This document shows positions 1 through 64,000 of a stretch of DNA of 64,000 nucleotides, in pieces. Made by a program: the position numbers and the translations under genes. Within the stretch, counting starts at the first letter, position 1, and the number at the start of each line of letters is the position of its first letter. The notes beneath the pieces were generated by a model. It saw only the letters and a program-made list of their open reading frames with translations, was not told where the DNA came from and did no database searches. The stretch is from positions 51,865 through 115,864 of the forward strand of contig CABZTX010000001.1 of the NCBI GenBank assembly GCA_902528875.1, read 5' to 3'. Source of the DNA: an uncultured SAR86 cluster bacterium. Its GTDB lineage: Bacteria > Pseudomonadota > Gammaproteobacteria > Magnimaribacterales > D2472.

Positions 1-233
1 AACCAATTTTCTTTATCATAATCACCGTCCACACATTCAAAACCTACTTTTTCACAAAATCTTCTATTCTCATTTTTTCTAATCTCATATTCATCCATCG
101 GGTGGATATTAGGGTTATAAAAAAATACAGTCGTTTTAATTTTAGAAGCAACCAATGCTTCAATTATTTCACCTGAGCATGGAGCACAACAACTATGGAG
201 CAATAATTTATTTTCATTATTGGGTAATGTCAT
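1..233 (-). CDS. queH: Epoxyqueuosine reductase QueH (DUF208), N-terminal part; gene runs off the left edge of the window
   Basis: Manual minus-strand translation from ATG at 233: [88 protein letters not shown] and FFYNPNIHP are hallmark QueH N-terminal motifs. Absent from the ORF track because it is truncated. Confidence 0.7.
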
Positions 234-271
234 TAGAGGTCTAACATAGTTACTTAATTTATGTGCTTCTG

Positions 272-880
272 TCATCTTTTAAAATTTGAATTTAATTTAA
301 TGGCATTTTCTAAGTCATCATAGTTATGAAAAGACTGAATTTCAGGATATTTTGAGGAAATTTTATCTGGCGCATTTATAAAGAAACCTTTTTCTGCAAT
401 TTCAAACATTTGAATATCATTATGCGAATCACCAGCAGCAAAACATCTGTATCCCATTCCTTGAAATGCTTTTATTGCTTGCTGTTTGGCTTTAGTATGT
501 CTGAGCTTGTATGAAATAATTTCATCATTCTCTACTATAAGGTTATGACAGAGCAAAAATGGAAATCCAAGTTTTTTCATTAAAGGTTTTGCAACATCAT
601 GAAAGGTATCGGATAGAATTACAATTTGGAAATTCTCTCTTAATCCATTTATAAAATCTAAAGCTCCTGGAAGCAATTCAAGAGAATTTGCTGCTTTTTG
701 AACATGAGAAAGTTTTATCTTTTTATCTTTCATCACCTTTAATCTCATATCTAGAAGATCTTCATAAATAGGAATATCTCTAGTGGTCATTCCAAGCTCT
801 TCAACCCCAGTATCTTGAGCAACTCTTTCCCATATTTCAGGAGTAAGAGTACCTTCCATATCTAAACAAACTATTTCCAT
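272..880 (-). CDS. thrH: Phosphoserine phosphatase / homoserine phosphotransferase ThrH (HAD family)
   Basis: 202 aa. [32 protein letters not shown]; length and end-to-end pattern match Pseudomonas ThrH as I remember it. Confidence 0.75.
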
Positions 881-882
881 GA

Positions 883-1785
883 TTAATTATTCTTTATCCC
901 GTATGGTACATGTCCTGAAGTAGTATTTTTAACAGCACTCATAATATGCTTTTTTTGATCATCAAAGAAGATGTCCGCATCAAAAGATTCTAAAAATTTA
1001 TTTTTAGATAAGCCGCCCAGAAAAAGAGACTCATCAATTCTTACTCCCCATTCTCTTAAAGTTTTAATAACCCTTCTATCTGATGGCGCTGACCTTGCAG
1101 TAACAAGAGCTGTTCTTATTGGACATTCGTTGATTTCAAAATCATTTTGAATATTATTTAGTTGAACTAAAAATGATTTAAACGGGCCTTCTTTGAGTGG
1201 TGTTGTGGAGGTGACCTCATTTTTAATAAATGCCTTTAAACCATCTTTCTGATAAATTTTTTCTGATTCATCTGAAAAGATTACTGCATCGCCATCAAAA
1301 GCTATTTTTAACTGATCAGAGCGTGATTTTTTATTCTTAGTTAATTTTCTTGAAAGAATTGTAGCAGCTGCTACATTGCTTTTAATTGCAAGTTTTACAT
1401 CATCAATACTGCTAGATAAAAAAAGATGTACTCCAAAATCTTTAACATACCTATGTGGACTTTCTCCTCCACAAAAAGCTGCTCTGCTAATGTTTAGCTT
1501 ATGATCTTCAATAGAGTTTCTTATTCTTAAACCAGTATCAGAGGTATTTCTTGATAATAAAATAACTTCAACTCTGTCATTACCGTTATATAGTTCGTTG
1601 ATTTTTAAAATTTTTTTAACCAGATAAAAGGCTTCACCAGGTTTTAATGTTTTATTTTCATTTTCTACTTGATAACTCTGATATGACTTGAGTCCCTCAT
1701 TTTTATATATTTCATGACTTTTATCTAAATCAAATAATGCTCTCGATGAGATTCCTATTATTAACTTAGATTTCCTGTTTACCAT
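883..1785 (-). CDS. 5'-nucleotidase family protein (PF06189-type)
   Basis: 300 aa with ISSRALFDL, VILLSRN, TGLR, IAFDGDAVIFSDESE, IRTALVTARSAP, LFLGG, ADIFFDDQ; these blocks match the bacterial 5'-nucleotidase family from memory. Confidence 0.6.
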   Translation of the reverse strand: MVNRKSKLIIGISSRALFDLDKSHEIYKNEGLKSYQSYQVENENKTLKPGEAFYLVKKILKINELYNGNDRVEVILLSRNTSDTGLRIRNSIEDHKLNISRAAFCGGESPHRYVKDFGVHLFLSSSIDDVKLAIKSNVAAATILSRKLTKNKKSRSDQLKIAFDGDAVIFSDESEKIYQKDGLKAFIKNEVTSTTPLKEGPFKSFLVQLNNIQNDFEINECPIRTALVTARSAPSDRRVIKTLREWGVRIDESLFLGGLSKNKFLESFDADIFFDDQKKHIMSAVKNTTSGHVPYGIKNN

Positions 1786-1814
1786 AGATCTTGAAAAAAA
1801 TATAAATTACATTA

Positions 1815-1834
1815 TACTGTATATATATTCAGTA
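1815..1834 (+). promoter_or_regulatory. SOS box (LexA operator) upstream of lexA
   Basis: TACTGTATATATATTCAGTA is a perfect TACTG-N10-CAGTA gammaproteobacterial LexA box, 12 nt upstream of the lexA ATG. Confidence 0.85.
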
Positions 1835-1845
1835 CAATTATTATT

Positions 1846-2463
1846 ATGAAAGAAATTACTTCACAACAACAACGAGTACTAGATTGTATTCAAATTTACA
1901 TAAATAAGACAGGTTTTCCGCCAACTCGAGCAAACATTTGTAAAGAGCTTGGTTTTAAATCACCAAATTCGGCAGAAACACATCTAAGAGCTCTTGAAAA
2001 GAAAGGCTTTGTAGCGATTGAAAGTGGAGCCTCAAGAGGTATATCTATCATTAATGATGAAAATTCTTATGAAAGTAAAGATAATTATCCGGTAATAGGT
2101 CTTGTTGCTGCTGGGTCCCCAACTCTTGCAGAAGAAAATATAGAAAGAACTATTGATTGTCCTAAATCATTTTTTGAGTCTAAATTTGATTATTTTCTAA
2201 AAGTTAAAGGTCTTAGCATGAAAGATGCTGGAATAATGGAGGATGATTTAATCGCAGTAAAAAAAACAACTGATGTGAGAAATGGTGATATTGTTATTGC
2301 AAGAATCGATGATGAAGTAACAGTAAAGTTTTTTAAAAGAAAATCAGCTAAATTAGTTGAACTCGAACCAGCAAATGAAGATTTCGAAACTATAAAAGTT
2401 AATTTAGAACGAGATGAGTTAAGTATTGAAGGAAAAAGTATTGGGCTCTTGAGAAGGAACTAA
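1846..2463 (+). CDS. lexA: LexA repressor (S24 autopeptidase)
   Basis: 205 aa. N-terminal winged-helix region (QQRVLDCIQIYINKTGFPPTRANICKELGFKSPNSAETHLRALEKKGF), cleavage-site VAAG, GLSMKDAG with catalytic Ser, and a downstream Lys region. Confidence 0.95.
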   Translation: MKEITSQQQRVLDCIQIYINKTGFPPTRANICKELGFKSPNSAETHLRALEKKGFVAIESGASRGISIINDENSYESKDNYPVIGLVAAGSPTLAEENIERTIDCPKSFFESKFDYFLKVKGLSMKDAGIMEDDLIAVKKTTDVRNGDIVIARIDDEVTVKFFKRKSAKLVELEPANEDFETIKVNLERDELSIEGKSIGLLRRN

Positions 2464-2717
2464 TGAACTATAGTTTGCTTTTTTGAGAATTTGTCTCTTT
2501 GTTTATCAAAAAACTCATCTAAATCACTAACATTACCGCTCACACTTTCTATACCTGCTCGAATCATCTCTTTTGCTACAGTTAATTCTTGACCTTGAAG
2601 AAAATCTTTTGATTCTTTTGAAAAGCTTATTTTAACAATAGGATTTTTATGATCATCTGATCTTCTTAATACAATACTTCCGTCGGCTAGTTGTGCTAAT
2701 TCTAAATAATTAGTCAT
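2460..2717 (-). CDS. Hypothetical small protein (about 85 aa), last gene of the topA operon
   Basis: ORF 2460..2753. I prefer the internal ATG at 2717 (MTNYLELAQL...) because GGAG lies 5 nt upstream. No motif recognised. Confidence 0.5.
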   Translation of the reverse strand: MTNYLELAQLADGSIVLRRSDDHKNPIVKISFSKESKDFLQGQELTVAKEMIRAGIESVSGNVSDLDEFFDKQRDKFSKKQTIVH

Positions 2718-2739
2718 TTTATCTCCATATAAATTTAGC

Positions 2740-3177
2740 TTAACACTCATCAAGCATTTTGCGAAGCAACTCTTGAGTGTCTTTGTACTTATCTAATATT
2801 AAATTATATTTTTTCAAGTTATTTGGTTCATCTGTAACTATTAAATTATCGTTATTAACGTTTATTAGTTTTTGTTTTGATTTTTCCATCATAACTAAGA
2901 GCCCATTGGGCTCGATTTCTTTTATAAAAATATTTTTTATTGTGTCGATTTTTGATAGTTGTAGCCATTTTTCTGAAAAACAAAATGTTTCAATATTTGG
3001 AATACCATTTATTAGAGTAGAATTTATCTCGTCAGTAAAATATGAAATACTTTTTTCAAGACATGTTATGAAAAGAAGTTGATTTTGGTTATCTCTGACA
3101 GATCCTTCAAAATTAATTTTATTAAGAATTTCTTTTGATAAATCTAGGTAAAGGTTTGATAGTTCTCTATATTCCAC
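2740..3177 (-). CDS. Hypothetical protein (145 aa), translationally coupled to topA
   Basis: GTG start overlaps the topA TAG stop by 1 nt (TAGTG). No recognisable motif. Confidence 0.55.
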   Translation of the reverse strand: MEYRELSNLYLDLSKEILNKINFEGSVRDNQNQLLFITCLEKSISYFTDEINSTLINGIPNIETFCFSEKWLQLSKIDTIKNIFIKEIEPNGLLVMMEKSKQKLINVNNDNLIVTDEPNNLKKYNLILDKYKDTQELLRKMLDEC

Positions 3178-5789
3178 TAATCTTTTTTATTTTGTTTCCA
3201 TTCACCATCAGAAAATACTGCCGTCCATTTAGTCTTCTTTCCGTCTTTTTCAGAAGCAACATAATGAATGTCATCAGTTCTGTTATATCTAATCACATAC
3301 TCATTACCATCTATATCTTTTTCAGGTGCACTGAGAAGATATGTATGTTTATCTTTATTTGGTAGAAAACGACATGCCTCATTGATTTCAAGATTAAGTT
3401 TGTTTATCTCATGAACCTTTGGTGCCCTTGTCTCTCTATTTTTTGGATATTGACTTGCAGCTAAAAATAAACCCTTCATGCTATCACGCAATAAATAATG
3501 ATCTTCACATTTAACACATTTTAAATTTTTTAGTTCAATAGGCTCCATTGTTATTGGTTTAGGTTCTCCATTTCTTTGTAAGGCTCTAGTGGCTCCACAA
3601 TTATCATTCAAACAACCGAAATATTTTCCAAACCTACCAGTTTTGAGCTGCATTTCAGAACCACATTTATGACATTCAAGAGTTGGACCGTCATAACCTT
3701 TTATTTTAAATAGGCCCTCTTCAATTAAATAGCCGTCACAATCTGGATTTTTTCCACAAACATGAAGCTTGCGATTTTCATCAATAAGGTAATTATCCAT
3801 GCTTGTCTCACACTTTGGGCATCTTTTCTTGATTAGAAGGTTTGTTGCCTCTTCAGTATCATCTACACTAATAGCTTCATCTCCAGATACCAAATTCAGT
3901 GTTTCTTTGCATTTATCATCTCCAACATTTTGGTAGCCAGAGCATCCTAAAAAAACTCCATTTGAAGAATTTCTTATCACCATATTTGTTTTACCACATG
4001 ATGGACAAGTAATGTCTGTAGATGTCGGTCGATTGCCTCTCATTCCATTTTCTTCTGAGGCAGAAACTAAATCTTTTTGGAAACTATTATAAAAATCATC
4101 CAAAACATTTCTCCAATTTAATTCACCTCTAGCAACACTATCTAAATTATTTTCAAGGTTAGCGGTAAATTCATAATCCATAATGTCATCAAAACTTTCA
4201 ATTAATCTTTCAGCAACAATATGACCAATTTTTTTTACAAAAAATCTTCTATTTTGAATTTCAACATACCCTCTATCTTGAATAGTAGATATTATGTTTG
4301 CATATGTGGATGGTCTACCTATTCCCTTCTTTTCTAGTTCTTTTACTAAGGCAGCTTCAGAGAATCTTGCTGGTGGTTTTGTAAATTTTTGATCGAGATT
4401 TACTTCATTTAATGTAAGTATTTCCCCCTCATCTAGTGGCGGTAAAATATCATCATCAGATTTAAAAGGTTGCGATATTCTTGTATATCCGTCGAAAACA
4501 ATTTCTCTTCCTTTTGCCGTAAATGTGTATTCACCCATATTAATTTTGGCAATGGTCGATAAATATTCAGCATCTGGCATTTGTGATGATATATATTGTT
4601 GCCATATTAGTTGGTAAAGCCTTTTCTCTTCTTCAGTATGATTCATAAGATCATCTGCCGTAAGGTAAGCATTTGTTGGTCTTACAGCTTCATGTGCTTC
4701 TTGAGCGTTCTCAGTGCTTGAATAAATTCTGGGAGCATTAGTTAGGTATTTTTCACCAACCCTCTCACCGATAAAATTTCTAGCATCCTGTATAGACTCT
4801 TTGCTTAAACTTGGAGCATCAGTCCTCATGTAAGTTATATGTCCAGCCTCATAAAGCTTCTGAGCAACTCTCATTGTTCTTTTAACTGTAAAGCTTAACT
4901 TTGTACTCGCAGCCTGCTGAAGTGTAGATGTAATAAAAGGTGCTCTGGGTTTTGTTTTAACAGGTTTTTTTATAATTTCATCTATAGATATTTCTGAATT
5001 TTTGATTAGCTCATGTATTTTCATAGCTTCTTCATTCTTTAATAATGGTTGAGACTTTTTTCTGTTAAGTAAAAAGGGAATGCTTAAATCATCTTTATTA
5101 AGAATCATTGAAACTTCCCAAAACTCTTCTGGAATAAATTCTTGGATTAACCTTTCTCTTTCATCTAAAAGTCTCAAAGCAACAGATTGGACTCTTCCCG
5201 CAGAAAGACCTCTAGCAACTTTCTTCCACAGCAAAGGTGAAAGCTCGAAACCAATAACTTTGTCAAGAAACCTTCTTGCTCTGTAAGCTTTTACTAGATC
5301 TAAATCTATCTCTTTTGGATCCATAAAAGAATCTATGATGGCTGACTTTGTAATTTGATTAAATCTAACTCTTGAATACTCATATTTTTCAGGTCCAAGT
5401 GCCTCTTTGAGATGCCATGCTATAGCTTCTCCCTCTCGATCAAGGTCAGTTGCAAGATATATATGATCAACTCCTTTTGCAGATTTTTTTAATGACTTTA
5501 TTACTTTTTCTTTCTCAGGAATTATTTGCCAATCAGCCTTCCATCCATTATCTGGATCAACACCCATTCTCCTAATTAGTCTATTTCTTTCATTAATAGT
5601 TTTGAGTTTAATTTTCTCTTCAGGTGATAACTCTTTCGGAATTGATGCTCTTTTAGCATTTGGCAAAGCTTTTTTTGGAAGATCTCTTATGTGCCCAACA
5701 CTTGATTCAACAATATATTCTGATCCAAGATATTTTGAAATAGTCTTAGCTTTTGCAGGTGATTCTACTATTACTAGAGATTTAGCCAT
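3177..5789 (-). CDS. topA: DNA topoisomerase I
   Basis: 870 aa. Toprim start (LVIVESPAKAKTISKYLG), DLDREGEAI, active-site region ITYMRTD, and several C-terminal Cys4 zinc-ribbon repeats (CPSCG, CPKCE, CHKCG, CVKCE). Confidence 0.97.
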   Translation of the reverse strand: MAKSLVIVESPAKAKTISKYLGSEYIVESSVGHIRDLPKKALPNAKRASIPKELSPEEKIKLKTINERNRLIRRMGVDPDNGWKADWQIIPEKEKVIKSLKKSAKGVDHIYLATDLDREGEAIAWHLKEALGPEKYEYSRVRFNQITKSAIIDSFMDPKEIDLDLVKAYRARRFLDKVIGFELSPLLWKKVARGLSAGRVQSVALRLLDERERLIQEFIPEEFWEVSMILNKDDLSIPFLLNRKKSQPLLKNEEAMKIHELIKNSEISIDEIIKKPVKTKPRAPFITSTLQQAASTKLSFTVKRTMRVAQKLYEAGHITYMRTDAPSLSKESIQDARNFIGERVGEKYLTNAPRIYSSTENAQEAHEAVRPTNAYLTADDLMNHTEEEKRLYQLIWQQYISSQMPDAEYLSTIAKINMGEYTFTAKGREIVFDGYTRISQPFKSDDDILPPLDEGEILTLNEVNLDQKFTKPPARFSEAALVKELEKKGIGRPSTYANIISTIQDRGYVEIQNRRFFVKKIGHIVAERLIESFDDIMDYEFTANLENNLDSVARGELNWRNVLDDFYNSFQKDLVSASEENGMRGNRPTSTDITCPSCGKTNMVIRNSSNGVFLGCSGYQNVGDDKCKETLNLVSGDEAISVDDTEEATNLLIKKRCPKCETSMDNYLIDENRKLHVCGKNPDCDGYLIEEGLFKIKGYDGPTLECHKCGSEMQLKTGRFGKYFGCLNDNCGATRALQRNGEPKPITMEPIELKNLKCVKCEDHYLLRDSMKGLFLAASQYPKNRETRAPKVHEINKLNLEINEACRFLPNKDKHTYLLSAPEKDIDGNEYVIRYNRTDDIHYVASEKDGKKTKWTAVFSDGEWKQNKKD

Positions 5790-5858
5790 TATTAATATTT
5801 TTATTCCTTTTTTATGAATATCATTAATTGGGTAGTATTTGCAAGATAAATTTTTAAA

Positions 5859-6299
5859 TTATTTTATTTGATTCAATTTATCAATAATTAATTTTAATTC
5901 GCTGATATCATCAATTTCATTCCAAATAAACTTAATATTCTTTTCTGTAAAAATTATTTCATTAATACTTTCTGAGACTTTTTCAATTTGCAAATTAATA
6001 TTTACAAATCTATCAGAGTACTTAAATTTGACAGGAGAATACAACAATAATTTGCCTTTGTCTCTAACATAGTGTGCTTCTTTAAGTTCTGATTTATTTT
6101 TAATCTGATAGTAGACTTCATCTTTCTTATAATTTTTAAAGTCATTTGATCCATAAAGTGCAGAGGTAATGTTTGCGCCAAGCTTTCTGGCTTCCATTCT
6201 CAATTTAGATATTTTTTGCGATTTCTTTGATGGTATTGCTAGTGAGACAGAACCAATTAAAAAAAGTAATGCCAAAAAAAAGACAAGATACTCAATCAT
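5859..6299 (-). CDS. Hypothetical membrane-anchored protein (146 aa)
   Basis: Single N-terminal TM helix (YLVFFLALLFLIGSVSLAI). Start is 2 nt after the pyrD stop. No known motif. Confidence 0.5.
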   Translation of the reverse strand: MIEYLVFFLALLFLIGSVSLAIPSKKSQKISKLRMEARKLGANITSALYGSNDFKNYKKDEVYYQIKNKSELKEAHYVRDKGKLLLYSPVKFKYSDRFVNINLQIEKVSESINEIIFTEKNIKFIWNEIDDISELKLIIDKLNQIK

Positions 6300-6300
6300 T

Positions 6301-7290
6301 TCAAATGCTCAAAATTTCTTGAATAATTTTTGGTCCTTTTATTACAAAACCAGTATATATTTGAACCAGTCCAGCTCCAGCATTAACTTTTTCATTAAAA
6401 TCTTGTTTTGAGATTACTCCTCCAACACCAATTATTGGAATACTTTTTGACAGAGAGCTTATATATGATATTTTTTCAGTGCTCCTTTTCATTAATGGTG
6501 CTCCTGAAACTCCACCTTCAATTGATTTAAAATTATCTTGCAATAAATTTGATTTATCGATGGATGTATTAGTTGCAATAATTCCAGCTATAGATGAGTT
6601 ATTAATTAACTTTAAAATATTTCTTACACTTTTGTTATTTTCATCAGGAGATATTTTGATAAAAATTGGTTTAGAAATATTTAAATCTTTTGATTTTGTG
6701 TCAATCTTTTCAATAAGTTCTTTTAAGTAGTCTTCTTTATGCAAATCCCTTAAATTTGGAGTATTTGGAGAAGAAATATTGATCGTTATATAGTCTGCAT
6801 GCTCATGAACTTTCTCCAAGCAAATTAAATAATCTTTAATTCTCTTTTCACCTACTGATTTTTTATTAGCTCCTATATTTACACCAACAACTCCATCATA
6901 TTTTCTTTTCTTTAAATTTTTAACAAGATAATCGACTCCTTTATTGTTAAACCCTAAGCTATTTATAATTGAGTTTTCTTTAAAATTTCTATGGACCCTG
7001 GGTTTATTATTACCTTGTTGAGAGACTGGGGTAACGGTTCCTACCTCCAAAAAACCAAAACCCAAGCTACCTAAGCAATCTATAAAATCACCATTTTTGT
7101 CCAACCCAGCTGCTGTACCAAGTCTGTTTTTAAATTTGATATTTGCAAATGTAATGATTTCATCTTTTGATATTTTTTTAAAAAAAATATTAAGTAAATT
7201 AATTTTATATAAAAAATTTAGAGAGTTTAATGAAATAGAATGTGCTGCTTCTGGTGGAAAAATCTTTATAACTTTAAGAAAAAAATTCAA
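6301..7290 (-). CDS. pyrD: Dihydroorotate dehydrogenase (quinone), class 2
   Basis: 329 aa. GTAAGLDKNG, GFLEVGTVTP, GFNNKG, INISSPNTPNLR, GGVSG, GVGGV. Confidence 0.93.
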   Translation of the reverse strand: MNFFLKVIKIFPPEAAHSISLNSLNFLYKINLLNIFFKKISKDEIITFANIKFKNRLGTAAGLDKNGDFIDCLGSLGFGFLEVGTVTPVSQQGNNKPRVHRNFKENSIINSLGFNNKGVDYLVKNLKKRKYDGVVGVNIGANKKSVGEKRIKDYLICLEKVHEHADYITINISSPNTPNLRDLHKEDYLKELIEKIDTKSKDLNISKPIFIKISPDENNKSVRNILKLINNSSIAGIIATNTSIDKSNLLQDNFKSIEGGVSGAPLMKRSTEKISYISSLSKSIPIIGVGGVISKQDFNEKVNAGAGLVQIYTGFVIKGPKIIQEILSI

Positions 7291-8150
7291 ATAATATCCT
7301 TGATTATTTCTTTGATCTTTTTGTTTATTGCTTTATCTTTCAATGCAAGCGCAATGGTAGCATGAACAAATCCTTCTTTACTACCACAATCAAATTTCTG
7401 ACCATCATATATACATCCAAATACTTCTTCATCTTCAATTTGAAGTTTTATTGCGTTAGTTAATTGAATTTCATTAGATGAATCACATTTTACTTTTTTT
7501 AAATACTTAAATATTGATGGTGTGAAAACGTATCTGCCTAGTATTGCGATATCTGACGGTGCATTTTTTGCTAATGGTTTTTCAACCATATCACTTATTT
7601 GAATTATTTTATTACTTACTATTCCTGGTTTAATCACACCATAATTATGAATATTGGCTTTATCTACTTTATTTAATCCTATCACCGTGCTGTTTGTTTT
7701 TTTATTGAGCGATATTATTTGATTTAAACATGTTTTTTTTGATATAAATAAATCATCCGGCAGCAAAACCACAAAAGATTCATTCTTTATATATTTTTCA
7801 GCTTGCAATACTGCATCACCTAGACCTTTTTGGGATTTCTGATTAACATATTTAAAGGTTACTTTTTCGAATATCTTGGGATTAAGCTTTTCTATAAAAT
7901 TATTCTTACCAGATTTGATGAGTCTAGATTCGATTTTTTTGTTCTTTTTAAAATGTTTTTCTATTGAATTTTTTTCATTGCTAGTTATGAATATAATTTC
8001 ATTAATGCCTTCTTTTATTGCCTCCTCCACAGCATATTGAACAAGGGGTTTATCTATGATGGGTAGCATTTCTTTCGGCGTTGCTTTTGAAGCTGGAAGA
8101 AATCTAGTTCCAAGTCCTGCAACAGGCAGTACTGCTTTTTTAATAATCAT
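7287..8150 (-). CDS. galU: UTP--glucose-1-phosphate uridylyltransferase
   Basis: 287 aa. KAVLPVAGLGTRFLPASKATPKEMLPIIDKP, GLGDAV, VEKP. Confidence 0.93.
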   Translation of the reverse strand: MIIKKAVLPVAGLGTRFLPASKATPKEMLPIIDKPLVQYAVEEAIKEGINEIIFITSNEKNSIEKHFKKNKKIESRLIKSGKNNFIEKLNPKIFEKVTFKYVNQKSQKGLGDAVLQAEKYIKNESFVVLLPDDLFISKKTCLNQIISLNKKTNSTVIGLNKVDKANIHNYGVIKPGIVSNKIIQISDMVEKPLAKNAPSDIAILGRYVFTPSIFKYLKKVKCDSSNEIQLTNAIKLQIEDEEVFGCIYDGQKFDCGSKEGFVHATIALALKDKAINKKIKEIIKDII

Positions 8151-8779
8151 TTACCTATTAAGCTTAAATTTATAAATTTACATATTATAGCAAAAGCAAT
8201 TCCTGAAACTAATCCACCTAGATGTGCAAAGTTTGCAACTGAACCAAATCCAAATAGATCTAAAAGCCCCAAAAAACCTAGAAGCATCCAGATAATCATA
8301 AAAAGGTATAAAGCAGGTGGAATATCATATCTTTGATAAGGTGAATCCATTTCATTTATCATGCAATATCCTATTAAGCCGTAAATGACCCCTGAAAGAC
8401 CTCCAAATAAAGTCGAACTTACCCAGTAAAACTGAAGAAAATTACTTGAAATTGAAGACAATAAAACAAGTGCTAAAAATAAAAATTTTCCATCAATTTT
8501 TTCAATTTGTTTACCAAGTATGTAAATCCACAAGGAATTAAAAGCAAGGTGAGCAATAGAAAAATGCAGAAACATTGGAGTTATTAATCGCCACCACTGA
8601 TTTTGATTAAAAAATGTTTCATTAAATGTTGATATTGAAACATACCCAAGATTTGAAAAATTTATTTTTGTATATGTGAATGGCTCAATAACTGAAATAA
8701 CTGAGCCAAAGTTAGAAATAACACTCAAAAGTGCTGCTAGAGTAATAATTGGAATATATATAGTACTAAATATTTTCAA
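8147..8779 (-). CDS. Rhomboid-family intramembrane serine protease
   Basis: 210 aa, polytopic. WRLITPMFLHFSIAHLAFN (HxxxN), GLSGVIYG (GxSG Ser), AHLGGLVSG (catalytic His). Confidence 0.85.
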   Translation of the reverse strand: MKIFSTIYIPIITLAALLSVISNFGSVISVIEPFTYTKINFSNLGYVSISTFNETFFNQNQWWRLITPMFLHFSIAHLAFNSLWIYILGKQIEKIDGKFLFLALVLLSSISSNFLQFYWVSSTLFGGLSGVIYGLIGYCMINEMDSPYQRYDIPPALYLFMIIWMLLGFLGLLDLFGFGSVANFAHLGGLVSGIAFAIICKFINLSLIGK

Positions 8780-8780
8780 T

Positions 8781-9644
8781 TTAATTATTTGAAATATTTA
8801 AACTCCAGCCAAGTTTCTCTCTACAAGCTTCAAAAAAATCATTACTTTTTGGATGAACTAATTTTAAAGTTTTTTCCATTTTTGAAATTGAAATATCTTC
8901 TTCGTATGATAGATTTATGTCAGCTTGCCCATCAACACAAATTTTTGCTTCATCTGATGGTCCCTCAAATAATTTGATGTCAACCTTTTCATCAGATGAA
9001 ATTACAAAGGGTCTTGAGGATAAGCTTTGAGGAAGCATTGGAAGAATTGTCCAAACGTCTAAACTTGGATGTATTATTGGTCCTCCTGCAGAGAGTGCGT
9101 ATGCTGTAGATCCAGTTGGAGTTGCCACAATAAGTCCATCAGATCTTTGTTCGTAAACAATTTTATCATTCACGCTTAATCTATATCTCATCAATTGGGC
9201 GTATGAGCCTGAATGAATTACAATTTCGTTCAATCCAAATAAATGATTTTTACCAAATCTTGCAGAAACAAGATTTCTTTCCTCTATTATGAATTCATTA
9301 TTAAAAATTTCATTTATTGCATGTTCAAAATTATCAACTGCAATATCAGTTAAAAAACCAACATTTCCCATATTGACTCCAAGAATAGGAACTTCATAAT
9401 CCAAATATTGTCTTGCTGAGTTTAGCAGGGTTCCATCTCCACCAAAAACAATTATGAGATCGACTTTGTTAACAAAAGATCGCTTGTCTAGTTTTATAAT
9501 TTTATCGTTCTCATAGTCCTGAGACTCTTCAATGAATAAATCCACCTTCTTCTCAGATAGAGACGTAATCATTGAATCAAAACTCTTAATATGAATATTT
9601 TGATTATTTTTCTTCTTTATGAAGATGCCAATATTTTTAAACAT
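8781..9644 (-). CDS. nadK: NAD(+) kinase
   Basis: 287 aa. GGDGTLL, NMGNVGFL, TPTGSTAYALSAGGPI. Confidence 0.93.
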   Translation of the reverse strand: MFKNIGIFIKKKNNQNIHIKSFDSMITSLSEKKVDLFIEESQDYENDKIIKLDKRSFVNKVDLIIVFGGDGTLLNSARQYLDYEVPILGVNMGNVGFLTDIAVDNFEHAINEIFNNEFIIEERNLVSARFGKNHLFGLNEIVIHSGSYAQLMRYRLSVNDKIVYEQRSDGLIVATPTGSTAYALSAGGPIIHPSLDVWTILPMLPQSLSSRPFVISSDEKVDIKLFEGPSDEAKICVDGQADINLSYEEDISISKMEKTLKLVHPKSNDFFEACREKLGWSLNISNN

Positions 9645-9770
9645 GTCAAAAATTATACTCTCTGTGTTGATTTTATATAAAAAACCTTCATATTTAATAC
9701 TTTAAAAAAACTCGAAAAATTAAAATAAGTGCATATAATATTCGAGAAAACATTAAAATCCATAAAAATT

Positions 9771-10964
9771 ATGAGTAATTTAAATAAATTTAGAGAAGAA
9801 ACTAAGAAGTGGTTAGATGAGAATTGTCCTCCCTCTATGAGATCTGGGGCAGATCCAAGCATTCCTGTTGATGAAGTTTGGGGAGGTAGAAAAGCATCTT
9901 ATAAGAATCCTGAGTCTAAATTATGGCTTGAAAGAATGGGTACTAAGGGTTGGACTATGCCCACAGTATCAAAAGAATACGGTGGTGGTGGTTTATCCAA
10001 AGATGAAGTCAAAATACTTAATGAGGAGATGTTCTTTATAGGTGCAAAACAACCATTGTTAAGCTTTGGAATATGGATGCTTGCTCCTGTTTTATTAGAG
10101 TACGGAACTGAAACTCAGAAAAAAGAGCACATCCCAAAAATAATCAAAGGTGAAATCAGGTGGTGCCAAGGTTATTCTGAACCAGGTTCGGGTTCTGACT
10201 TAGCTAGTTTAGCAACAAAGGCAGAGGATGTTGGTGACTCGTTCATGGTTAATGGCCAAAAAGTATGGACATCTTATGCTGATAAAGCAGATTGGATTTT
10301 TGCATTGGTTAGAACAGGTCCAAAAGAACCAAAGCATGATGGTATTAGTTTTTTATTAATAGACATGGAAACCAAAGGTGTTTCTACAAAACCAATTACC
10401 TTAATATCAGGCAAATCACCATTTTGTGAAACCTTTTTTGATAATGTTGAAGTTCCTAAAAGCAATTTAATAGGAGAGTTAAATGCTGGATGGACGATTG
10501 CAAAAAAACTGCTTCAGCATGAAAGAGCTTTTATCTCTAATTTTGGTCTTGCTGCTGGTATGGGTAGCAAAAGAGATATTGTTTCAATAGCCAAAAAACA
10601 CTTAGGTGAAGATGCTGGAAGGATTGGCAACAGCTTTTTTAGATCAGAGATTGCTTCTCATAAAATAAAAGAGCACGCTTTTGGATTGACTTTAAAAAGA
10701 GCGGGTGACGAAGGTAGCAAAGCAAGTGCTACAGCTTCAATGTTTAAACTTTATGGAACTGAACACAACAAAAAAAGACATGAACTTATGGTAGCTGCTT
10801 CAGGTGTAGATGGTATTGCATGGGATGGTGATGAATTTGATAAAGAGGATAAAGACCTCACAAGGGCTTGGCTAAGAACTAAAGGGAATTCACTCGAGGG
10901 TGGAAGTTCTGAAGTTCAGCTCAATGTAATTTCAAAGAGAGTTTTAGGCCTACCAACTCAATAA
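9771..10964 (+). CDS. Acyl-CoA dehydrogenase family protein (alpha-like; retains the canonical C-terminal Glu)
   Basis: ORF track starts at GTG 9729; ATG 9771 (MSNLNKFREE) is more plausible. WCQGYSEPGSGSDLASL, VNGQKVWTS, C-terminal SLEGGSSEVQ. Confidence 0.88.
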   Translation: MSNLNKFREETKKWLDENCPPSMRSGADPSIPVDEVWGGRKASYKNPESKLWLERMGTKGWTMPTVSKEYGGGGLSKDEVKILNEEMFFIGAKQPLLSFGIWMLAPVLLEYGTETQKKEHIPKIIKGEIRWCQGYSEPGSGSDLASLATKAEDVGDSFMVNGQKVWTSYADKADWIFALVRTGPKEPKHDGISFLLIDMETKGVSTKPITLISGKSPFCETFFDNVEVPKSNLIGELNAGWTIAKKLLQHERAFISNFGLAAGMGSKRDIVSIAKKHLGEDAGRIGNSFFRSEIASHKIKEHAFGLTLKRAGDEGSKASATASMFKLYGTEHNKKRHELMVAASGVDGIAWDGDEFDKEDKDLTRAWLRTKGNSLEGGSSEVQLNVISKRVLGLPTQ

Positions 10965-10970
10965 TTTCTT

Positions 10971-12110
10971 ATGAAGTTAACTCTTAACGAAGAAGAGCAG
11001 TTTCTAAAAGATACTGCAAAAAATTTTGCACAAGAAAGATGTCCAGTTACTCATTTTAGATCCTTAAGAGATTCTAATGACCCACAACTATGGGATAAAG
11101 TAGTATGGGATGAAATGTCTAAACTTGGATGGCCAGGTATATTGATACCAGAAGAATATGGTGGCTCAAATTTTGGCATATCAGGTATTAGTGTAATACT
11201 TCAAGAGTGTGCAAAAACTCTCACACCCTCCCCTTTATTTGCAACTGGTGTAATTGGTGCATACTCAATAGCAAATTTTGGAAACGAAAGTCAAAAAAAG
11301 GAATATCTTCCAAAAATTGTAAGTGGTGAAATGACAACAGCTTTTGCAATTGATGAGTCAAGTCATCATAATCCAGCGGATACAGAAATGACTGCAGAAT
11401 TTAGAAAAGATAGTGTAATTCTTAATGGAAAAAAAATATTTGTTGTAGATGGAGCAAGTGCAGACTTATTAATCGTACTTGCAAGAACATCTGGCAATAA
11501 AGGCGAAACAAGCGGCCTAACATTGTTTTTTGTAAATTCAAATTCCTCTGGTGTAGAGAAAATTAAACTTGATATGGCAGATTCTAGGAACTATGCAAAC
11601 ATAGTTTTTTCAGATGTCGAAATTAATAAAGAAGATATATTAGGAGATATTGAAACAGGTGGAGAAACATCAGAAAACATTCTAGATATTGCTAGAATTG
11701 CATTATCTGCTGAAATGTTAGGCAACTCTGAAGCAGCTTTTGAAACTACACTAGATTATTTGAAACAAAGAAAACAGTTTGGTGTCTTGATTGGTTCTTT
11801 CCAAGCACTTCAACATAGAGCTGCACAAATGTTTTGTGAACTAGAATTGACAAAATCTTCAGTTATGGCGGCAATGAGAGCTGCTGATGAGAATTCAAAC
11901 GAACTTCAAAGACTCTCAAGTCTTGCTAAAACTGTTGCGGGAGAAACTTTACATCTTGTATCAAATGAAGCAGTTCAAATGCATGGTGGCATTGGAGTTA
12001 CTGATGAATATGACATTGGTTTCTTTCTTAAAAGAGGAAGAGTAGCTGAACAGATATATGGAGGTATTAAATTTCATACTGAAAGATATGCAAATTTGTC
12101 TGGTTTTTAA
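10971..12110 (+). CDS. Acyl-CoA dehydrogenase family protein (beta-like; canonical Glu replaced by Gly)
   Basis: 379 aa, 6 nt after the preceding ACAD. FGVLIGSFQALQHR, QMHGGIGVTDEY, C-terminal IYGGIKFH instead of IYEGT. Confidence 0.85.
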   Translation: MKLTLNEEEQFLKDTAKNFAQERCPVTHFRSLRDSNDPQLWDKVVWDEMSKLGWPGILIPEEYGGSNFGISGISVILQECAKTLTPSPLFATGVIGAYSIANFGNESQKKEYLPKIVSGEMTTAFAIDESSHHNPADTEMTAEFRKDSVILNGKKIFVVDGASADLLIVLARTSGNKGETSGLTLFFVNSNSSGVEKIKLDMADSRNYANIVFSDVEINKEDILGDIETGGETSENILDIARIALSAEMLGNSEAAFETTLDYLKQRKQFGVLIGSFQALQHRAAQMFCELELTKSSVMAAMRAADENSNELQRLSSLAKTVAGETLHLVSNEAVQMHGGIGVTDEYDIGFFLKRGRVAEQIYGGIKFHTERYANLSGF

Positions 12111-12119
12111 TTTCATAAA

Positions 12120-13001
12120 ATGAAGAATTTTTTTTCGAACTTAAAGGGTGTTATCCATTTCATATTTATAATAATCGAACTCACTGTTGGTTTTACTACA
12201 ATAACAATAGCTAATCTTCCAAGACCATTTGTGTCTCAAAAACTCAAAATTTCTTTAGCACGAATGTCCAATCATATTAGTGATTGGACGATATTGGGTT
12301 TCAAAGTCATCATGAACTTTTTTCATAACAATAAGATGGAAGTTATTTACGAAGATACCTTTGACAGAAATGACTGGTGTTTGGGACTTGCTAACCATCA
12401 ATCATGGGCAGATATTCTCTTAATACTTTCTGCATCAAATTATATGATGCCAAATATTAGATTTTTCATGAAGAAAGAGCTCTCTTGGATACCATTTATA
12501 TATTTAGCTAATAAAAATTTAAATATGCCCTTTGTTAATAGGCATTCAAAGAAACAGATCATTAAAAATCCAAACTTGAGGTTGCAGGACTATGAAAATA
12601 CGATTAAATCATGCAAAAGATTAAAAAGAGCTCCTTCAACAATTTTTAGTTATGCAGAGGGAACAAGATTTACACCAGAAAAACATAAAGATCAAAATTC
12701 TTCATATAAGAACCTCCTCGAACCAAAAATAGGAGGTCTAGCAACTGCATTATCAGCATTACCAGAATCAAAGTATCTGATTGACTTTACTCTGGTTTAT
12801 AAAACTGATCGAAGATCTGCTTGGGCGTTCTTGAAAGGAGATATGGCAGATGTAAAAATTCTGGTAAAAAAATTTAAAATCCCTGAAAGTCTGAAAAATA
12901 AGAGTTATTTAGATGACAATGAATATAGGATTGAATTTAAAAATTGGATTGAGGATATTTGGTGTCAAAAAGATAAGAGCATTGAATCTTTAAAATTCTA
13001 A
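12120..13001 (+). CDS. Acyltransferase, YihG-like (lysophospholipid acyltransferase family)
   Basis: 293 aa. N-terminal TM, NHQSWADIL (HX4D), YAEGTRFT. Overall pattern resembles E. coli YihG. Confidence 0.75.
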   Translation: MKNFFSNLKGVIHFIFIIIELTVGFTTITIANLPRPFVSQKLKISLARMSNHISDWTILGFKVIMNFFHNNKMEVIYEDTFDRNDWCLGLANHQSWADILLILSASNYMMPNIRFFMKKELSWIPFIYLANKNLNMPFVNRHSKKQIIKNPNLRLQDYENTIKSCKRLKRAPSTIFSYAEGTRFTPEKHKDQNSSYKNLLEPKIGGLATALSALPESKYLIDFTLVYKTDRRSAWAFLKGDMADVKILVKKFKIPESLKNKSYLDDNEYRIEFKNWIEDIWCQKDKSIESLKF

Positions 13002-13475
13002 TTTTGAATTCGATATAGCCCATCCATTAGAGTCAACATATATCCAATACCCAGGAACAATATTAATTTCCTTTATTTTAAAAGGTACATTAATTTGTCC
13101 TGTCCCGATTGTCTTATCTGTTTTCTTTGGGAAAGTATTTTTCGCATACAAACCAATTTGAATATCCTTTATAACTTCAACATCTCTGATATATCCATCA
13201 ACAACTATTCCACTCCATTGGTTTTCATATGCAATCTTAGCAATTTGATCTCCAACCATTGAACATAAATCTTTGCCAGTATGACTTATAAAGAGAACCT
13301 TTCCTTTTCCATTATTTTTTACAATATCTTTAACAACGCTATTTGAATGTTCACATTGAACAGTTTGAATTTCACCATAAAATTTTTCTATCCCACCATA
13401 TGAATTATAGAATGAATCACCTATTTGGATTTTTTCATAAAACTCATCACAAATATCAGGAACGGTAAATTTCAT
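12990..13475 (-). CDS. rraA: RraA family protein (RNase E regulator / 4-hydroxy-4-methyl-2-oxoglutarate aldolase fold)
   Basis: MKFTVPDICDEF start parallels the E. coli RraA MKYDTSELCD. GKVLFISHTG, GDQIAKIAYENQWSGIVVDGYIRDV. ATG 13475 preferred over the track's GTG 13484. Confidence 0.8.
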   Translation of the reverse strand: MKFTVPDICDEFYEKIQIGDSFYNSYGGIEKFYGEIQTVQCEHSNSVVKDIVKNNGKGKVLFISHTGKDLCSMVGDQIAKIAYENQWSGIVVDGYIRDVEVIKDIQIGLYAKNTFPKKTDKTIGTGQINVPFKIKEINIVPGYWIYVDSNGWAISNSKLEF

Positions 13476-13551
13476 AATATTCACTATTCTAATTCATTCT
13501 AAATTTAAAGTAAGTAATATAAAATAGATACAATTAATTATGGGAGAAAAA

Positions 13552-14706
13552 ATGAAGTCGCAAATTTGTAAACTTTTAGATATTGAATTCCCTATGATTG
13601 CGTTTAGCCATTGTAGAGACGTCGTTGCAGCAGTTTCCAAGGCAGGAGGAATGGGTGTTTTAGGTGCGGTTGGTCTTTCTCCAGAAAAACTTGAAATCGA
13701 ACTAAAATGGATAGATGAACATGTTGATGGAAAGCCATATGGTGTTGATGTACTGGTACCAAATTCATATGTTGGCAAGGGAGAAAATCTTTCAACAAGT
13801 GACTTGAGAGAAATGATACCTCAAGAGCATAGAGAATTTCGTGCAGATATTCTTGAGCAACATCATATTGATGCATCTGACCTTCGTAGTGGTGACGAGT
13901 CAGAAAAAACGGAAGAGAATTCCAATCAAGTTTTGGGTGCTGGTCTTGATGGAGCGAAAGAAGTTCTTGAGGTTGCTTTTTCTCATCCCATAAAACTTGT
14001 AGCAAATGCACTTGGGGTTCCTCCTAAATGGATGTTAGATATGGGTAAAGAGCACAATGTTCCTGTCGCTGCTCTTGTTGGGGCAAAACAACATGCTGTA
14101 AAGCAAGCTGAAGCAGGAGTTGATATTATAGTAGTTTCAGGCACTGAAGGCGGTGGGCACTGCGGAAGTGTTTCTACGATGGTTCTTGTTCCTGAGGTTA
14201 GAAGAGCTTTGAAGTCTTATGGTAATGTTCCTATTCTTGCGGCTGGTGGCATTTGCACAGGTGAACAAATGGCCGGAGTAATGGCAATGGGAGCAGACGG
14301 AGTATGGTGTGCCTCAGTATTTCTTCCAACAACTGAGGCAGAAACTTCAGACAATATCAAAGAAAAGCTTGTAGCAGCATCTTCAAGTCATACTGTCAGA
14401 TCAAAAAGTAGGACTGGAAAACACTCCAGACAACTTTCATCACCTTGGGTAGAGGCATGGGAAGACAAAGATGCACCAGAACCCCTTCCTATGCCATTAC
14501 AAACAATGGTAAGTGAACCAGCTCTGAAAAAAGTTGCAGACCAAGCTGCTATTGGACATGAAGGAGCAAAACAACTTGAAACATACTGGGTTGGACAAGG
14601 TATTGGGTTAGTAAATGAGTCGATTACTGCTGGACAAACCGTTCAAAAGTTTAAAGAAGAATTCATTGATTCTTATGAAAGAATAAATAAATTTTTGTCA
14701 GATTAA
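13552..14706 (+). CDS. Nitronate monooxygenase / NAD(P)H-dependent flavin oxidoreductase family
   Basis: MKSQICKLLDIEFPMIAFSH..AGGMGVLGA, SGTEGGGH, AAGGI. GGGAGA lies upstream of ATG 13552, which I prefer over 13540. Confidence 0.8.
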   Translation: MKSQICKLLDIEFPMIAFSHCRDVVAAVSKAGGMGVLGAVGLSPEKLEIELKWIDEHVDGKPYGVDVLVPNSYVGKGENLSTSDLREMIPQEHREFRADILEQHHIDASDLRSGDESEKTEENSNQVLGAGLDGAKEVLEVAFSHPIKLVANALGVPPKWMLDMGKEHNVPVAALVGAKQHAVKQAEAGVDIIVVSGTEGGGHCGSVSTMVLVPEVRRALKSYGNVPILAAGGICTGEQMAGVMAMGADGVWCASVFLPTTEAETSDNIKEKLVAASSSHTVRSKSRTGKHSRQLSSPWVEAWEDKDAPEPLPMPLQTMVSEPALKKVADQAAIGHEGAKQLETYWVGQGIGLVNESITAGQTVQKFKEEFIDSYERINKFLSD

Positions 14707-14713
14707 ATAAAAT

Positions 14714-16648
14714 TTGTTGCTAAAAATCTTTAAAAATCTAATTATTTTATTTATTGGTGTTCTACTAATAATAATCAGTTATGCGCTCTTAAATTATTTC
14801 AAACCATTCGAAAGAATTAATACAAACATGTCTTTATATGATGAAGTTCAAACCATGATCATTGATAATCAAAAATTTAGAGATTTAAATAAAAATAATA
14901 GTTTAGACATCTATGAGGATCATAGATTGGATGCTGAAACTAGAAGTGAGGATCTTTTGAATCATATGACAATTGATGAAAAGATTGGTCAAATGTTTCA
15001 TCCTCCTTTTATCCTTAAACCAGATTTTTTTATGATGCTTTACGAGATTGCTATTAGAGGTAACAAACTAACAGAGACACAGATAGTTGATGATCACATT
15101 ACTCATTTTAATCTTTATGGGAATCCAAGTCCTTTTGAATTAGGTGTAAAAATAAATCACTTACAAAAAATCGCTTCAAAAACAAGATTAGGTATACCAA
15201 TAACAATAAGTTCTGACCCAATTCATGAAGTTCCAAAAGGTGGAGGTGTTGCTTCATTTTCAGTTGATGGATTTTCTAAATGGCCTTCACAATTAGGTTT
15301 TGCTGCATCAAAAGATACTAAATTGGTTAAAAAATTTGCTGAAATTGTAAGAGAGGAATATCTAGCGGTTGGAATCAGAACTGCGCTTCATCCAATGTCA
15401 GATTTAGCTACAGACCCAAGATGGGCAAGAAACTTTGGTACTTTTGGTTCTAACGCAAAATTATCAAGCGATATGACAATTGCTTATATGAATGGCTTTC
15501 AAGGTAATAAAATAAATAACAAAAGTGTTTTGACAATGGTAAAACACTTCCCTGGAGGTGGTCCACAAGAAAATGGTTTAGATGCTCATCTATATAGTGG
15601 ACGAAATCAAATATATCCCGGTAACAATTTTGATTATCACTTAAAACCTTTTGAAGACGCAATTAAAAATAATTTAAAGGTCATAATGCCCTATTATGGC
15701 ATTCCTGTCGGACAAACTAATGAAGATGTAGCTATGGCATATAACAAATACATTCTTACTGATTTATTGAGAAATGAGCTTGGTTACAGTGGAGTTATTT
15801 GTTCTGACTGGGGCATAATCACTGGCAGACATTGGGGTGTTGATAATCTTTCCATCAAAAAAAGATATGAAAAATCAATAGCTGCTGGAATTGATCAATA
15901 TGGTGGCGAAACTGACACCTCTTTCATTAAAAGTTTGTTCAGTGAGAATAAAATTTCTGAAAAAAGAATTAACGAGTCAGTAAAAAGAATATTAATAAAT
16001 AAATTTAAATTAGGTTTATTTGATGATCCATATATTGATGAGTCTGAAATTCAAAATACTGTGAATACTAAATCTAATATTGAGGCAGGAATTGAGGCAC
16101 AAAGAAAGTCTATTGTTTTGTTAAAAAATAATGGAGTGTTGCCTTTAAAAAAAGATACAAAAATATTTATTGACGGTCTTGATAAAGAAATTGGAAATGA
16201 GTTTGGAACATTGGTAGAAAGCATTGAAGATGCTGATGTTGTTATTATGTATATTCATACTGTTTTTAATGGTAATCAAGAATCGGGTTTGAATAGAGTT
16301 TTTGATAATTTTCTTAGCACTTTATTCCCAGATGGAAATTTAGATTTAAATAATGAGATAGTTAATAAGGTCAAAAACTTTTCAAAAGAAAAAGATTTAA
16401 TAGTCGTTGTTGATTTAAATAGGCCAGTCATTTTGGAAAGTATTAAACATAAAACTTCAGGTCTTATAGGAACCTTTGGAGTTCAAGATAGAGTAATGTA
16501 TGAGGGTCTTTTTGGAATTTTTAATCCCTCTGGAAAATTACCCTTTGAAATACCATCTTCGATGGAATCTGTTCTAAATCAAAAAGAAGACTTACCAGAC
16601 GATACAATAAATCCAACTTATAAATATGGATATGGAATAAGTTACTAA
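14714..16648 (+). CDS. Glycoside hydrolase family 3 (beta-glucosidase-like), membrane-anchored or secreted
   Basis: 644 aa. N-terminal TM or signal sequence, KIGQMF, KHFPGGG, GVICSDWG (nucleophile Asp region), C-terminal GKLPFEIP. Confidence 0.85.
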   Translation: MLLKIFKNLIILFIGVLLIIISYALLNYFKPFERINTNMSLYDEVQTMIIDNQKFRDLNKNNSLDIYEDHRLDAETRSEDLLNHMTIDEKIGQMFHPPFILKPDFFMMLYEIAIRGNKLTETQIVDDHITHFNLYGNPSPFELGVKINHLQKIASKTRLGIPITISSDPIHEVPKGGGVASFSVDGFSKWPSQLGFAASKDTKLVKKFAEIVREEYLAVGIRTALHPMSDLATDPRWARNFGTFGSNAKLSSDMTIAYMNGFQGNKINNKSVLTMVKHFPGGGPQENGLDAHLYSGRNQIYPGNNFDYHLKPFEDAIKNNLKVIMPYYGIPVGQTNEDVAMAYNKYILTDLLRNELGYSGVICSDWGIITGRHWGVDNLSIKKRYEKSIAAGIDQYGGETDTSFIKSLFSENKISEKRINESVKRILINKFKLGLFDDPYIDESEIQNTVNTKSNIEAGIEAQRKSIVLLKNNGVLPLKKDTKIFIDGLDKEIGNEFGTLVESIEDADVVIMYIHTVFNGNQESGLNRVFDNFLSTLFPDGNLDLNNEIVNKVKNFSKEKDLIVVVDLNRPVILESIKHKTSGLIGTFGVQDRVMYEGLFGIFNPSGKLPFEIPSSMESVLNQKEDLPDDTINPTYKYGYGISY

Positions 16649-17907
16649 ATTGCTTCGTTTCTTGGTTTAAATTCAAGCACAGTGGCATTAATACAATATC
16701 TTGGTAACCCATTTGGACCATCATCAAAAACGTGCCCCAAGTGAATATCTGAAGAAATTGATCGAATCTCTGTTCTTCTCATGCCATAACTATTATCTGG
16801 AAGTTCATAGACAGAATCCTCAACAGGCTTTGTAAATGAAAGCCATCCAGATCTTGAAACAAACCTATCTCTAGTATCAAATAAGGGCATACCACTCAAT
16901 TTATCAATAAAAACACCATCAGGTGTGTTTTTAAAAATCTCGTACTCTTTACAAAAACGTGCATCTGTTCCTTTATTAAATGCAACGTTAAATGCTTCAG
17001 AATCTCCCAATTTAAATTTACCTAATAATTCATAAAAATATTTATGATCAATGTATCCTTGATGTGCAAAAACTTCTTTTCCATTTTTCAAAAAAATTAT
17101 AGATGGTGTAGCCCATGTAGGGGAAAAAACTTGAAGACCATGCAGTTGATCTGATGTTCTGTATGAAATAGGTATGCTGCCTTTATATTCATCAGTTACA
17201 TTTAATTTTAATTTTTCACAATAAGGACAATAATTTTGTGAATCTAAAACTAATATTTGTTTTCCTTTACTCAAAGACTCATTATTTAACAAAGTTTTGT
17301 TAGCATCATTAAAAACTATACCTGTTGATAAATCTGGGCAGTAACCATTTGGATTTTTCTTTAGATAGTCCTGATGATAATCTTCAGCAAAGTAAAAATT
17401 ATCTAAAGGTTCTATTTTTGTCCTTACTTTTCCATATCCTGCATTTATTAAAAGTTCTTGATATTCTTCCATAATTTCTATTGCAAGTTGTCTTTGCCTT
17501 TCATTAGAAAAAAGAATGGTGGATCGATATTGGGTTCCAATATCATTGCCCTGTCTATTTAATTGTGTTGGATCATGTGTTTCAAAAAAATGTTTTAAAA
17601 TTTTCTCAAGATTAATAGCATTAGAGTTAAATGTAATTTTTACAACTTCAGCAAAATTATTATCGTTAAATTTATTTTTTAACTGAATTATTGATCTGTA
17701 ATTTGGATTGATACCATAGCCATTAGCATATCCTGATTGTGCATCTATAACACCATCAAGGGACTCGTAACCTTTTTCGGCACCCCAGAAACAACCTGAA
17801 CCAAGATATATAGTATCAATATGAGTTGTCTTATTAGCTTCTAAATTTGGAGATATAAATATAAAAAATAATAAAAGAAAATTTGTAATTTTAACTATTG
17901 GTTTCAT
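16645..17907 (-). CDS. msrAB: Secreted tri-domain methionine sulfoxide reductase: MsrA - thioredoxin/glutaredoxin-like (CPYC) - MsrB
   Basis: 420 aa. Signal peptide (FLLLFFIFISPNLEA). MsrA GSGCFWG..DYHQDYL. Central YCPYCEKLK...TPSIIFLKNGKE. MsrB GWLSF...HLGHVFDDGP...RYCINA. Confidence 0.85.
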   Translation of the reverse strand: MKPIVKITNFLLLFFIFISPNLEANKTTHIDTIYLGSGCFWGAEKGYESLDGVIDAQSGYANGYGINPNYRSIIQLKNKFNDNNFAEVVKITFNSNAINLEKILKHFFETHDPTQLNRQGNDIGTQYRSTILFSNERQRQLAIEIMEEYQELLINAGYGKVRTKIEPLDNFYFAEDYHQDYLKKNPNGYCPDLSTGIVFNDANKTLLNNESLSKGKQILVLDSQNYCPYCEKLKLNVTDEYKGSIPISYRTSDQLHGLQVFSPTWATPSIIFLKNGKEVFAHQGYIDHKYFYELLGKFKLGDSEAFNVAFNKGTDARFCKEYEIFKNTPDGVFIDKLSGMPLFDTRDRFVSRSGWLSFTKPVEDSVYELPDNSYGMRRTEIRSISSDIHLGHVFDDGPNGLPRYCINATVLEFKPRNEAI

Positions 17908-18511
17908 ATTTAAAGCTTTTACTTTTTATAAATGCTGGTCTTGAGAATAAATTATCAGACCATTTTTTTATATTTGGTTTAAATGCTTGCTCTATTCCAA
18001 GAGCTTCAGCAAGATTTATAGCATAACTCACGCATATATCTGCAAGAGTAAAGCGATTTGAACACAAATACTCTTTATTATTTAAGGACGTTTCCAGTAG
18101 TTTCAACCTAGATACAAACCATCTACTGTACCCATCAATTGCAGCATCCGCTACTCCAGGTTCTTGAAACTTGTACCTTAGTACGACAGTTTGAGGAAAA
18201 GTTAAGGTAGCATCAGAGTGATATAACCAATTTAAATAAAGTGGGTAATCATCTTCATCTGGCAAAACTTGTAAATCAGATGGGCCATATTTCTCAACAA
18301 GGTATTGAGAAATTGCAACTGACTCAGTCATTTTTATATTTCCGTCTATCATATACGGAACAGTTCCAAGTATATTTACGTCTAAGTATTCTTTCATAAA
18401 GACTCTTGGAGGAAATGGCATCATTATTAGTTCATAATCTAAGCCCATTTCTTCTGCTGTCCAAATAGGTCTTATAGCTCTAGAATTCTCAGTGCCGTAA
18501 ATTTTTATCAT
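17891..18511 (-). CDS. Glutathione S-transferase
   Basis: 206 aa. GST N-domain (IKIYG..SRAIRPIWTAEEMGLDYE, VPYMIDG, ESVAISQYL) plus a C-terminal helical domain. Confidence 0.8.
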   Translation of the reverse strand: MIKIYGTENSRAIRPIWTAEEMGLDYELIMMPFPPRVFMKEYLDVNILGTVPYMIDGNIKMTESVAISQYLVEKYGPSDLQVLPDEDDYPLYLNWLYHSDATLTFPQTVVLRYKFQEPGVADAAIDGYSRWFVSRLKLLETSLNNKEYLCSNRFTLADICVSYAINLAEALGIEQAFKPNIKKWSDNLFSRPAFIKSKSFKYETNS

Positions 18512-18550
18512 ATTAAAATTTATTTATTTCCAACATTTTACATCTTATTA

Positions 18551-18580
18551 ATGGTAATATTAATGATATTATATTACCAT
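18551..18580. promoter_or_regulatory. Perfect 10-bp inverted repeat (candidate TetR/AtuR-type operator) upstream of the carboxylase operon
   Basis: ATGGTAATAT-taatgatatt-ATATTACCAT, 25 nt upstream of ATG 18605, in the GST/carboxylase divergent intergenic region. Confidence 0.4.
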
Positions 18581-18604
18581 AAGTATCCATATAAAATTTA
18601 TATT

Positions 18605-20263
18605 ATGAAAAAAGAAAATATTTCACCAAAAATCATAACTAATCTAGACACTAAATCAGATCAATATCAAAAAAATAAAGATATGATGCTAGAAAAGCTT
18701 TCATTTTTAGATGGTCTTTTAGATTTAGCAGAAATAGGTGGTGGCATGCACCATCATGAGCGCTTAGCGAAAAGAGGAAAAATGCCCGTAAGGCAAAGAG
18801 TCCTCAACGTTCTTGATCAAGATAGTCCATTTCTTGAAATTCAACCTTTCGCAGCATACGGAACAACAAACTATCATGTGGGAGGTGGTTGTGTATCAGG
18901 AGTTGGAATAATTTCAGGTGTAGAGTGCGTAATATTTGCAAATGATCCAACTGTAAAAGCAGGTGCAATGACAGTATATGTTGGTGAAAAATGGAAACGA
19001 GCAAAAGAGATTGCAAGAGAGAATAAAATCCCATTCATAAGTTTTGTTGAATCTGCTGGTGGCGATCTCAGTGTGGGGAATAGTAGCGGTGACTCTCCTC
19101 CAATTGCTCCTAGTATTCAACAAGGTCATTTTGCCTCAACTGGTAGATTTTTTTATGAAATGACAGAATTATCAAAATTGAGAATACCTGTAATATCAGT
19201 AGTTTTTGGTTCATCAACCGCTGGAGGTGCATACCAACCCGGAATGTCAGACTATAATATTTTTATAAAAGATCAATCAAAAGCCTTTCTAGCAGGGCCA
19301 CCACTTGTCAAAATGGCTACTGGAGAAGAATCTGACGATGAAACATTAGGAGGTGCTCAAATGCATTCAGAGGTTTCTGGTCTTTCAGATTATTTAGCAG
19401 AAGATGAGATGGATGCACTTAGAATTTGTAGAGAAGTCGTATCTCATTTGAACTGGTCCAAAAAGGGTCCCAAGCCAAACATGAAATCTATCGAGCCTAC
19501 ATATGATAAAGATGAATTACTTGGTATTCTAAGTGAAGATCTTAAATCTGCTGTAGACATAAAAGAAATAATTGCAAGGTTTGTTGATGAATCCAGATTT
19601 GAAGAATTTAAGCCTCTTTATGGATCGTCTTTAGTTTGTGGCTGGGCCTCTGTTCACGGATATCAAATCGGTATTATTGGAAATAATGGTCCTATTTATC
19701 CAGAGTCAGCTGAAAAAGGCGCTAGTTTTATTCAACTTTGTAACAAAAGAGACATACCACTTATATTTTTACATAATGTCACTGGTTTTCTTGTTGGTAA
19801 GGATTTTGAAAGGCAAGGTATTATTAAAAAAGGATCTCAGCTTATAAATGCTGTATCTAATTCAATGGTCCCACATATTACATTTATCGTAGGAGCTTCA
19901 TATGGTGCAGGGACTTATGCCATGTCAGGAAAGGCTTTTAATAATAGATTTACTTTTTTGTGGCCTACAGCGAAGATTGCAGTTATGGGTCCTGAGCAAA
20001 TGGCAGGAGTTATGTCCATTGTTAGAAAAGCTAAAGCTAAAAGAGATGGCAAGAAATTTGATGAGAAGGCAGATGAGCAGCTTAAAGCTATGGTAATTGA
20101 ATATCTTGAAAATTTATCTCATGGTCTTGTTGCAAGCAGTATGCTTACAGATGATGGAATTATTGATCCAAGAGATACTCGAGATGTAATTGGATTTTGC
20201 CTATCAATAGTTTGTAATAATGTTATTGAAGGAGCAAAAGAATATGGGGTATTCAGATTATGA
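18605..20263 (+). CDS. Acyl-CoA carboxylase carboxyltransferase (beta) subunit, AtuC/LiuB-like (geranyl-CoA or methylcrotonyl-CoA carboxylase)
   Basis: ATG 18605 (MKKENISPK) preferred over the track start 18551. Paired carboxyltransferase domains (GGGMHHHERLAKRGKMPVRQR, GGAYQPGMSD, GASYGAGTYAM). Confidence 0.88.
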   Translation: MKKENISPKIITNLDTKSDQYQKNKDMMLEKLSFLDGLLDLAEIGGGMHHHERLAKRGKMPVRQRVLNVLDQDSPFLEIQPFAAYGTTNYHVGGGCVSGVGIISGVECVIFANDPTVKAGAMTVYVGEKWKRAKEIARENKIPFISFVESAGGDLSVGNSSGDSPPIAPSIQQGHFASTGRFFYEMTELSKLRIPVISVVFGSSTAGGAYQPGMSDYNIFIKDQSKAFLAGPPLVKMATGEESDDETLGGAQMHSEVSGLSDYLAEDEMDALRICREVVSHLNWSKKGPKPNMKSIEPTYDKDELLGILSEDLKSAVDIKEIIARFVDESRFEEFKPLYGSSLVCGWASVHGYQIGIIGNNGPIYPESAEKGASFIQLCNKRDIPLIFLHNVTGFLVGKDFERQGIIKKGSQLINAVSNSMVPHITFIVGASYGAGTYAMSGKAFNNRFTFLWPTAKIAVMGPEQMAGVMSIVRKAKAKRDGKKFDEKADEQLKAMVIEYLENLSHGLVASSMLTDDGIIDPRDTRDVIGFCLSIVCNNVIEGAKEYGVFRL

Positions 20264-22182
20264 TCTTCAATTCATTATTAATTGCGAACAGAGGTGAAAT
20301 TGCCTGCAGAATTATTAAAACTGCAAGAGAAATGGGTATAAGATCTATTGCTGTATATGTTGATGCAGACAGAGATGCCCTTTTTGTTAATCAGGCTGAT
20401 GAATCAATTAGATTAGAGGACGGAGGATATCTTGATATAAATCAAATAATAATGGCTGCAAAGATGTCTGGCGCACAAGCCATTCATCCAGGTTATGGAT
20501 TTTTATCAGAAAATGCTTCTTTTGCGAGGAAGGTAAAGAAAGAAAAAATAATATGGGTTGGTCCATCTCCAAATGTTATTTCTGTAATGGGAGATAAATT
20601 AAAAGCAAAAGAGTTAGCAATTCAAGCAGATGTCCCTACTCTTCCTATGACATCTAAGCCAAATGAAGCAAAAAAAATAGGCTATCCACTCCTTATAAAA
20701 GCTGCCGCTGGTGGTGGTGGGAAAGGAATGAGAATTGTTTATAAGGAAAGGGATCTTAAAGGGTCAATTCAAAGCGCTCAAAGAGAAGCTAAAAGTGGGT
20801 TTAACGATGAGAGAATTTTTATCGAGAGATATGTAGAAAAATCAAGACATGTAGAAATTCAAATATTAGGAGACTCATTAGGAAATATAATTCATTTAGG
20901 AGAAAGAGAATGCTCAATTCAACGAAGACATCAAAAAATAATAGAGGAATCTCCATCTCCAAGAATTTCTGAAGAAGTAAGAAATAAAATGGGTGAAGCA
21001 GCAGTAAAACTTGCTAAAAAAATTAAATATGAATCAGCTGGCACTGTAGAATTTCTCTTTAATGATCAGACAGAGGAATTTTGGTTTTTAGAAGTTAATA
21101 CAAGGCTTCAAGTTGAACATCCTGTTACTGAGGAAGTTACAGGAATAGACCTTGTTAACGAACAACTTAAAATAGCTAGAGGTGAACCTCTTGAGTACGC
21201 ACAAGAAGATGTTGAGTGGAATGGTTCATCAATTGAAGCAAGATTATATGCAGAGGATCCTGATAATGATTTCCTTCCCGAGATTGGAACTCTCATTGCA
21301 TTTGAAAAAAATGTCTCTGCTGAGGCTAGATGGGATACTGGGGTTAAAACTGGTACAGTCGTTGGAACTGATTTTGATCCAATGCTTGCGAAAGTAATTT
21401 CATATGCTCCAAATAGAACCGATGCAGCAAGTAAATTAGCAAAAGCGCTTCAATCCGCTCATATTGGAGGCGTGAAAACCAACAGAGACTTTCTAATAAA
21501 TTGTCTCCAGTCGAAAGAGTTCATTGATGGGGATACTACATCAGATTTTATCGAAAAAGTGAATCCAAGTAGAAAGCTTGAAATTGATGAGTCACAAATA
21601 GAACATGTAACAACTATTGCAGCTATGTGGATTCAAGAACAAAATAGAAACAATTCTAATGTTGCTAACTTTATGCCATCTGGCTGGACTAATGGCAGGC
21701 TTCCAAATCAAAAGATTGCTTTTGAATATGATAATAAAGAATTTATTGTTGAATATAAAAAAAATAGAAATGGGAAATTTATATTTGCTTCATGCAAAGA
21801 TGCATTTATATTCGCTTGCGACAAAGTTGGAATAGATATGATTTTTGAAGGTAAAAGAAATTATTCCCGAGTTACAGCTACAGAAGATAAGATTTTAGTT
21901 CATATGCCTTTTGGTGATGTAATGCTCGGGTTAAAATCAAGATTTAAAATCCCTGGTATAGAAACTACTGTTGGTGGTCTTACTGCACCAATGCCAGGAA
22001 AAGTTATTGATCTTAAAGTAAAAAAAGGAAAAATGGTCAAAGCTGGAGATACCTTAGTTATTTTAGAAGCAATGAAAATGGAACATTCTATAAAAGCATC
22101 TGAAGACGGCAAAGTAACGGAATTGTATATTTCAATTAATGATCAGGTAGAAAATGGCGCTTTATTAATGGTCGTTAAGTAA
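20260..22182 (+). CDS. Acyl-CoA carboxylase biotin-carrying alpha subunit (biotin carboxylase + BCCP), AtuF/LiuD-like
   Basis: 640 aa. ATGA overlap with the beta subunit. LIANRGEIACRI, GGGGKGMR, EVNTRLQVEHPVTE, and biotinylation motif EAMKMEH near the C-terminus. Confidence 0.93.
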   Translation: MIFNSLLIANRGEIACRIIKTAREMGIRSIAVYVDADRDALFVNQADESIRLEDGGYLDINQIIMAAKMSGAQAIHPGYGFLSENASFARKVKKEKIIWVGPSPNVISVMGDKLKAKELAIQADVPTLPMTSKPNEAKKIGYPLLIKAAAGGGGKGMRIVYKERDLKGSIQSAQREAKSGFNDERIFIERYVEKSRHVEIQILGDSLGNIIHLGERECSIQRRHQKIIEESPSPRISEEVRNKMGEAAVKLAKKIKYESAGTVEFLFNDQTEEFWFLEVNTRLQVEHPVTEEVTGIDLVNEQLKIARGEPLEYAQEDVEWNGSSIEARLYAEDPDNDFLPEIGTLIAFEKNVSAEARWDTGVKTGTVVGTDFDPMLAKVISYAPNRTDAASKLAKALQSAHIGGVKTNRDFLINCLQSKEFIDGDTTSDFIEKVNPSRKLEIDESQIEHVTTIAAMWIQEQNRNNSNVANFMPSGWTNGRLPNQKIAFEYDNKEFIVEYKKNRNGKFIFASCKDAFIFACDKVGIDMIFEGKRNYSRVTATEDKILVHMPFGDVMLGLKSRFKIPGIETTVGGLTAPMPGKVIDLKVKKGKMVKAGDTLVILEAMKMEHSIKASEDGKVTELYISINDQVENGALLMVVK

Positions 22183-22189
22183 TTTTTGA

Positions 22190-22798
22190 ATGCACAATAT
22201 CAAATACAAAATAAATTCTTTTGAAAATAAAAATCCAAAATTATTTACAAAAAGGCATCATGAAATTGCAGAGGCTCTTGAAAGGCTTTTAGAAAAAGGT
22301 GTGCCAGAACTTACAATGTCTCAGATTGCAAAAAGACTTAAAATTTCTTTAAGAACTTTATACGAAATAGCGCCAAGTAGAGACAAGCTAATATTAATGA
22401 CAATGGATAATATCCTTAAAAAATTAGGTAAATTTGCTATGGATTCTGTTTCTGATATTGATTCACCAATAAAAAAATTAGAAAAATATCTTTTCATAGT
22501 TAATCAAGCCGTTGGTCCAAAATTTGATACATTTTTAAAAGATATTGAAAAAATTAATGGATCAAAGAAAATGGCAGACTATCATGAAAATTTCATTAAA
22601 AATATCATTAAAAGGCTACTTCAAGAAGCTATCCAAAAAAATGAAATAAAAAAAATTGATGTTAAGGCTTTTTCTATTCTTTTAGGAGGTATTGGAAGAG
22701 AATTTTTTAAAGAAAAGAATAAGAATTCAATTGACTTAACACCAGAAAAATCTGCTAACTCAATAACTAGAATTATTTTAAATGGTATCAAACTATAA
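22190..22798 (+). CDS. TetR-family transcriptional regulator (AtuR-like by position)
   Basis: 202 aa. N-terminal HTH LTMSQIAKRLKISLRTLYEIAPSRDKL. Confidence 0.8.
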   Translation: MHNIKYKINSFENKNPKLFTKRHHEIAEALERLLEKGVPELTMSQIAKRLKISLRTLYEIAPSRDKLILMTMDNILKKLGKFAMDSVSDIDSPIKKLEKYLFIVNQAVGPKFDTFLKDIEKINGSKKMADYHENFIKNIIKRLLQEAIQKNEIKKIDVKAFSILLGGIGREFFKEKNKNSIDLTPEKSANSITRIILNGIKL

Positions 22799-22802
22799 TC
22801 TT

Positions 22803-24575
22803 ATGAATAAAGAATTTATAAAAATTGCAAACTGCAGTGGGTTTTATGGTGATAAGTTATCTGCTGCAAAAGATCTTGTTGAGGGTGGTCCTATTGACGT
22901 TTTAACTGGAGATTACCTCGCAGAATTGACAATGGCGATTCTTTTTAGTCAAAAAATGCAAAGAGGTGAGGATAAAGGATACGTCGGGACCTTCCTAAAA
23001 CAAATTAATGACATAGCAAAGTCCTGTAAAGAAAAAAATATTAAAATTGTTAGTAATGCTGGCGGCTTAAATCCAAAATCAATGGCTGATGAAATTGAAA
23101 AAATTTTAAAGGATCAATCTGTAGATATGAAAGTAGCTTATATTGATGGTGATGATTTAATGTCAAGAATCCCTGATCTAACTGAATCTGGTGAAACATT
23201 TAAAAATATTGATAAGAATGTGAAACTTGATGATTCTGGTCATTCGCCATTGACGGCCAATGCATATCTTGGAGCATGGGGTATTAAAGAAGCATTAGAT
23301 AATGGCGCTGATATTGTTGTATGCCCAAGGGTCACTGACGCTGCAGTAGTGATTGGCCCAGCTGCATGGAAATTTAATTGGGCCAGAGACAATTACGATG
23401 CATTAGCAGGTGCTTTAGCTGCTGGTCATATTATTGAATGTGGGTGTCAAGCCACAGGTGGAAATTATGCTTTCTTCAAAGAGGTTAAAAGCTTTGATAA
23501 TGTTGGCTATCCAATTACTGAAATTTATGAAGATGGAAGTTTTTACATCACAAAACATCAAAATACCGGGGGTCTTGTATCTAAAGGGACAGTTACTGCT
23601 CAGCTTTTGTACGAAATTAGTTCTCCTGCATATGTAAATCCAGATGTGATAGCTCATTTCGATACTTTAAAAATTGAAGAAATTGAAGAGGATAAAGTAT
23701 TTGTGTCAGGCTGCAGAGGAAGCTCTCCACCAAAAAAACACAAAGTCTGTATTAATCTTGCAAGTGGTTTCAGAAATGGAATGGAAGTTATTCTGACAGG
23801 TTTAGATATTGAAGATAAGGCTAAAGTATTTACTGATGCATTGTTTAATTCAGTAGGAGGGAAAGATCAGTTTGATGAAGTTTCAATTCAATTACATAGA
23901 ACGGACAAAGAAAATCCATCAACCAATGAAGAAGCAATGGCTTCCCTTTTAATTTCAGTAAAATCTAAAGATCAAAATTTAGTTGGAAGACTGTTCAGTG
24001 CAAAAATAATTGAATTGGCTCTAGCTAACATCCCTGGTTTCTTTGCACAGGGAGGTGTTAAATCTAGTGGCCCAGTTGTCCTATATTGGCCAGCTCTTGT
24101 AGACAGTAAGTACATTAAAGAAAAGGTGCATATTGATGGGAAAGAGATAGAGGTTTTACCAACAAGCCAATTAGAATTAGATGAAATTTATTATCAGAAA
24201 GAGCCAATTAAAGTTAAAAAAATAAAGATAGAAGACGAAAGAGATATATATTTTGGTGATATATATGGAACAAGGTCTGGTGATAAAGGTGGTTGTGCAA
24301 ATCTTGGAATTTGGGCAAAAAACTCAAATGCATTTGGGTTTCTTCATAATTTTTTAACAGTAGAAAAACTAAAAGAACTTCTACCAGACTTGAAAGACTT
24401 TAAAATCGAAAGGTATGAACTATCAAACATAAATTCATTAAATTTTTATATACACGACATACTTCAAGATGGTGTATCCTCTAATGATAGAAAAGATGCT
24501 CAGGCAAAATCTTTAGGTGAGTATCTAAGAGCGAAAAAAATAAAAGTTCCACAAAGTATTATTGGAGAATTGTAA
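22803..24575 (+). CDS. atuA: Acyclic terpene utilisation AtuA family protein (DUF1446)
   Basis: ATG 22803 lies 5 nt after the TetR stop. IANCSGFYGDKLSAAKDLVEGGPIDVLTGDYLAELTM, GHIIECGCQATGGN, C-terminal TRSGDKGGCANLGIW. Confidence 0.8.
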   Translation: MNKEFIKIANCSGFYGDKLSAAKDLVEGGPIDVLTGDYLAELTMAILFSQKMQRGEDKGYVGTFLKQINDIAKSCKEKNIKIVSNAGGLNPKSMADEIEKILKDQSVDMKVAYIDGDDLMSRIPDLTESGETFKNIDKNVKLDDSGHSPLTANAYLGAWGIKEALDNGADIVVCPRVTDAAVVIGPAAWKFNWARDNYDALAGALAAGHIIECGCQATGGNYAFFKEVKSFDNVGYPITEIYEDGSFYITKHQNTGGLVSKGTVTAQLLYEISSPAYVNPDVIAHFDTLKIEEIEEDKVFVSGCRGSSPPKKHKVCINLASGFRNGMEVILTGLDIEDKAKVFTDALFNSVGGKDQFDEVSIQLHRTDKENPSTNEEAMASLLISVKSKDQNLVGRLFSAKIIELALANIPGFFAQGGVKSSGPVVLYWPALVDSKYIKEKVHIDGKEIEVLPTSQLELDEIYYQKEPIKVKKIKIEDERDIYFGDIYGTRSGDKGGCANLGIWAKNSNAFGFLHNFLTVEKLKELLPDLKDFKIERYELSNINSLNFYIHDILQDGVSSNDRKDAQAKSLGEYLRAKKIKVPQSIIGEL

Positions 24576-24576
24576 G

Positions 24577-25362
24577 ATGACTAAATTATCTTTAGAGGGT
24601 TTAAAATTTTCAGCAACTGAACTTGAAATTGAAAATAATATTATGAGAATTACCCTCAATAGGCCTGAGAAAAAAAATGCTTTGAACAACGTCATGATGA
24701 ATGAAATTAATTATGCATTAGCATACGCAAAACAGGAAAAGACTATAAGAGTGGTGGTATTTGCAGCTAAAGGAGATATCTTTTGTGCTGGAGCAGATTT
24801 ATCTAGAACTAAATCTGAATCAAACGTACCAAAGCTAGATAATGCTGATGATATCAGCCTATCCATAAGACATTTATACAAGCCTGTCATTTGTAAAATT
24901 CAAGGTCCTGTTCTTGCAGGTGCGCTTTTGATTGTTTCAAATTCAACTCATGCAATTGCAGTAGATGAAGCCACATTTTCAGCTCCCGAGATTCATAGAG
25001 GATTATGGCCCTTTATGGTAATGGCAGGTTTATTTAGAATAATGCCAAAAAGAGCAGGATTAGATTTTATAATGAGAGGTAAGCCAATTGATTCAAAAAA
25101 AGCTCAGGAATGGGGTTTGATAAATGAATCTGTAAAAAATGAAGAACTTAATCAAAGAGTTGATAAACTTGCTGATGAACTTGCAAGTTTGGCACCTGAA
25201 ACAATGCAATTTGGACTTGAAGCATACGAGAAGCAGGATTCAAAAAGCTTTGATGAAGCACTTCCATATTTAAAAGAGCAAATAACTAAATGCTTTGAAG
25301 GTAAAAATGCAAAAGAAGGAATAACTGCATTTCTTGAAAAAAGAAAGCCAAATTGGGATTAG
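24577..25362 (+). CDS. Enoyl-CoA hydratase/isomerase (AtuE-like by context)
   Basis: GGAGAA lies 8 nt upstream of ATG 24577. Crotonase motifs VVVFAAKGDIFCAGADL, C-terminal EGITAFLEKRKPNW. Confidence 0.85.
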   Translation: MTKLSLEGLKFSATELEIENNIMRITLNRPEKKNALNNVMMNEINYALAYAKQEKTIRVVVFAAKGDIFCAGADLSRTKSESNVPKLDNADDISLSIRHLYKPVICKIQGPVLAGALLIVSNSTHAIAVDEATFSAPEIHRGLWPFMVMAGLFRIMPKRAGLDFIMRGKPIDSKKAQEWGLINESVKNEELNQRVDKLADELASLAPETMQFGLEAYEKQDSKSFDEALPYLKEQITKCFEGKNAKEGITAFLEKRKPNWD

Positions 25363-25374
25363 ATTGGAGATTAT

Positions 25375-26601
25375 ATGGATTTAAATTTTGGAACAGAATA
25401 CAAAGATTTTACGAGTGAAGTAAAAGATTTTTGTAAAAAATATTCAGGAATTCACTTCTCTGATTCATCTAAAGTACCTTTATCTGGATCATATAAGTCT
25501 GGTGAAATACAAATGAAAAGATCGGATTGGCAAAAGATCTTAATAGAAAAAGGCTATTTTGCAAGATCAATTCCAAAAGAATATGGCGGTTATGGTGGCG
25601 AAAGTGACATTATAAAAAGTAGAATAATTGCCGAAGAGTTTGCAAAAGCAAAAATACCTCCACCAATGGGTGGTCAAGGAATAGATATGCTTGTTCCTAC
25701 ACTTTTAGAATTAGGAACTAGAGAACAAAAAGAAAAATATATTAAACCTACCCTGCTTGGTGAAATTATATGGTGTCAGGGATATTCAGAACCAAATGCT
25801 GGCAGTGATCTTGCAAGTCTTCAAACTAAAGGAGAATTAATTAAAGGGAACTGGGTAATTAATGGTCAAAAAATTTGGACGAGTACTGCTCAATACTCAC
25901 AAATGATGTTTTGCTTAGTAAGAACCGAACCTGAAGCAACAAAACATGCTGGCATAAGTTATTTGTTAATTCCAATGGATACTCCGGGAATTGAAATTAG
26001 GCCATTAGTAGACATGACTCTTAATGCTGGATTCAATGAAGTATTTTTTACAGATGTAACAATTCCAGAGGAAAACATTGTTGGAAAAAGAGGAGAAGGA
26101 TGGTCCGTTGCAAACGCAACATTAGGCCATGAGAGAGGTTCTTTGTCTGATCCTAATGCAATGATGAATAGATTAAATTCACTTATAGAAAGAATGAAGC
26201 AAGAAACTATAAATGGTGAAAAAGTAATTGATAATCCAATTTACAGGGACAAACTAATGAAAATTCAAGGTAAGGTTATTGCATTTCAATCTAATTCACT
26301 TCGCGTTTTGTCTGCGAAACTTAATAAAAATCAAGATGTAAAAATTGCTGGAATGATTCAAAAGCTTGTTGGCACAGAACTAAGACACGAGCTTGAGGGT
26401 TTTGCAATAGATATTATGGGTGAATTGGGAACACTATATGAGAATAGTCCTAATTTGAGGGACGGTGGCTCATGGCAAGTTGCATATATGTATTTTCTTG
26501 GATTGATAATTGGTGGAGGAACCAGCCAAATACAAAAAAATATTATTTCTGAAAGAGGTCTTGGTATGCCAAAAGAACCTAAGGTTCAACAAGGATCATA
26601 G
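25375..26601 (+). CDS. Acyl-CoA dehydrogenase family protein
   Basis: 408 aa. Paralog of 9771..10964 (IWCQGYSEPNAGSDLASL, INGQKIWTS), but the C-terminal motif is IIGGGTSQIQ, with Gly where the canonical Glu sits. Confidence 0.88.
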   Translation: MDLNFGTEYKDFTSEVKDFCKKYSGIHFSDSSKVPLSGSYKSGEIQMKRSDWQKILIEKGYFARSIPKEYGGYGGESDIIKSRIIAEEFAKAKIPPPMGGQGIDMLVPTLLELGTREQKEKYIKPTLLGEIIWCQGYSEPNAGSDLASLQTKGELIKGNWVINGQKIWTSTAQYSQMMFCLVRTEPEATKHAGISYLLIPMDTPGIEIRPLVDMTLNAGFNEVFFTDVTIPEENIVGKRGEGWSVANATLGHERGSLSDPNAMMNRLNSLIERMKQETINGEKVIDNPIYRDKLMKIQGKVIAFQSNSLRVLSAKLNKNQDVKIAGMIQKLVGTELRHELEGFAIDIMGELGTLYENSPNLRDGGSWQVAYMYFLGLIIGGGTSQIQKNIISERGLGMPKEPKVQQGS

Positions 26602-26602
26602 T

Positions 26603-27691
26603 ATGTACTTTGGTTTGTCAGATGATCAGATTTTTTTTCAAGATAACGTAAAAAAGTTTCTTGAGGATAATGCTCCTTTGGATGTTATAAAAAAAATTGC
26701 GAATAATGAAGATAAATTAAGCAAAGATGATTTACATAGAGGCATAATAAATTTGGGAATAAATAATTTGTTAGTTCCTGAGATAAATGGTGGCCTTGGG
26801 TTAGATTTGCTATTTGCCTCTGCGGTTGCACAAAGTCTGGGAGAAGGAATAGCTACTGTGCCATTTATTGGTTCTTATGTTATGGCGCCAATTTCACTCT
26901 GTTATGGTGCAAGTGACGAACAAAAAAAAGTTTATCTAGAATTAATGGCGGATAATAAAATTAATTTTTGTGTTGGCTTCTCAGAATTCTTTGGATCAAG
27001 AGATAATTCAGAAATCACGATATCAGACAACTTAATAAATGGTAAAACTACATTTGTAATTGATAATGACTATGCGACACATGCAATGATATCTGATAAA
27101 AATGGTCAAATTGGAGTTGTTTCTTTAGACTCATCTGGGATAAAAATTATTGACTTAGTAACAGTTGATAAGACTAGGACATTTAAAGAAATGCATTTTA
27201 AAGATACAGAAATAGATATACTTTGTAAGAGCATTAATTCAAAGGAAGCTATTTATAAAGCAATGAATGCTGGACGAATAGTCGCTGCAGCAGATTCACT
27301 GGGTGCATCGCAGGCAATGATTGATAGAGCAGTGGCGTATTCAAAAGAAAGAAAACAATTTAATAGAGTCATTGGTTCTTTTCAAGCAGTAAAACATATG
27401 TGTGCAGAAATAGTTTCTGAATTAGAGCCATGTTATTCATTAATTTGGCATGCAGCTCATTCTTTTGATACCAATGAAAAAAATCAGTCATTAATGGCTT
27501 GTCATGCAAAATCTCATACTTCAGATATTTCAAAGAAAGTATCTAAAATAGCAACTGAAGTTCATGGAGGAATGGGATTTACCGATTTATTAGGCTTACA
27601 CTATTGGTTCAAGAGAATTGGTTTAAATAGGCATTTGTTAGGATCTCCTGAAATTTTAAGAGAAGAAGCTGCTAAAGCTCAAGGCTTATAA
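26603..27691 (+). CDS. Acyl-CoA dehydrogenase family protein (beta-like partner)
   Basis: ATG 26603 is 1 nt after the upstream stop; the track's 26510 start overlaps the previous gene. IGSFQAVKHMCAE, EVHGGMGFTD. No canonical C-terminal Glu (LLGSPEIL). Confidence 0.82.
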   Translation: MYFGLSDDQIFFQDNVKKFLEDNAPLDVIKKIANNEDKLSKDDLHRGIINLGINNLLVPEINGGLGLDLLFASAVAQSLGEGIATVPFIGSYVMAPISLCYGASDEQKKVYLELMADNKINFCVGFSEFFGSRDNSEITISDNLINGKTTFVIDNDYATHAMISDKNGQIGVVSLDSSGIKIIDLVTVDKTRTFKEMHFKDTEIDILCKSINSKEAIYKAMNAGRIVAAADSLGASQAMIDRAVAYSKERKQFNRVIGSFQAVKHMCAEIVSELEPCYSLIWHAAHSFDTNEKNQSLMACHAKSHTSDISKKVSKIATEVHGGMGFTDLLGLHYWFKRIGLNRHLLGSPEILREEAAKAQGL

Positions 27692-27693
27692 GT

Positions 27694-29739
27694 TTGATAG
27701 TGAAATTTAAAATTTTAATACTTTTTTTATTATGTGCTTTTGTAATTGCGGAAGATTACAAGAACATTGAACTTAGCGAATCCAAAAAGAAATTAAGCAA
27801 TGAAATTTTTAAAAAGCTTGAAAAAGAACATTACATAAAAAAAATTAATAAAGAAGAGTTTAATGAAAAATATATAAATGCAATATTTGATAGGTTAGAT
27901 AAAAATAAAAATTATTTTACAAAAAATGAGGTTAGTGAATTTATTAAAGAATCCAAAAAAGACAATGAAAATATTTTTGATATTCTCCTTGCCTACAAAA
28001 TCATAAATCTTTACTTTAAAAAGTTAATTGAATTTTCTGAACTTCAAATTACTATGATTGAGCAAGATGAGTTTGATTTTAAAACTGAAGAATATTTAGA
28101 TATATTTTATGAGGATAATGAATGGTTATCTGACTTTTCTGAAATACAGAATCTTTGGAGATTAGAAACTAAGAATGATCTTTTAATTGCAAAAATATCA
28201 GATTCTTCAAGTCCAGATTATAAAAAAGACCTAGTTAAAAGATATAAAAATAGGATAAGGAGAATTACTCAACAAAAAGAAGAAGATATTTTCTCATTAG
28301 CAATAAACATCTTAACAAATCAATTTGATCCACATTCGTCTTATTTATCACCAAGGTCTGCTGAGGATTTTGATGTAAATATGAGCTTGAAACTAAGTGG
28401 GATTGGAGCTCTATTAGGTGTTGAGGATGATTATACAAAAATTATAAATTTAGTTCCTGGAGGTCCAGCTGAGAAGTCTGGAAAAATTAATCCTGAAGAT
28501 AGGATCTCAAAAATAAGACAGAAAAATTCTGACAATTTTGTCGATGTAGTTGGATGGAGGATAGATGAAGTTGTTGATCTAATCAGAGGAGAAGCAGGAA
28601 CTGAGGTAGAAATCGAATTTATTTCATTCAAAGAGGATCTAAATTCAAGAAAAATAGTAACTCTTAAGAGAGAAGAAATTAAGTTAGAAGATCGAGCGGC
28701 TAAATCAGAAATATTAGATTTTAATAAAAGTAAAATAGGTATTATTGATCTACCGTCTTTTTACATCGATTTTGATGAGTATCAAAAAAGAAATAAGGAT
28801 TATAGAAGCAGTAGTAAAGATATTAAAAATATACTTAATAATTTTAATGATCTTGAAGTAGATGCAGTAATTCTTGACTTGAGGAACAATGGAGGTGGAG
28901 CCTTAATTGAAGCTAACAAAATAATTGGTCTATTTGTTTCCTCAGGCCCTACTGTTCAAGTAAAACAAAGTAAAGGCTATATCCAACCATATGGTGATAC
29001 ACGAGCAGTTCAAATATGGAAAAGACCAGTTTTAGTATTAGTAAATCGTTATTCTGCTTCAGCATCTGAGATTGTTGCAGGCGCAATACAAGATTACAGA
29101 AGAGGAATTGTTGTAGGACAGAGAACTTTTGGAAAAGGAACTGTTCAAAGCTTAGAGAATCTTACTGAAGGTCAACTAAAAGTTACTGAATCAAAATATT
29201 ACAGAATAAATGGGATGAGTACTCAAAATAGAGGAGTTATTCCAGATATAGAGTTACCAGCAACTTGGGATATTGATTCTGTAGGTGAAAGCTCATATCC
29301 AACTGCCCTTGAGTGGGATCAAATAAGGCCATATAGGCACAGAAAATTTGAATTGAGTCCAGATGTTATCGAAAATGTCCTTAGTCAACATGAAATAAGA
29401 TTAATTGATGAACCAAACTTAAACTATTTAAAACAAGTAAGAAAAAGATATGACCTTAATAAAAATAAAAAAGTGTTAAGCCTTGATATTGAGGAAAGAA
29501 AAATTCAAAAAGATTTAAGAAAGATTTGGCTATTGAATATAGAAAATCAGAGACGGAGTGCAATTGGTATGAGCGTTTTTGCAAGTTATGAAGAGATGGA
29601 AGATTTTAATGACAGAGATACTGACTATAATAATAATTCGATAGATCTTGAAAGTGACTATCAGTTAATTGAATCAACTAAAATTATTGATGACTTTTTA
29701 AAATTTTCAAATAAAAAATTAATATCGGTTGTTGAATGA
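27694..29739 (+). CDS. prc: Tail-specific (carboxy-terminal processing) protease, S41 family
   Basis: 681 aa. Signal peptide, PDZ region (GIGALLG..VPGGPAEKSG), DLRNNGGG, SASASEIVAGAIQDY..GQRTFGKGTVQ (Ser/Lys dyad). Confidence 0.9.
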   Translation: MIVKFKILILFLLCAFVIAEDYKNIELSESKKKLSNEIFKKLEKEHYIKKINKEEFNEKYINAIFDRLDKNKNYFTKNEVSEFIKESKKDNENIFDILLAYKIINLYFKKLIEFSELQITMIEQDEFDFKTEEYLDIFYEDNEWLSDFSEIQNLWRLETKNDLLIAKISDSSSPDYKKDLVKRYKNRIRRITQQKEEDIFSLAINILTNQFDPHSSYLSPRSAEDFDVNMSLKLSGIGALLGVEDDYTKIINLVPGGPAEKSGKINPEDRISKIRQKNSDNFVDVVGWRIDEVVDLIRGEAGTEVEIEFISFKEDLNSRKIVTLKREEIKLEDRAAKSEILDFNKSKIGIIDLPSFYIDFDEYQKRNKDYRSSSKDIKNILNNFNDLEVDAVILDLRNNGGGALIEANKIIGLFVSSGPTVQVKQSKGYIQPYGDTRAVQIWKRPVLVLVNRYSASASEIVAGAIQDYRRGIVVGQRTFGKGTVQSLENLTEGQLKVTESKYYRINGMSTQNRGVIPDIELPATWDIDSVGESSYPTALEWDQIRPYRHRKFELSPDVIENVLSQHEIRLIDEPNLNYLKQVRKRYDLNKNKKVLSLDIEERKIQKDLRKIWLLNIENQRRSAIGMSVFASYEEMEDFNDRDTDYNNNSIDLESDYQLIESTKIIDDFLKFSNKKLISVVE

Positions 29740-30548
29740 AAATAGTATCTTTTAATATAAATAGTATTCGTGCAAGGCCACATCAAATAGAGCATTTAAG
29801 GGACTCTATTGATCCAGATATAATTGGACTTCAAGAAACAAAAGTTAATGATCCTGATTTCCCAATAGAGATGATTAATGAAATCGGATATCACGCTGAG
29901 TATTGGGGACAAAAAGGTCACTATGGTGTGGCGATTCTAAGCAAAGTAAAGCCATTAAATACTGTAAAGGGATTTATTGATGATAGTGAAGAGGACCAAA
30001 AAAGATTTATTCAATCGACTCATAAGTTGGGATCTCAGGAAATAGTAATAATGAATGGATACTTTCCGCAAGGTGAAAATATCAATCATGAAACAAAGTT
30101 TCCAAAAAAAATTAAGTTTTATGATGATCTTGAAAAACATATTTCTGAAGTTAAAAAACACTCAAAAAATCTAATTGTAATGGGTGACTTTAATGTATCT
30201 CCGGAGGATATTGATATTGGAATTGGCGAGCAGAATGCAAAAAGATGGCTAAGAGATGGTAAAACTTCATTTCAGCCTCAAGAAAGAGAAATGTGGAACA
30301 AAATTAAAGATTTGGGGTTTGTAGATACATGGAGAGTTATAAATCAAAACGAATCCTCAATTTATTCTTGGTTTGACTATAGATCAAGAATGTTTGATCA
30401 AGATCCTAAAAGAGGTCTCAGAATAGATCATATTTTGCTTTCAGAGAATCTTAAAAGCACCATTAATAAAGTTGGCATAGACTATCAGGCTAGAGCAATG
30501 GAAAAACCGTCTGATCATTGTCCTATATGGCTGGAGATTAATGAGTGA
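29736..30548 (+). CDS. xthA: Exodeoxyribonuclease III
   Basis: 270 aa. MKIVSFNINSIRAR, GLQETK, GDFNVSP, RIDHILLS, SDHCPIW. Confidence 0.93.
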   Translation: MKIVSFNINSIRARPHQIEHLRDSIDPDIIGLQETKVNDPDFPIEMINEIGYHAEYWGQKGHYGVAILSKVKPLNTVKGFIDDSEEDQKRFIQSTHKLGSQEIVIMNGYFPQGENINHETKFPKKIKFYDDLEKHISEVKKHSKNLIVMGDFNVSPEDIDIGIGEQNAKRWLRDGKTSFQPQEREMWNKIKDLGFVDTWRVINQNESSIYSWFDYRSRMFDQDPKRGLRIDHILLSENLKSTINKVGIDYQARAMEKPSDHCPIWLEINE

Positions 30549-30978
30549 AATAGAGTTTAGGACTCCAAATTCAAAAAATGAATTTTTAGAATATGACTTA
30601 TTTCGTTGGAGGCTTTTAAGAAAACCTATAGGTAAAACAATTGAATCTTTAAAAGATGATTTTGAAGATTTAAGTTTTCATTTAATTGGAATTAAAGATA
30701 ATCAAATTATTGCTTGTGGCAGACTTCACTTTAATTCTAAAACTGAGGCTCAAATAAGGTATATGGCTGTTGAAAAAAATTTTCAAAGAAATGGGATTGG
30801 AAGAAAAATTCTAAAAATTTTAGAAAAAGAAGCAAAAAATAAAGACGCTAAAAAAATAGTCTTAAATGCTAGAGATCATGCAATTAATTTTTATAAATCA
30901 ACAAAGTACAAAGCTGTAGGAAAATATACTGGTTCAGATACCGGAATTCCACATACAACAATGGAAAAAAAAATTTAA
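30541..30978 (+). CDS. GNAT-family N-acetyltransferase
   Basis: 145 aa. YMAVEKNFQRNGIGRKIL (Q/R-x-x-G-x-G/A acetyl-CoA motif), INFYKSTKYK. Confidence 0.8.
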   Translation: MSEIEFRTPNSKNEFLEYDLFRWRLLRKPIGKTIESLKDDFEDLSFHLIGIKDNQIIACGRLHFNSKTEAQIRYMAVEKNFQRNGIGRKILKILEKEAKNKDAKKIVLNARDHAINFYKSTKYKAVGKYTGSDTGIPHTTMEKKI

Positions 30979-31443
30979 CTACCTTCTTTCTTGGAAGAAA
31001 CTTTTAAGTAAATCAGAGCTCTCTTTTTGCATCAATCCATACTCATATTCAACTCTATGATTGTGATGTTTTGCATCTAAAAATTTATCAATTGAAATAA
31101 TACAACCTGTTTTTGGTTCTAAAGTTGAAAAGATGATGGACTTCAATCTTGAATCAATTATAGCTTTTGCACACATATGACAAGGTTCAAGGGTTACATA
31201 CATTTGACAGTTTACTAATCGATAATTTTGAAAATTGTTTGAAGCATCTTTGATTGCATTGATTTCAGCATGTGAAGTGACATCATTGTTGTTAATTACA
31301 TTGTTACGCCCTCTTCCAAGAATTTTTCCGTTATTAACAATTATTGCACCAACAGGGACTTCATTATAGTTATAAGATTCTTGAGCTAATTCAAGGGCCT
31401 CGCTCATAAAAGCTTTATCTTGTTGAGAAAACATTTTAATCAA
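30979..31443 (-). CDS. tadA: tRNA adenosine(34) deaminase
   Basis: 154 aa. HAEINAI and PCHMCAKAI zinc motifs. Confidence 0.9.
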   Translation of the reverse strand: MIKMFSQQDKAFMSEALELAQESYNYNEVPVGAIIVNNGKILGRGRNNVINNNDVTSHAEINAIKDASNNFQNYRLVNCQMYVTLEPCHMCAKAIIDSRLKSIIFSTLEPKTGCIISIDKFLDAKHHNHRVEYEYGLMQKESSDLLKSFFQERR

Positions 31444-31970
31444 TAAAACTCTAAATGCGCTATATCAACTTGTGCACTAAAATCTTTACCATACGCAGCG
31501 ATAGCTAGTGTCTCGATATTTCCAGTATTCATCTTGTTTCTAATGTAAAAATTTGATTTTTTGAAATCATTGAATGGAATTTCAATTGATGTCCAATTTT
31601 GATCAGGTTTGAAAGAAACGATGTATCTATCCCAAGGAAATCGGCACGCTGGGGTTCTTATCCAGATAAAATATTCATCTTCAGTTCCCCTTACTGTTAA
31701 TCTTATGCCATTATATTCAGACAAATCGTCTTGAATCCTAGCAACAGACTGAATAAAACCACCATTGTTTTTTGTACTTACATTTCCTTCTAGTCTGTAA
31801 AACTTCTTTTCGTTTTCTTTAACTAAATTAAAATTTACTTCCGAAATACCTCCCATTACTTGATCAGAGATTGATCTCCAATCAGCACGAATATCATCTA
31901 AATTATCTATTATCATTGAGAAGGAAGTCGTTGAGAATAGCATCAAAAGAAAATAACATTTCTTGAACAT
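31440..31970 (-). CDS. CIA30 family protein (complex I intermediate-associated protein 30-like), secreted
   Basis: 176 aa. Signal peptide, WRSISDQVMGGISE, FIQS, beta-sandwich-like pattern. Confidence 0.65.
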   Translation of the reverse strand: MFKKCYFLLMLFSTTSFSMIIDNLDDIRADWRSISDQVMGGISEVNFNLVKENEKKFYRLEGNVSTKNNGGFIQSVARIQDDLSEYNGIRLTVRGTEDEYFIWIRTPACRFPWDRYIVSFKPDQNWTSIEIPFNDFKKSNFYIRNKMNTGNIETLAIAAYGKDFSAQVDIAHLEFY

Positions 31971-31972
31971 AT

Positions 31973-33127
31973 TTAATCTAGATTGACTTCTTTTTCTGCT
32001 TCAAACCAAGGCAAGTCTACAACAATTGAGGATATTTTTTCATAAGGTGCCTGGACAATTATCTCAGTTCCTGGTTTAGAATAGTGAATATCAACTATTG
32101 CTAAGCCAATATTTTTTTCTAATCTTGGAGAGAAAAAGCATCTTGAAAGTCGTCCAATTTTTGTATCCTTATCATCAAGCACTGGCCAAAAATTCTCTGG
32201 TACTTTTAAAATTGGTTCTCCTTCAAGTTCAACACCAACTAGTTTTTCTTTTAACCCAGCTTTGTTGATTCTTTTTAAGGCCTCTTTGCCTATAAAATCA
32301 ATGTCTTGATCCAAGTCAATCAATCTCTCTAACCCAATCGTATAGGGGCTATGCTCTCGACCAAAGTCACTTCCATAAGATAAAAGTCCACCTTCTATTG
32401 TTCTAATTGTATTCGGAGCAATTACAGCACCATTAAATTCCTTTGCGGCCTCGTATACAATTTCAAAAAGCTCATTGCCTAATTTTCTATCTTGCAAATA
32501 GAGTTCATAGCTTAATTCTCCACTCCAACCAGTTCTTGCAATTACCATTGGAATTTTCTCGATAGATGTCTCTCTAGCTTTATAGTAACCAAGATCATCA
32601 TGCTCTCCATTAAAAAGTTTTTGAATTAATTTTCCAGATTTAGGTCCACTTATTTGTAAGGGAGATACATCAGGCTCAATTACTGTTACATCCAATCCAG
32701 AATTTATTGCAATGCCTTGAAGCCACAAAAGCACATCTCCATCACCTGGAGAAATCCAAAATTTATTATCTTCAAGTCTCAATAAACAAGCATCATTTAT
32801 TATTCCTCCATCTGAATCCATCAACAAAATATATTTGCAAAAACCTATTGAGCATTTTGATAAATTTCTTGGAGTAATAAGCCTTACAAAAGCATATGCA
32901 TCTGGTCCGGTAATTTCTACCTGACGTTCGGCAGCAAAATCTCCGAAAGTAACATCGTTAACCAGACTATGATACTCTTTCTCTGGCCCAGAGAATCCGG
33001 TAGGTAAATACATTTTATTGTAGACAGTAAAGCCAGTAACTCCATATTTAAGCGTAGAATCAAAATAAGGCGATTTCCTAATTCTGGATCCGATACCTAT
33101 AAGCAGTGGCAGCTTTGATGTTGACAT
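31973..33127 (-). CDS. GcvT-family aminomethyltransferase, DmdA-like (possible DMSP demethylase)
   Basis: 384 aa. RIRKSPYF, FTVYNKMYLP, ERQVEITGPDA, GGIINDACLLRL, EPDVSPLQISGPK, IEGGLLSYG, DFIGKEAL. The block order matches remembered DmdA sequences. Family membership is secure; substrate is not. Confidence 0.6.
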   Translation of the reverse strand: MSTSKLPLLIGIGSRIRKSPYFDSTLKYGVTGFTVYNKMYLPTGFSGPEKEYHSLVNDVTFGDFAAERQVEITGPDAYAFVRLITPRNLSKCSIGFCKYILLMDSDGGIINDACLLRLEDNKFWISPGDGDVLLWLQGIAINSGLDVTVIEPDVSPLQISGPKSGKLIQKLFNGEHDDLGYYKARETSIEKIPMVIARTGWSGELSYELYLQDRKLGNELFEIVYEAAKEFNGAVIAPNTIRTIEGGLLSYGSDFGREHSPYTIGLERLIDLDQDIDFIGKEALKRINKAGLKEKLVGVELEGEPILKVPENFWPVLDDKDTKIGRLSRCFFSPRLEKNIGLAIVDIHYSKPGTEIIVQAPYEKISSIVVDLPWFEAEKEVNLD

Positions 33128-33231
33128 ATTTACCTTTGTTTTTTTTGCTATTTTAATCCTAAAATATTGCTATAGTAAATGAATAATTTCGATATTTAGA
33201 CTATTATCTATTAAAGGAATTAGGGAGCATT

Positions 33232-34335
33232 ATGGGTAAAAAAAGATTTTTTGATGACAGATTAAAATATCTATCGTTTATTCAAAATACAAGTGAAAAA
33301 AAATGTATTTCTGAAAGAATTTATCCTCATGTTGCAAGAATGCCTGAGAATAAAACTTACCTAAGAATCTTAGATGCTGGTACTGGTGACGGAACTATTA
33401 AATCAAATGTAATTAAAAGTTTTCATAGATATCATCCATACACTTCTCTGTTAATTACTGGAAAAGAAGTAAGTTATGAGGATCTTAAAAATACACTAGA
33501 AAAAATGCCTGACAGATTTGTTGAACATCCAAATCTGCTAGTTACCATGACCAATGTTAAATTTTCTGAGTTAGGTTCTATAGAAAGTTCAAATAAAATT
33601 GATGATAAAAAAGTTAAAAAATTTAATCTTGTTTTAAAAAGTGATAATTCATTTGATTTTAATCAACAAATTACAGGAAGCTTGCTTGGGAATTTCATAA
33701 AAAAAAATTGGGGAATTGAAATAGATTCAAAGGGAAGAACTTCATACTCTAATCCTTGTATTGTAAGAATTTATAGAGATGACCATAAAAGATATCTAGA
33801 ATCTTTTATTGAAAACGATTACGAAAATAACAATTACGATTTAATTATTGCCTCACAAGCATACAGAGCAGCTGCAACCGTTAACTCAAAAGTAAAAAAT
33901 GTTATAGGGCCTCTAATGAGGCTTCTTAATAAATCTGGAAAGCTCCTTGTAACTCACTCTTCTGGAGGTCGTGCTGTGCAAAAAATTTTAAAGGTTGCAT
34001 TTAAAGACAAAGAAGCTTTCCCGAACACAGCAAAAGATATTGTTGATTTCTTAAAAGATAATCCTGTAGGAAAAAATAATCGATATTCATTTGTAAAACC
34101 AATAAGTTATGGGTTTAACTTTAAAAGAGCTCCAGATCAAACTGTAGCTGAGTTATTTGGTCATGGTATAGATGCTAAGTGGGCTAATATCCTTTATGTG
34201 GGACAAATTCCTGAAAAAGATATTCGGGCTTTAGATCATAAAACAGCACTTCTTAAGAAGGTAAAAAATGAAATAAAAAAAGCAGGTCAGATACAATTTA
34301 AAAATGAAATGTTTACAATTAAAAAATTAAGATAG
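33232..34335 (+). CDS. Class-I SAM-methyltransferase-like protein with a large insertion (function unknown)
   Basis: 367 aa. AGGGAG RBS. Motif I LRILDAGTGDGT, later YDLIIASQAY and LLNKSGKLLV, with about 130 aa inserted between them. No closer assignment possible by eye. Confidence 0.55.
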   Translation: MGKKRFFDDRLKYLSFIQNTSEKKCISERIYPHVARMPENKTYLRILDAGTGDGTIKSNVIKSFHRYHPYTSLLITGKEVSYEDLKNTLEKMPDRFVEHPNLLVTMTNVKFSELGSIESSNKIDDKKVKKFNLVLKSDNSFDFNQQITGSLLGNFIKKNWGIEIDSKGRTSYSNPCIVRIYRDDHKRYLESFIENDYENNNYDLIIASQAYRAAATVNSKVKNVIGPLMRLLNKSGKLLVTHSSGGRAVQKILKVAFKDKEAFPNTAKDIVDFLKDNPVGKNNRYSFVKPISYGFNFKRAPDQTVAELFGHGIDAKWANILYVGQIPEKDIRALDHKTALLKKVKNEIKKAGQIQFKNEMFTIKKLR

Positions 34336-34745
34336 TGAAAATTCTTGTTATGGGCCTTCCTGGAAGTGGTAAAACATACTTAGCAGAAAGATTGCAGCCT
34401 CTGTTAAATGCTGCTTGGTATAATGCTGATATAGTTAGAAAAATGGCAAATGATTGGGATTTTTCTCCTGAAGCAAGAATAAGACAAAGTTTAAGAATGA
34501 GAAACCTTGCAGATTTTGAAAAAAAACAAGGAAGAATTGTGATATGTGATTTTGTTTGTCCAACCAAAAAAACAAAAGATAATTTTGATCCTGACATTAC
34601 AATTTGGATGAATACAATAGAATCAGGTAGATATGAAGATACCAATAAAATGTTTGAAGAACCAAAAGAGGTTAATTTTGTTATTACAGAAATGAATGAC
34701 AATAATCATAAAATAATTTCAAAAAAAATTCTAAATCATGTTTAA
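34335..34745 (+). CDS. Minimal P-loop kinase, APS-kinase (CysC)-like
   Basis: 136 aa. GTG start overlaps the upstream TAG by 1 nt. ILVMGLPGSGKTYLAERL (Walker A). NADIVRKMANDWDFSPEARIRQSLRMRNLADFEKKQGRIVICDFVCP parallels CysC DGDNVR..DLGFSxxDRxENIRRxxEVAxLxxxAGxxVLxxFISP. Confidence 0.6.
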   Translation: MKILVMGLPGSGKTYLAERLQPLLNAAWYNADIVRKMANDWDFSPEARIRQSLRMRNLADFEKKQGRIVICDFVCPTKKTKDNFDPDITIWMNTIESGRYEDTNKMFEEPKEVNFVITEMNDNNHKIISKKILNHV

Positions 34746-35127
34746 TCCAAAAAAACCTACAGTTCAAATGCTTGGACGATGGCAACCTTGGCATCAAGGC
34801 CATCAGGAATTATTTAAACGATGTTTAGCAAAAACAGGGCAAGTTATTATTCAAGTTCGTGATGTTTCGGGAGATTCGGATGGAGCTGAACAAAATGATA
34901 ATCCATTTTCATGGAAAGAAGTTTGTAAGAATATAGAAGATAGTCTTAAAAAAGATAGTTATGAGAGAGGAATAGATTACGAAATTATGTTAGTTCCAAA
35001 TATTACCAATATAACTTATGGAAGAAATGTAGGATATGTTTTTGAAGAAGAGTCGTTTGATGATGAAATATCCTCTATAAGCGCTACAAAAATAAGAGAT
35101 GATTTAAGAAACAAGGGAGAACTATAA
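34738..35127 (+). CDS. Minimal HxGH nucleotidyltransferase (cytidylyl/adenylyltransferase superfamily; archaeal-NMNAT/TagD-like)
   Basis: 129 aa. 8-nt overlap with the kinase gene. LGRWQPWHQGH (GRxQPxHxGH) and C-terminal ISATKIRDDL (ISxTxIR). Confidence 0.65.
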   Translation: MFNPKKPTVQMLGRWQPWHQGHQELFKRCLAKTGQVIIQVRDVSGDSDGAEQNDNPFSWKEVCKNIEDSLKKDSYERGIDYEIMLVPNITNITYGRNVGYVFEEESFDDEISSISATKIRDDLRNKGEL

Positions 35128-35129
35128 TT

Positions 35130-36302
35130 TCAATCAATCTTGAAAGTTATACCAGCATTTTGTTCAAGTCTTTCAGCGAGCTTCAAACCAAACAGGGATG
35201 CTGGAGTGTATATGCCTCCTTCGGTATCTTTTACATCCTTAAGTAGACAAATAGTTGATTCAACAATCATTTTTGATGTTGATCCATATCCAGGATCCAT
35301 ATTACCAACTACAGATGCTTTTATAACCGTATCATCTACATCTGCACAAAACAGAAGATCATAACTGCCTTTTTCTCGCTTCTCCCTATTAGGTCCTTCG
35401 CCAGGTTTTGGTCCATCTTTACCACCAATTGGATTAGACTTTGATATAAGTTCTGCAACAGCTTTGCCCTCTTCACCATCTCCAGCTATCCACATTTCAT
35501 TATATTGAAAATCTTTTCCATATTTATGATTCATTAATACGTTAGATCTGTGAACATTTTTCGTATTTATTGGCGCCATAAAAAAAGGTGCAACCCAAAC
35601 ACCTAATTCTTCATCATATTTTAGTTTTGAATCATCTTCTTGTTTAACACCTTGAAAACCTTCACATAATGCGAAAGGATTAATCAATACATTGAAAAGT
35701 TCTGGATTTGTCTTTAATGCAGCCATGGTAGCTGATAATGAGGCAGCTGTACCTCCTGAAAACTCACCATCCATAACCCTCACCCTACCTCTTACTGATG
35801 AAGCATATTCACCAAATTTTGATTTAGCTTCTTCTTGAACAAATAGAACCCCTAAGTCAAAAGGAATACTATCAAAACCACATGAAAATATTATTCTTGA
35901 ACCGGACTTTTTAGCATCATCAGAGCACTCTGAAATAATTTTATGCATCCATCCTGGTTCACCACAGAGATCTAAATAGTCGGTTCCTGACGACGCGCAA
36001 GTTCGAACAATTTTTTCGCCATATAACTGATAGGGTCCTACAGTAGTTAAAATTATTTTGGTTTTTTTAACTAAATTATCTATTGCAGATTGATTATCAC
36101 TATCAACTTCTAAAATTTCAATTTCCTCTGACAAATTTAATTTATTTTTAAGAGTTAATAGCTTATCTTTACTTCTTCCTGCAATAGCCCATGAAAAACC
36201 AGAATTCGGTGGATACTTTTCAAAAGCATACTCGACTACCAATTTACCAGTAAATCCGCTTGCACCGAATATTACAAAATCAAATTTATTAGAACCTTCC
36301 AT
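35130..36302 (-). CDS. Saccharopine dehydrogenase-like (SCCPDH-type) NAD(P)-binding oxidoreductase
   Basis: 390 aa. FDFVIFGASGFTGKLVVEY Rossmann start, DYLDLCGEP, FSCGFDSIPFD. Confidence 0.75.
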   Translation of the reverse strand: MEGSNKFDFVIFGASGFTGKLVVEYAFEKYPPNSGFSWAIAGRSKDKLLTLKNKLNLSEEIEILEVDSDNQSAIDNLVKKTKIILTTVGPYQLYGEKIVRTCASSGTDYLDLCGEPGWMHKIISECSDDAKKSGSRIIFSCGFDSIPFDLGVLFVQEEAKSKFGEYASSVRGRVRVMDGEFSGGTAASLSATMAALKTNPELFNVLINPFALCEGFQGVKQEDDSKLKYDEELGVWVAPFFMAPINTKNVHRSNVLMNHKYGKDFQYNEMWIAGDGEEGKAVAELISKSNPIGGKDGPKPGEGPNREKREKGSYDLLFCADVDDTVIKASVVGNMDPGYGSTSKMIVESTICLLKDVKDTEGGIYTPASLFGLKLAERLEQNAGITFKID

Positions 36303-36342
36303 ATTTGTTGTCTATATTTAAAATTAGAGTGTAAGATTATAG

Positions 36343-36357
36343 TATACAAATTGTATA
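36343..36357. promoter_or_regulatory. 15-bp perfect palindrome in a divergent promoter region (candidate operator)
   Basis: TATACAA-A-TTGTATA between the oxidoreductase start (36302, -) and the acyl-CoA synthetase start (36374, +). Confidence 0.3.
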
Positions 36358-36373
36358 TATATTTAATTATCAA

Positions 36374-38182
36374 ATGTTGCAGTCAATAAAAGAATTTTTA
36401 AGAGTCATTGGAGAAATTAGATATATTGTTCCTTTATTAAGATATAAGTGGCCCGATCCTGATGATAACGCTTCATTAGCTCATTCGTTTGAGCAAAGTG
36501 TAGAAAAGTATAAAAATAAGAACTTTATATTTTTTGAAGATGAGACTTGGACATATTCAGAAATGAATAATGCTGCAAATATCCTAGCTCATAAGTTAAT
36601 TGAGGATGGTATTTCACATGGCGATAAAGTTATCTTATTTATGGAGAACAGGCCAAGTTATGTTTCAACAATATTGGCACTCAATAAGATTGGAGCTGTC
36701 GGTGTTTTAATAAATACTAGCCTCAAAGGTGAGCCTTTAATTCATTGTATTAATTCTTCCAATTCTAAAAAATGCATTTTTGGTGCAGAGCTATCTGATT
36801 CTCTTGAGGGAGTTCTTAACAGTATTAATATAACAGCAAAATCTGATATTTATTGGGTGCAAGATCTTCCTAATGATAATTGTCCAGAATGGGCAACTGA
36901 TGTTAATAAAATTTTAGATTTATCTAAAACAGATAATTTAAGTCAAACAAACAATGTTACTGCAAAGGATATAGCTTTTTATATTTTTACTTCTGGAACA
37001 ACTGGAGTTCCCAAGGCAGCATTATTTCCAAATGTAAAAATAGTTGCCTCATCAACCAATATCACACGTGGTGGATACAGAATGAATAGTGAAGATTGTT
37101 TATATAATTGTCTTCCTCTTTATCATTCTACTGGGATGATGTTAGGACTATGTGCATGCATTCATGTAGGTGCATCTACATTTATTAAAAGAAAATTTTC
37201 AGCTTCCTCTTTTTGGAAAGAAGTTAAAAAATATAATACAACCGCCTTCATATACGTTGGAGAATTATGTCGATATCTCAGTTTACAGGATCCTGTTGAT
37301 GAAGAAAAAGATAATCCTATTACAAAAATGGTTGGAAATGGACTTCGTCCAGATTTATGGGACTGTTTTAGAAATAGATTTTGTGTGGATAGAATATGTG
37401 AAATATATGGTGCTAGTGAGGGTAACGGTTTCTTTATGAATTTGCTAAATAAGGATCAAACTATTGGAATGACTAATAACAAAATTGAATTACTTGAATA
37501 TGACATTGGAGAAAATAAATTAAAAATAGATATAGATGGTAATTTTATAAGAGTGAAAGAAAATCAACCTGGTCTAGCATTGGTAGAAATTGGTCCAAAC
37601 GCAATTTTTAATGGCTACACTGATAAAAAAGCAAGTGAAGAAAAAATTTTTAGAAACGTCTTTAATGACGGTGATAGTTGGTTTAACACCGGAGATATTC
37701 TTAAAACCATGGATGTTGGTTTTGCTCTTGGAAGAAAACATTATCAATTTGTTGACAGAGTTGGAGATACTTTTAGATGGAAATCAGAAAATGTTTCTAC
37801 GAATGAAGTTGCAGAAATATTAAATTTGTTCAATCAAGTTAATATGGCAAATGTTTACGGAGTCAAAATTCCTAAAAGCGAAGGAAGAGCTGGTATGGTC
37901 GCTTTTAATTGCGAACTCAAAGAGTTCAACTGGAGTGACTTTTCTGATTTTGTTGCTGAAAAGTTACCAAAATATGCTCAGCCTGTTTTTATAAGAATTA
38001 TTAAAGAGCTGGAAACAACAGGAACTTTTAAATTAAAGAAAAATGACCTTAGAGAAGAAGCTTATCATTTAGATAAAATTAAAGGTGATCAGATTTATAT
38101 CAAAAAACCTGGTAATAGTTTATATGAGGTTTTAGATCAAAATTATTATGACATAATAATGAGTGGTGAAGCTGGCTTTTGA
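36374..38182 (+). CDS. Long/very-long-chain acyl-CoA synthetase, FATP (fatty-acid transport protein)-type
   Basis: 602 aa. YIFTSGTTGVPKAA, YGASEGN, and the FATP signature FVDRVGDTFRWKSENVSTNEV. Confidence 0.88.
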   Translation: MLQSIKEFLRVIGEIRYIVPLLRYKWPDPDDNASLAHSFEQSVEKYKNKNFIFFEDETWTYSEMNNAANILAHKLIEDGISHGDKVILFMENRPSYVSTILALNKIGAVGVLINTSLKGEPLIHCINSSNSKKCIFGAELSDSLEGVLNSINITAKSDIYWVQDLPNDNCPEWATDVNKILDLSKTDNLSQTNNVTAKDIAFYIFTSGTTGVPKAALFPNVKIVASSTNITRGGYRMNSEDCLYNCLPLYHSTGMMLGLCACIHVGASTFIKRKFSASSFWKEVKKYNTTAFIYVGELCRYLSLQDPVDEEKDNPITKMVGNGLRPDLWDCFRNRFCVDRICEIYGASEGNGFFMNLLNKDQTIGMTNNKIELLEYDIGENKLKIDIDGNFIRVKENQPGLALVEIGPNAIFNGYTDKKASEEKIFRNVFNDGDSWFNTGDILKTMDVGFALGRKHYQFVDRVGDTFRWKSENVSTNEVAEILNLFNQVNMANVYGVKIPKSEGRAGMVAFNCELKEFNWSDFSDFVAEKLPKYAQPVFIRIIKELETTGTFKLKKNDLREEAYHLDKIKGDQIYIKKPGNSLYEVLDQNYYDIIMSGEAGF

Positions 38183-38190
38183 AAATATAG

Positions 38191-39207
38191 TTAAGAATTA
38201 ATAATACTTCCTAACTTACCTCTTGTTTTGATAGCTCTATCGTCGTTAGACAATTTTTCCCAGCTTATATATGAATCAGCCTTCATTTTTAAAATATTTT
38301 CTGATTGTTGAATATGATTATCTTCAAAAACATCCAATGTTCTTTTCACCTCTTCTCTTTCATTGCAAATTAAAGCCATATCGCAACCTGCTTTAATAGT
38401 TTTTAATGCCTTAACAGAACACGTTTCAGATCCCGCGCCTTTCATGGAAAGATCATCACTGATTACTAATCCTTTATAATTAAGTCTATTCTTTAGTATT
38501 TCCTTTATCCAAAATTCTGAAAAGCTTGGTATCTCATTTGATATATTTTTAAATAAAATATGAGCGCACATTATGGCGTCAAGTTTTTTTGATAAATCAT
38601 TGAATGGTTTTATATCATTATCAATCAATTCTTCAAGATTTCTGTTATCAATTGGGATTTCAATATGGCTATCAGCAAAAATTCCACCGTGGCCAGGAAA
38701 ATGCTTTCCAGTTGATTTCATTCCAGCTTCATGCATTCCATCAATATATTCAGATGCAAATCTTATAACCTCATTAGAATTATTTGAGAAAGATCTATCA
38801 CCAATAATACTGGAAGTAGATTTATCAACGTCTAGAACTGGTGCAAAATTTACGTCTATGCCTACAGATAATAATTCAGAAGAAATTAGCCACCCAGTAT
38901 CTTTGAATAAAGAGTCATCATTATAAGCAGACACATATTCTGAAATCATTTGCATTGAAGGGATTTTAGTAAAGTCATGGGAAAATCTTTGAACCCTGCC
39001 ACCCTCTTGATCAACAGCCACTAGCAGATTATTTTTAATTTTTTTTATACTGCTAACAAGATCTTTTATTTGGGCTCTAGATTCAAAGTTTCTTGAAAAT
39101 AGTATCACTCCACCAATATTTTTATTTTTTAAAAGTTCGATATCTTCATTTGATAGATATTTTTTTTCAATATCAATCATTAGTCTGCCAAAAAAAGAAT
39201 TCATCAT
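38191..39207 (-). CDS. nagZ: Beta-N-acetylhexosaminidase (GH3)
   Basis: 338 aa. DQEGGRVQRF, KHFPGHGG, VISDDLSMKG. Confidence 0.9.
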   Translation of the reverse strand: MMNSFFGRLMIDIEKKYLSNEDIELLKNKNIGGVILFSRNFESRAQIKDLVSSIKKIKNNLLVAVDQEGGRVQRFSHDFTKIPSMQMISEYVSAYNDDSLFKDTGWLISSELLSVGIDVNFAPVLDVDKSTSSIIGDRSFSNNSNEVIRFASEYIDGMHEAGMKSTGKHFPGHGGIFADSHIEIPIDNRNLEELIDNDIKPFNDLSKKLDAIMCAHILFKNISNEIPSFSEFWIKEILKNRLNYKGLVISDDLSMKGAGSETCSVKALKTIKAGCDMALICNEREEVKRTLDVFEDNHIQQSENILKMKADSYISWEKLSNDDRAIKTRGKLGSIINS

Positions 39208-39228
39208 TACATTATGTTAGAAATAAAT

Positions 39229-40032
39229 TTAACTATCTTTCCAATTTGGTTTTCTCTTTTCTAGGAATGATCCTATACCTTCTATTGCATCGTGATCTAA
39301 GATGTTCTCAGACATTATTTGAGATGTATAATTATATGCTCCAGCTAGATCTAATTCGTGTTGCCTATAAAAAGCTTTTTTACCTGTCTCAATAGTTAAA
39401 GAAGGTTTCTTAGCTATTTTTTTCGCAAGATTATTAACATTAGTTTTAAGATCATCTGATGATACAAAATCATTAATCAAGCCGATTCTTTTTGCCTCAG
39501 ACGCATCGATTAAGTCCCCAGTTAAAAGCATTTTCATTGCATCTTTTTTCTTAACGTTTCTTGATAATGCAACCATAGGGGTTGAGCAAAATAGTCCTAT
39601 GTTTACTCCCGGCGTCGCAAACCTGGCCTCAGAAGAAGATATTGCCAAATCACAGCTTGCAACAAGCTGACAGCCCGCAGCAGTAGCAATACCATCAACC
39701 TCTGCAATAATAGGTTTTGGACAATTCACAATAAGTTGCATCAATTGAGAACACTGATCGAAAAGGTTTTTAAAATATGTCTTGCCTTTATCATCATTTT
39801 GTCTTGCATTTGTAATTTCTTTCAAGTTATGACCAGAAGAAAAAATGGTTCCAATAGCATCAATGATAATTACCTTAACTCTTTTATCCAAAGAGAGAGA
39901 TTTAATTTTATCCTCTAAAGCCGTCATCATTTCTTCAGATAAAGAATTACCACTATTTTCATCATTTAAAGTAAGACGAGTTATCCCATCGTCAATATTG
40001 TTTAAAAATACAATGTCATTTTTCTTTTTCAT
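39229..40032 (-). CDS. Enoyl-CoA hydratase/isomerase family protein
   Basis: 267 aa. FSSGHNL, AAGCQLVASCDLAISS, EGIGSFLEKRKPNW. Confidence 0.85.
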   Translation of the reverse strand: MKKKNDIVFLNNIDDGITRLTLNDENSGNSLSEEMMTALEDKIKSLSLDKRVKVIIIDAIGTIFSSGHNLKEITNARQNDDKGKTYFKNLFDQCSQLMQLIVNCPKPIIAEVDGIATAAGCQLVASCDLAISSSEARFATPGVNIGLFCSTPMVALSRNVKKKDAMKMLLTGDLIDASEAKRIGLINDFVSSDDLKTNVNNLAKKIAKKPSLTIETGKKAFYRQHELDLAGAYNYTSQIMSENILDHDAIEGIGSFLEKRKPNWKDS

Positions 40033-40070
40033 AATATTATTTAATGATAATTACCAAATTTAGTCCAATT

Positions 40071-40481
40071 TTATGTAATCTCCAAAACAATTTTAGGACA
40101 TCTATCCATAATTACTTTTAATCCTGCTTGCTCAGCGAGGTATGCAGCTTTTTCATTAATCACTCCTAATTGCATCCATAATATCTTTGCATCAACATTT
40201 ATTGCCTCCTCTGCAACGTTAAATGCAAATTCACTAGATCTAAAAACATCAACCATATCAATTTTTTTATCTATCTCATTTAAATTTTTAAAACATTTTT
40301 TTCCAAGAATTAAATTATCTACATTTGGATTGACTGGTAAAACATCATATCCACTATCAATCAAGAATTTCATCACTTTATAGCTATCTCTTTCAGGATT
40401 TTGGCTTGCACCAACAACGGCAATTGTCTTTACAGTTTGAAGTAAGGCTATTAGATAACCATCCTCATATTCTATTTTCAT
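40071..40481 (-). CDS. CoA-binding protein (YccU-like)
   Basis: 136 aa. KTIAVVGASQNPERDSYKV, VNP, DVFR. Confidence 0.8.
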   Translation of the reverse strand: MKIEYEDGYLIALLQTVKTIAVVGASQNPERDSYKVMKFLIDSGYDVLPVNPNVDNLILGKKCFKNLNEIDKKIDMVDVFRSSEFAFNVAEEAINVDAKILWMQLGVINEKAAYLAEQAGLKVIMDRCPKIVLEIT

Positions 40482-40494
40482 ATTTTTTGGTTAT

Positions 40495-41058
40495 TTAGAT
40501 GTATGGTTTAATTTTATCTAATAGTTCAGTCAATTCTGGTTTATTAGCTTTAATTTCACTCTCTGAAAGACCTTCAAGCTCGTGTGGGAATACAAGCCAT
40601 TGATCAGTTTTGTGTAAATAATAATCTGGCTCCTTGTCGGTTTGATTTTTACCCGGCTTAAAATATGGGGTTGCAACTCTTATTTCTGGTGTATTCTTTT
40701 TGCATGCTTTTTTAATGTCACTTATGACTTGGCCAATTGAATGACCTGTATCATGAACATCGTCAACTATTAAAAGCTTGTCTTCTGACTGAAGTTTTCT
40801 AATCACATAGTTTAATCCATATACTTGGACATTTTTGCTTCTTTGGTCAATTCCAGTGTAATAGGAAGTTCTTATTGCAACATGATCAGATTCAAGACCT
40901 AGTACACTCAAAAATTCTTGAACTGCGATACCTACCGGAGCTCCGCCTCTCCAAACACCAACAATATAATTTGGCTTATATCCACTTTCAAAGACTTTCC
41001 AAGCTAATTTGTATGAATCTTTTAAAAGTTCACTCGACTGGATAAATAATTTTTCCAT
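40495..41058 (-). CDS. Purine/xanthine-type phosphoribosyltransferase
   Basis: PRPP-binding motif LLIVDDVHDTGHS. ATG 41058 (MEKLFIQ) preferred over the track's GTG 41064. Confidence 0.75.
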   Translation of the reverse strand: MEKLFIQSSELLKDSYKLAWKVFESGYKPNYIVGVWRGGAPVGIAVQEFLSVLGLESDHVAIRTSYYTGIDQRSKNVQVYGLNYVIRKLQSEDKLLIVDDVHDTGHSIGQVISDIKKACKKNTPEIRVATPYFKPGKNQTDKEPDYYLHKTDQWLVFPHELEGLSESEIKANKPELTELLDKIKPYI

Positions 41059-41121
41059 TAGCACATAATTACATTTCTAATAGAAGTTGCAACAATTTAA
41101 GATAGATTAGTTATATAACTA

Positions 41122-43476
41122 TTAAAAATCTAAACTTATGCGAGTCATTATCTGTCTTGGTGGAATTAGCTCTATTCCTGTAGCGGCAATACCAAAAACA
41201 TCTGTCATACTAGAGTTGACACCATCCTCATCAGTCATGTTAAGAAACATAAAATCTAAACTCCAATCATTTGCATAGTCAATTCCAATTGTGAAATTTA
41301 CAATGTTGTAACTATCTACGAAATCAACAGCTGGATTATTGGAAACACGTTGCTCAAATTCTCCTCTTTTTACGTACTGCAATGCTGTATTAAAAATGTT
41401 GCCTGACGGAAGATCTTTTGAATAGATTAAGCTTATATCTGCTGTTGACTCAGGAGTTTTTGCTAACTTATTACCTTTTACATTTTCCCTTAAACCATAT
41501 CTAATTAGCTCTTCACCTTCAGCAGAGTATTGAAATGCGTCAACATTATCAAGAACCATATAATCTGATGTTACCTCGCTATCAATGAAAGCAAGATTCA
41601 CATCTAAAGTTAACGAATCTGAAAGTATTCCAGTGAATTCTATTTCAACTCCTGACATTTCAGATTCTGGAATATTTGCTACACCACCTTGATATTGATC
41701 GGGATCTGTAGCTTGAAATTGTAAATTTTCATATGTGTAAGAAAATGCTGCAATATTTGCTCTTGCTCTCCCATCAAGTAAATCTGTTTTTAGACCAACC
41801 TCAAAAGAGTCTATTGTTTCTGGTTCAAACGACTTAAATACCATTGCTGGTGCGACAGCTGCATCAAATCTAAATATAGCGTCAAGTTCTTCTCTTGTTG
41901 CTCTTCCAAATGTTAGATTAGTCCCACCAGGTTTGAAGCCTCTTGTAAATGATACATAAGTCATCGTGTCATCATCCATATCAAATTCTAAAGTAACTTT
42001 TCCTGTTATTTCATCAGCTGTCCCTTTTTCGTTAAAAATATCAACGTTGTAAAAATTAGCAACATCTGTTTTGAAAGTATCTTCTGTGTAACGCAATCCT
42101 GATATCAAACGCATGTCATCACTATAGGAATAAGTAGTTTCTCCATATATTGAAAATGATTCTCTTGATGGGAATGCATCTGTAACAAAATCAAATTCTC
42201 CTGCAGAAAAAACATCAAGAAGGCCAGGAAAGCTATATGTATGTGTGTAACAATAAGTTGACCTAGCAAATGGCTCTCCACATTCATATCTAATCTCACC
42301 ATTCGCATCCCAATCTCTATAACCTCTAATATGATTTTCAATTTCATGTTCCATATAAAATGCACCAACTACCCAATCCAGTTTTCCATCCATAATTGGT
42401 TCATTTGAAATTAGATTTATTTCAAAAGTTGTAGTGTCAACTAATGAAGTTTCAGGCCTAAACTCTGCTTTTATGTAAGTTGTTCCACTCAAACCTGGAA
42501 TGGATAACACAGGATCACCAAAATTATGTCTGTCATTATCTCTATCAACCAAAATATCATCTTTTTGTTTGCTTGCGAGAATTTTTAAGTTTGCAAAACC
42601 TAAGTCTGATTCATAAATCGCTGCATAAACGGACGAGGTTAATTCTTGATTTGATAATGTATCTTGTGAAAGTCTTCTTGGATTAACGGTTGAGTCATCA
42701 ATACCCTTCATTGCAGCTCCATTTCTGTCAGTATTAAAATATTGACCAAAAATTCTAAGAGAGGTACTTTCATTTATATCAAAAATCCAATCACTTCTTA
42801 TGCTGACGTTGTCAGCATCATCAAGATACTGTCCGTTGGTTACATTTTTTGAGAAACCATCTCGATTCACTACCGAAACTGCTAATCTTGTTGCGATTGT
42901 ATCTGATATAGGAGTGTTAGATGATGCAGAAAGCTTCATCATATTGTAATTACCCATAGTTAATTGTGTTTTTGCTGATCGTTCATCTGTAGATGGTTTT
43001 TTGCTAATAACATTTATTGCACCACCTGTTGAATTTTGACCAAATAAAGTACCTTGTGGTCCCCTTAATACTTCAATTCTTTCAACATCTAAAAAATCAG
43101 TTTGGAGAGCAAATGGAGAAGCTATAAAGATTCCATCCATATGATAAGCAACGGAAGGAGCAGCAATAGCATTCTGATTGGTTTCATTACCAACGCCTCT
43201 AATTGATATGACAGTTTTGTATCCTTCATTTTTTGCGACTGTAACACCTGGGACAATTGCGCTAAGGTCAACAATTGAATTAATATTTTTAACTTCAATT
43301 TCTGAACTAGTCAATGCGGTAACTGCTTGAGAAACTCCTTGTAAACTTTCACTTCTTTTTTCAGCCGTAACAATAACCTCTTCAAAAACAGATTGATCAT
43401 CTTGCCCTTGGATATTGATACTTGTTATTAGAAATGCAACAAAGATTGTTTTACCAAACATATTAATAATTTTCAT
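41122..43476 (-). CDS. TonB-dependent receptor
   Basis: 784 aa. Signal peptide, plug (EEVIVTAEKR, VLRGPQGTLFGQNSTGGAINV), long beta-barrel, C-terminal Phe (RISLDF). Confidence 0.93.
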   Translation of the reverse strand: MKIINMFGKTIFVAFLITSINIQGQDDQSVFEEVIVTAEKRSESLQGVSQAVTALTSSEIEVKNINSIVDLSAIVPGVTVAKNEGYKTVISIRGVGNETNQNAIAAPSVAYHMDGIFIASPFALQTDFLDVERIEVLRGPQGTLFGQNSTGGAINVISKKPSTDERSAKTQLTMGNYNMMKLSASSNTPISDTIATRLAVSVVNRDGFSKNVTNGQYLDDADNVSIRSDWIFDINESTSLRIFGQYFNTDRNGAAMKGIDDSTVNPRRLSQDTLSNQELTSSVYAAIYESDLGFANLKILASKQKDDILVDRDNDRHNFGDPVLSIPGLSGTTYIKAEFRPETSLVDTTTFEINLISNEPIMDGKLDWVVGAFYMEHEIENHIRGYRDWDANGEIRYECGEPFARSTYCYTHTYSFPGLLDVFSAGEFDFVTDAFPSRESFSIYGETTYSYSDDMRLISGLRYTEDTFKTDVANFYNVDIFNEKGTADEITGKVTLEFDMDDDTMTYVSFTRGFKPGGTNLTFGRATREELDAIFRFDAAVAPAMVFKSFEPETIDSFEVGLKTDLLDGRARANIAAFSYTYENLQFQATDPDQYQGGVANIPESEMSGVEIEFTGILSDSLTLDVNLAFIDSEVTSDYMVLDNVDAFQYSAEGEELIRYGLRENVKGNKLAKTPESTADISLIYSKDLPSGNIFNTALQYVKRGEFEQRVSNNPAVDFVDSYNIVNFTIGIDYANDWSLDFMFLNMTDEDGVNSSMTDVFGIAATGIELIPPRQIMTRISLDF

Positions 43477-43598
43477 ATTTTTTGCCCCTTAAATAAATAT
43501 AAATAAAATGTATTATTATATATGCATGCAAGTTTTATGCCAAAAAATTTAAATTTATAATTGAGATCTGGTTTATTTAATAACATATACTACTTATT

Positions 43599-44897
43599 AT
43601 GAAATCATCACTAGATAAATTTTTTAAATTATCTGAGCATAATACCGACATAAACACTGAATTATTAGCTGGATTTACAACATTTGTAACAATGGCATAT
43701 ATTATTTTTGTAAATCCTCAGATTATGTCTTTAACCGGAATGGATCAAGGAGCAATTTTTGTTGGAACATGTCTTGCTGCTGCAATAGCATGTTTTATTA
43801 TGGGTTTTTACTCTAATTGGCCAGTTGGCTTAGCCCCTGGAATGGGACTAAATGCCTTTTTCACATTTACAGTGGTTGGAGAAATGGGTTACTCATGGGA
43901 AGTTGCACTAGGAGCAGTTTTTATTGCTGGAATTTTATTTTTTATCATGAGCATTACAAAATTAAGACGATGGATGCTTGATAGTATTCCTTTGAGTTTA
44001 AGAATTGCTATGGGTTGTGGTGTAGGGCTTTTTATTGGCTTTATTGGTCTTAAGAGTGGCGGAATTGTTGTTTCAAATGATGCGACCTTTTTAAGTCTAG
44101 GGAATTTTGATAATACAGAAACACTTTTAGCAGCTATTGGATTTCTTTTGATATCAGTCCTAGCGATAAGAAAAATCACTGGTGCAATCATTATTGGAGT
44201 TTTAGTGATAACCTTTGCTTCTCTATTTTTAAACCTTGTTGAATTTAATGGAGTAGTTTCCTATCCACCTGAATTAAGTCCTACCTTATTGAAACTTGAT
44301 ATTATTGGTGCCCTAGATGTTGCAATGATAAGCATCATAATGTCTTTTCTTTTTGTAAATCTTTTTGATACTGCCGGTACTTTGTTAGGCGTAGCAACCA
44401 GAGCAAACATCATTGATCAAAATGGTAACGCTACAAATCTTGATAAAGCACTCTTGGCAGATAGTGGTTCAAGTATCTTTGGAACTTTTTTTGGATGCTC
44501 GCCAGTAACCAGTTATGTTGAGAGTTCAGCAGGGGTAGAAGCTGGAGGAAGAACTGGTTTGACCGCTGTTACAGTTGGTCTATTGTTTCTGCTAGCAATA
44601 TTTTTTTCACCCATTGCAATGATGGTTCCAGCTTATGCAACTTCAGGTGCTCTTATTTATGTTTCGATTTTAATGTTAAGTGGAATGGAAAAATTGGACT
44701 GGTCTGATTTTTCGGAACTTCTTCCAGCTTTAATAATTATAGTCATGATTCCTCTCACTTTTTCTATCGCAAACGGTATTGCACTTGGTTTTATAGCATA
44801 TGTAGTTTTAAAAATAGGAAAAGGTGATATCAACAAAATATCATCTGGGGCTTGGTTTTTAACTTTGATATTTTTATCTAAATTTATATTTCTATAA
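43599..44897 (+). CDS. NCS2-family nucleobase permease (AzgA-type adenine/guanine/hypoxanthine)
   Basis: 432 aa, polytopic. ELLAGFTTFVTMAYIIFVNP, GLAPGMGLNAFF, SYVESSAGV. Confidence 0.88.
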   Translation: MKSSLDKFFKLSEHNTDINTELLAGFTTFVTMAYIIFVNPQIMSLTGMDQGAIFVGTCLAAAIACFIMGFYSNWPVGLAPGMGLNAFFTFTVVGEMGYSWEVALGAVFIAGILFFIMSITKLRRWMLDSIPLSLRIAMGCGVGLFIGFIGLKSGGIVVSNDATFLSLGNFDNTETLLAAIGFLLISVLAIRKITGAIIIGVLVITFASLFLNLVEFNGVVSYPPELSPTLLKLDIIGALDVAMISIIMSFLFVNLFDTAGTLLGVATRANIIDQNGNATNLDKALLADSGSSIFGTFFGCSPVTSYVESSAGVEAGGRTGLTAVTVGLLFLLAIFFSPIAMMVPAYATSGALIYVSILMLSGMEKLDWSDFSELLPALIIIVMIPLTFSIANGIALGFIAYVVLKIGKGDINKISSGAWFLTLIFLSKFIFL

Positions 44898-44899
44898 AA

Positions 44900-45760
44900 T
44901 TAAATACCAGCTATTTTACTTAAAGAGCTTGATCCAAAACTATCTTTAATCTTTGTAATTGTTCTGATTACCTTGAGGATCATTGGTTCTTTTACTTCAT
45001 ACTTAAATTCTTTACTTATTATTAATTTTTTGTACCAACTATAAACATGCGGGTGAAGCCGATCAAAAGGATAACCTGACAAATATAATCTATGAGTGTA
45101 TATAAACCAAGCAATATCTAAGATTGAGAGATCGTCACCTAAAAGATATTCATGGTTATGTAGTTTATTCTCAAAAGCATCGTATTCTTTTTTAAACTTT
45201 AATACTGAACTTTTTATCGAATCGTTTGTGATTCCATTATTGTTATTAAGATTTTTATAAAAACTCAAGATTTTATTTTTATGACTGTCTTCTTTCTCAA
45301 GGATAGTCCCTTTGTCATCTCTTAATTTATTAATTAATTTGTTGCTTTTCTTCCTTAAATTATTTCCAAATAGAAAACGAAAACTTATATTTCTTAAATC
45401 GATATGCAAATCATCTTCTTCTTTTAACAAATTTGATATATCACTTTCAAATTTAAGGGGAATAAGATTAGGTTGAGAAAATCTTTTCTCTAAATGTTGA
45501 ATGATATCATTGCTTTCAATATGGACATCCCCATCATCAATTAGTACTGGTACTTGAGCTCTTGGATTTATTCCAAGAAACCAATCTGAATAATTTTCAT
45601 TAGAGACTAAATTGATTGACTTTGATTTCCAGCTTATATTTTTAAGATTTAAAAATATTCTTGTTTTTTGAGAGCATGCAGAGGTTCGAAAATGTAACAA
45701 ATGTAGGCCTTTCCAATCTAAAACCTCTTTAGTTCTAATGTCATTATTGTTTAGTTTCAT
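44900..45760 (-). CDS. Glutathione S-transferase-like protein
   Basis: 286 aa. Thioredoxin-fold N-domain (SACSQKTRIFL, QVPVLIDDG, ESNDIIQHL) plus a helical C-domain. Confidence 0.65.
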   Translation of the reverse strand: MKLNNNDIRTKEVLDWKGLHLLHFRTSACSQKTRIFLNLKNISWKSKSINLVSNENYSDWFLGINPRAQVPVLIDDGDVHIESNDIIQHLEKRFSQPNLIPLKFESDISNLLKEEDDLHIDLRNISFRFLFGNNLRKKSNKLINKLRDDKGTILEKEDSHKNKILSFYKNLNNNNGITNDSIKSSVLKFKKEYDAFENKLHNHEYLLGDDLSILDIAWFIYTHRLYLSGYPFDRLHPHVYSWYKKLIISKEFKYEVKEPMILKVIRTITKIKDSFGSSSLSKIAGI

Positions 45761-45775
45761 TTTAATAAAACAAAA

Positions 45776-47071
45776 TTAATCTATGGCCATCTCCATATTT
45801 CTTTTTTCAGCTTCAGACCAGTCATTTGGCAAGACTTTAGATACAACAAAAAATGCAATTATCGAAGGTATGAATACAAGTGTTACGACACTTAACGAAT
45901 AACGAATTGACTCAACATTTGTATATCCCTCTCCAAAAACATCCATCAACCAGCCAGCAAATGTTGGGCCTCCTCCCATCCCAATCATATTAAGAATGAA
46001 GAAGAACAATGCTGTAGACATTGCTCTCATATTGATAGGAGCCAAGGTTTGTGCAATAGCAAAACTGGGTCCAAGATAAAAGCCAATTAAAAGTAGAAAA
46101 ACTGTGCCAAACATCAAATGAAGTCCAACACTAGGCACCCACCAGCTTGCAAGAGAAACAGGAATTGCTAAAGATATTGCTATTGCTGGCAATAGACCAT
46201 ATGCCCTTATATCTTTACTACCCCATTTATCAGCTAACTTAGCTCCAAAAAATGCTCCAGCAGCATATGTGGTTCCATTCATTATTCCCAAAATAATTAC
46301 AAGCGTTTGGAAATCGAATGTCGGATCAAGAGCAATTAAATATTTTGTTTGAAATGCTGCTTTTGCGTAGGATACAAATGACGCAAATGCTATTCCAAAG
46401 CACATTGCCCACCAAGCCGGAATTTTTAATAAACTTTTAACTGAATCTATAAAAGGTGGTTTCTCAAGTTGTGTTTCACTATCAAACTCCATCGAACCCC
46501 TAACAGGCTCCTTAAGAACAAGCTTTACAATTACAGCAAGTAAAACACCTGTTACTCCCAAAAAAATAAATATTTTGCGCCAGTCAACATCCTCATTTGA
46601 TGATCCCATTAAAGATGCTGTAACAAAATAAGCAGCCATAATTCCAAGCGGAATCCCCATAGAATAAAAACCAAGAGCACTTGCCCTCTCTTCTTTTGGG
46701 AACATGTCAGAGATTATCGAATGTGAAGGAGGACTTCCTCCAGCCTCTCCTATCCCAACTCCCATTCTTGCAAGTCCTATTTGAATAAAATTATTTGCTA
46801 AGCCTGTTAGTGCTGTAAAAGCACTCCATGTTGCCAAAGAAATAGATAAAATGTTAACCCTGCTGTATCTGTCTGCAAGCCATGCAATTGGTATAGCAAC
46901 AGTTGTATAAAAAACTGCAAAGGCGAGACCAATTAATAAGCCAAGCTGCGTATTGGTTAAATCAAGATCTTCTTGAATAAATGGCGCTAATATTCCAAGG
47001 ATTTGTCTATCAATAAAGTTAAATCCATAAACAATTGTTAATAGTATTAAAGCAAAAGTACGGTATTTCAT
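45776..47071 (-). CDS. MFS transporter
   Basis: 431 aa, about 12 TM. DRQILGILAP, LADRYSRVN loop motif. Confidence 0.85.
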   Translation of the reverse strand: MKYRTFALILLTIVYGFNFIDRQILGILAPFIQEDLDLTNTQLGLLIGLAFAVFYTTVAIPIAWLADRYSRVNILSISLATWSAFTALTGLANNFIQIGLARMGVGIGEAGGSPPSHSIISDMFPKEERASALGFYSMGIPLGIMAAYFVTASLMGSSNEDVDWRKIFIFLGVTGVLLAVIVKLVLKEPVRGSMEFDSETQLEKPPFIDSVKSLLKIPAWWAMCFGIAFASFVSYAKAAFQTKYLIALDPTFDFQTLVIILGIMNGTTYAAGAFFGAKLADKWGSKDIRAYGLLPAIAISLAIPVSLASWWVPSVGLHLMFGTVFLLLIGFYLGPSFAIAQTLAPINMRAMSTALFFFILNMIGMGGGPTFAGWLMDVFGEGYTNVESIRYSLSVVTLVFIPSIIAFFVVSKVLPNDWSEAEKRNMEMAID

Positions 47072-47081
47072 TTAGTATAAA

Positions 47082-47106
47082 ATTATATCAGGAATAAATT
47101 TATTCC
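47082..47106 (-). promoter_or_regulatory. 16-bp perfect palindrome abutting an extended -10 (TGATATAAT), 10 nt upstream of the MFS ATG
   Basis: Minus strand reads GGAATAAATTTATTCC-TGATATAAT-TTTATACTAA-ATG. The palindrome could be the doxX terminator hairpin, an operator, or both. Spacing implies a very short or absent 5' UTR. Confidence 0.3.
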
Positions 47107-47131
47107 AAGTCAATGTTCATCTCTCCCTGTG

Positions 47132-47491
47132 CTATTTATTATACTCTGGTAGCGTTACAGTGTATGCCCAATAGAAAAATATAAATTGCAGTGCTAAACG
47201 AAAATAAAGAAGACTAATAGAGTATTCTGGAAATAACTCTGGGTTTAAAGCCATATAAATATTTGCTGGATATACTGAAATTAATAATGCTAATAGTCCC
47301 CATCCAGCAAGTTTTCGTAGTCTTGCAACTAGAACGCCGAAACCTCCAATAATTTCAAAAAAACCACTTACATAAACAGCCTCATCATGAAATGGAAACG
47401 ATTCAGGCATTATAGATAGATAAAATTCAGGATTTACAAAATGGTCAATACCAAAATATATAAAAAAGGTGGCCAATCCTAAGGTGACCAT
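47132..47491 (-). CDS. DoxX-family membrane protein
   Basis: 119 aa, 4 predicted TM. Pattern GFFEIIGGFGVL typical of DoxX. Confidence 0.65.
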   Translation of the reverse strand: MVTLGLATFFIYFGIDHFVNPEFYLSIMPESFPFHDEAVYVSGFFEIIGGFGVLVARLRKLAGWGLLALLISVYPANIYMALNPELFPEYSISLLYFRLALQFIFFYWAYTVTLPEYNK

Positions 47492-47580
47492 TTTTTTTTA
47501 AAATGCCTTGAGGTAGACTAAAAATTTCAAAAAAATTATTCATTATTTATAATCATTAGGCTTTCTGCTACTAGGATAGA

Positions 47581-48816
47581 TCAAATTTTTTCAGACTCTT
47601 GAATTTGACTTGCCAAAACCATCGCAATTAGAGCAAAACATCCCATTATATTGAAAGCTACAAAGTATGTATCTTGAAAACCTATTAGAATGCTTGTTAT
47701 CAAAACTCCAATTGGTTGGAGTGGTGAAACAATTGGAGATGATATGCCTCTGGCTTTCCCAAGATTATGCGCTCCAAAAGTTTTTAAGAAGCATGCAGTC
47801 ATAAGAGGCATTGCACCTCCAAAACCCAAACCAAATATAAATGCACTTAAAAGGAATATGCTTGACTCACTGAAATAAGTTAGTCCAAAGATTCCAATTG
47901 CTTGGAGGAACATCGCTATCATTGAAGGATATGCAGCTTTCATAATATCAATAAGATATCCAAATATTATTTTTCCAAGAACCCCACCAAAGGCAGATAA
48001 TGCATATGCAAAAACATATTGTTTGACTGGTAGGCCAAAAAGAATCCAAGTTTTATCTAGCCCCATTTTACTAGCATGTATTGGTAAGAATGAAAGTACG
48101 CCCATCATGGATAGAAATTGAAATGCAAATGCTAAAGAAATTATCCAAAAAACTTTTTTTGATAAAAGATCTTTTGCAGTCATCTCCTGAGAAAAAGATT
48201 CTTCTTCGTACTCTTTTTCAATACCATCTTTAACTTGATTTACAGTCTTTGGTTCATCAATCACAGTAAAAAAAATAACAGGTAAAATAATGAAAAGAAT
48301 TACAGAGGCAAAAATTACATAAACATTTCTCCAACCCACTAAGTCAAGAAGAGGATCAACAACCAAAGGAAGTACAACTCCTGAAAAAGAAATACCTACT
48401 GCTGAGATACCTAACGCTCTACCAGCATTTTTATCAAACCAATTTGAGATTAATTTAGATACAGCTAAATTTCCCATCATAATAGATCCAAGAGCAAGAA
48501 TGGTCAGATAAATCGTTAAAAGCGACCAATAAGAATTAATGAAACTTAATGAGAAAAGTCCTGCGGCATAAATTATAGCTCCAATCATCATAAAATTTTT
48601 GACAGAGTACTTATCAAGGGCGCGACCAATGATAATTGCCAAAATTGCCACAGGAATAAAATAGAATGCGGTAACCATTCCGAGCTGACTTTCTGTCATG
48701 CCTAGTTCTGATATCAGGTAAGGCCAGAAGATAGGGAAGCTATAAAAAAGGAAACCTATAACAGTGAATTCAACGGCAAGACCGGTAAATACCATTCTCC
48801 AACCGAAAAACTTCAT
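47581..48816 (-). CDS. MFS transporter
   Basis: 411 aa, about 12 TM. GRALDKYSVKN loop motif. Confidence 0.85.
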   Translation of the reverse strand: MKFFGWRMVFTGLAVEFTVIGFLFYSFPIFWPYLISELGMTESQLGMVTAFYFIPVAILAIIIGRALDKYSVKNFMMIGAIIYAAGLFSLSFINSYWSLLTIYLTILALGSIMMGNLAVSKLISNWFDKNAGRALGISAVGISFSGVVLPLVVDPLLDLVGWRNVYVIFASVILFIILPVIFFTVIDEPKTVNQVKDGIEKEYEEESFSQEMTAKDLLSKKVFWIISLAFAFQFLSMMGVLSFLPIHASKMGLDKTWILFGLPVKQYVFAYALSAFGGVLGKIIFGYLIDIMKAAYPSMIAMFLQAIGIFGLTYFSESSIFLLSAFIFGLGFGGAMPLMTACFLKTFGAHNLGKARGISSPIVSPLQPIGVLITSILIGFQDTYFVAFNIMGCFALIAMVLASQIQESEKI

Positions 48817-48823
48817 CTTTTAG

Positions 48824-48846
48824 TTACTCCCACTCAATAGTCGCAG
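48824..48846 (-). repeat. guaA 3'-end remnant 1 (att-like direct repeat)
   Basis: Plus strand TTACTCCCACTCAATAGTCGCAG; minus strand encodes T-A-T-I-E-W-E-stop, 8 nt after the start codon of the MFS gene. Confidence 0.7.
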
Positions 48847-49096
48847 TTTTATAAGCCATTATGTAGCAATGGTTTGCGAGGGGCAAATCTGTCTTTACAA
48901 CATTTCTTACTGTTTGAAATGCCCTCCTCAAAAAACACCATTACATGTAATTAAAAATGATTCAGTGTTGTGTTTAGCTAGCAATCTGCGACTTGCTTTT
49001 GTTTTAGTTGGTGTTGCATGAAAAGAGTTAGTTATTTAATCAGAAGGGTGGTAAGAGAACTTACCAAAGTACATTATAAAAAATACGAGAATTTGT

Positions 49097-49909
49097 TTAT
49101 AGAGATTGTTGTATTTTTTGATATAACACCATCATACCCTCATAGCGGTTTTCGTTAACAAACTTGTTTATCATTTCATCTGATAAAGAGGTTAAAGAAC
49201 CGTCATTATTAACCAGCATAGAGACATATTTATGCTCAGCCATCAATCTAAAAATTTCTAAGAAGTTTGGGTTAAATTCGTTATTCGGCATAAATTCTCT
49301 ACAAGGAATCTCAATAAGAAAAGTAGAATTGGTACTGGCTATTGTTTTCTCTAAACCTTGCAAAACTTGAAATTCGGATGCCTCACAATCTATTAAAAAC
49401 AAAGCCCCATTTTCATCATCTATTAATGATGCAACTATATTATCTCCTTTAACTAATTGAACCGATTCGTTAAAAGTTGTTTGGCTATTCCAGCCACTTA
49501 TTAAACTACCGCCAGTTGAACCACCATAAAAGTCAACTAACTTAAAAGTATTCCCTACGGCAAGATGTAAACATATTATCTTGTTTGAAAAATTATTCTC
49601 ATAAACATTTTTTGTAAGGACTATATAATTTTCGCTAAGCGCTTCTACAGCAAGAATAGTATCGAATTGTGATGCCAGCCTTATGGGGTAATAACCAGTG
49701 TTAGCTCCAAAATTAACAAACGTTTTGTGATGTGAAGAGAGTTTTTGAAGCACAGATAATATATGTTGCTCATAGTCTTCGCTCTGCACACCATAATAAA
49801 CTGTTCCGTCAGAAAAAATTTTTCTATGCTTTGAGCTTCTCAGTAGTAGATGATTTCTCCAAATTTGGGCAATTTTGCTAGGTACTAATTTTTTAATTTT
49901 ATTTTTCAT
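49097..49909 (-). CDS. FkbM-family methyltransferase
   Basis: 270 aa. FVNFGANTGYYPIRLA (motif I), ILAVEALSENY, LIDCEASEFQVLQG (the K-x-D-x-E-G-x-E equivalent). Confidence 0.7.
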   Translation of the reverse strand: MKNKIKKLVPSKIAQIWRNHLLLRSSKHRKIFSDGTVYYGVQSEDYEQHILSVLQKLSSHHKTFVNFGANTGYYPIRLASQFDTILAVEALSENYIVLTKNVYENNFSNKIICLHLAVGNTFKLVDFYGGSTGGSLISGWNSQTTFNESVQLVKGDNIVASLIDDENGALFLIDCEASEFQVLQGLEKTIASTNSTFLIEIPCREFMPNNEFNPNFLEIFRLMAEHKYVSMLVNNDGSLTSLSDEMINKFVNENRYEGMMVLYQKIQQSL

Positions 49910-50015
49910 ACAAATGCCAAAGATAAATATTTTTCAATTTCAGTATTAGCATAGCATTTCAACAATGTTTACAACAAGGGAAACAGCTTAGCAATGGGGG
50001 GTATAGGGCGTGTTA

Positions 50016-50038
50016 TTACTCCCACTCAATAGTTGCAC
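50016..50038 (-). repeat. guaA 3'-end remnant 2 (att-like direct repeat)
   Basis: TTACTCCCACTCAATAGTTGCAC; minus strand encodes ..V-S-E-V-V-Y-C-A-T-I-E-W-E-stop (resident GuaA ends [19 protein letters not shown]). Confidence 0.7.
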
Positions 50039-50122
50039 AATACACCACCTCTGAAACCCCTACTATGACTGTGTTTCCGAGTGCCTTTTTTATGTTTTTC
50101 GACTTTGTCAAACTTTGATACA

Positions 50123-50515
50123 TCAATATTTATAACCATTAATTTTTTGATAAAGGTAATTCCTAATTTCTTTATATATAATTAAATCCTCACTTGAAAC
50201 CTCAGAATCATCTATGGGTGGTTCATCTCCATGAGGTCCACCACCTGGACATAATTCAAACTCATTTAGATGCGACTTAAATTTTAAATGCAACCTTATA
50301 TCCTGCTGAACTTCTGAAATTTCTTCGTACTTAAGAGTTACGACAACCTTTCCTGATAAGTTAGTATTTATTTTGTCTTTTTGCTCTCTCACTATAAGAC
50401 GAGTTTCGTATATTTCTAACAGTAACCATTTAGGAAAAATTTTAAAAAAACCTTTTTTTGTAATTCCATATGCATCAAGACACTTAAGTGAATATAATAA
50501 ATTTTCATCATTCAT
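50123..50515 (-). CDS. Hypothetical protein (130 aa), island cargo
   Basis: ATG 50515 (MNDENLLYSL). The track's TTG 50530 start lies inside remnant 3. No motif recognised. Confidence 0.5.
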   Translation of the reverse strand: MNDENLLYSLKCLDAYGITKKGFFKIFPKWLLLEIYETRLIVREQKDKINTNLSGKVVVTLKYEEISEVQQDIRLHLKFKSHLNEFELCPGGGPHGDEPPIDDSEVSSEDLIIYKEIRNYLYQKINGYKY

Positions 50516-50516
50516 T

Positions 50517-50534
50517 TCATTCCCACTCAATAGA
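50517..50534 (-). repeat. guaA 3'-end remnant 3 (att-like direct repeat)
   Basis: TCATTCCCACTCAATAGA; minus strand encodes S-I-E-W-E-stop, with the stop 1 nt upstream of the ATG of the 130-aa ORF. Confidence 0.7.
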
Positions 50535-50617
50535 AGAATGTCTCTGAAACCCTTGTATAGATATTGTTTCAGAATAGTGTGTCACATTTGTGTCATACGA
50601 ACTATTTATATGCCCTT

Positions 50618-51223
50618 TCATAAACTTCTCGCAAATTTCCTTACTTTTTGCATGTTCTTTTCAAAGTCAACTTTTTTCATATTAGGAAGTACTGAATAAA
50701 ATCTTAAATACTTTGTCTTTAATCCTCCAGATTGAAATATTGATTTTTTCAATCTTCTGTATGGAATATTATCAAAGAAAGAAAAGTTAAAATAACTAAC
50801 CATTGGTCCACCATAAGTCATTGAAACAATCCCAATTTTACCCTTCAATGCTCCAGCAACTGGATATCCATAATTGCCAAAAAACTTGCTATCAGGTAAA
50901 AGTGATTTATAAGTGAAAAACCATGTGGGATGAAGGACCCAATCAATCCAGTTTTCTAGAATTACATTCATTCTTAGATTATGACAAGCACTCATTAAAA
51001 ACATTACATCAGCATTTTCAAGTCTTTTTCTGTAATCCATCACCAATTGTGGGGGAGGATTAATATCACTTCTGTAAAAAGGAAGTTGTTCTTTTTCTTC
51101 AAAAAGGTTAATCAAATCAATTTCATGTCCAACTTTTTCTGCTTCTTCAATGAAAGTATCTCTTACAGCAGCATTAAATGAATCTTTGGTATTAAAGTGA
51201 CCATAAATAATGCATATTTTCAT
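50618..51223 (-). CDS. Flavodoxin-like-fold NAD(P)H dehydrogenase (quinone) family protein
   Basis: 201 aa. MKICIIYGHFNTKDSFNAAV start and DVMFLMS pattern typical of the NQO/KefF-type Flavodoxin_2 family. Confidence 0.65.
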   Translation of the reverse strand: MKICIIYGHFNTKDSFNAAVRDTFIEEAEKVGHEIDLINLFEEKEQLPFYRSDINPPPQLVMDYRKRLENADVMFLMSACHNLRMNVILENWIDWVLHPTWFFTYKSLLPDSKFFGNYGYPVAGALKGKIGIVSMTYGGPMVSYFNFSFFDNIPYRRLKKSIFQSGGLKTKYLRFYSVLPNMKKVDFEKNMQKVRKFARSL

Positions 51224-51337
51224 TTTGTTATCTCTTCTTAATAAGAATAAAGTAATAACAGTCTATCATTTCTCGTTTATGAAAGTTAAACATGTTTACA
51301 CATTAAATTTGTTATAGGATTTAGGAATGGAATTTTA

Positions 51338-51856
51338 TTAGTTTAAGAACCAATCTGATTTATATCTTGTTCGTGGATTATCTTTAAAGTAGAAGAATCC
51401 TTCTTCAGTAAGATGAAATTCTTTATAACAATTCAATTTTCTGCCAGCAAATTCATTCTCCGCAGCAAACACTACCATAAAAAAAAGAGTATCAAGTTCA
51501 GTAAAGTCCTCAGCATTAAATGTATATCCATCTCCGTTACAGTTCAGAACTTCATCACCAAAGATTCTACCAAAGGCATATATATTGTTCTTACCATCAA
51601 CTAAATCAAAAACTTGAACTTCCTGATCTCTCATATACCTCTCTGTGTTATTTACTCTTACAAATTGCCATAAACCATCTTGTGTATTAGAGAATACAAA
51701 TATTTTTTCTTTTCTTAATTCAGGATCTTCAAGTTGATCAAGAATTATTTGACCATTACCCTCTTTCTCAATATCACTCTCTAATAACAGTCCATACTCT
51801 AATGTTGTGCAGGAAAACAAAAAAATAGTAATAAATAGTGAATATACATATTTCAT
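51338..51856 (-). CDS. Putative lipoprotein, tandem paralog B
   Basis: Lipobox-like FLFSC. Shares KIFVFSN, QVFDLVDGKN, YTFNAEDF and CYKEF with the upstream gene. ATG 51856 preferred over TTG 51865. Confidence 0.6.
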   Translation of the reverse strand: MKYVYSLFITIFLFSCTTLEYGLLLESDIEKEGNGQIILDQLEDPELRKEKIFVFSNTQDGLWQFVRVNNTERYMRDQEVQVFDLVDGKNNIYAFGRIFGDEVLNCNGDGYTFNAEDFTELDTLFFMVVFAAENEFAGRKLNCYKEFHLTEEGFFYFKDNPRTRYKSDWFLN

Positions 51857-51861
51857 AATGC

Positions 51862-52368
51862 TCAAAATATTAAACTTTGAAAAAAACTTTTACTTAAGTC
51901 CTCCAAAAATTCACTACCACCGTTTCTTGGATTATTTATTTGTTTAATGAATGCCTTCTCATTTACTTCAAAATCTTTGAAACATGTGAATGTAAAAATA
52001 GCGCCATCAAACCCTTGCTGAATTACAAAATAGTAAGTCTCAACCTCAGGAAACATCTCTGTATTAAAAGTATATGGTTGCTTATCACAATTACTGGACT
52101 CACCTGTTGAAACTCTCCCTAAGTTTCTGACACTATTTTGCCCATCTTTCAAATCAAAAATTTGAATTTCTGTATGTTTTATTTTTCGCACTTCTCCATT
52201 AACTCTAATATTCATTGGAATAGGATCCATATGATTAGAAAAAACAAATATTTTTCCTTTTTTTAATTCAGAATCAAAAAGTTCTGGAATTACTTGTCTT
52301 TGATCAACAACAGTAGTTGCGCATGATGATATTAAAAAAAAGGTTAAGATCAATCTTATGTTATTCAA
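51862..52368 (-). CDS. Putative lipoprotein, tandem paralog A
   Basis: 168 aa. Signal peptide plus lipobox LISSC. KIFVFSN, QIFDLKDGQN, YTFNTEMF, CFKDF. Confidence 0.6.
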   Translation of the reverse strand: MNNIRLILTFFLISSCATTVVDQRQVIPELFDSELKKGKIFVFSNHMDPIPMNIRVNGEVRKIKHTEIQIFDLKDGQNSVRNLGRVSTGESSNCDKQPYTFNTEMFPEVETYYFVIQQGFDGAIFTFTCFKDFEVNEKAFIKQINNPRNGGSEFLEDLSKSFFQSLIF

Positions 52369-52474
52369 TTTAATTTCCTGTGAAAGTAGTTTGTAAGAAT
52401 GTTTTATTATTGCAAAAAATTCTTATTAGAAAAACAGTAATTTTATTAAAAAAATATACAAAAAATTTATATAC

Positions 52475-54040
52475 TCATTCCCACTCTATTGTTGCAGGAG
52501 GCTTGTTTGAAATGTCATAGACCACTCTACTAACATCTTCTATCTCATTAACTATTCTATTCGATACAAGTTCTAGAAAATCGTAAGGTAGGTGCGCCCA
52601 CTTAGCAGTCATAAAATCTACAGTTTCGACAGCTCTTAAACCAATTACCTCTGCATATCGTCTTTCATCACCAACAACTCCAACTGATTTAACTGGCAAA
52701 AGGACTGCAAAAGCTTGGGAGACTTGATCATACAAATCAGCCTTGATTAGTTCTTCAATAAATATATGATCTGCTTCTTGAAGAATAAGAGTTTTATTTT
52801 TTGTAACTTCTCCCAAAATCCTTACACCAAGACCTGGACCTGGAAATGGATGCCTATTTATTATTTCTTTAGGTAAACCTAATTCAATTCCCATTCTTCT
52901 TACTTCATCCTTGAATAAGTCTCTTAGTGGTTCTACTAAATCTAATTTCATCTCTTCTGGAAGGCCTCCAACATTATGATGTGATTTAATAACTCGTGCC
53001 TCATTGGATTCCGAACCTGATGACTCAATTACATCTGGATAAATAGTTCCCTGAGCAAGATATTTAATATCTTTTAATTTTGCTGCTTCAGAATCAAAAA
53101 CATCTATAAATGTTCTGCCAATAATCTTTCTTTTTTGCTCAGGATCTGTTTCACCTTTTAGATGTCTTAAAAAAATATCAGCACTCTCAGATTTAATAAC
53201 ATTCAAATTCATATTATCTTTAAATGTCTTCATAACAGAGTTAGCTTCTCCTTTTCTAAGTAACCCATTATTTACAAAGACACATATAAGATTGTTATCA
53301 ATAGCTTTATGAAGTAGTGTCGCCGTTACAGAAGAGTCAACGCCTCCTGAGAGGCCTAATAAAACTTTTTCATTACCAACTTGTTTTTTGATGTCATCTA
53401 ATCTACTTGAAATAAGATCATCCATCTTCCAATCAGTTTTAGCATTGCATATATCAAATAAAAAATTTCTAAGAATATCTTTACCGTTTTCTGTATGTGT
53501 TACTTCTGGATGGAATTGAATACCATAAATAGGAAGGCTATTGTGCTCCATGGCTGCAATAGGCGATGTTGATGTAGACGCAGCTAAATTAAAATCCTCT
53601 GGCAAGTCTTGAACTTGGTCACCATGACTCATCCAAACATTAATATTCTTATTTAAATTATGAAATAATTTTGACTCATTCATTACTTCGAGCTCTGCGT
53701 GTCCAAATTCTTTTTGATCTGCAGATATCACTGAGCCTCCCATTTGCTCAGCCAAAGTTTGCATGCCATAACAAATACCAAGCACAGGTATATGTAAATC
53801 AAATACTATTTTAGGTGCTCGTGGTGTATAACTTTTTGTAACTGAATTTGGTCCACCGGATAAAATAATTCCAACTGGTTTTACCTCTTTTATTTTATCC
53901 TCTGAAATATCCCATGGTAGTATCTCTGAATATACATCATTTTCTCTTACTCTTCTGGCTATAAGTTGGGTATATTGTGATCCAAAATCTAAAACAAGAA
54001 TAGTATCTATTTTTTTATCAGTTACTGAGAGTTTGGTCAT
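52475..54040 (-). CDS. guaA: GMP synthase (glutamine-hydrolysing)
   Basis: 521 aa. GATase domain (GICYGMQ, HPE), [12 protein letters not shown]-loop, C-terminal KPPATIEWE. Confidence 0.97.
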
Positions 54041-54044
54041 TTCT

Positions 54045-55508
54045 CTAGCTTCTTTGGTAGTTTGGAGCCTCTTTTGTAATCATAACATCATGGACGTGAC
54101 TCTCAGTCATACCGGCATTAGTAATTTCTATAAACTCGCTATTTTTTTGCATTTCGTCTATAGTTTTACATCCAATATATCCCATACTCTGCCTTAAACC
54201 ACCAATAAGCTGATCAATAACTTTTATAACTAAACCCTTATAAGCTACACGTCCCTCAATACCCTCTGGTACTAATTTATCTGCATCAATATCTTCTTGC
54301 AAATATCTGTTTGCATCTTGTCTTTCTGTCATTGCTCCAATTGAACCCATTCCTCTATAAGTTTTGAAACTTCTTCCTTGAAAAAGCTCAACTTCTCCTG
54401 GAGCTTCTTCAGTTCCTGCAAACAATCCACCCAGCATAACTGAATCAGCACCAGCAGCGATAGCTTTTGCAATATCTCCTGAGAATCTAATACCTCCATC
54501 AGCAATTATTGGTATATTGCTATCCTTAAGAACACTTTTTATATCAAGGATTGCTGATATTTGAGGAACACCAATACCGGCAATTATTCTAGTAGTACAA
54601 ATTGATCCAGGACCCATACCAACCTTAACTGCATCAGCTCCTGCTTTTACTAGTTCTGAAGCACCCTCTGATGTAGCAACATTTCCAGCAATGATATCAA
54701 TTTTTTCAAATTGATCTTTTATAAGTTTAATTGTTTCAAGAACATTTTTTGAATGACCGTGGGCACTGTCAATTACAAAAACATCTACTCCAGCTTCAGC
54801 TATAGCTTTAGCACGCTCAAGAGTCTCTTTTCCTGTTCCAAGAGCGGCACCCACCATCAGTCTTCCTGAAATATCTTTTGTGGCATTTGGATGTTGGGCA
54901 GCCTTTTCAATGTCCTTCATCGTAACCAATCCAGTTAATGTACCAGTGTCATCAAGTACTAAAATTTTTTCTATTCTATTTTCATACATTAATTTTTTGA
55001 CTTCTTTTTGAGGTGTTCCCTCTTGAACAGTTACCAAATTTTCTAAGGGGGTCATAATTGATGAAACTTTAGATTCCATATCATCTGCGTATCTAAAATC
55101 TCGACTTGTTACAATTCCTTTTAACACACCATTATCAATAACTGGCATACCTGAAATACTCAGCTCGGTAGTCAACTGTTTAAGCTCTCCAATTGTTTTG
55201 TTTGAATCAATAGTCAAAGGATCTCTGACTATCCCGCTCTCATATTTTTTAACTGCTCTCACAAGCTGAGCCTGTTCATCTATTGAATTATTTTTATGAA
55301 TTACACCGAGACCACCTGCTTCTGCAAGCGCAATACCCATTTTTGATTCTGTCACAGTATCCATGGCAGCAGAAATTAAAGGTGTTTTAATAGTAATGTT
55401 TTTAGTAAGCTTTGTTTCGGTTACAGCTTCACTGGGAACAAAATCACTATAACGCGGTAAAAGAAGCACGTCATCAAATGTTAAGGCTTTTGATTTTACT
55501 TTATCCAT
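54045..55508 (-). CDS. guaB: IMP dehydrogenase
   Basis: 487 aa. [13 protein letters not shown] pair, [24 protein letters not shown]. Confidence 0.97.
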
Positions 55509-55567
55509 GTTGGATTATAGCAATTCTTAAATGAAAAAAAAATCACTAAACTAAATAAAAACTTGCT

Positions 55568-55795
55568 TTAAAAAATTAAACCTAAAATATAAATTATTGT
55601 GAGTCCAGCATTAAGAATTATTAAAGTTTGCTCTCTCCATAATATACCAACAAGAACCCAAAGCGTATTCGCAGATATAAATGCCCAATGATGATATTCC
55701 AGCTCAGGCACAAAACTTGCCAGAGCAGCAGCTAATATGAGTATGGTTGTAGCAATCCAAGCCAAGAATTGATAAGGCTTTTCATTTTGTTTCAT
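55568..55795 (-). CDS. Small hypothetical membrane protein (75 aa, 2-3 TM)
   Basis: Hydrophobic segments FLAWIATTILILAAALASF, WAFISANTLWVLVGILW and LIILNAGLTIIYILGLIF. No family recognised. Confidence 0.5.
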   Translation of the reverse strand: MKQNEKPYQFLAWIATTILILAAALASFVPELEYHHWAFISANTLWVLVGILWREQTLIILNAGLTIIYILGLIF

Positions 55796-55816
55796 AATTC
55801 AGAATAATTTCTATAT

Positions 55817-56194
55817 TTAGGAAAACAACTTATCAGTTTTAGCGGCACAAATAAAATCATTTTTGTGTAAACCTTTAATTTTGTGTGACCACCATGAAAC
55901 AGTTACCTTACCCCATTCCAAAAGAATCTCTGGATGATGATCTTCCTCTTCAGCAAGAGAAGCGATTTTATTAGCAAAATTTACTGAATCTTTATAATTA
56001 ATAAATGCAAATGAGCAAACAAGCTTTTTACTTTCTGCTTCTTCGATAACACACCATGATGGAACTTGGTCCATTAAATTATTGATTTCACTTTCAGACA
56101 ATATTGGGGCGTCCTCTCTGCATGCCTCACATGAATTATTAACCAAATTTTTGTCCAAACTAAATCCCTCCTTTTGAAAGCTTTGTCGGATCAA
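55817..56194 (-). CDS. phhB: 4a-hydroxytetrahydrobiopterin (pterin-4-alpha-carbinolamine) dehydratase
   Basis: CEACREDAP, EEEDHHPEILLEWGKVTVSWWSHKIKGLHKNDFICAAKTD. ATG 56194 overlaps the fumC end by 35 nt; an alternative TTG at 56158 would start 1 nt after the fumC stop. Confidence 0.85.
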   Translation of the reverse strand: MIRQSFQKEGFSLDKNLVNNSCEACREDAPILSESEINNLMDQVPSWCVIEEAESKKLVCSFAFINYKDSVNFANKIASLAEEEDHHPEILLEWGKVTVSWWSHKIKGLHKNDFICAAKTDKLFS

Positions 56195-57551
56195 GTAATT
56201 TTTTAAGTTTTGCTATTGGTATATCTGTTTCTTCGGCGGCTACATCAATAATTGGTCTATTCTCTCTATATGCTTTCTTTGCAATCGCTGCAGCGCTGTC
56301 ATAACCAATGATTGGATTCAAAGCTGTAACTAAAATAGGATTTTTAGAAAGAGATGTTTCTAAATGATTTGCGTTAACTTTGAAAGATTTAATTGCTTTT
56401 TGTGACAATGCACTCATGGATCCTGCCATTAAATTAATACTTTTTAAAAGGTTATAAGCAATAACTGGAAGCATGACATTAAGCTGAAAGCTTCCCGATT
56501 GAGCTGCAATGGAAATTGATGCGTCGTTCCCAATTACATCAACAGAGGCCATTGCAACTGCCTCTGGAATAACAGGGTTTACTTTTCCTGGCATGATACT
56601 GCTTCCTGGTTGTAATGCTTTTAGTTCAATTTCAGACAAGCCAGTTAATGGTCCACTATTCATCCAGCGTAAATCATTAGAAATTTTCATTAAAATTATT
56701 GCTAGGTTTTTTAATTCTCCTGATAGTTGAACAGAGCAATCTTGAGAACTTAGCTCATGATAAAAATTTTTGCTAGGTATAAACTTATATTTTCCAGGAT
56801 AAAGCTTGGTGATTTCTTGTGAAAAGTAACGCGAGAATTGTTTATGAGCATTTATGCCACTTCCAACAGCAGTTCCACCTTGGGGTAAGATAAGAAATTT
56901 GTTTGTAATTATGTCTATCATTTCAGAAGAAGCTCTTAATTGACTTGACCATGCTAATAATTCTTCTGAGAAGTTAATTGGCATTGCATCCATTAAATGA
57001 GTCCTACCAGTCTTAATAACTCCATCAACCGATTTTGCTTTTTTTTCAATAGTATTAATTAAATCATCTAATGCTGGAATTAATTTTTTTGTAAGATCCA
57101 TATGTGCACTAATTTTTATAGCAGTAGGAATTACATCATTACTGCTTTGGCTCATATTTACGTCATCATTTGGACTAATAGTTATTTTGGAGAACTTTGA
57201 TGCTAAATTAGCAATTACTTCATTAGCATTCATATTTGAACTCGTACCAGAGCCTGTTTGAAAAACATCTATTGGAAATTCATTATGGTGTTTTTCTTGC
57301 CATACTTCTTTCGAAGCTTTTGAAATCGCTTTAGCTTTTTTTGTTGATATTAATTTAAGTCTCAAATTAGCTTTTGCAGCTGCATCTTTTATAAATCCTA
57401 ATGAAGATACAAAAGATTTTGTAAAAGGGAAATCCATTTTTATTCCACTTATTGGAAAATTATTTATTGCTCTTTGAGTTTGAGCACCCCAAAGTGCTTT
57501 TTTTGGAACCTTAACCTCACCAATGCTATCTTTTTCAATTCTAAATTTCAT
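56160..57551 (-). CDS. fumC: Class II fumarate hydratase
   Basis: 463 aa. GSSIMPGKVNP signature, TGSGTSSNMN, HLMDAMP. Confidence 0.95.
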   Translation of the reverse strand: MKFRIEKDSIGEVKVPKKALWGAQTQRAINNFPISGIKMDFPFTKSFVSSLGFIKDAAAKANLRLKLISTKKAKAISKASKEVWQEKHHNEFPIDVFQTGSGTSSNMNANEVIANLASKFSKITISPNDDVNMSQSSNDVIPTAIKISAHMDLTKKLIPALDDLINTIEKKAKSVDGVIKTGRTHLMDAMPINFSEELLAWSSQLRASSEMIDIITNKFLILPQGGTAVGSGINAHKQFSRYFSQEITKLYPGKYKFIPSKNFYHELSSQDCSVQLSGELKNLAIILMKISNDLRWMNSGPLTGLSEIELKALQPGSSIMPGKVNPVIPEAVAMASVDVIGNDASISIAAQSGSFQLNVMLPVIAYNLLKSINLMAGSMSALSQKAIKSFKVNANHLETSLSKNPILVTALNPIIGYDSAAAIAKKAYRENRPIIDVAAEETDIPIAKLKKLLDPTKLSKGGI

Positions 57552-57618
57552 ATTCTTCCTTTTTTTGGTAAGCTATTTTAATTATTTTAACATTAATGAG
57601 TAAAAGAGAATAAAAACT

Positions 57619-58428
57619 ATGTCAAATGTTTCACCAATTAAAATTGATATTTTTGATGGAAGACTACCATTGAAGGAAAAAGGACTTGTTTTTCAAGAAT
57701 TTGCAAATCCTGCTGAGGAGAGAAGAAACCAATTAGAAAAATTGGCTGCAGGGTTTAGATTATTTGATTACTTCGGTTTTAATGAAGGAGTAGCTGGTCA
57801 TATTACTTATAGAGATCCAGAATTTAAAGATCATTTTTGGGTAAATCCTTTAGGTGTTCATTTTTCCCAAATATCAGTTTCCGACTTACTTTTAGTAAAT
57901 CATGATGGCAAAGTTGTTCAAGGCGACAAAGATGTAAATGTTGCTGCTTTTGCAATTCACTCAAGGCTTCATAAAGCAAGGCCTGATGTAAATGCAGCTG
58001 CTCATTCACATTCAATTTATGGAAGAACATTTTCAACCCTTGGAAAACTTTTAGACCCTATCTCGCAAGATGCTTGTGCATTCTATGAAAACCAAGGTCT
58101 TTATGAAGATTTTTCTGGTGTTGTTGAGGAAGTTGATGAAGGAGATGAAATTGCGAAAGCTCTTGGAAAAAGGAAAGTTGCAATTTTACAAAATCATGGA
58201 ATATTGACAACAGGTCCATCTGTAGATATAGCGCTCTGGTTTTATATGTCAATGGAAAGATGTTGCCAAGCTCAATTGATGGCTGAAGCTGCTGGAAAGC
58301 CAAAGATAATTCCGCATAGAACCGCAGTAAAAACAAGAGAATTCATAGCAAACGATATCGCTGCCTGGGCGAGTTATCAGCCTGCATTTGATAAAATTGT
58401 AAAAATGCAACCTGATCTTTTAGATTAG
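57619..58428 (+). CDS. Class II aldolase/adducin-family protein
   Basis: 269 aa. AGHITYRDP, AAAHSHS, ILQNHGILTTG. Confidence 0.8.
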   Translation: MSNVSPIKIDIFDGRLPLKEKGLVFQEFANPAEERRNQLEKLAAGFRLFDYFGFNEGVAGHITYRDPEFKDHFWVNPLGVHFSQISVSDLLLVNHDGKVVQGDKDVNVAAFAIHSRLHKARPDVNAAAHSHSIYGRTFSTLGKLLDPISQDACAFYENQGLYEDFSGVVEEVDEGDEIAKALGKRKVAILQNHGILTTGPSVDIALWFYMSMERCCQAQLMAEAAGKPKIIPHRTAVKTREFIANDIAAWASYQPAFDKIVKMQPDLLD

Positions 58429-59849
58429 GCCTCTGGTGCAATTATAGCTTTTGTCTCGAGACATTCTTCAAGCCCATGTTTTCCATGCTCTCTTCCATTT
58501 CCCGAGGTTTTATAACCCCCAAAAGGAGCTGCATTTCCCCTTGCACCTCCATTAATTGTTATCTGCCCTGCTCGAATTTGATTACCAACTTCAATTGCAT
58601 GTGATAGTTCGCCTTGAACATATCCAGCTAAGCCATATTCTGTATCATTTGCAATTTTTATTGCCTCTTCTTCATTATCATATTTAATAACACATAGAAC
58701 AGGTCCAAATATCTCTTCTTTTGCAATGGTCATGTCATTAGTGACGTCTGCGAATACTGTTGGTTTTACATAATATCCTTTTTCACAACCTTCGGGTTTT
58801 TCAGGTCCACCTGCTACTAGTCTCGCTCCTTCTTCAATACCAATTTCTATCATCTTTACTACTTTTTCGTATTGAGTTTTGTTTGAAATTGGGCCCATCC
58901 TAAATTCTCCATTTGGATCTCCTACTGAAGTGTTGTTTGCTGTTTGTGCAGCTACTTCAACAGCTTTATCGTAATTTTTTGATGATACAAGCATTCTTGT
59001 TGGAGCATTACATGATTGACCAGAATTTAAAAAACAATGACCTGCACCACCTTTGACAGATTTCTCTAGATCAGCAACATCATCTAAAATTATATTCGCA
59101 GATTTTCCACCAAGTTCCTGCTGGACTCTTTTAACGGTATTCGCAGAGGCTTGAGCAACCGCTATTCCCGCCCTAGTAGAACCTGTAAATGACATCATAT
59201 CTACTTCTTCATGCTCTGAAAGAGCAGCTCCTACAATTGGTCCATATCCGTTTACTAAATTAAAGACACCTTTTGGAACACCAGCATCATGCATCACTTC
59301 AGCTAATAACATTGAACAATATGGAGATATTTCGCTAGGTTTTAGAACCATAGTACACCCACTTGCAATTGCAGCAGACACTTTTGTAGTTATTTGATTC
59401 ATTGGCCAGTTCCATGGAGTAATCATACCGATAACACCAATGGGTTCTCTTCTTAACGTATAACCATCTTCTTTTTTTTCAAATTCAAAGTTTTCTAGAG
59501 CTTCAAGAGTTTCTTTAAAGTTTTTAAGGCCTGTATTTGCTTGTGCTCTTTCAGAAAGCCATTGGGGAGCTCCCATTTCTTTGGTAATAACTTCAACAAA
59601 GTCTTTGTATCTATTTTCATACTCTTTGATGATTGCTTTTAGGAGCTCAATTCTTTCATCTTGAGTAGTATTAGAAAATGTTTTAAATGCTTCAGCAGCT
59701 GCCTTAACTGCAATATCAATATCTTCTTTTGTACCTGCAGTAATTTGCCCAATTACTTCTTCGTTAGCTGGATTAATAACATCAATTAAGTCATTACTAT
59801 CAGACTTTATCCATTCACCATTTATATAGAAATTTAAATCATTACTCAT
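58425..59849 (-). CDS. NAD(P)-dependent aldehyde dehydrogenase
   Basis: 474 aa. PWNWP, ELGGKSA, FLNSGQSCNAP (catalytic Cys), EEIFGPV. Confidence 0.92.
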   Translation of the reverse strand: MSNDLNFYINGEWIKSDSNDLIDVINPANEEVIGQITAGTKEDIDIAVKAAAEAFKTFSNTTQDERIELLKAIIKEYENRYKDFVEVITKEMGAPQWLSERAQANTGLKNFKETLEALENFEFEKKEDGYTLRREPIGVIGMITPWNWPMNQITTKVSAAIASGCTMVLKPSEISPYCSMLLAEVMHDAGVPKGVFNLVNGYGPIVGAALSEHEEVDMMSFTGSTRAGIAVAQASANTVKRVQQELGGKSANIILDDVADLEKSVKGGAGHCFLNSGQSCNAPTRMLVSSKNYDKAVEVAAQTANNTSVGDPNGEFRMGPISNKTQYEKVVKMIEIGIEEGARLVAGGPEKPEGCEKGYYVKPTVFADVTNDMTIAKEEIFGPVLCVIKYDNEEEAIKIANDTEYGLAGYVQGELSHAIEVGNQIRAGQITINGGARGNAAPFGGYKTSGNGREHGKHGLEECLETKAIIAPEA

Positions 59850-59911
59850 ATTTATCTCCTAAAAACTTTGAAATTATAACTAAAATTACACTAATGAACT
59901 ACAGAGATTTT

Positions 59912-61591
59912 TTAGAAAAGTCCCTTAATTTCTTTATCATCATCTAAACCGATAGCCTCGGCAGCCGGAACTCTTGGAAGACCTGGCATTGTCATAATTT
60001 CACCACAAACTACTACTATAAATTCAGCACCAGCAGATAATCTTACCTCCCTAATTGGTATATCATGTCCAACTGGCGCACACATCAATAATGGATCTGT
60101 TGAAAAACTATACTGGGTTTTTGCCATACATATTGGATAATTACCAAAGCCATCCTCTTCAAGTTTTTTAAATTGGTTTCTAACTTTCTTATCAGCGATT
60201 ATTTGAGCAGCTCCATATATTTTTTTTGCAACTGTAGATGTTTTATCCCAAAGGGACATTTCATCATCATAAAGAGTTTTAAATTCTGCTGTATTAGAAT
60301 CTGCGACTTTCGCTACTTCCTCAGCCAAATCACTTGCACCTTCACCGCCCTTTTCCCAGTGGGATGATATTTTGCATTGCACTCCAAGATTTTTACAAAA
60401 ATTAATTATCTGCTCATGCTCTTTTTTTGTATCAGTTACATAATCATTAATAGCAACAACGACAGGCACTCCAAATTTCTCAATATTCTCAATGTGTTTC
60501 GCAAGATTTTCACATCCTTTTAAGACTGCATCAGCATTTTCTTTAGTAAGTTCATCTTTTTTTACACCTCCATGCATTTTTAATGCTTTTGTAGTTGCAA
60601 CCAATACAACTGCATCGGGTTTAAGACCTGATTTTCTACATTTAATATTAAAAAACTTTTCAGCTCCTAAGTCAGCACCAAAACCTGCCTCAGTTACAAC
60701 GTAATCTGCTAATTTTAATGCTGTTTTTGTAGCAACAACTGAATTGCAGCCGTGAGCAATATTTGCAAATGGTCCCCCGTGCATGAGAGCAGGATTATTT
60801 TCTAATGTTTGAACCAGATTTGGTTGAAATGCATCTTTCAATAGTGCTGTAATAGCTCCATCTGCATTAAGTTCTTTTGCTTTAACGGGTTCATTTTTCT
60901 TTGTATAGCCTATAACAATATTTCCAATTCTTGTTTGTAAATCATCTAAATCTGACGCTAAGCAAAATACAGCCATTATTTCTGAAGCTACAGTGATATC
61001 ATATCCGCTTTGTCGCGGTACTCCATTTCCAGTCCCACCAAGACCACACGTAATATCTCTTAGTGATCTGTCATTCATATCAACAACTCTTTTCCAGGTT
61101 ATTCTTCTTGGGTCAATATTAAGTTCATTCTCCCAATGTATATGATTGTCGATTAGAGCTGATAGAAGATTATGTGCTGCACCAATTGCATGAAAATCTC
61201 CAGTAAAGTGTAAATTTATATCAGTCATAGGTATAACTTGAGCATATCCACCTCCTGCAGCACCACCTTTCATACCAAAACATGGTCCTAAACTTGGTTC
61301 TCTTAGGCAAATCATTGCTTTTTTTCCAATATGGCAAAGACCATCTACTAATCCAACACTTGTAGTTGTCTTTCCCTCCCCAGCTGGAGTAGGTGAAATT
61401 GCTGTTACAAGTATTAATTTACCATTATCATTATTTGAAACTGAATTAATTAAGTTATGTGAAAGCTTTGCTTTATCGTCCCCAAATCGGATTAAATTTT
61501 CTTTATCGATGCTTATTGAATCAGCGATTTCAACAATATTTCTTTTATTTGCAGAATTTGCAATTTCTAAGTCACTCAGATAATTAGACAT
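59912..61591 (-). CDS. fhs: Formate--tetrahydrofolate ligase
   Basis: 559 aa. [30 protein letters not shown]. Confidence 0.95.
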
Positions 61592-61657
61592 TGTTTACCT
61601 CAAAAAATTAGATTAAGTATACATAAGTGAATAATACTAAACTAGAAAAAAAAATAA

Positions 61658-63073
61658 TTAATTTCTTGCACTATTGAATGCTTCAATTGCTCTTAATCTT
61701 GATTCTTTTAAATCTAATATTTGTTCATGATAACCAAGATGAGATCGAATATTTAAAGCGGGACTATGAATTTCTTTTGCATCTAAGTCTTTAAGCTCAC
61801 TAATATATTTTTTTATAAATAATCCACTTTTATCAAAGTTTTTTGATTGTGTTAGCGGATTAAAAATTCTGAAGTATGGTGCGGCATCCGTACCGGTTGA
61901 GCTACTCCATTGCCAACCTCCATTGTTTGATGAAAAATCTCCATCCATAAGATTTTGCATAAAAAATGCCTCACCAATTTTCCAGTCATGAAGCATATTT
62001 TTTGTGAAGAACATTGCTGTAACCATTCTCAGTCTATTATGCATCCAGCCCTCTGTTTTGAGCTGCTTCATTGCAGCATCAATTATTGGAAAACCAGTTT
62101 CTCCATTTTTCCATGCATTTAGCTCATCTTCATCATGCCTCCATTTGATGTTTACTGTGTATTCTTGAAAAGGTTTGTCTTTACTAACTCTTGGAAAACA
62201 GAACATTATATTTTTATAAAACTCTCTCCACACAATTTCATCAATCCACTTTACTATCCCAATTTCGTTGGAATCTAATTCAAAATTGTTTCTTTTTAAT
62301 GCTTCTAAAATACATCTCCTAGGAGAAATTACTCCTGATGCAAAATACGGCGATAATCTGCTTGTTCCGTCTATTATTGGATCATTTCTGTCTTTAGAAT
62401 ATCTTAAAACTTTTTGATCTAGGTAATCATTTAGTCTTTTATAGGCTTCCTTCTCACCAATAGGCCAAAGTAACATATCTACACAATGAGTTTTTTTAAA
62501 TCTAAAATCAAAGGTATTCACGTTAGATCTAATATCAGTATTATTTTTTGGAGTGTAATTAAATTCAATATCGAGAAGATCTATATTGAATTTTTCAATC
62601 CATTTTCTTTTAAAAGGTGTAAATACTGAATATGGTCTATCATCGCCAGTTCTCAATGTCCCAGGAGAATAGACCAAGCCATTTTCATAGTTGGAATATT
62701 TAATATTATTTTCATCCAAAACTTTCTTTAACAAATCATCTCTTTGAATTTCATCAAACCCAACTTGATTGTTCCAGAAGACTTTTTGTAAGTTTCTTTC
62801 TTTTACTATTTGAAGAATTTTGTTTGGATCATCTAAAAAATTATTTGAATCAATAACGGTTAATGGAATATTAAATCTTCCCAAATCTTCTTCTAAACTT
62901 TTAAGATTTTCAATAATAAAGTGAGTTTTACAATTAGCTACATCATGGGCCTCATTTTGATTTAATGAATGTAAATAAACACAATGGACTTCTGAAGATG
63001 ACATGCAAGCATTTTTGAGAGCTTGATTATCATCAATTCTTAGATCATTTCTGAACCAAACTAAACTTTTCAT
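61658..63073 (-). CDS. phrB: Deoxyribodipyrimidine photo-lyase (class I CPD type)
   Basis: 471 aa. LVWFRNDLRIDDN, TSRLSPY, WREFY, TGFPIIDAAMKQL..GWMHNRLRM, GGWQW. Confidence 0.92.
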   Translation of the reverse strand: MKSLVWFRNDLRIDDNQALKNACMSSSEVHCVYLHSLNQNEAHDVANCKTHFIIENLKSLEEDLGRFNIPLTVIDSNNFLDDPNKILQIVKERNLQKVFWNNQVGFDEIQRDDLLKKVLDENNIKYSNYENGLVYSPGTLRTGDDRPYSVFTPFKRKWIEKFNIDLLDIEFNYTPKNNTDIRSNVNTFDFRFKKTHCVDMLLWPIGEKEAYKRLNDYLDQKVLRYSKDRNDPIIDGTSRLSPYFASGVISPRRCILEALKRNNFELDSNEIGIVKWIDEIVWREFYKNIMFCFPRVSKDKPFQEYTVNIKWRHDEDELNAWKNGETGFPIIDAAMKQLKTEGWMHNRLRMVTAMFFTKNMLHDWKIGEAFFMQNLMDGDFSSNNGGWQWSSSTGTDAAPYFRIFNPLTQSKNFDKSGLFIKKYISELKDLDAKEIHSPALNIRSHLGYHEQILDLKESRLRAIEAFNSARN

Positions 63074-63076
63074 AAG

Positions 63077-63832
63077 CTACTCTGAAATATATGAATTTGA
63101 GAAAACTATATCGACTTGAAAGTTATCCTTAACATTGTTAATTTTTGCATTGCCACCAGAAGATTCAATTATTGCAGCGCCAGCAATAATATCCCATAAA
63201 AATACTCCATTTTCTTTGTAAAGCTCTGCTTTGCCTGATGCTATATAACAAGATGCAATTGCAGCAGAGCCAATCATTCTAACTTTTTTCCAAGTTTGCA
63301 TATCTTCAATCATTTTTTTAAGGGAATCATTTTCATAATTTGTGTTCACAGGTAATCCAGTAACTAAAACTGCTTCATTTTTACTATCAATCTTTGAAAC
63401 TTCAATTTCTTTATTATTTAAAAAAGCTTCTTTGGTAATATTATTAGCCTGATATAAATCATCATTATAAAAATCATAAATTACTCCTAATATTGGTTTC
63501 ATATTGCATACAAGACCTATTGATACACAACAGATTGGAATATCTCTACTAAAATTTGCAGTTCCATCTAAAGGATCAATAATCCAAAAGGTATCGCCTA
63601 AATTTTCTACAGATTTTCCACTCTCTTCAGCTAAAATAGGATATTTTGAAATAGAACTAATTGATTGTTTTATTAAATTTTCAGATTCGACATCTGCTTG
63701 CAACTTTGTATCTTTTGGTCTGCTTTCTATCCTTACATTTAGTTTCGATTTATTTTTTAGTAAATATTTTCCAGCATTTAAAGCAGCCTCGACTGCATAA
63801 CTCAGCTCTTGAGAATAGTCATTTTTAATCAT
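63077..63832 (-). CDS. Inositol monophosphatase family protein
   Basis: 251 aa. AEESG, WIIDPLDGTANF, WDIIAGAAI. Confidence 0.88.
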   Translation of the reverse strand: MIKNDYSQELSYAVEAALNAGKYLLKNKSKLNVRIESRPKDTKLQADVESENLIKQSISSISKYPILAEESGKSVENLGDTFWIIDPLDGTANFSRDIPICCVSIGLVCNMKPILGVIYDFYNDDLYQANNITKEAFLNNKEIEVSKIDSKNEAVLVTGLPVNTNYENDSLKKMIEDMQTWKKVRMIGSAAIASCYIASGKAELYKENGVFLWDIIAGAAIIESSGGNAKINNVKDNFQVDIVFSNSYISE

Positions 63833-64000
63833 TAGCCAGAATAGGTTACACGATATATTACGTTGTGCTTATCATCGGAAATTAGAAGTGATCCATCACT
63901 CATTACAAATGGTGAAACTGGTCTTCCCCATGCTTGTTCATTATCTAGCCATCCAGTTATAAAGTCTTCTTGTCTGACATAGTTTCCATTATTATCAAGT
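63832..64000 (-). CDS. C-terminal fragment of a PQQ-dependent sugar (glucose/sorbosone) dehydrogenase-like beta-propeller protein; the gene continues beyond the right edge
   Basis: Manual minus-strand translation: ..LDNNGNYVRQEDFITGWLDNEQAWGRPVSPFVMSDGSLLISDDKHNVIYRVTYSG-stop. The GRPV..DGSLL(I/V)SDD...IYR(I/V).Y ending is typical of this family. Its stop overlaps the next gene's ATG. Confidence 0.5.
   Translation of the reverse strand, partial: LDNNGNYVRQEDFITGWLDNEQAWGRPVSPFVMSDGSLLISDDKHNVIYRVTYSG

Follow-up and report, generated by a model that had tools for sequence, protein, structure and literature searches.

A candidate minimal PAPS synthase, split into two overlapping genes in SAR86 and fused into one in phages

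Results

Organization of the locus

Three genes, here called P1, P2 and P3, are chained by overlaps on the forward strand of the analysed window, a 64-kb stretch of an uncultured SAR86 genome, between a divergent and a convergent neighbor (Table 1). The open reading frames, both overlaps and the flanking genes lie where the first-pass annotation of this DNA had placed them, and all of the motifs it quoted (LRILDAGTGDGT, GLPGSGKTYLAERL, GRWQPWHQGH and ISATKIR) were found. Numerous relatives of each protein (268 word-indexed relatives and 440 representative clusters for P1, 5438 relatives for P2 and 7598 for P3) indicate that these are real genes and not chance ORFs, and the GTG start of P2 is upheld by homologs that open with MKIL(I/V)MGLPGSGK. 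The P1/P2 junction is tight but variable in relatives, with a 1-nt overlap in locus L007, a 4-nt overlap in L012 and a 2-nt gap in L124; the P2/P3 overlap is likewise 8 nt in L130. Promoter and terminator signals exceeding shuffled controls were not found between positions 33050 and 35300.

Table 1 Features of the P1-P2-P3 locus, with positions counted along the window
Feature	Position	Strand	Remarks
dmdA-like gene	31973-33127	-	divergent flank
Shine-Dalgarno-like AGGGAG	33222..33227	+	4 nt 5' of P1 start codon; read from the sequence
P1	33232-34335	+	367 aa, ATG start
P1 SAM-binding motif I LRILDAGTGDGT	33361..33396	+	residues 44-55
P1 stop/P2 start junction TAGTG	34333..34337	+	1-nt overlap, G common to TAG and GTG
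P2	34335-34745	+	136 aa, GTG start
P2 Walker A/P-loop GLPGSGKT	34353..34376	+	residues 7-14
P2 predicted APS-binding block NADIVRKMANDWDFSPEAR	34422..34478	+	residues 30-48; corresponds to DGDxxR...GFSxxDR of canonical APS kinases
P2 DFVCP	34548..34562	+	residues 72-76; counterpart of FISP, aligned to SFVSP/SFISP of solved APS kinases
P2/P3 overlap ATGTTTAA	34738..34745	+	8 nt; translational coupling
P3	34738-35127	+	129 aa, ATG start
P3 GRWQPWHQGH, HxGH nucleotide-binding signature	34774..34803	+	residues 13-22
P3 YGRNVGY	35017..35037	+	residues 94-100; family-specific invariant G-R-x-V-G-Y block
P3 ISATKIR, SxTxxR phosphate-binding motif	35077..35097	+	residues 114-120
saccharopine-dehydrogenase-like gene	35130-36302	-	convergent flank

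Protein families encoded at the locus

The family assignments proposed earlier, a class-I SAM methyltransferase, a relative of APS kinases and an HxGH nucleotidyltransferase, hold for P1, P2 and P3, respectively. The AF2 model of P1 has the class-I SAM-dependent methyltransferase fold (pTM 0.80), and Foldseek matched it with probability 1.00 to many methyltransferases, with histamine N-MT (1jqd, E 9e-10) as the best PDB entry and the thiol S-MTs GtmA/TmtA also in the top group. P1 shares with these small-molecule enzymes the Rossmann-type fold, the GxGxG motif I and an acidic residue past strand 2, but differs from them in its big insertions, TM-scores of only 0.44-0.59, identities of 10-13% and the lack of a Pfam match. 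Searches of P1 against Pfam, NCBIfam, PHROG and PDB sequences gave no match, ten distant relatives matched no named methyltransferase family in Pfam or NCBIfam, and a precomputed PF13847 tag was present on 2 of 120 listed homologs. Residues D48, A49, G50, T51, G52, G54 and E79 are invariant among 28 homologs; they comprise the DAGTGDG stretch of motif I and the acidic residue (E79) that closes the following strand. The identification of P1 as MddH was ruled out, MddH being a 24-kDa UbiE-family enzyme (PMC11445057). P1 appears to be an active SAM-dependent small-molecule methyltransferase, probably co-transcribed with P2 and P3 in this lineage but without a functional tie to them.

Judging from homology and conserved residues, P2 is a probable APS kinase whose lid has been shortened. 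It scored above the gathering cutoff of the Pfam APS_kinase profile (PF01583, 30.9 vs. 21.1 bits), matching profile positions 5-91 of 152 alone, and fell far below the equivalog cutoff of TIGR00455 (24.8 vs. 138.7) and below the cutoff of NF004041 (32.7 vs. 127). In a search of the PDB with the P2 family profile, 26 solved APS kinases ranked on top (2yvu at 7e-16), followed by the next family at 1e-5. HMMER aligned NADIVR...DFSPEAR and DFVCP with the APS-kinase blocks of 2yvu, 3uie and 3cr7. The Walker A residues, on whose integrity the first-pass annotation had made its proposal depend, and the substrate-binding residues are intact throughout the family: G7, L8, P9, G10, G12 and K13 of the P-loop are invariant, as are D32, R35 and F43 in all family alignments, F73 and P76 of DFVCP and R99 of the lid, while R48 and Q51 vary little or not at all. 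Within the family, the first Asp of DGDxxR is mostly Asn, and Cys or Ala replaces the Ser of FISP; kinase-only versions in phages are near-canonical (NADEIRKEINKDLGFSxxDR). P2 has the P-loop, (D/N)xDxxR, FSxxxR and F(I/V)xP of CysC (PF01583/TIGR00455), from which it differs in length (136 aa vs. about 180-200 aa) and in its lid, GRYEDTN in P2 and reduced to GR(Y/F)xDTN in the family.

The sequence of P3 places it among the HIGH-superfamily adenylyltransferases, as a truncated offshoot of the NMNAT branch. Its closest family in sequence and fold is that of the archaeal/NadM/NadR-type NMNATs (TIGR01527; 1f9a, 2qjt), with which it shares GR(F/W/Y)QP(F/W)HxGH and SxTxIR; unlike in NMNATs, the part for the acceptor (NMN) is missing or unaligned, and the genomic partners are APS and not NAD enzymes. 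The P3 family profile matched archaeal NMNAT 1f9a at 7e-10 in the N-terminal half only, aligning to residues 5-67 and weakly to residues 110-135, and P3 reached 33.7 bits against TIGR01527 (cutoff 181.2) in a match confined to profile positions 4-73 of 167. Between the aligned blocks, 1f9a has about 25 residues with no equivalent in P3, a shortening that fits a small acceptor such as sulfate. The first-pass remark that P3 is close to the minimum size of its fold needs correction, as a length of 129 aa is not unusual for this fold and is also that of B. subtilis TagD. P3 does, however, fall short of the NMNATs, its nearest relatives, by about 40 aa.

In the nucleotide-binding signature of P3, G13, R14, Q16, P17, H19, G21 and H22 are invariant across 18 diverse homologs; in ISATKIR, T117, I119 and R120 are invariant, and conservation is 90% or higher at I114, S115 and A116. 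P3 contains both of the motifs described for ATPS, HXXH (HQGH, residues 19-22) and SGTxxR (SATKIR, residues 115-120) (PMC3779200), and ISATKIR also matches YSGTEIRRR of NMNAT; neither motif is specific to ATPS since both are common to the whole HIGH superfamily. A QXRN loop as such is absent, with GRWQP at the equivalent stretch. G95, R96, V98, G99 and Y100 of the family-specific block are invariant in the same 18 homologs. This block (residues 95-100) resembles GRDHAG and may correspond to the GRD loop of ATP sulfurylases, at a site where the AF2 pLDDT is below 50.

Sequence searches for similarity to known ATP sulfurylases were negative. No Sat was retrieved at E ≤ 10 in the PDB search with the P3 family profile, and P3 matched the Pfam ATP-sulfurylase profile (PF01747) at E 0.097 and 12.5 bits, where the cutoff is 24.3 bits, and no part of it passed. 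AF2 gave a poor model of P3 (pLDDT 63, below 50 in the key segment 89-111), whose Foldseek matches were generic to the HIGH fold, none at E ≤ 1e-3, so that a sulfate pocket gains no structural support from it.

Conservation of the P2-P3 pair

P2 and P3 form a conserved unit, and the triad does not. Linkage of P1 to the pair is confined to one SAR86 subclade (L116, L124, L127 and the close relatives L007-L015), and co-occurrence in the close relatives is uninformative because the entire region is syntenic there. P1 is absent from most SAR86 loci (among them L121, L129, L131 and L137) and from all SAR11 loci in which P2-P3 is found, and from all 240 viral and metagenomic loci with P2 and/or P3 (80 + 80 viral, 80 metagenomic); in at least four lineages, its homologs (69-71% and 31-37% identical) occur on their own. 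P1 is thus a lineage-specific neighbor outside the conserved module, and the earlier view of the three genes as a self-contained, co-conserved module does not survive comparison of gene neighborhoods.

The pair itself is commonly a single protein. PHROG 10255 (230 aa) is matched by P2 at positions 2-111 (2.4e-28) and by P3 at positions 124-227 (5.2e-20), and the fusion proteins of phages Sano, Salvo, Bhz60 and DLP_6 can be aligned over their full length to P2 plus P3 at ~40% identity. P2-P3 is one fused ORF in 78 of 80 IMG/VR viral loci, taken from at least 436 viral relatives, although these counts do not represent independent events since the loci are drawn from few related lineages. In cellular genomes, the pair is split into two overlapping genes. 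The single ORF in phages supports the earlier suggestion that kinase and nucleotidyltransferase work as a pair building an activated nucleotide. P2-P3 belongs to the same protein family as PHROG 10255 (annotated "kinase") and the "cysC" auxiliary metabolic genes of viruses, annotations that name the kinase half alone. Viral cysC of aquatic viruses is listed as "assimilatory sulfate reduction, not validated" (PMC12713726), and we found no description in the literature of its nucleotidyltransferase half or of its tight linkage to sulfotransferases.

Genomic context

Wherever the genomic context of P2-P3 is informative, it concerns APS or PAPS. In 17 of the 80 fusion loci of phages, a sulfotransferase gene (Sulfotransfer_3 at 2.3e-19, Sulfotransfer_1 at 1.4e-13) shares the strand of the fusion and usually precedes it. 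A reciprocal search placed the start of the kinase 0-30 nt past the sulfotransferase stop in about 50 loci, and P3 is also present in 29 of 80 loci; with about half of these sulfotransferase-kinase loci devoid of P3, it appears dispensable there. In four marine alphaproteobacterial species, CysQ (TIGR01331, 288.3 bits, above the cutoff of 228.8) is encoded 11 nt upstream of P2-P3.

In SAR11, a standalone P3 lies directly before aprM-aprB-aprA on the same strand (loci L132 and L134-L136), in the order P3, aprM-like gene, aprB (TIGR02060, 188.6 > 135.65), aprA (TIGR02061, 988.8 > 641.75), a 116-aa ORF and tauE. The same arrangement prevails in metagenomes: of 35 contigs that have a standalone P3 and 1 kb or more of sequence downstream of it, 33 carry apr genes on the same strand. 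By contrast, of 13 P3 copies that are 78-82% identical but follow P2, 12 lack apr. The standalone P3 of SAR11 thereby occupies the slot of sat in sat-aprMBA operons, such as that of A. vinosum, in which sat is immediately 5' of aprMBA and co-transcribed with it (PMC3779200). SAR11 has kept aprBA, lacks sat and cysDNCHIJ, and carries an orphan cysC in exactly the aprA-positive strains (PMC5069961); aprAB is core in SAR11 and under strong purifying selection (PMC12636525). SAR86 has been described as lacking sulfate assimilation (PMC3358033). In the complete SAR86 genome of locus L121, a putative sulfate exporter of the YeiH family (PF03601, 169 bits) is encoded directly upstream of the pair. 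A sulfotransferase, apr gene or other user of PAPS was not found in the 64-kb window.

Discussion

We propose, with a probability of roughly 0.55, that P2-P3 is a split PAPS synthase, the cellular form of a widespread enzyme whose two domains phages mostly encode as one fusion, with P1 as a separate upstream gene in one SAR86 subclade. Since APS is the sole metabolite common to the partners of P2-P3, the genomic context makes P3 most likely a minimal, NMNAT-derived ATP sulfurylase, and P2-P3 a mini PAPS synthase. The main error of the first-pass annotation was the statement that the pair corresponds to no known pathway; the context points to the first of its own examples, Sat plus CysC giving PAPS. 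P3 would have arisen from the NMNAT (NadM/NadR-type) branch through loss of the NMN-binding segment and, going by its partners, would catalyze ATP + sulfate <-> APS + PPi. P2 would then convert ATP + APS to PAPS + ADP, and the two proteins, joined by the 8-nt overlap or by fusion, would amount to a minimal PAPS synthase of ~260 aa. In phages, the PAPS presumably feeds the adjacent sulfotransferase. In SAR11, P3 without P2 would work in the opposite direction (APS + PPi -> ATP + sulfate) and complete the sulfite oxidation that depends on AprBA, and in the SAR86 window P2-P3 probably supplies PAPS to some sulfation reaction.

This proposal has precedents in the metazoan PAPSS1/2 and the Sat/APS-kinase fusions of fungi and Aquifex, which like the phage fusion combine an APS kinase and an HxxH-type adenylyltransferase in one polypeptide. 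The phage domain order (kinase N-terminal, transferase C-terminal) is that of PAPSS1, the P2 kinase profile matches residues 55-141 of the 630-aa PAPSS1 chain 1x6v, and the net reaction would be the same, sulfate + 2 ATP -> PAPS. P2-P3 is, however, much smaller than metazoan PAPSS (~260 vs. ~620 aa; transferase half ~125 vs. ~390 aa). P3 differs from the PAPSS sulfurylase in lacking PF01747 similarity, the PUA-like domain and the QXRN loop, P2 differs from the PAPSS kinase in its shortened lid, and the cellular halves are separate, translationally coupled genes. More generally, ATP sulfurylases of PF01747 consist of a PUA-like N-domain and a catalytic domain of ~200 aa, an architecture that the 129 aa of P3 do not contain. 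The dissimilatory Sat of A. vinosum is similar to SAR11 P3 in its position directly upstream of aprM-aprB-aprA on the same strand (PMC3779200). Sat also has HxxH and S(G/A)TxxR in common with P3, whose GRx(V)G block is similar in appearance to the GRD loop, but P3 showed no homology to Sat in any sequence test and belongs to the NMNAT branch of the same superfamily.

One alternative is that P2 is an APS kinase and P3 acts on APS in another way, as an ADP-sulfurylase (APS:phosphate adenylyltransferase), an APS/PAPS hydrolase or a non-catalytic subunit that binds APS and channels it to the kinase or the reductase. The contexts described above fix APS as the shared metabolite only and not the chemistry, and P3 has no detectable homology to Sat. 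Nevertheless, we regard this as unlikely, as the HxGH and SxTxxR motifs of PPi/ATP-dependent HIGH nucleotidyltransferases are invariant in P3 and a purely regulatory role would need no invariant active site. Moreover, the known APS:phosphate adenylyltransferases and APS hydrolases have the unrelated GalT/HIT fold.

Improbable, too, is the earlier proposal that P1, P2 and P3 form one self-contained pathway making or salvaging a methylated nucleotide-linked metabolite. It draws on the overlap chain, which is kept in SAR86 relatives L116, L124 and L127, and on the retained SAM-binding residues of P1, but is largely refuted by the phyletic pattern, with P1 missing from the 240 viral and metagenomic loci, from SAR11 and from four SAR86 loci and standing alone elsewhere. 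Nothing supports such a methylated metabolite.

Still less probable is a NadR-like NAD salvage, in which P3 would be an NMN adenylyltransferase and P2 a (ribosyl)nicotinamide-type kinase. The archaeal/NadM NMNATs are the best relatives of P3 in sequence and structure, the GRxQPxHxGH signature is present, and in Sano-type phages a NADAR-domain gene lies upstream with an 8-nt overlap into the fusion, a hint of NAD/ADP-ribose metabolism. Against this, the match of P3 to NMNAT is limited to the ATP-binding half and far below the family cutoff, P2 resembles APS kinases and not RNK (AAA_28 at E 0.002 vs. the 26 APS kinases on top), and the linkages to aprMBA, cysQ and sulfotransferases would all be left unexplained. 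A CoA-type pair, with P3 in the role of PPAT, adenylylating 4'-phosphopantetheine or a comparable phosphate ester, and P2 in that of dephospho-CoA kinase, phosphorylating the 3'-OH, is the least probable of all: in one SAR11 context (context A), the genes immediately after P2-P3 encode enoyl-CoA hydratase and CoA_binding_2 proteins and have orthologs (53-55% identity) ~4 kb from the pair in the window, PPAT is among the weak Foldseek fold matches of P3, and CysQ also clears 3',5'-ADP released from CoA, but PPAT matched P3 at E above 0.1 in the profile search, no CoaE/DPCK was among the best 60 of 117 PDB profile matches for P2, and the sulfotransferase and aprMBA linkages are again unaccounted for.

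The reading of P2-P3 as a PAPS synthase bears on organisms in which sulfate activation has been considered missing. The abundant marine bacteria SAR11 and SAR86 have both been described as devoid of sulfate activation and assimilation, and the APS pathways of SAR11, with AprBA as core and no sat, have been called "incomplete" through 2025-26 (PMC5069961, PMC12636525, bioRxiv 10.64898/2026.04.03.716430). In SAR11 and SAR86 alike, P3 is a candidate for the "missing" ATP sulfurylase. The chances seem about even for the broader proposition that its family is a new ATP sulfurylase of ~125 residues and the "missing sat" of SAR11, that with P2 it provides the sole sulfate activation of SAR11 and SAR86, and that viral "cysC" genes are mini PAPS synthases serving phage sulfotransferases. 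If this is correct, a tiny non-orthologous sulfurylase in the sat slot would close the gap in the SAR11 APS pathway, and through the sequence sulfite -> APS -> sulfate + ATP the oxidation of marine organosulfur compounds would gain a step that yields ATP at the substrate level. An auxiliary metabolic gene that is very common in viruses would have to be re-read, from "assimilatory sulfate reduction" to supply of PAPS for phage sulfotransferases, which in turn would imply that a host or phage molecule is sulfated during infection. P3 would also be the smallest sulfate-activating enzyme known and would exemplify a switch of acceptor from NMN to sulfate through domain reduction.

The three genes and their surroundings

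P1 (methyltransferase-like), P2 (APS-kinase-like) and P3 (an HxGH nucleotidyltransferase) are all real genes, and the three same-strand ORFs and both junctions read in the first-pass annotation were confirmed exactly. P1 and P2 share a single nucleotide at TAGTG, P2 and P3 overlap by 8 nt (ATGTTTAA), and the window has a GC content of 32%. Homologs are numerous, with many in SAR86-type marine Gammaproteobacteria: P1 has 268 hits and 440 representative clusters, P2 has 5438 hits and P3 has 7598. On one side of the genes lies a divergent dmdA-like gene (31973-33127), whose top NCBIfam match, DMSP demethylase NF009133, scores 340.5 bits against a 410-bit cutoff; on the other is a convergent saccharopine-dehydrogenase-like gene. 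A promoter and terminator scan gave no signal exceeding shuffled controls.

DMSP-demethylation-like genes surround the module, the neighbors comprising the dmdA-like gene, an AMP-binding acyl-CoA ligase, an enoyl-CoA hydratase (ECH) and a CoA_binding_2 protein. The last two are 53–55% identical to proteins encoded directly after P2-P3 in one SAR11 arrangement, about the identity of P2 and P3 themselves (54–57%), and the module and its DMSP-type neighbors could represent a shared or transferred organosulfur island. Elsewhere in the window, an inositol-monophosphatase-family gene has NCBIfam matches that all fall short of the cutoff and are divided among SuhB-, HisN- and CysQ-type models; if it encodes a PAP phosphatase, it would suit PAPS use by this organism. 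Scanning the 64-kb window with an HMM of the viral sulfotransferase yielded no sulfotransferase, and a PAPS consumer was likewise not found there.

Table. Locations of the features discussed; the prefix L marks compared genomic, viral or metagenomic loci, and all other coordinates are those of the window.
Feature	Location	Strand	Remark
P1	33232-34335	+	367 aa
P2	34335-34745	+	136 aa, GTG start
P3	34738-35127	+	129 aa
DMSP-demethylation-like gene	31973-33127	-	
DMSP-demethylation-like gene	36374-38182	+	
DMSP-demethylation-like gene	39229-40032	-	
DMSP-demethylation-like gene	40071-40481	-	
Inositol-monophosphatase-family gene	63077-63832	-	
NADAR gene	L001:6556-6999		phage Sano gp34
NADAR gene	L019:2056-2499		
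DUF2061 example	L086:6818-7021		
DUF2061 example	L246:6276-6893		
DUF2061 example	L247:13152-13769		
phiRSL1 ORF238-234	L016:3989-8348		ORF238 annotated as APS kinase
CADD-family/PqqC-like gene	L134:7306-7971		TIGR04305, 302 bits
Conserved ORF between aprA and tauE	L134:11595-11945		116 aa
Sulfotransferase and kinase region	L146:~3475-8423		binned as Candidatus Saccharibacteria

Conservation of P2-P3 and isolation of P1

The conserved unit is the P2-P3 pair and not the triad. PHROG 10255 (230 aa) matches P2 in its N-terminal half and P3 in its C-terminal half, and this fusion is encoded by cultured Sano/Salvo-type phages of Xylella, Stenotrophomonas and Xanthomonas and by phage DLP_6, with ~40% identity from end to end. 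At least 436 relatives occur in IMG/VR, and among the best 80 all but two are single fused ORFs (78/80, ~50% identity). In GTDB genomes the pair is mostly split and overlapping, and is present in many Pelagibacteraceae as well as in SAR86 and other marine Alpha- and Gammaproteobacteria. The locus counts given here and below are drawn from related lineages and do not represent independent events. Fused forms also lie beside epimerase genes on three SAR11 single-cell contigs (L103, L104, L106), which may be phage or island DNA.

The pairing of a kinase with a nucleotidyltransferase proposed in the first-pass annotation is thus borne out, whereas the three-gene pathway built on it is not. P1 precedes P2-P3 only in one SAR86 subclade (L116, L124 and L127, plus L007-L015, which are close relatives with full synteny); other SAR86 loci (L121, from a complete genome, and L129, L131 and L137) carry unrelated genes in that position. 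Homologs of P1 stand alone at both 69–71% identity (P0120, P0111) and 31–37% identity (P0364, P0367), searches of viral contigs returned no P1 relative, and none of the 240 viral and metagenomic loci inspected contains P1. In a SAR86-like lineage (L003-L006, L102) the standalone gene neighbors GFA (glutathione-dependent formaldehyde-activating family), SMR efflux, cupin and SnoaL-like genes, a setting unlike that of the window and equally uninformative.

P1 itself had no match in Pfam, NCBIfam, PHROGs or PDB sequences, nor did any of 10 distant relatives match Pfam. Its AF2 model is usable (pTM 0.80) and displays a class-I SAM methyltransferase fold, nearest to small-molecule N- and S-methyltransferases (histamine N-methyltransferase at E 9e-10, then GtmA and TmtA), although TM-scores reach only 0.44–0.59 because of insertions. 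Motif I (DAGTGDG) and E79 are invariant. An MddH-type thiol methyltransferase was considered and rejected, as MddH is a 24-kDa UbiE-family enzyme and P1 shows no such match.

Family assignment of P2 and P3

Profile and model searches upheld the folds initially assigned to all three proteins. P2 clears the gathering score of Pfam APS_kinase, with coverage confined to the first 60% of the model. A profile built from 18 diverse members of its family ranks 26 solved APS kinases first (2yvu, 7e-16), followed by PSTK as the next family at 1e-5. The P-loop, D32, R35, F43, F73 and P76 are invariant and R48 and Q51 nearly so, corresponding to the DGDxxR, FSxxDR and FISP positions. Loss of Walker or lid residues had been named as grounds for refutation; the P-loop is intact and the shortened lid retains its invariant arginine (R99), and this objection therefore falls. 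We consider P2 very probably an APS kinase.

In the nucleotidyltransferase half, P3, three motifs are invariant: GRxQPxHxGH, G-R-x-V-G-Y and SATxIR. A profile of P3 aligns with archaeal/NadM NMNATs (1f9a, 7e-10) in the N-terminal ATP-binding half only, and P3 has nothing equivalent to ~25 residues of the NMNAT acceptor region; loss of this NMN-binding segment fits, we infer, a small anionic acceptor. The same profile did not recover ATP sulfurylase even at E<=10, and membership of P3 in the Sat family failed in every sequence test run. The AF2 model of P3 is poor (pLDDT 63, with residues 89–111 below 50) and Foldseek returned only generic HIGH-fold matches.

Gene contexts in phages

In 17 of 80 viral fusion loci, the gene for a Sulfotransfer_3/Sulfotransfer_1 protein (2.3e-19 / 1.4e-13) shares the strand of the fusion and lies at most six genes away from it, usually upstream. 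Reciprocal searching from the sulfotransferase placed the kinase start 0–30 nt past the sulfotransferase stop in ~50 loci of that lineage. Kinase and P3 are both present in 29/80 sulfotransferase-centered loci and the kinase alone in ~27. P3 is missing from about half of the sulfotransferase-kinase phages. These kinase-only forms read NADEIRKEINKDLGFSxxDRxEQARRMG, nearly canonical for APS kinase. The small predicted membrane protein DUF2061 (Pfam 2.4e-19) neighbors the fusion in 11 viral loci, nine of which have it directly downstream, and in two loci is itself fused to the kinase C-terminus as a 205-aa protein, which connects APS kinase with a domain whose function is unknown.

Some viral sulfotransferases are long (590–617 aa) with an extra N-terminal region (L033, L037, L039, L052, L070, L096), and several of these loci hold two sulfotransferase genes together with radical-SAM/SPASM, FkbM methyltransferase, epimerase/dehydratase and second cytidylyltransferase-like genes, suggesting a more extensive cassette for tailoring glycans or metabolites. 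A contig binned as Candidatus Saccharibacteria (L146) encodes a 618-aa sulfotransferase (780 bits against the viral HMM) with a P2-like kinase five genes downstream, and appears to be phage DNA wrongly binned into a MAG.

Neighborhoods of the fusion in the cultured Sano-type phages and DLP_6 consist mostly of hypothetical early genes and are uninformative, except for a NADAR-domain gene (Pfam 6.4e-26) that in Sano-type phages lies upstream and overlaps the fusion start by 8 nt. The sulfate-activation reading developed below gives no account of this linkage. A MazG-like pyrophosphatase is encoded a few genes farther upstream in Sano-type phages. The 'APS kinase' ORF238 of Ralstonia phage phiRSL1 joins a P2-like N-terminal domain to an unrelated C-terminal half; two glucosyltransferase genes and a pair of nucleotidyl-/NDP-sugar pyrophosphorylase-like genes come after it, suggesting that the kinase domain is used differently there, in a glycan or DNA-modification cluster. 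The C-terminal or downstream proteins of phiRSL1 and RsoM2USA were rejected as counterparts of P3, to which they are unrelated.

Cellular contexts and a candidate minimal PAPS synthase

Four marine alphaproteobacterial species encode a CysQ PAP phosphatase (TIGR01331, 288.3 bits; cutoff 228.8) that ends 11 nt before P2-P3, and in the complete SAR86 genome (L121) a YeiH-family putative sulfate exporter lies directly upstream of the pair. In SAR11, P3 without P2 leads an operon continuing with an aprM-like membrane protein, aprB (TIGR02060, 188.6 > 135.65), aprA (TIGR02061, 988.8 > 641.75), a 116-aa ORF and tauE; in other species P2-P3 is convergent to the same apr cluster. Metagenomic contigs divided cleanly: where a standalone P3 had 1 kb or more of downstream sequence, same-strand apr genes followed in 33/35, and for P3 copies preceded by P2 (78–82% identical) apr was absent in 12/13. 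A CADD-family/PqqC-like gene precedes the SAR11 operon and lies upstream in 52/76 metagenome contigs; the conserved 116-aa ORF has no family match.

Near-identical P3 proteins thus partner either APS kinase or APS reductase, and APS is the sole metabolite common to these partners. Given the invariant ATP/PPi-dependent HIGH signatures of P3, the most economical reaction would be ATP + sulfate <-> APS + PPi. The canonical sat gene of A. vinosum directly precedes aprMBA and shares a transcript with it (PMC3779200); in SAR11 this slot is taken by P3. Ca. P. ubique lacks sat and cysDNCHIJ and keeps AprBA, and an orphan cysC occurs in precisely those five strains that are aprA-positive (PMC5069961). 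The aprAB genes are core and under the strongest purifying selection, yet the pathway is still described as incomplete (PMC12636525), and 135 complete Pelagibacter genomes show no assimilatory sulfate reduction. SAR86 has been reported without sulfate uptake or reduction and with dmdA (PMC3358033). Together, the occupied sat slot and these gaps mark P3 as a strong candidate for a non-orthologous replacement of Sat, and P2-P3 as one for a minimal PAPS synthase.

All informative P2-P3 contexts involve APS or PAPS, and the pathway, initially regarded as unknown, thus appears to be sulfate activation. That P3 handles APS is likely. The best joint explanation, to which we assign a probability of roughly 0.55, a figure set by the sulfurylase reading of P3, is a split mini PAPS synthase beside an unrelated, lineage-specific methyltransferase. 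Viral 'cysC' is already known as an unvalidated auxiliary metabolic gene (AMG; PMC12713726), and we found no earlier description in the literature of the nucleotidyltransferase half, a mini sulfurylase or a viral sulfotransferase-cysC module. If true, the sulfurylase reading would fill an old gap in the sulfur metabolism of SAR11 and give a common viral AMG a new interpretation.

Follow-up and report, generated by a model that had tools for sequence, protein, structure and literature searches.

The window, the whole 64-kb stretch of SAR86 DNA analyzed here, carries guaA on its minus strand (52475..54040), a 521-aa ORF for GMP synthase with Pfam GATase and GMP_synt_C domains whose product is 97% identical to GuaA of the SAR86 SAG AG-325-J11. 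On the same strand, 3.65 kb beyond the end of guaA, lies an MFS transporter gene (47581..48816; Pfam MFS_1), which is the conserved distal flank and, at the empty site described below, the B′ side. The interval between them consists of three segments, referred to here as cassettes, each bounded by copies of the last 18 bases of guaA, that is, its last codons and stop, which form the attachment core.

The guaA terminus is present four times in the same orientation, at 52475, 50517, 50016, and 48824, against a chance expectation of about zero. The resident core at the guaA-proximal junction (52475..52492, minus strand) reads ACA ATA GAG TGG GAA TGA in the sense direction, core copy 3 (50517..50534, minus) reads TCT ATT GAG TGG GAA TGA, and core copies 2 (50016..50033, minus) and 1 (48824..48841, minus) both read ACT ATT GAG TGG GAG TAA. 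The sequence to the left of the resident core, ACAATAGAG, follows the guaA lineage and is also found in a related SAR86 locus, L001. Core copy 1, at the distal end of the array, precedes the start codon of the MFS gene by 7 nt. In the 64-kb window, there are exactly three occurrences of the 13-mer TCCCACTCAATAG compared to 0.16 expected from shuffles (three or more in 0 of 100 shuffles), and a degenerate 18-mer for T/S-I-E-W-E-stop matches exactly the four sites (0.00 expected). A repeat search also returned the core family as the top direct-repeat family of the window (22 nt; spacing of 1192, 501, and 1958). The positions, strand, and codon differences of the four copies (ACA ATA in the resident end, ACT ATT in copies 1 and 2, and TCT ATT in copy 3) are as the initial annotation gave them, and the rarity of the core that it relied on holds in the 64-kb window. 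No tRNA gene was found in the window.

The cargo of the three cassettes, all on the minus strand, also agreed with the earlier description of an FkbM methyltransferase, an orphan of 129 to 135 aa, and a Flavodoxin_2/FMN_red protein with two paralogous lipoprotein-like ORFs. Cassette C (50535..52474; 1.94 kb), next to guaA, contains the two paralogous lipoprotein-like genes (51862-52368 and 51338-51865) and the Flavodoxin_2/FMN reductase gene (50618-51223). Its counterpart in L001 is at array position 2 with 90% identity, and in L007 and L274 the flavoprotein gene is the only gene of a cassette. Cassette B (50039..50516; 0.48 kb) contains the orphan ORF (50123-50512; ∼129 aa), which has no Pfam family, and cassette A (48842..50015; 1.17 kb) contains the FkbM-family methyltransferase gene (49097-49909; Pfam Methyltransf_21). 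The cargo of cassettes A and B had no match in any other examined locus. No integrase, transposase, or replication gene was found in the interval or within ∼15 kb on either side, and when the whole window was searched in six frames with a profile specific to the integrase clade described below, no member was detected.

Conserved 3′ arms and the exchange region

Each cassette ends on its 3′ side in an array-specific arm of ∼65 to 100 nt, a feature absent from the initial annotation. The layout is the same in each case: direct repeats paired 11 nt apart, an imperfect palindrome, and then the core. For example, the arm of cassette C (50535..50600, minus) has the direct-repeat pair TGACACAaatgTGACACAC (50577-50595) and the imperfect palindrome TTCTGAAAC...GTTTCAGAG (50542-50574, minus), followed by 10 nt and the core; this family is also found in L005, L001, L213, and L320 (upstream cassette). 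The arm of cassette B (50039..50116, minus) has AAAGTTTGACAAAGT at 50102-50116 and the palindrome CTCGGAAACAC...GGGGTTTCAGAG (50049-50081, minus) followed by GTGGTGTATTGTGCAACT. Arms in L007 (two copies), L009, L020, and L218 share ∼100 nt of conserved sequence with it, and over its last 65 nt it has 91% identity with the 3′ arm of an L320 element that encodes an integrase and a resolvase. The arm of cassette A (48842-48907, minus) has ATTTGCCCCTCGCAAACC and a AAACCATT...AATGG inverted repeat (48853-48888), and its family is common to L016, L275, L211, and L298.

Some trends were apparent. First, in the ∼1 Mb searched, the arms occurred beside cores only. Second, the motifs TACAAAC and TGTGACA were enriched ∼40- to 60-fold in the arms, and repeat pairs spaced by 11 nt were found in 48% of the arms compared to 3% of the cassette interiors. 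Third, the 65 to 100 nt of the arms were 88 to 95% conserved across unrelated cargo and across genomes in which guaA is ∼75% identical. Finally, the arms contain an AAACCC/GGGTTT palindrome, and the arm palindromes as single strands are weakly stable (z of −1.3 to −2.9).

A collection of 88 unique cassettes ranged from 114 bp to 12.9 kb with a median of 1142 bp; its metagenomic part was picked by arm motif, so the frequencies are biased. Most of the coding sequence was co-oriented with guaA (84% of the coding length; 121 of the 149 ORFs). Eight mini-cassettes had no ORF at all, only an interior of 114 to 206 bp, and kept both arms. Linkage analysis of the junctions showed that positions −6 to −1 go with the left-flank family (z of 4.9 to 8.5) and positions from +11 onward with the right-flank family (z of 3.8 to 7.4), with positions 0 to +10 invariant except +2, which was T in 39 of 44 junctions. 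By this analysis, strand exchange occurs inside the invariant 11 bp ATTGAGTGGGA, and the cassette boundary core consists of ACT, ATTGAGTGGGA, and RTRR, in that order.

Variation of the array among SAR86 genomes

About half of the 17 to 18 informative SAR86 genomes carry 2 to 5 core copies, and the number per locus ranges from 1 to about 5 or 6 among SAR86 relatives. No second core copy was found in 60 genomes outside SAR86. The initial annotation had predicted that whole segments would come and go with breakpoints at the cores, and this is what was found. The window and L001, with flanks 94% identical, differ by individual whole cassettes; the 3.8-kb array of L016 is missing from L017; and in both pairs the breakpoints fall exactly on cores. 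L006 and L013 compared to L014 and L007 also break at cores. The predicted empty site was found in L010, where guaA is joined directly to the MFS gene, and in L001, L009, L015, and L018 the MFS gene comes after the last core. The circular junctions that were also anticipated did not turn up: neither an excision circle nor a tandem self-junction was present in the contigs examined.

Cassettes were 91 to 92% identical between genomes whose flanks are 74 to 78% identical, and one cassette was found at different array positions beside different neighbors. Separately, the flavoprotein and lipoprotein genes are residents without a core farther downstream in other SAR86 genomes. Some of the differences among genomes could therefore be due to native genes having been rearranged.

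A tyrosine-integrase clade at the same core

In L286, a core is flanked by an ORF that corresponds to the N-terminal half of a protein family of ∼420 aa, for which 355 homologs were found. The family has Phage_integrase and SAM_5 domains, and the catalytic R, K, R-H, and Y residues are conserved. Its members score 30 to 50 bits compared to the cutoffs of 220 to 335 of Xer and integron models. The integrase is usually paired with a small serine resolvase in elements of 2.7 to 4.4 kb at the same core. A good example is P0003, where the order guaB-guaA-core-int-resolvase was found on at least 24 contigs and the element is bounded by cores; the identity between element copies in divergent hosts jumps from 50 to 78% to 100% exactly at the core. 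The P0010 and P0083 integrases are also directly after guaA. P0008 is at plsY and keeps the repeats, which means that the repeats travel with the integrase and not with the target. A weak REP-like gene was seen in one element, L358 only.

Intact integrase genes were found in L320 and L218 and truncated ones in L229 and L286, each directly after a core, and the truncated genes sit inside SAR86-type arrays. L320 and L218 are short metagenomic contigs without guaA, and their assignment to SAR86 comes from a GC content of 0.32 and from arms 88 to 95% identical to SAR86 SAG arms. The 20 SAR86 genome loci that were sampled (±10 kb) all lacked a recombinase. The description of the array as recombinase-less therefore stands for the window and these 20 loci; it does not extend to the whole system, which includes integrase-plus-resolvase elements and decayed integrase genes within arrays, and the expectation that elements would pair this core with a recombinase was borne out.

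Judged from these sequences, an uncatalogued clade of divergent tyrosine integrases on sister elements is likely the enzyme that moves the cassettes, and it may act on those of the window as well. The direct repeats of the arms would then be putative arm-type sites of the clade integrase and the palindrome a candidate binding site of the resolvase or another factor. In tblastn searches with the P0003 and L320 integrases against 72,556 plasmids, only generic matches of 20 to 27% were obtained, with none on Acinetobacter or IncC carriers of GIsul2.

Integration at the guaA end and comparison with known systems

The guaA end is a real integration hotspot. The initial reading of site-specific integration is supported by the repeats, the core-exact polymorphism, and the recombinase elements at the same core. 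We consider it probable that the interval arose by the serial insertion of three integrase-less cassettes in tandem at the guaA-end core, catalyzed by an integrase of the clade acting in trans. Each new insertion, by strand exchange within the 11 bp, would rebuild the guaA end and push the older cassettes and their core copy toward the MFS gene, so that core copy 1 may be the displaced ancestral guaA end. Each cassette would retain its 3′ arm, with direct repeats one helical turn apart, a palindrome, a spacer of 8 to 22 nt, and the core. The enzyme would most likely come from the divergent tyrosine-integrase clade, the elements of which share core and arm families with the cassettes. In a cell that also harbors such an element, integrase-less cassettes could be excised and integrated in trans. 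A model for this is GIsul2, a gammaproteobacterial genomic island, which integrates at the guaA 3′ end, as the initial annotation correctly stated, at the site 5′-GAGTGGGA-3′, and whose Int experimentally excises and integrates an integrase-less CR2-sul2 unit bounded by att copies (PMC9376610). The same octamer, GAGTGGGA, is contained in ATTGAGTGGGA. From this comparison and the sequences, the cassettes are probably mobilized in trans, and the array of the window may still be mobile.

The best-surviving alternative is a fossil array, in which once-integrase-bearing elements or prophages at guaA decayed, lost the recombinase by deletion, and became immobile, so that the variation reflects independent ancient insertions and deletions. 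The truncated integrase genes within arrays (L286 and L229), the lack of an integrase in the window and the 20 SAR86 genome loci, the lack of circular forms in the contigs examined, and the use of guaA ends by prophages in other taxa are all in keeping with it. However, neutral scars would not be expected to show the arm conservation seen across unrelated cargo and divergent guaA genes, nor would ORF-less mini-cassettes be expected to keep exactly the arms. A fossil array also fits poorly with the same cassette at different positions beside different neighbors and with a higher between-genome similarity in cassettes than in flanking core genes, and the ∼1.1-kb median and 84% co-orientation are unlike random deletion products. 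We therefore regard this explanation as unlikely.

It is much less likely still that a chromosomal recombinase of the host, housekeeping or dedicated, moves the cassettes rather than the cassette-borne clade. This would be XerC/XerD, which act on IMEX and pdif modules, or an integron-type IntI encoded elsewhere. The arrays themselves have no recombinase, their geometry is integron-like (small, co-oriented, with a 3′ recombination site), and IMEX at dif typically form tandem arrays that lack a recombinase and share one site. Yet GC skew keeps its sign at the array, so this is not a terminus or dif locus; the core has no GTTRRRY or dif-like dyad; no IntI was found within ±15 kb; and the clade integrases, far below the Xer and integron cutoffs and occurring at exactly this core alongside matching arms, are the simpler candidate. 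Least probable of all is a homologous-recombination "replacement" island, a block swapped via the guaA and MFS flanks with incidental short repeats, since, although both flanks are conserved across SAR86 and such islands are described as common in marine bacteria (PMC4033161), identity steps at the core and not at variable flank points, close relatives such as the window and L001 differ by single cassettes and not whole intervals, linkage switches inside the 11-bp block, and a dedicated integrase occurs at the same core.

Beyond trans mobilization of the window array, a wider and more tentative possibility, which we hold to be somewhat doubtful, is that SAR86 and some marine gammaproteobacterial neighbors have an integron-like cassette system independent of IntI/attC. 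The guaA terminus would be the fixed acceptor behind the strongly expressed guaBA operon, and hundreds of ∼1-kb co-oriented recombinase-free cassettes with a modular 3′ arm would be shuffled within and between lineages by small roaming integrase-plus-resolvase modules from a tyrosine-recombinase clade absent from curated collections, with subclades matched to the arm-repeat types ATACAAAC, TGACACA, TGACAAA, and GTTACAC. If so, this would be a main gene-gain route in a streamlined, uncultured, and globally abundant heterotroph.

Among known systems, GIsul2 is similar in the guaA octamer within the exchange block, the direct att copies, and the tyrosine integrase with a resolvase gene (resG). 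GIsul2 is, however, a single 15-kb island of clinical bacteria with transfer, replication, and resistance genes, whereas SAR86 has a multicassette array of ∼1-kb units; a GIsul2-type integrase or backbone (alpA, resG, rep, trb) was not matched, and the small resolvase is shared in kind only. Tandem repeat-bounded arrays have been described as the additive island at tRNA-Lys of Methylopumilus (PMC10872708) and as tycheposon islands at tRNA genes of Prochlorococcus (10.1101/2020.12.28.424599), neither of which mentions SAR86 or guaA. Those hosts are likewise streamlined oceanic or lake bacteria, and in those islands too serial integration pushes older elements inward, few elements bear an integrase, and pieces of integrase genes are found at scattered positions. 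As in additive islands, the SAR86 system has oriented direct repeats, repeat-exact polymorphism with empty sites, and a recombinase at the same core. Their targets are tRNA genes, whereas the SAR86 target is the end of a protein-coding gene, and the SAR86 units are smaller (median of 1.1 kb), mostly single-gene, co-oriented, and equipped with conserved 3′ arms. A tycheposon was rejected on target and gene content: the window has no tRNA, the target is guaA, and the elements carry an integrase and a resolvase.

The likeness to integrons lies in small, mostly single-ORF, co-oriented cassettes after a fixed site, without a recombinase of their own, in a 3′ recombination element with an imperfect inverted repeat, and in a tyrosine recombinase supplied in trans, as proposed for the SAR86 cassettes. 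An integron was rejected because no intI adjoins the array (none within ∼15 kb), the core is ATTGAGTGGGA and not GTTRRRY, and the arms are paired direct repeats, as is usual for arm-type sites, plus a palindrome and not the R″/L″/L′/R′ architecture of attC. Also unlike integrons, the SAR86 system has its integrase on a cassette, and the score of that integrase falls far short of the integron-integrase model. IMEX/Xer at dif was rejected as well, on the absence of a skew sign change, the coding-gene end as the target, and the presence of a dedicated integrase. CIMEs, such as those related to ICESt3 of Streptococcus thermophilus, are att-bounded and have no recombination genes. Together with a related element that does encode an integrase, they form a tandem at the 3′ end of a housekeeping gene, and the integrase of that element can excise them. 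CIMEs and IMEs are large and associated with conjugative ICEs in Firmicutes, whereas the SAR86 units are ∼10 times smaller and no conjugation genes were seen. The array had initially been called an undescribed case. Tandem arrays bounded by repeats are already known at tRNA genes, and therefore the guaA array is not a wholly new principle. The system combines known kinds: GIsul2-like targeting, additive islands, and integron-like geometry.

Repeats of the guaA terminus and segmental polymorphism

The guaA ORF occupies positions 52475 to 54040 on the minus strand, and the four strings matching its terminus lie in the window exactly where the initial annotation placed them. In 64 kb, 0.16 occurrences of the 13-mer TCCCACTCAATAG would be expected by chance, but there are three, a count reached in no shuffle, and a degenerate 18-mer for (T/S)-I-E-W-E-stop matched those four sites only (0.00 expected). 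A repeat search also ranked the four copies as the top direct-repeat family of the window. Between these 18-base ends, or cores, lie cassette A (FkbM methyltransferase), cassette B (a ∼130-aa orphan), and cassette C (a Flavodoxin_2/FMN-reductase protein and two paralogous lipoprotein-like ORFs, at 50618 to 52368), and the MFS transporter gene starts 7 nt beyond the last core copy. The cargo of cassettes A and B matched nothing in the other loci compared, and there are no tRNA genes within the window. Downstream of the array, positions 45776 to 47491 encode a second MFS transporter, a small DoxX/MauE-like membrane protein, and a GST; the conserved distal flank of several SAR86 genomes includes the paired MFS genes.

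The window GuaA shares 97% identity with its counterpart in the SAR86 single-cell genome AG-325-J11 and about 80% with those of 19 other SAR86 genomes. SAR86 loci carry 1 to 5 guaA-end copies downstream of guaA, with two or more in about half of the informative loci, and the same query found a second copy within 10 kb in 0 of 60 non-SAR86 genomes. A metagenome scan for the core plus the cassette-arm motif (the arm is the conserved 65 to 100 nt at the 3′ end of a cassette) returned at least 120 contigs, a motif-selected sample. Among the matches listed, arrays had up to six cores, and some belonged to host lineages with GuaA just 57 to 63% identical to that of the window. No account of a SAR86 guaA island was found in the literature searched.

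The proposal that the guaA end is a hotspot for tandem integration is supported by the cores themselves, by breakpoints exact to the core, by empty sites, and by recombinase elements at the same core. First, whole segments are present or absent with breaks at the cores, as the initial annotation had predicted. For example, locus L001, whose flanks are 94% identical to those of the window, has an additional 2.9-kb cassette directly after guaA. The lipoprotein/flavoprotein cassette common to both (90%) sits one position further in, one different 2.9-kb cassette takes the place of cassettes B and A, and both arrays end at the MFS gene. Similarly, L017 has a single core where L016 (flanks 91% identical) has a 3.8-kb array. 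Second, the anticipated empty sites exist: guaA is joined straight to the MFS gene in L010 and, in L006 and L013, to the flavoprotein gene that follows cassettes in L014 and L007. The circular junctions anticipated with them did not appear, the contigs examined containing no circular contigs or self-junctions, i.e., excision products. Third, shared cassettes are 91 to 92% identical where genome flanks reach only 74 to 78%, an apparent signature of horizontal exchange.

In some SAR86 genomes, cassettes carry the flavoprotein and two paralogous lipoprotein genes (also located at 12968 to 13701 in L007, 96 to 790 in L274, and 744 to 2712 in L230), whether alone, fused, or in reversed order. In L010, L013, L009, and L018, they lie further downstream without flanking cores. 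It appears that native genes can become cassette cargo and vice versa.

The exchange block and the conserved 3′ arms

The cassette data set comprised 188 junctions and 88 unique complete cassettes of 114 bp to 12.9 kb (median, 1142 bp). Most ORFs were co-oriented with guaA (121 of 149; 84% of coding length). Eight cassettes had no ORF, and these mini-cassettes have interiors of 114 to 206 bp that hold nothing but arms. Functions typical of the flexible genome make up the cargo: SAM methyltransferases, AT3/SGNH acyltransferases, MAPEG proteins, flavodoxin-like reductases, sulfotransferases, D12 DNA methylases, MscS channels, and glyoxalases.

The consensus ACT-ATTGAGTGGGA-RTRR is common to all junctions. 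The variable positions −6 to −1 covary with the left-flank family (z = 4.9 to 8.5), positions from +11 onward covary with the right-flank family (z = 3.8 to 7.4) and not with the left, and positions 0 to +10 are invariant save +2 (T in 39 of 44 junctions). With linkage passing from left to right across this near-invariant stretch, strand exchange falls within the 11-bp block ATTGAGTGGGA. GC skew does not switch at the array, which disfavors a Xer/dif mechanism.

Every cassette is closed by an imperfect palindrome, (C)TGAAACCC...GGGTTTCA(G) or CCCTCGCAAACC...GGGTTT, lying 8 to 22 nt ahead of the core at a distance specific to each arm family. Upstream of it, exact 7-mer pairs (motifs TGACACA, ATACAAA, TGACAAA, and GTTACA) spaced 9 to 13 nt apart, nearly always 11, occur in 48% of non-redundant arms compared to 3% of cassette interiors. 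TACAAAC and TGTGACA are enriched about 40- to 60-fold in the 3′ arms; cassette 5′ ends have no common motif. That the arm hairpin is a generic genomic repeat was ruled out by its absence elsewhere in the window and flanks, and when about 1 Mb comprising the window, SAR86 flanks, and metagenomic contigs was searched with a core-less arm profile, all matches lay beside cores. Because the palindromes form only weak single-strand hairpins (z = −1.3 to −2.9) and do not score as canonical intrinsic terminators in a terminator scan, and no Rfam family matches the arms, they are treated as candidate sites for protein binding to double-stranded DNA.

A candidate integrase and resolvase

The array is locally recombinase-free, as first described: no recombinase was found in it or within ∼15 kb, nor in 20 SAR86 genome loci. 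The first link of the core to a recombinase is an ORF in contig L286 that starts 178 nt past a core and corresponds to the N-terminal half of a ∼400- to 450-aa protein family. A word-indexed search with this fragment gave 2 matches only, and an exhaustive search was required to recover the 355 homologs. Generic screens (phmmer; an HMM from P4-type and Firmicutes integrases) gave no match, a false negative compared to the clade-specific profile. Full-length members have Phage_integrase and SAM-like domains and keep the catalytic R, K, R-H, and Y; a single-sequence AlphaFold model of the L286 fragment (pLDDT 36) was unusable.

Elements that pair the core with a recombinase do exist, carrying integrases P0003, P0010, and P0083 or located in contigs L320 and L218, with truncated forms in L229 and L286. 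For P0003, the order guaB-guaA-core-int-resolvase recurs on at least 24 contigs, and the 4.4-kb element terminates in the GGGTTTCAGAG arm and core. Across its hosts, which belong to at least two divergent lineages, identity is 50 to 78% in guaA and steps to 100% exactly at the core; the distal flanks are differing cassettes, some known from other arrays. P0010 (host GC, 0.59) and P0083 (GC, 0.34) also lie immediately after guaA. With the clade-specific profile, L320 and L218 proved to hold intact integrases and L229 a second truncated copy, all starting 120 to 240 nt past a core; the guaA end that opens L229 matches that of SAR86 locus L017 at 97% identity. Intact elements of this SAR86 type are known from short contigs. 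The L320 element is a compact 2.7 kb between two cores and encodes an integrase (Pfam, 3.9e-15), a resolvase (2.6e-39), and a small lipoprotein. Over its last 65 nt, the 3′ arm of this element matches that of window cassette B at 91% identity, compared to only 41 to 44% between different arm families, and the cassette upstream of the element has the arm family of window cassette C.

Repeats also accompany the integrase genes. In the P0003 element, (A/G)TACAAACT occurs four times between attL and int, with a further pair ahead of attR, and L320 has three TTTGACACA copies ahead of int. P0008 (442 aa; L356, 7865 to 9329) lies after plsY, not guaA, yet two ATACAAAsT repeat pairs still precede its int gene. 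The presence of the repeats is therefore tied to the integrase and not to the target, as would be expected of arm-type binding sites, and P0008 suggests that the clade has been retargeted to other gene ends. The missing partner of the array is probably this uncurated tyrosine-integrase clade together with a resolvase of inferred role, both carried by sister elements sharing the cassette arms; the earlier reading of mobilization in trans gains a candidate partner and is supported.

Two side observations concern related elements. A guaA-integrated element in L358 (116 to 5152) carries a clade integrase, a weak REP_ORF2-G2P-like gene, a resolvase, an HNH nuclease, and a HIT protein and is possibly a replicative, satellite-like relative. 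In a MAG contig labeled Acidimicrobiaceae (L040, PBYV01000056.1; L349), GuaA shares 96.5% identity with that of the P0003-element host, and the contig's nearest GuaB relatives in the compared set are from SAR86 (64%); the label looks doubtful.

Arm plus core had 0 matches in viral sequences, and most matches to the bare 14-mer fell by chance within phage genes. L139 and L113 were rejected as attP candidates, their matches lying inside coding regions with no integrase nearby. Searching viral contigs for core plus stop recovered guaA ends next to prophages from unrelated taxa, and SAR86 arms were absent from all of them. In other taxa, the end of guaA serves as an ordinary attB site for prophages, and the integrase adjoins it. 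Predicted prophages of a 26 to 30% GC organism adjoin the guaA 3′ end in L123, L124, L149, L195 (with a second core 4 kb away), L326, L329, L332, L333, L337, L338, L343, L344, and L346, and guaA is next to a P4-type integrase in L126 and L148, which are enterobacterial contigs. In L334 (IMG/VR, 624 kb), three head-to-tail GTTGAATGGGAATAG copies follow the guaA stop at about 3892 to 3830 on the minus strand, a guaA-terminus micro-array in an unrelated 35% GC organism. The jumbo-phage contigs L330 and L322 (203 and 108 kb) share 21 nt with a guaA end (GCAACTATTGAGTGGGAGTAA; about 11249 and about 172, respectively, in reverse-complement coordinates), although guaA itself is absent. The match lies just downstream of a DNA methyltransferase and a 368-aa gene, the contigs diverge 22 nt past the core, and possible readings of the site are a phage attP or a captured cassette.

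Significance and relation to known systems

SAR86 bacteria are among the most abundant surface-ocean heterotrophs. They are uncultured and have a large flexible gene pool, although their streamlined genomes contain few recognizable mobile elements. The locus offers a directly testable, sequence-defined mechanism with a single guaA-end acceptor, an 11-bp block, arms, and a candidate integrase/resolvase pair, and metagenomes can be searched for SAR86 cassette cargo by means of the arms plus core. The observation is confirmed, and its exchange block is defined to 11 bp by sequence comparison.

GIsul2, a genomic island of clinical bacteria, shares the site of the SAR86 array and has a tested mechanism. 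As the initial annotation stated, it integrates at the guaA 3′ end, at GAGTGGGA; it carries int and resG, and its Int experimentally mobilizes an integrase-less unit bounded by att copies (PMC9376610). However, the integrase clade described here is not detectably of the GIsul2 type. It has only 20 to 27% generic similarity to any plasmid-borne integrase and no relatives among 50,697 phage records or PDB sequences, and no NCBIfam model reaches its cut-off. The guaA octamer of a clinical resistance island is also used, in the open ocean, by an integrase clade without detectable GIsul2 kinship. Tandem repeat-bounded arrays at tRNA genes are known from Methylopumilus (PMC10872708) and from the tycheposon islands of Prochlorococcus (10.1101/2020.12.28.424599), and guaA and SAR86 are absent from both papers. 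The additive island/tycheposon view of plankton genome plasticity is widened from tRNA genes to the end of a protein-coding gene. Integrons have a similar cassette geometry, but the SAR86 array lacks the adjacent intI, attC, and GTTRRRY that define them. The array varies known kinds of systems and introduces no new principle, yet it brings integron-like features to an ecologically dominant uncultured lineage.
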